From positions 2,136-8,944 of the forward strand of contig JBJCIZ010000106.1 in NCBI GenBank assembly GCA_051294375.1: a stretch of DNA of 6,809 nucleotides, read 5' to 3'. The notes below the pieces were generated by a model, which was not told where the DNA came from, did not search any database, and saw only the letters and a program-made list of their open reading frames with translations. The stretch is from Paraspadella gotoi. Its lineage: Eukaryota; Animalia; Chaetognatha. Made by a program: the position numbers and the translations under genes. Of this stretch, positions 1-6,809 are shown in pieces; the first letter of the stretch is position 1, and each line of letters opens with the position of its first letter.

Positions 1-416
1 TTACGTATTGTTATGCTGAATGACCTTTCCTCTTAAGCGATTATCACAATAAAAAAAATCCCTGAATGCTCTTGATGGATTTTCCATGCCAGTTTTTGCG
101 CCGTACCACTTCCGGTTTTAAAAATTCAGAATTTTTGGAAAGAAATGAGCTGTTATTCAGCCAGCATACTTAAATTAATCAAAATAAAGTTATTAATAAC
201 CTTATTACTAATTTTTTTGTTGTGGTTTATAAATAACGTTAAAAAATTATTGTTACAAAAGACTTAAAATTAGAAATTATTAGTTTTTTTAAGCCAAATC
301 GTTCCTGAGCAAATTACTCTACAAATTCTAATAAGATTTTATAAGAAAGTATTATTTCGTTATACAAATAGAACTCTATAAGGGATTTTAAATATTTAAT
401 CCTTAAGCCAAGATAT

Positions 417-1244
417 TGGCCTTTAAAGGTTTGCCAAATGATGCATAAAAAAAGTAGCTAATTAGATAGAAGGCGCTTTGGCCTTTGTGGCTAGCAAGCC
501 TCCCACTCAAACTTAACCCTTAACCTCTCCCCCAACCTAAACCTTAGCCCAGGTCTTTTATTCATTTGCAAGCCTCAACCCTAATCTTAATGTCCCTAGT
601 ACAAGCTAACAGCAAAATTATCATTTGGCCAGGTTGCCATGATTAAGTTCAATTTGGACAGGCTCAGAAAAGGACAGGAAGCTTGGGTTAGGGTAGGTAC
701 TGGGGAAGGAAATTAAAGATTAAAGTTTAGCCTTATTGATAGCCAGGAGGCAGGGATGTCTCAGTTAAGGCTCAGAGGTGAATCTCAGGCTGAGGTGAGG
801 GTTGGTGGAGAGTCTCTGGAGTGATGCAGGGTTAGGGTTCTGGCATGATATAAAACAGGAGGCCTTGGTTAGGGTTAGGTCTAAGGAAGTGGCTCTCTGC
901 AGATGTTACCAGCCAGGGAAACTGGTTAGGGCTTGGATCAGAGACCGGTTTGGGGTTAAGGTTCAGCAGGAAGTACACTAGCTTGGGTTTAGGTTAGGAG
1001 AGAGGTTGCTCGGGTTAAGATTCAGACTTGGGGTGAGACAAGAAGCCCACGTTAAGGTTAGGGCTAGGGTTAGGTTAGATATTCCAAGCTAGGGAAATTG
1101 ATTAAGATTAAAGGTTTGTTTAGGGCCCGGTTTAGGGTTAGGGTTGAGTTAGAGGCTTGCTAGCTGCAAAGGCCAAGTCGCCTTCCATCTAATTCGCTAC
1201 TTTCTTTTTGCATCACTTTTTAAAGGTAAACTTTTTAAAGGCCA
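417..1244. mobile_element. Non-autonomous DNA transposon (MITE-like), ~828 bp, with ~110-bp imperfect terminal inverted repeats and a possible ATAT target-site duplication
   Basis: 417-525 (TGGCCTTTAAAGGTTTGCC...GTAGCTAATTAGATAGAAGGCGCTTTGGCCTTTGTGGCTAGCAAGCCTC...TAACC) aligns to the reverse complement of 1129-1244 (TGGCCTTTAAAAAGTTTACC...GTAGCGAATTAGATGGAAGGCGACTTGGCCTTTGCAGCTAGCAAGCCTC...AAACC). ATAT flanks both ends (413-416, 1245-1248); it is palindromic, so the TIR/TSD boundary is ambiguous. No transposase ORF inside. Confidence 0.88.
507..1150. repeat. Interspersed degenerate telomere-like motifs inside the MITE: AACCCTAA-type at 507-599, GGGTTAGGGTT-type at ~640-1150
   Basis: Motif copies start near 685, 717, 762, 793, 829, 866, 923, 953, 985, 1012, 1050 and 1129 on +, with reverse-orientation copies near 513, 534 and 577. 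Strand polarity switches at about 600-640. Confidence 0.8.
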
Positions 1245-1267
1245 ATATTTTAGTTTTGTTTTGTTAG

Positions 1268-1414
1268 TGAGTATGTGCGTCTTCCTAGTCTGATAGTGAT
1301 TTGTTTGGTGCCGTAGGAAGAGATTGGAGACCCGTTTGCAGCATGAAGTTGAGGCGTGGAGCTACCGCGGAGCTTTACTGATGTCAAGTTGTTGTTGTCG
1401 TACACGTGCAGTAA
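1268..1414 (-). pseudogene. Degenerate Ty3/Gypsy LTR-retrotransposon aspartic protease (retropepsin-like) fragment
   Basis: A minus-strand frame not in the ORF track reads LLHVYDNNNLTSVKLRGSSTPQLHAANGSPISSYGTKQITIRLGRRTYS (stop at 1252-1250). LxAANGxxIxxYGxxxIxIxLGRR matches the flap-region pattern of invertebrate Gypsy proteases. The FLVDTGA catalytic segment expected after LHVYD is absent. Confidence 0.75.
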
Positions 1415-1424
1415 GGGTTCTGTA

Positions 1425-1454
1425 CTATGGGCTATGGGCTATGGGCTATCGGCT
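1425..1454. repeat. 7-bp tandem repeat (CTATGGG)x3 + CTATCGG + CT
   Basis: Read directly from the sequence. Confidence 0.95.
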
Positions 1455-1501
1455 GAAATTAATAATCATTTTTAGCTTTTATCTGACACTGCAACTTAAG
1501 G

Positions 1502-1505
<4 letters not shown>

Positions 1506-1533
<28 letters not shown>
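1506..1533. repeat. (TC)14 microsatellite
   Basis: Perfect 28-bp dinucleotide run. Confidence 0.98.
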
Positions 1534-1536
<3 letters not shown>

Positions 1537-1907
1537 CCGGTTTTTATCTCTTACCTCCTCATCCCAAAACCGGTTAATCCTCTCTCCCAACCTAAATTAT
1601 CAACGACCAAACCAACTGTCTCATGATGAAAAACTGAATCAACATTCAACAAAATGAGAAACAAAATTAACAAAAATTCTTTTGGTATTAACTTTAAATT
1701 CTTATCATTCAACAGCTCAAACTTTAATCTTTGTAATAATGAAAATGATTATAAATATTCTAATTATTTTCATCTTTGAAATTGGTACAACCCATAATAA
1801 AAATTATTCATTGATTTAATAGTAGTTTATTTCATATCAAAAATGTTGATAGTGACACACATCAACACAATTAATTTAATAAATAAGCTATCTTTCTCCT
1901 GGCTTTG

Positions 1908-2678
1908 NNNNNNNNNNNNNNNNNNNNNNNNNNNNNNNNNNNNNNNNNNNNNNNNNNNNNNNNNNNNNNNNNNNNNNNNNNNNNNNNNNNNNNNNNNNNN
2001 NNNNNNNNNNNNNNNNNNNNNNNNNNNNNNNNNNNNNNNNNNNNNNNNNNNNNNNNNNNNNNNNNNNNNNNNNNNNNNNNNNNNNNNNNNNNNNNNNNNN
2101 NNNNNNNNNNNNNNNNNNNNNNNNNNNNNNNNNNNNNNNNNNNNNNNNNNNNNNNNNNNNNNNNNNNNNNNNNNNNNNNNNNNNNNNNNNNNNNNNNNNN
2201 NNNNNNNNNNNNNNNNNNNNNNNNNNNNNNNNNNNNNNNNNNNNNNNNNNNNNNNNNNNNNNNNNNNNNNNNNNNNNNNNNNNNNNNNNNNNNNNNNNNN
2301 NNNNNNNNNNNNNNNNNNNNNNNNNNNNNNNNNNNNNNNNNNNNNNNNNNNNNNNNNNNNNNNNNNNNNNNNNNNNNNNNNNNNNNNNNNNNNNNNNNNN
2401 NNNNNNNNNNNNNNNNNNNNNNNNNNNNNNNNNNNNNNNNNNNNNNNNNNNNNNNNNNNNNNNNNNNNNNNNNNNNNNNNNNNNNNNNNNNNNNNNNNNN
2501 NNNNNNNNNNNNNNNNNNNNNNNNNNNNNNNNNNNNNNNNNNNNNNNNNNNNNNNNNNNNNNNNNNNNNNNNNNNNNNNNNNNNNNNNNNNNNNNNNNNN
2601 NNNNNNNNNNNNNNNNNNNNNNNNNNNNNNNNNNNNNNNNNNNNNNNNNNNNNNNNNNNNNNNNNNNNNNNNNNNNNN
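1908..2678. other. Assembly gap (771 N)
   Basis: Run of N; the three ORFs spanning it are artefacts. Confidence 1.
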
Positions 2679-2719
2679 TAGTCAATTAATTAATCACTAA
2701 TTAATTAATCAGTCAATAC

Positions 2720-3150
2720 GTCCATCCGTCCCACCTTAGCATAAAGCCCCAATAACTCGTGATTGGCTGGTTGGATCGGAATGAAATTTTGTGTATGGGT
2801 AGGAACATGTGTGATGAAGCTGGATATAAAGTTTCGACGGAATCGTGCGAGTGGATATGAGTTTAAATGGAAAAAACATAAGTCGCATTTTCTAAAATCT
2901 GTTTACTTATTTTAACCAATAAATACTCTAATTAATCATAATTCAATGGATAGATTGAGTTCAAATTTTGTGTGTGGGTAGGAAAATATGTGTCGAAGCT
3001 TGATATAAAGTTTCGGTTTGAGTGGAAATGAGTTTAAATGGAAAAAATGCTCAAACTTGTTTCACAATAAGTTTAAAATTGAATTATCAAATAAGACGGG
3101 AAAATGTTGCAAAAAAAATGCTGGAAAGCAAGCGCACCAGTTGCAATGAT
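2720..3150 (+). mobile_element. DINE-1/Helentron-associated (HINE-like) non-autonomous repeat, copy 1
   Basis: TCCATCCGTCC microsatellite-like head, then TAACTC...GGATCGGAATGAAATTTTG core, two internal repeat units and a possible 3' CTGG...CCAG stem-loop (3121-3140). A diverged inverted copy lies at 3641-4056. The family is assigned from architecture only and the boundaries are approximate. Confidence 0.55.
2784..3047 (+). repeat. Internal direct repeat, two ~85-93-bp homologous blocks (2784-2876, 2963-3047), period 179 bp
   Basis: AAATTTTGTGTATGGGTAGGAACATGTGTGATGAAGCTGGATATAAAGTTTCG...GAGTGGATATGAGTTTAAATGGAAAAAA versus AAATTTTGTGTGTGGGTAGGAAAATATGTGTCGAAGCTTGATATAAAGTTTCG...GAGTGGAAATGAGTTTAAATGGAAAAAA. 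Confidence 0.93.
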
Positions 3151-3463
3151 GTAAATTATTATCAATTTACTTTATAGGAACATAAATGTAGGGATTTTTC
3201 CAACTAATGAAATGAAGAAATATTAATCACAGTCAGTCAGTTAAGAGTTATAACAATTTGTTTATTTCAATCCGTGTTTTGCAGACTGTTTCATATTGTA
3301 AAAAATGTTAAATTCTGGGCCGTTTCCTACTTTAACATCAATGTTGATGTAAGAAAAGGAAATCAAAATCCATGAGGTCGACACTGGATCTGGCCATATA
3401 TGTCACCATGAAAAACTACCAGTTTTAAATTCCTACCGCAATTGTTTTTAACTAACCCTACAG

Positions 3464-3581
3464 ATTTAATTTTCCAAAGAATCAAAAAGTCGCTTCAGGA
3501 TTTTTTGCTTTTTAATCTACTCTCTTCGGGACAAAGTGATCTAAAATATGAAAAAGTCATTTACTATCATCAACCTTACAG
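3464..3581 (+). CDS. Possible 118-nt internal coding exon of an unidentified host gene
   Basis: TTGTTTTTAACTAACCCTACAG acceptor and CAG|GTGAGA donor, with one open frame (LIFQRIKKSLQDFLLFNLLSSGQSDLKYEKVIYYHQPY). No recognised homology. Confidence 0.25.
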
Positions 3582-3640
3582 GTGAGACATAAGGGTGGAA
3601 ATATTACAACTAATTCTGTTTTGTTGTGTTAGAAATTTAT

Positions 3641-4056
3641 AACAAGTTTGAGCAAACAATGCCGGATCTACCGACGATCATTAGCGGTAGGAAGTTGATC
3701 AGATAATTAATTAAATAATTAATTAATAAAATTCATAATTTTTTAATAATACTAATTTTTTTTATTCGCGTCAAAATCGTTTTCCACTTTATCTCTCCTC
3801 TCAATCACAAAACAACAATCTCGATCACAATATTAATTAATTAATTAATTACAAAATAATTATTAATTAATTACTATTTAATATAAAAACATAAGAAAAG
3901 TGAAATAGATTTTTTGTTTTTTCTACATTAACTCATTTTCACTTGGACGATTCCTTCTAAATCAGATTTCCAGCTCAAACACACACTTTCTCACCCACAT
4001 TCAAAATATCAAGTCAATCAATCAATCAAAGCTAAGGGAGGACGGACGGATGGACA
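3641..4056 (-). mobile_element. Diverged inverted copy of the same HINE-like repeat (copy 2), with non-matching AT-rich sequence at ~3655-3900
   Basis: The reverse complement of 3912-4056 (GTCCATCCGTCCGTCCTCCCTTAGC...ATTTTGAATGTGGGTGAGAAAGTGTGTGTTTGAGCTGGAAAT...GGAATCGTCCAAGTGAAAATGAGTT) aligns to 2720-2880. 3641-3654 is the exact reverse complement of 3048-3061 (TGCTCAAACTTGTT). Confidence 0.65.
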
Positions 4057-4059
4057 GAT

Positions 4060-4098
4060 ATTTTGCATAATTTTTTTGCATAATTTTTTTGCATAATT
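4060..4098. repeat. 13-bp tandem repeat (TTTTTGCATAATT)x~3
   Basis: Read directly; it shares the TTGCATAATT core with the minisatellite at 4531-4843. Confidence 0.9.
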
Positions 4099-4154
4099 AA
4101 TCATAATTTGATATTCTGACATGATCTAAGTGTCTTCCAGACAAGATTTTTGAG

Positions 4155-4230
4155 TGGGACCGACGGACCGACAAAGTGGATTATAGAGCCGAAATCTGCT
4201 ATAAGCAGATCCGGGTTTTGTTTTCGGCAA
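4155..4230 (-). mobile_element. 5' head of a HINE/Helentron-like element (hairpin, then TCTATA, then GTCGGTCC microsatellite)
   Basis: Minus strand reads TTGCCGAAA...ATCTGCTTATAGCAGAT TTCGGC TCTATAATCCACTTTGTCGGTCCGTCGGTCCC. GCCGAAA/TTTCGGC and ATCTGCT/AGCAGAT are inverted repeats placed before a GTCG/GTCC tetranucleotide run. It may be the true 5' end of copy 2. Confidence 0.45.
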
Positions 4231-4314
4231 CGGCGATTTGGACTGATGAAGACTCGATTCATAATTTTTAATTGTGAATAAAATTTCGAATTGTCATTGC
4301 CGAAAACAACAATC
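4214..4314 (+). other. Long imperfect hairpin (inverted repeat)
   Basis: Perfect 13-bp inverted repeat 4218-4230/4297-4309, extendable inward to 4242/4285 with G-U pairs, plus an inner 10-bp stem 4257-4266/4270-4279. Confidence 0.7.
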
Positions 4315-4530
4315 AAGCCTTCGTTATTATAAGAACAGAAACTGTACAAATCAAGAGAATTAATTTTAGACAATTTATTCTCCAGCTCTGTTTGTATTCT
4401 TCGTCTTTGATTATATTTATCTATTCAAATGGACAAGCCAACAAAACGGTAAATCAAATTTATTTCTCTGTTTAGATGAAAGAAAAAGTTAAAGCTAACT
4501 TTAGCTGTGTTCGTTTATATTCGAGGCTTT

Positions 4531-4843
4531 TTTTTTTCAAACTTGCATAATTTTTTCAACTTGCATAATTTTTTAACTTGCATAATTTTTTCAAACTTGC
4601 ATAATTTTTTAATTTTCATAAATTTTTAACTTGCATAATTTTTTCAACTTACATAATTTTTCAACTTGCATAATTTTTTCAACTTGAATAATTTTTTAAC
4701 TTGCATAATTTTTTCAACTTGCATAATTTTTCCAACTTGCATAATTTTTTCAACTTGCTTAATTTTCAACTTGCATAATTTTTTCAACTTGCATATTTTT
4801 TTCAACTTGCATATTTTTTCAACTTGCATATTTTTTGTACTTG
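4531..4843. repeat. Minisatellite, ~17 copies of an ~18-bp unit (consensus AACTTGCATAATTTTTTC)
   Basis: Counted directly; unit length varies 16-19 bp through T-run slippage. It explains the spurious repetitive ORFs 4644-4829 and 4666-4872. Confidence 0.97.
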
Positions 4844-5133
4844 AAGCATTTTTTCGATTTTTAACTATCTAGTTATCAAGTTCCATTAGTGAGGCAGTGA
4901 GGAAGTGATTTGTTTTATTATCGATTCAAATATTTTTTTTTGTTTAAATTTCCAATTAATTATGATTTACTGCATTATATGCAACTTAGATTATAGTTAC
5001 TTTTTTATTATTTTCCTTGATAGTAAGGACTGGCGAGATCACTATACTTTAGATTTTTATTTATAACATTTGGAAAGGAAAAAAAAAAATCGGAATGCAG
5101 GTTGCAGAAATGTTACAGATAATCTGGACTTAC

Positions 5134-5187
5134 TGACATGATAACCATGACTATTTATATCTTGTAAAATGGGGGCAGTAAGGAAAT
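5134..5187 (-). CDS. Possible 54-nt frame-preserving (phase 1-1) exon
   Basis: Minus strand has an ACTGAC branch-like site, a GAATTTTTTAG acceptor, a consensus GTAAGT donor and one open frame (FLTAPILQDINSHGYHV). No recognised homology. Confidence 0.25.
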
Positions 5188-6356
5188 CTAAAAAATTCGA
5201 TCATTAAGTCAGTCAATGAACCCTTTCTAATGGGCTATTACGTTATGTTATCTTAATGTTTTCTTAATTAAAATAGATGATAAATAATAGAATTAAATTC
5301 CTTGCTATATTTAAAAAAAATTATCAATACAATTTAACATAATAATGTCTTGCTTCGTCAAATATGTTACCACCTATATAATTTTTTAAAACTTTATTAT
5401 GATAAACAAGCAGTGTGTCAAGCTTTTTGTTTGCAGTTAAAGATATAAAAAATGACAATTTTTTTTCACAGACAAGAAGGTAGACGTCTAGACTGTTTAT
5501 ATTAAGCTGAAAACATTTTTGTATTTATCATTTTTCATATTTAAAAAGACATTTTGTCAAGCTACAAAATAATTTTTTGCTTGTTTTTTACTTTAACTGA
5601 AAAATATAAGCAATTTTATGGAATAAAAAAAATTTAATAGTAATCAAAATGTAATTCAGTCTTTCCTTTTTCAAATTACAAAAGAAAAAGAAAAAAATTC
5701 ATATGCCTTCATTAAAGTTTTTAAAGCAAAAAAATGTTATACTTTTAACTCTGATTTAAACAAAATCTGTGTAAAGATTTATGGATTTAATTTAATAAAC
5801 TCATTTAGAAAGGTGTCCCATGATTAGGGGTTTAATTTGATACCACACCCACCTTGCTACCTCTTTTCTTTCAAAAGTTATTTAAAAAAATAACTTTTTT
5901 TAAACAACGCAGTACAAATCTTTATTAAATAAAAATTTGGGCAAAGCGGGAGTATCTCCCTTATTTCTATTGATACATTACTTAAATTTCAAAATAAAAC
6001 TTGAAGAAAATTTTTTCGTCATTTAGAGACATCACTTTCAGATGTACCCATTGTATAACAATTGATTTATTTATATCCCCAAAAAAGCCTAATTAAAAAA
6101 GTTGAAATTTTTTTAAATTGTTGAAAAAAAAGTTTGTCCGACCTATGCTCATTGAGAATAATGCTTTTGCATAGAAAATCAAAATATAAAACAAATAAAA
6201 AAATCAGCCTTTAGAAAAATCGAAAGGCAAGAGGCTGATATTTTTAGAATTGCAAAATTGTTTTCCTAACTCGAAATCCATTATTCTCAGGTTTTAAAAT
6301 ATTTTTTTTCAAAATCATTCAATTATGGTGGACTAAAATCCTCCAACCGTTCATCA

Positions 6357-6428
6357 GCGGCCATTGGTGCCAGAAGCAAGTCATTCGCCTCCCAACCCAA
6401 AGGTACGGGGTTCTTGCCCGGTGGTCGT
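6357..6428 (+). pseudogene. tRNA-Gly(CCC)-like degenerate tRNA (SINE head with Pol III A/B box remnants)
   Basis: 72 nt. Acceptor stem GCGGCCA (6357-6363)/TGGTCGT (6422-6428); A-box-like TGGTGCCAGAAG (6365-6376); anticodon loop CT-CCC-AA (6389-6395) in a broken TTCGC/CCCAA stem; T-arm CGGG...CCCG with degenerate B box GGTTCTTGCC (6409-6418). Too degenerate to be a functional tRNA. Confidence 0.75.
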
Positions 6429-6430
6429 CT

Positions 6431-6506
6431 GGCAGTTAAGAGGGACGGGGCGCTTAACCCGCCTGTAACACGGTGTTACAGCCTGATCCGAAGCTCAGGG
6501 ACTGCT
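6431..6506 (+). ncRNA. Twister self-cleaving ribozyme, circularly permuted type P5 (this copy possibly impaired); predicted cleavage U6455^A6456
   Basis: P5 GGCAGUU 6431-37/GACUGCU 6500-06; AA; P2' GAGG 6440-43; conserved G6444-A6445; T1' CGG 6446-48; minimal P1 loop GGCGCU; U^AA 6455-57; P2 CCC 6458-60; T2 GC 6461-62; P3 CUGUAACA 6463-70/UGUUACAG 6474-81; P4 CCUGA 6482-86/UCAGG 6495-99 enclosing L4 U-CCG-AA-GC. Element order and conserved nucleotides match the twister consensus as I recall it. Confidence 0.82.
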
Positions 6507-6809
6507 TATATTGAACTAACTCATAACAATAATTACTGTCTCTTCACAATCAGTTTTTTTTATTAATTTAAAATATTTTTATGATGTTGTTTTTGTTTGA
6601 AAGAATTGAAAAAATAGGAAAAATATAGTAATTATATAAGGTTTTTGAAATTAGACACAAGGGGAGTAAGCAGGGAAAACTTCCTATTCATAAAAAAAAA
6701 TGAAAATGAATTTGTCATATTGTTATTTAGATTAATTTATGAATTACAAGCTAATGATTCATTAAAGTTAAAAAATGATGGGTAAAAAATATTCATCTTG
6801 GTCTCGGTT

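Follow-up and report, generated by a model that had tools for sequence, protein, structure and literature searches.

A short, high-copy element of Paraspadella gotoi, read as a solo LTR, places a P5-permuted twister-like fold behind a tRNA-like segment

Helenus elements (TRIMp3) are miniature LTR elements that carry a tRNA-like segment in the LTR, occur also as solo LTRs and have Gypsy-type primer sites; those of animals make 4-bp duplications and are thought to be mobilised by Gypsy elements, Trp is among the primer types of the wasp families, and Kojima has proposed that Helenus LTRs stem from SINE insertions (Kojima 2024, PMC10886601). The parts of that paper covered here name no ribozyme in any Helenus, and in the portion covered of another paper Helenus and retrozymes are named as separate kinds (PMC13570524). 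In plant LTR retrozymes both LTRs contain a hammerhead, which is predicted in a blocked conformation; their insertion produces 4-bp duplications, solo LTRs occur, and since the terminal repeat is lost on cleavage, copying from circles has been proposed (Cervera, Urbina and de la Pena 2016, PMC4918200). In schistosome hammerhead SINE-like repeats and animal non-LTR retrozymes, a Pol III-type promoter or a tRNA lies beside a self-cleaving motif (PMC6765202, PMC7229834, 10.64898/2026.07.22.740005). Perere-3/RTE LINEs begin at their 5′ end with twister variants whose P1 is weak or missing (Liu et al. 2021, PMC8501958; PMC7761336). The standard twister P2 consists of four pairs, and changes in P2 length may disturb the active site (PMC5408937).

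The window analysed here, a 6,809-nt stretch of P. gotoi DNA, contains near its end an element in which a tRNA-like segment is followed by a twister-type fold. The initial annotation had given its coordinates as 6357-6534; its actual extent is 6324-6546, and its parts are the following.

6320-6323, + strand: left copy of the 4-bp flanking duplication, CAAT (exact match of left and right flank)
6324-6546, + strand: whole element, 223 nt with TA...CA ends, read as a solo LTR (contig depth and loose ends)
6324-6356, + strand: fixed 33-nt leader, putatively U3-like, with a small hairpin at 6326-6345 (family depth in five of five organism-A runs; hairpin in the MFE fold)
6357-6428, + strand: tRNA-like segment with a CCC anticodon loop and a GGTTC box at 6409-6413, likely a Pol III internal promoter (pairings; shuffle-tested descriptor)
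6431-6506, + strand: P5-permuted twister-like fold (pairing inspection, descriptor, family contigs)
6431-37/6500-06, + strand: P5, 7 bp, with P2 at 6442-43/6458-59 and the catalytic G6444-A6445 (pairing)
6446-48/6488-90, + strand: pseudoknot T1, 3 bp, with T2 at 6461-62/6493-94, 2 bp (all Watson-Crick)
6449-6454, + strand: 6-nt self-complementary linker in place of P1 (self-duplex energy)
6455-6457, + strand: U6455-A6456-A6457, with the predicted cut at U6455/A6456 (twister core position)
6463-70/6474-81, + strand: P3, 7 bp plus a closing pair, with P4 at 6482-86/6495-99, 5 bp, and L4, 8 nt (pairing)
6507-6546, + strand: fixed 3′ part, putatively U5-like (gap and loose-end tables)
6547-6550, + strand: right copy of the 4-bp flanking duplication, CAAT (exact match of left and right flank)

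These boundaries were read from contigs of public sequencing runs aligned to the window. Seven of the 13 runs listed were aligned, namely X1, X2, X5, X6 and X9 of organism A together with X10 (organism B) and X11, with X3, X4, X7, X8, X12 and X13 left out; X1 and X2 belong to one study and X5 and X6 to another, and one run may be the source sample of the window. Contig depth goes up at 6322-6332 and down at 6542-6552, and loose contig ends with unrelated flanks cluster before 6322-6324 and behind 6546. The flanks of the family copies are AT-rich and unrelated to one another (flank agreement 0.40-0.48). A short simple-repeat tail, as had been described for this element, was not seen: the 3′ part holds no tandem repeat, being instead fixed family sequence with a sharp end at 6546. 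The family is dispersed and of high copy number in all five organism-A runs, with 6,964 family contigs in X1, 322 in X6, 768 in X9, 1,425 in X5 and 11,490 in X2, and contigs bridge the tRNA-like and twister parts in each of them, which bears out the proposed linkage of a tRNA head and a twister body among copies. Summed contig depth suggests some 10^4 family copies, a depth sum being no true copy number. In run X11 no contig aligned to the element, which is no proof of absence.

The copy in the window is slightly worn, since four positions of its tRNA-like part differ from the majority letter and 11 nt carried by other copies are missing near 6514-6516, while its catalytic core is the majority sequence. 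Most of the minor variants found along the element are transitions of the CpG type, pointing to a CpG-methylating host. Internally deleted or rearranged copies (6357-6523) also occur, several of their joints recurring in X1 and X2, and one X1 contig at single-copy depth joins the end of the element to its start via a 4-nt spacer, as expected if two copies share one target duplication.

At the insertion site itself, the repeat between left and right flank is exact at 4 nt only among lengths of 1-11, and a match of this kind would arise by chance with a probability of about 0.01 from flank composition at this one site. Contigs with the empty-site joint, from 6323 to 6554, are present in X1, X6 and X2, that is, in three of the five organism-A runs, indicating that the insertion at this site is likely polymorphic. 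The empty allele can be interpreted in two ways: a single CAAT is present and the flanks differ slightly, or there was no duplication and the alleles differ by a 3-nt indel. The consensus of the left flank before 6324 ends in G in four of four rows, although only 12% of flank letters are G, as a preference for certain target sites would produce.

The 72-nt stretch at 6357-6428, as the initial annotation had recognised, has the pairings of a tRNA with a CCC loop. The acceptor stem shows seven of seven pairs (two of them G-U), the anticodon stem three of five with a CU-CCC-AA loop, and the T stem 4 bp; box B is an exact GGTTC, and box A matches three of the five letters of TRGCY. A cloverleaf descriptor matched 3 of 100,000 dinucleotide shuffles of the element; this descriptor and that for the twister were both written after the window had been seen. 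At 6372, 6375, 6405 and 6415 the window copy differs from 82-100% of contig depth, and the majority letters are the better ones for the D loop, T arm and B box. ARAGORN made no call on this segment, relaxed thresholds included, Rfam gave no tRNA match on it (window and 6330-6560, E up to 10), and a blastn search of it against phage records returned seven short chance matches only. An ARAGORN call over 6420-6507 at threshold 80 was rejected as spurious, as it lies within shuffle noise (83 of 1,000).

The twister fold begins 2 nt behind the tRNA-like segment. When the element was dinucleotide-shuffled 100,000 times, its descriptor never matched, and it matched 6 of the 3,000 shuffled versions of 2679-6809; the conserved L1 (U-A-A, G-A) and L4 nucleotides are all present in permuted order. 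The claim that 6431-6506 contains every twister element holds for the core, T1, T2, P3, P4 and P5, and fails for P2 and P1: P2 has 3 nt on its 5′ side and forms two Watson-Crick pairs, the third position being a mismatch or a bulge, and P1 has at most one pair within the monomer. A hairpin at 6443-49/6458-63 competes with the fold, and a monomer folded so as to permit the twister is 7.7 kcal/mol less stable than the MFE structure, pseudoknots being outside this energy. No majority change affects the catalytic core across the family, in which minor core variants reach about 7% or less, are unlinked and are mostly of the CpG type. A second register, with G-A-G-G-G at 6440 and U-A-A at 6466, was discarded, since T1, T2 and P2 fail to pair in it.

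The twister covariance-model match that might have been expected from the initial annotation was not obtained. Rfam gave no twister match and no hammerhead match at E up to 10 in the window and in 6330-6560, and a model that we built from 37 phage P5 twisters, without P3, returned only a partial match of 12.6 bits in another register. The consensus of RF02684 has an 8-bp P1 and no P3, from which the Rfam miss may follow. An exact L4/P4 pattern had no matches in viral contigs, an exact twister core had none in prokaryote genomes, and a gapped twister pattern found 10 loci in metagenomes, none of them resembling the element.

Phage P5 twisters served as controls, and RF02684 recovered 16 of 16 control loci, with 18 of 20 matches above gathering. 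At least 23 distinct examples with a full 3-bp P2 were found among the 241 phage loci listed, along with one with two of three pairs, 14 with four of four and two with three of four, and twisters with a 3-bp P2 score above Rfam gathering. T1 in the form CGG/CCG was seen in at least four clean examples, in 3 of the 120 phage loci listed (six rows passed, from five loci). These proportions apply to the matches listed and are no measure of frequency among phage twisters. The occurrence of a short P2 and of this T1 in phage P5 twisters indicates that both are natural variants, in line with the earlier view of T1 as a compensatory CCG/CGG variant. The agreement has limits: among the matches listed, all three pairs are formed in 23 of the 24 phage P2 helices of 3 nt, against two pairs in the element, and the P1 linker measures at least 14 nt in 43 of 43 phage examples, against 6 nt. 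None of 19 phage loci with a linker of 4-8 nt passed the P2 and P4 criteria. Again among the matches listed, the gap to the MFE has a phage median of 3.1 kcal/mol, with 4 of 43 at 7 or more, compared with 7.7 for the element; from this set of 43 the doubtful loci L201, L206, L301 and L354 had been dropped, while L331, a duplicate of L301, and the doubtful L109 were kept. We also noted that phage P5 twisters with a 3-bp P2 are common and that their P2 pairs vary on both sides (L132, L142, L145, L146, L148, L177, L281, L334, L364 and others); on several phage contigs, two or three twisters lie no more than about 1 kb apart.

Compared with the type-P5 twister, as far as it is described in the sources covered (RF02684; PMC5408937), the element thus shares the order of its parts, the catalytic G and A, L4, T1, T2 and P4, and differs in having a 6-nt palindromic linker as P1, a mismatched or bulged third P2 pair, a P3 together with a closed P5, and a score below Rfam detection. 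P1 is dispensable in other twisters (PMC5408937; PMC8501958, in the parts covered). The tRNA-like cloverleaf and the P5-permuted twister core are real folds; the latter is twister-derived, but it fails the P1, P2 and covariance-model criteria of a canonical P5 member. The predicted ribozyme is probably active in some form.

The initial annotation had taken the element for a tRNA-headed SINE, an identity that we do not retain. The leader of 33 fixed nt upstream of the tRNA-like part, the fixed 3′ end without an A or simple-repeat tail, the TA...CA ends, the 4-bp duplication and a putative primer site in one contig are LTR features, and we regard it as likely that the element is an LTR, although no second LTR, interior or purine tract was seen in the contigs and the two-LTR form is putative. 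The primer site comes from an X10 contig labelled as organism B (151 nt, depth 5.4, likeness 90), which lies on the element for 32 nt with two mismatches and runs past 6546. Its primer motif is presumably of the Trp type. Behind 6546, 13 of 14 letters of this single contig equal the start of Helenus-2_SyJa-I and Helenus-2_SyUm-I. No primer site was evident in the pooled loose ends of the organism-A runs.

On LTR-type ends, the 4-bp duplication and the internal tRNA-like promoter the element fits Helenus, the duplication being from one site. In the portion of the Helenus description covered here (TRIMp3, PMC10886601), it has in common with these elements a tRNA-like segment within a short repeat that begins with a leader, the GGTTC box, TA...CA ends (Helenus having TA or TG...CA), the 4-bp duplication, solo LTRs, and, going by one contig, a putative Trp-type primer site as in Helenus-2_SyJa and Helenus-2_SyUm. 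It differs in the twister behind the tRNA part and in the missing T-run, and its interior and second LTR are putative. No sequence likeness to the Helenus families listed in the part covered was found by eye or by short-term search (PMC10886601). Where wasp Helenus LTRs have their T-run terminator, the element has the twister fold, and nowhere in 6324-6546 does the + strand show three T in a row; a run of four T is absent by chance in 12,830 of 20,000 shuffles (64%). Among the wasp Helenus LTRs counted by eye in the portion of the supplement covered (PMC10886601), a TA start occurs in 5 of 41, and four or more T follow the tRNA part in 39 of 41. The two LTRs without such a run are Helenus-2_SyJa-LTR and Helenus-2_SyUm-LTR, both of the Trp type and with the primer site that the X10 contig matches. 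As judged by eye from the same source, each of these LTRs has a type III hammerhead-like fold just 3′ of its tRNA-like part, with both core motifs, three helices and complementary loops. Fish and some bivalve Helenus also have no T-run, and no ribozyme was seen in them in the material covered (PMC10886601).

With plant LTR retrozymes, within the part of their description covered (PMC4918200), the element shares a predicted self-cleaving fold in a non-coding LTR, the 4-bp duplication, solo LTRs, a blocked conformation and a putative Gypsy-type helper, and it differs in having a twister, not a type III hammerhead, an internal tRNA-type promoter, a putative primer site of the Trp, not the Met type, and an animal host, which the length of the duplication and the type of primer also suggest; its circles are predicted. 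In essence, the element would work like an LTR retrozyme, but it is no member of that class by the hammerhead criterion. The twisters of Perere-3/RTE elements, as known from the parts of the papers covered (PMC8501958; PMC7761336), are unpermuted and adjoin the target duplication at the 5′ terminus of a non-LTR element with coding capacity, whereas that of the present element is permuted and internal. According to the portions covered of four papers (PMC6765202, PMC7229834, PMC7761336, 10.64898/2026.07.22.740005), the schistosome repeats and animal non-LTR retrozymes are tandem and hammerhead-based, have no primer site and make longer duplications, in contrast to the single unit and 4 bp seen here. 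We lean towards reading the element as a solo LTR of a Helenus-type non-autonomous mini-retrotransposon whose twister is predicted to cut its RNA as the hammerheads of plant LTR retrozymes do. The earlier proposal of a Pol III-driven, self-cleaving retroelement thus survives as the best reading of what is one high-copy mobile family, without its SINE identity.

A full-length copy would then consist of an LTR, the primer site, a short interior, a purine tract and a second LTR. Pol III would start near the tRNA-like part of the 5′ LTR and, meeting no T-run, would read into the 3′ LTR, and both twisters would cut at the site equivalent to 6455/6456. The RNA so released would be of unit length, with 5′-OH and cyclic-phosphate ends and without a terminal repeat, and a host RtcB-type ligase would close it into a circle. 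A Gypsy-type helper would prime with tRNA-Trp, copy the RNA and integrate it with a 4-bp duplication, and solo LTRs would arise from short copies of the circle or by LTR-LTR recombination. Cleavage at 6455/6456, RtcB ligation and circles, all proposed in the initial annotation, thus remain predictions of this model.

Since there is no monomer P1 and the competing hairpin is more stable, cutting would most likely need two copies paired via the palindromic linker. The self-duplex of 6449-6454 has six pairs (-8.3 kcal/mol), and the swapped twister-compatible dimer reaches -54.3 kcal/mol, compared with -42.6 for a pair of monomers in the twister-compatible fold and -58.0 for a pair in the blocked fold; the best dimer fold overall (-71.5 kcal/mol) is not the twister-compatible one. 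A full-length transcript with two LTRs would supply both twister copies for such pairing. We offer the details of the circle and of the dimer tentatively.

Several other explanations have to be weighed against this reading. The element may be the same LTR element with a twister that is a captured relic or a weak fold without cutting, an ordinary Helenus TRIM that moves via linear RNA with terminal repeats. The short P2, the missing monomer P1, the competing hairpin (7.7 kcal/mol more stable) and the lack of a model match all point this way, as do those Helenus without both T-run and ribozyme, and since a young family keeps passenger sequence unchanged, the invariant core is weak evidence of selection. 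The core nucleotides, both pseudoknots, P3, P4 and P5 are nevertheless intact, the T1 variant is two-sided and natural, and the fact that two wasp families show a hammerhead-like fold in the corresponding position, seen by eye in the part of the supplement covered, points to a recurring need; we consider a relic unlikely. Helentron-associated elements and MITEs are recognised by the absence of a duplication at a TT site or by terminal inverted repeats. A non-autonomous DNA element of either kind, with a captured tRNA-twister cargo, would account for the sharp ends, for the terminal hairpin at 6326-6345 beside a subterminal inverted match (6349-53/6512-16) and for an empty site that can be read without duplication; given that the element has no terminal inverted repeats, that the site is not TT or A/T, that the 4-bp flank repeat is exact and that one contig carries a putative primer site, this origin is quite improbable.

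The element might also be a non-autonomous Penelope-like element, with a Naiad-type terminal repeat containing a twister that lacks P1, which acquired a promoter of the tRNA type and relies on Penelope enzymes for its copying. A Penelope derivation has been proposed for animal non-LTR retrozymes in the part covered of a recent paper (10.64898/2026.07.22.740005), and the head-to-tail joint in X1 would agree with it; that joint, however, is the one end-to-start joint of whole units among the joints listed, both ends of the element are sharp, the primer site is an LTR feature, and the duplication of 4 bp is smaller than those of animal non-LTR retrozymes (PMC7229834, as far as covered). We therefore find this improbable as an account of the element, while the twister itself may well be of Penelope origin, even under the LTR reading. 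Its size, tRNA-like part, high copy number and dispersal would all suit a tRNA-headed SINE built around a twister and copied by a LINE through target-primed reverse transcription, and a SINE ancestor is possible given the SINE origin that Kojima proposed for Helenus LTRs (PMC10886601, in the part covered). As a description of the present element it is highly improbable, in view of the 33 fixed nt upstream, the fixed 3′ end with no simple-repeat tail, the 4-bp duplication and the primer site, and an internal cut would presumably split the template of the LINE.

The rest of the window holds further repeats. A fold-back element at 405-1256 has inverted arms at 436-536/1118-1218 (81%) and 405-427/1234-1256 around degenerate GGGTTA repeats. 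Two related, inverted blocks of AT-rich and GTCC/GGAC repeats lie at 2679-3060 and 3830-4110, with an 86-nt direct repeat at 2751/2930, and we take these blocks to resemble Helitron-associated short repeats. A long hairpin at 4214-4315 matches MIR5512 weakly (27.1 bits, gathering 139) and is more likely a small inverted-repeat element; 4532-4855 is an 18-bp minisatellite of 18.4 copies with 87% matches, similar units lying at 4061-4098; and 1908-2678 is a 771-nt assembly gap (N).

In the mostly non-subscription literature that was searched, we found no description of a twister in an LTR, of a twister-bearing SINE or of a ribozyme in a TRIM transcribed by Pol III; Repbase, Dfam or SINEBase may already list the family with its ribozyme unnoticed. 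To our knowledge, the LTR retrozymes described so far come mainly from plants and use hammerheads, accounts of Pol III LTR elements mention no ribozyme, and hardly any biological role has been assigned to twisters. An element combining the three offers a testable answer to the question of how the ends are formed when Pol III transcribes an LTR element, and it would give a twister a natural job and provide a candidate for a twister gated by dimerisation in nature. That two wasp consensus sequences show a hammerhead-like fold in the corresponding position suggests a recurring design. It is possible, though we would not count on it, that animals have their own Pol III-driven LTR retrozymes, in which the oligo-T terminator gave way to a ribozyme on at least two occasions, to a twister in this element and to a type III hammerhead in Synergus wasps, and in which the twister would cut only when the copies in the 5′ and 3′ LTR pair via the palindromic P1, so that only full-length transcripts would be cut and circularised.
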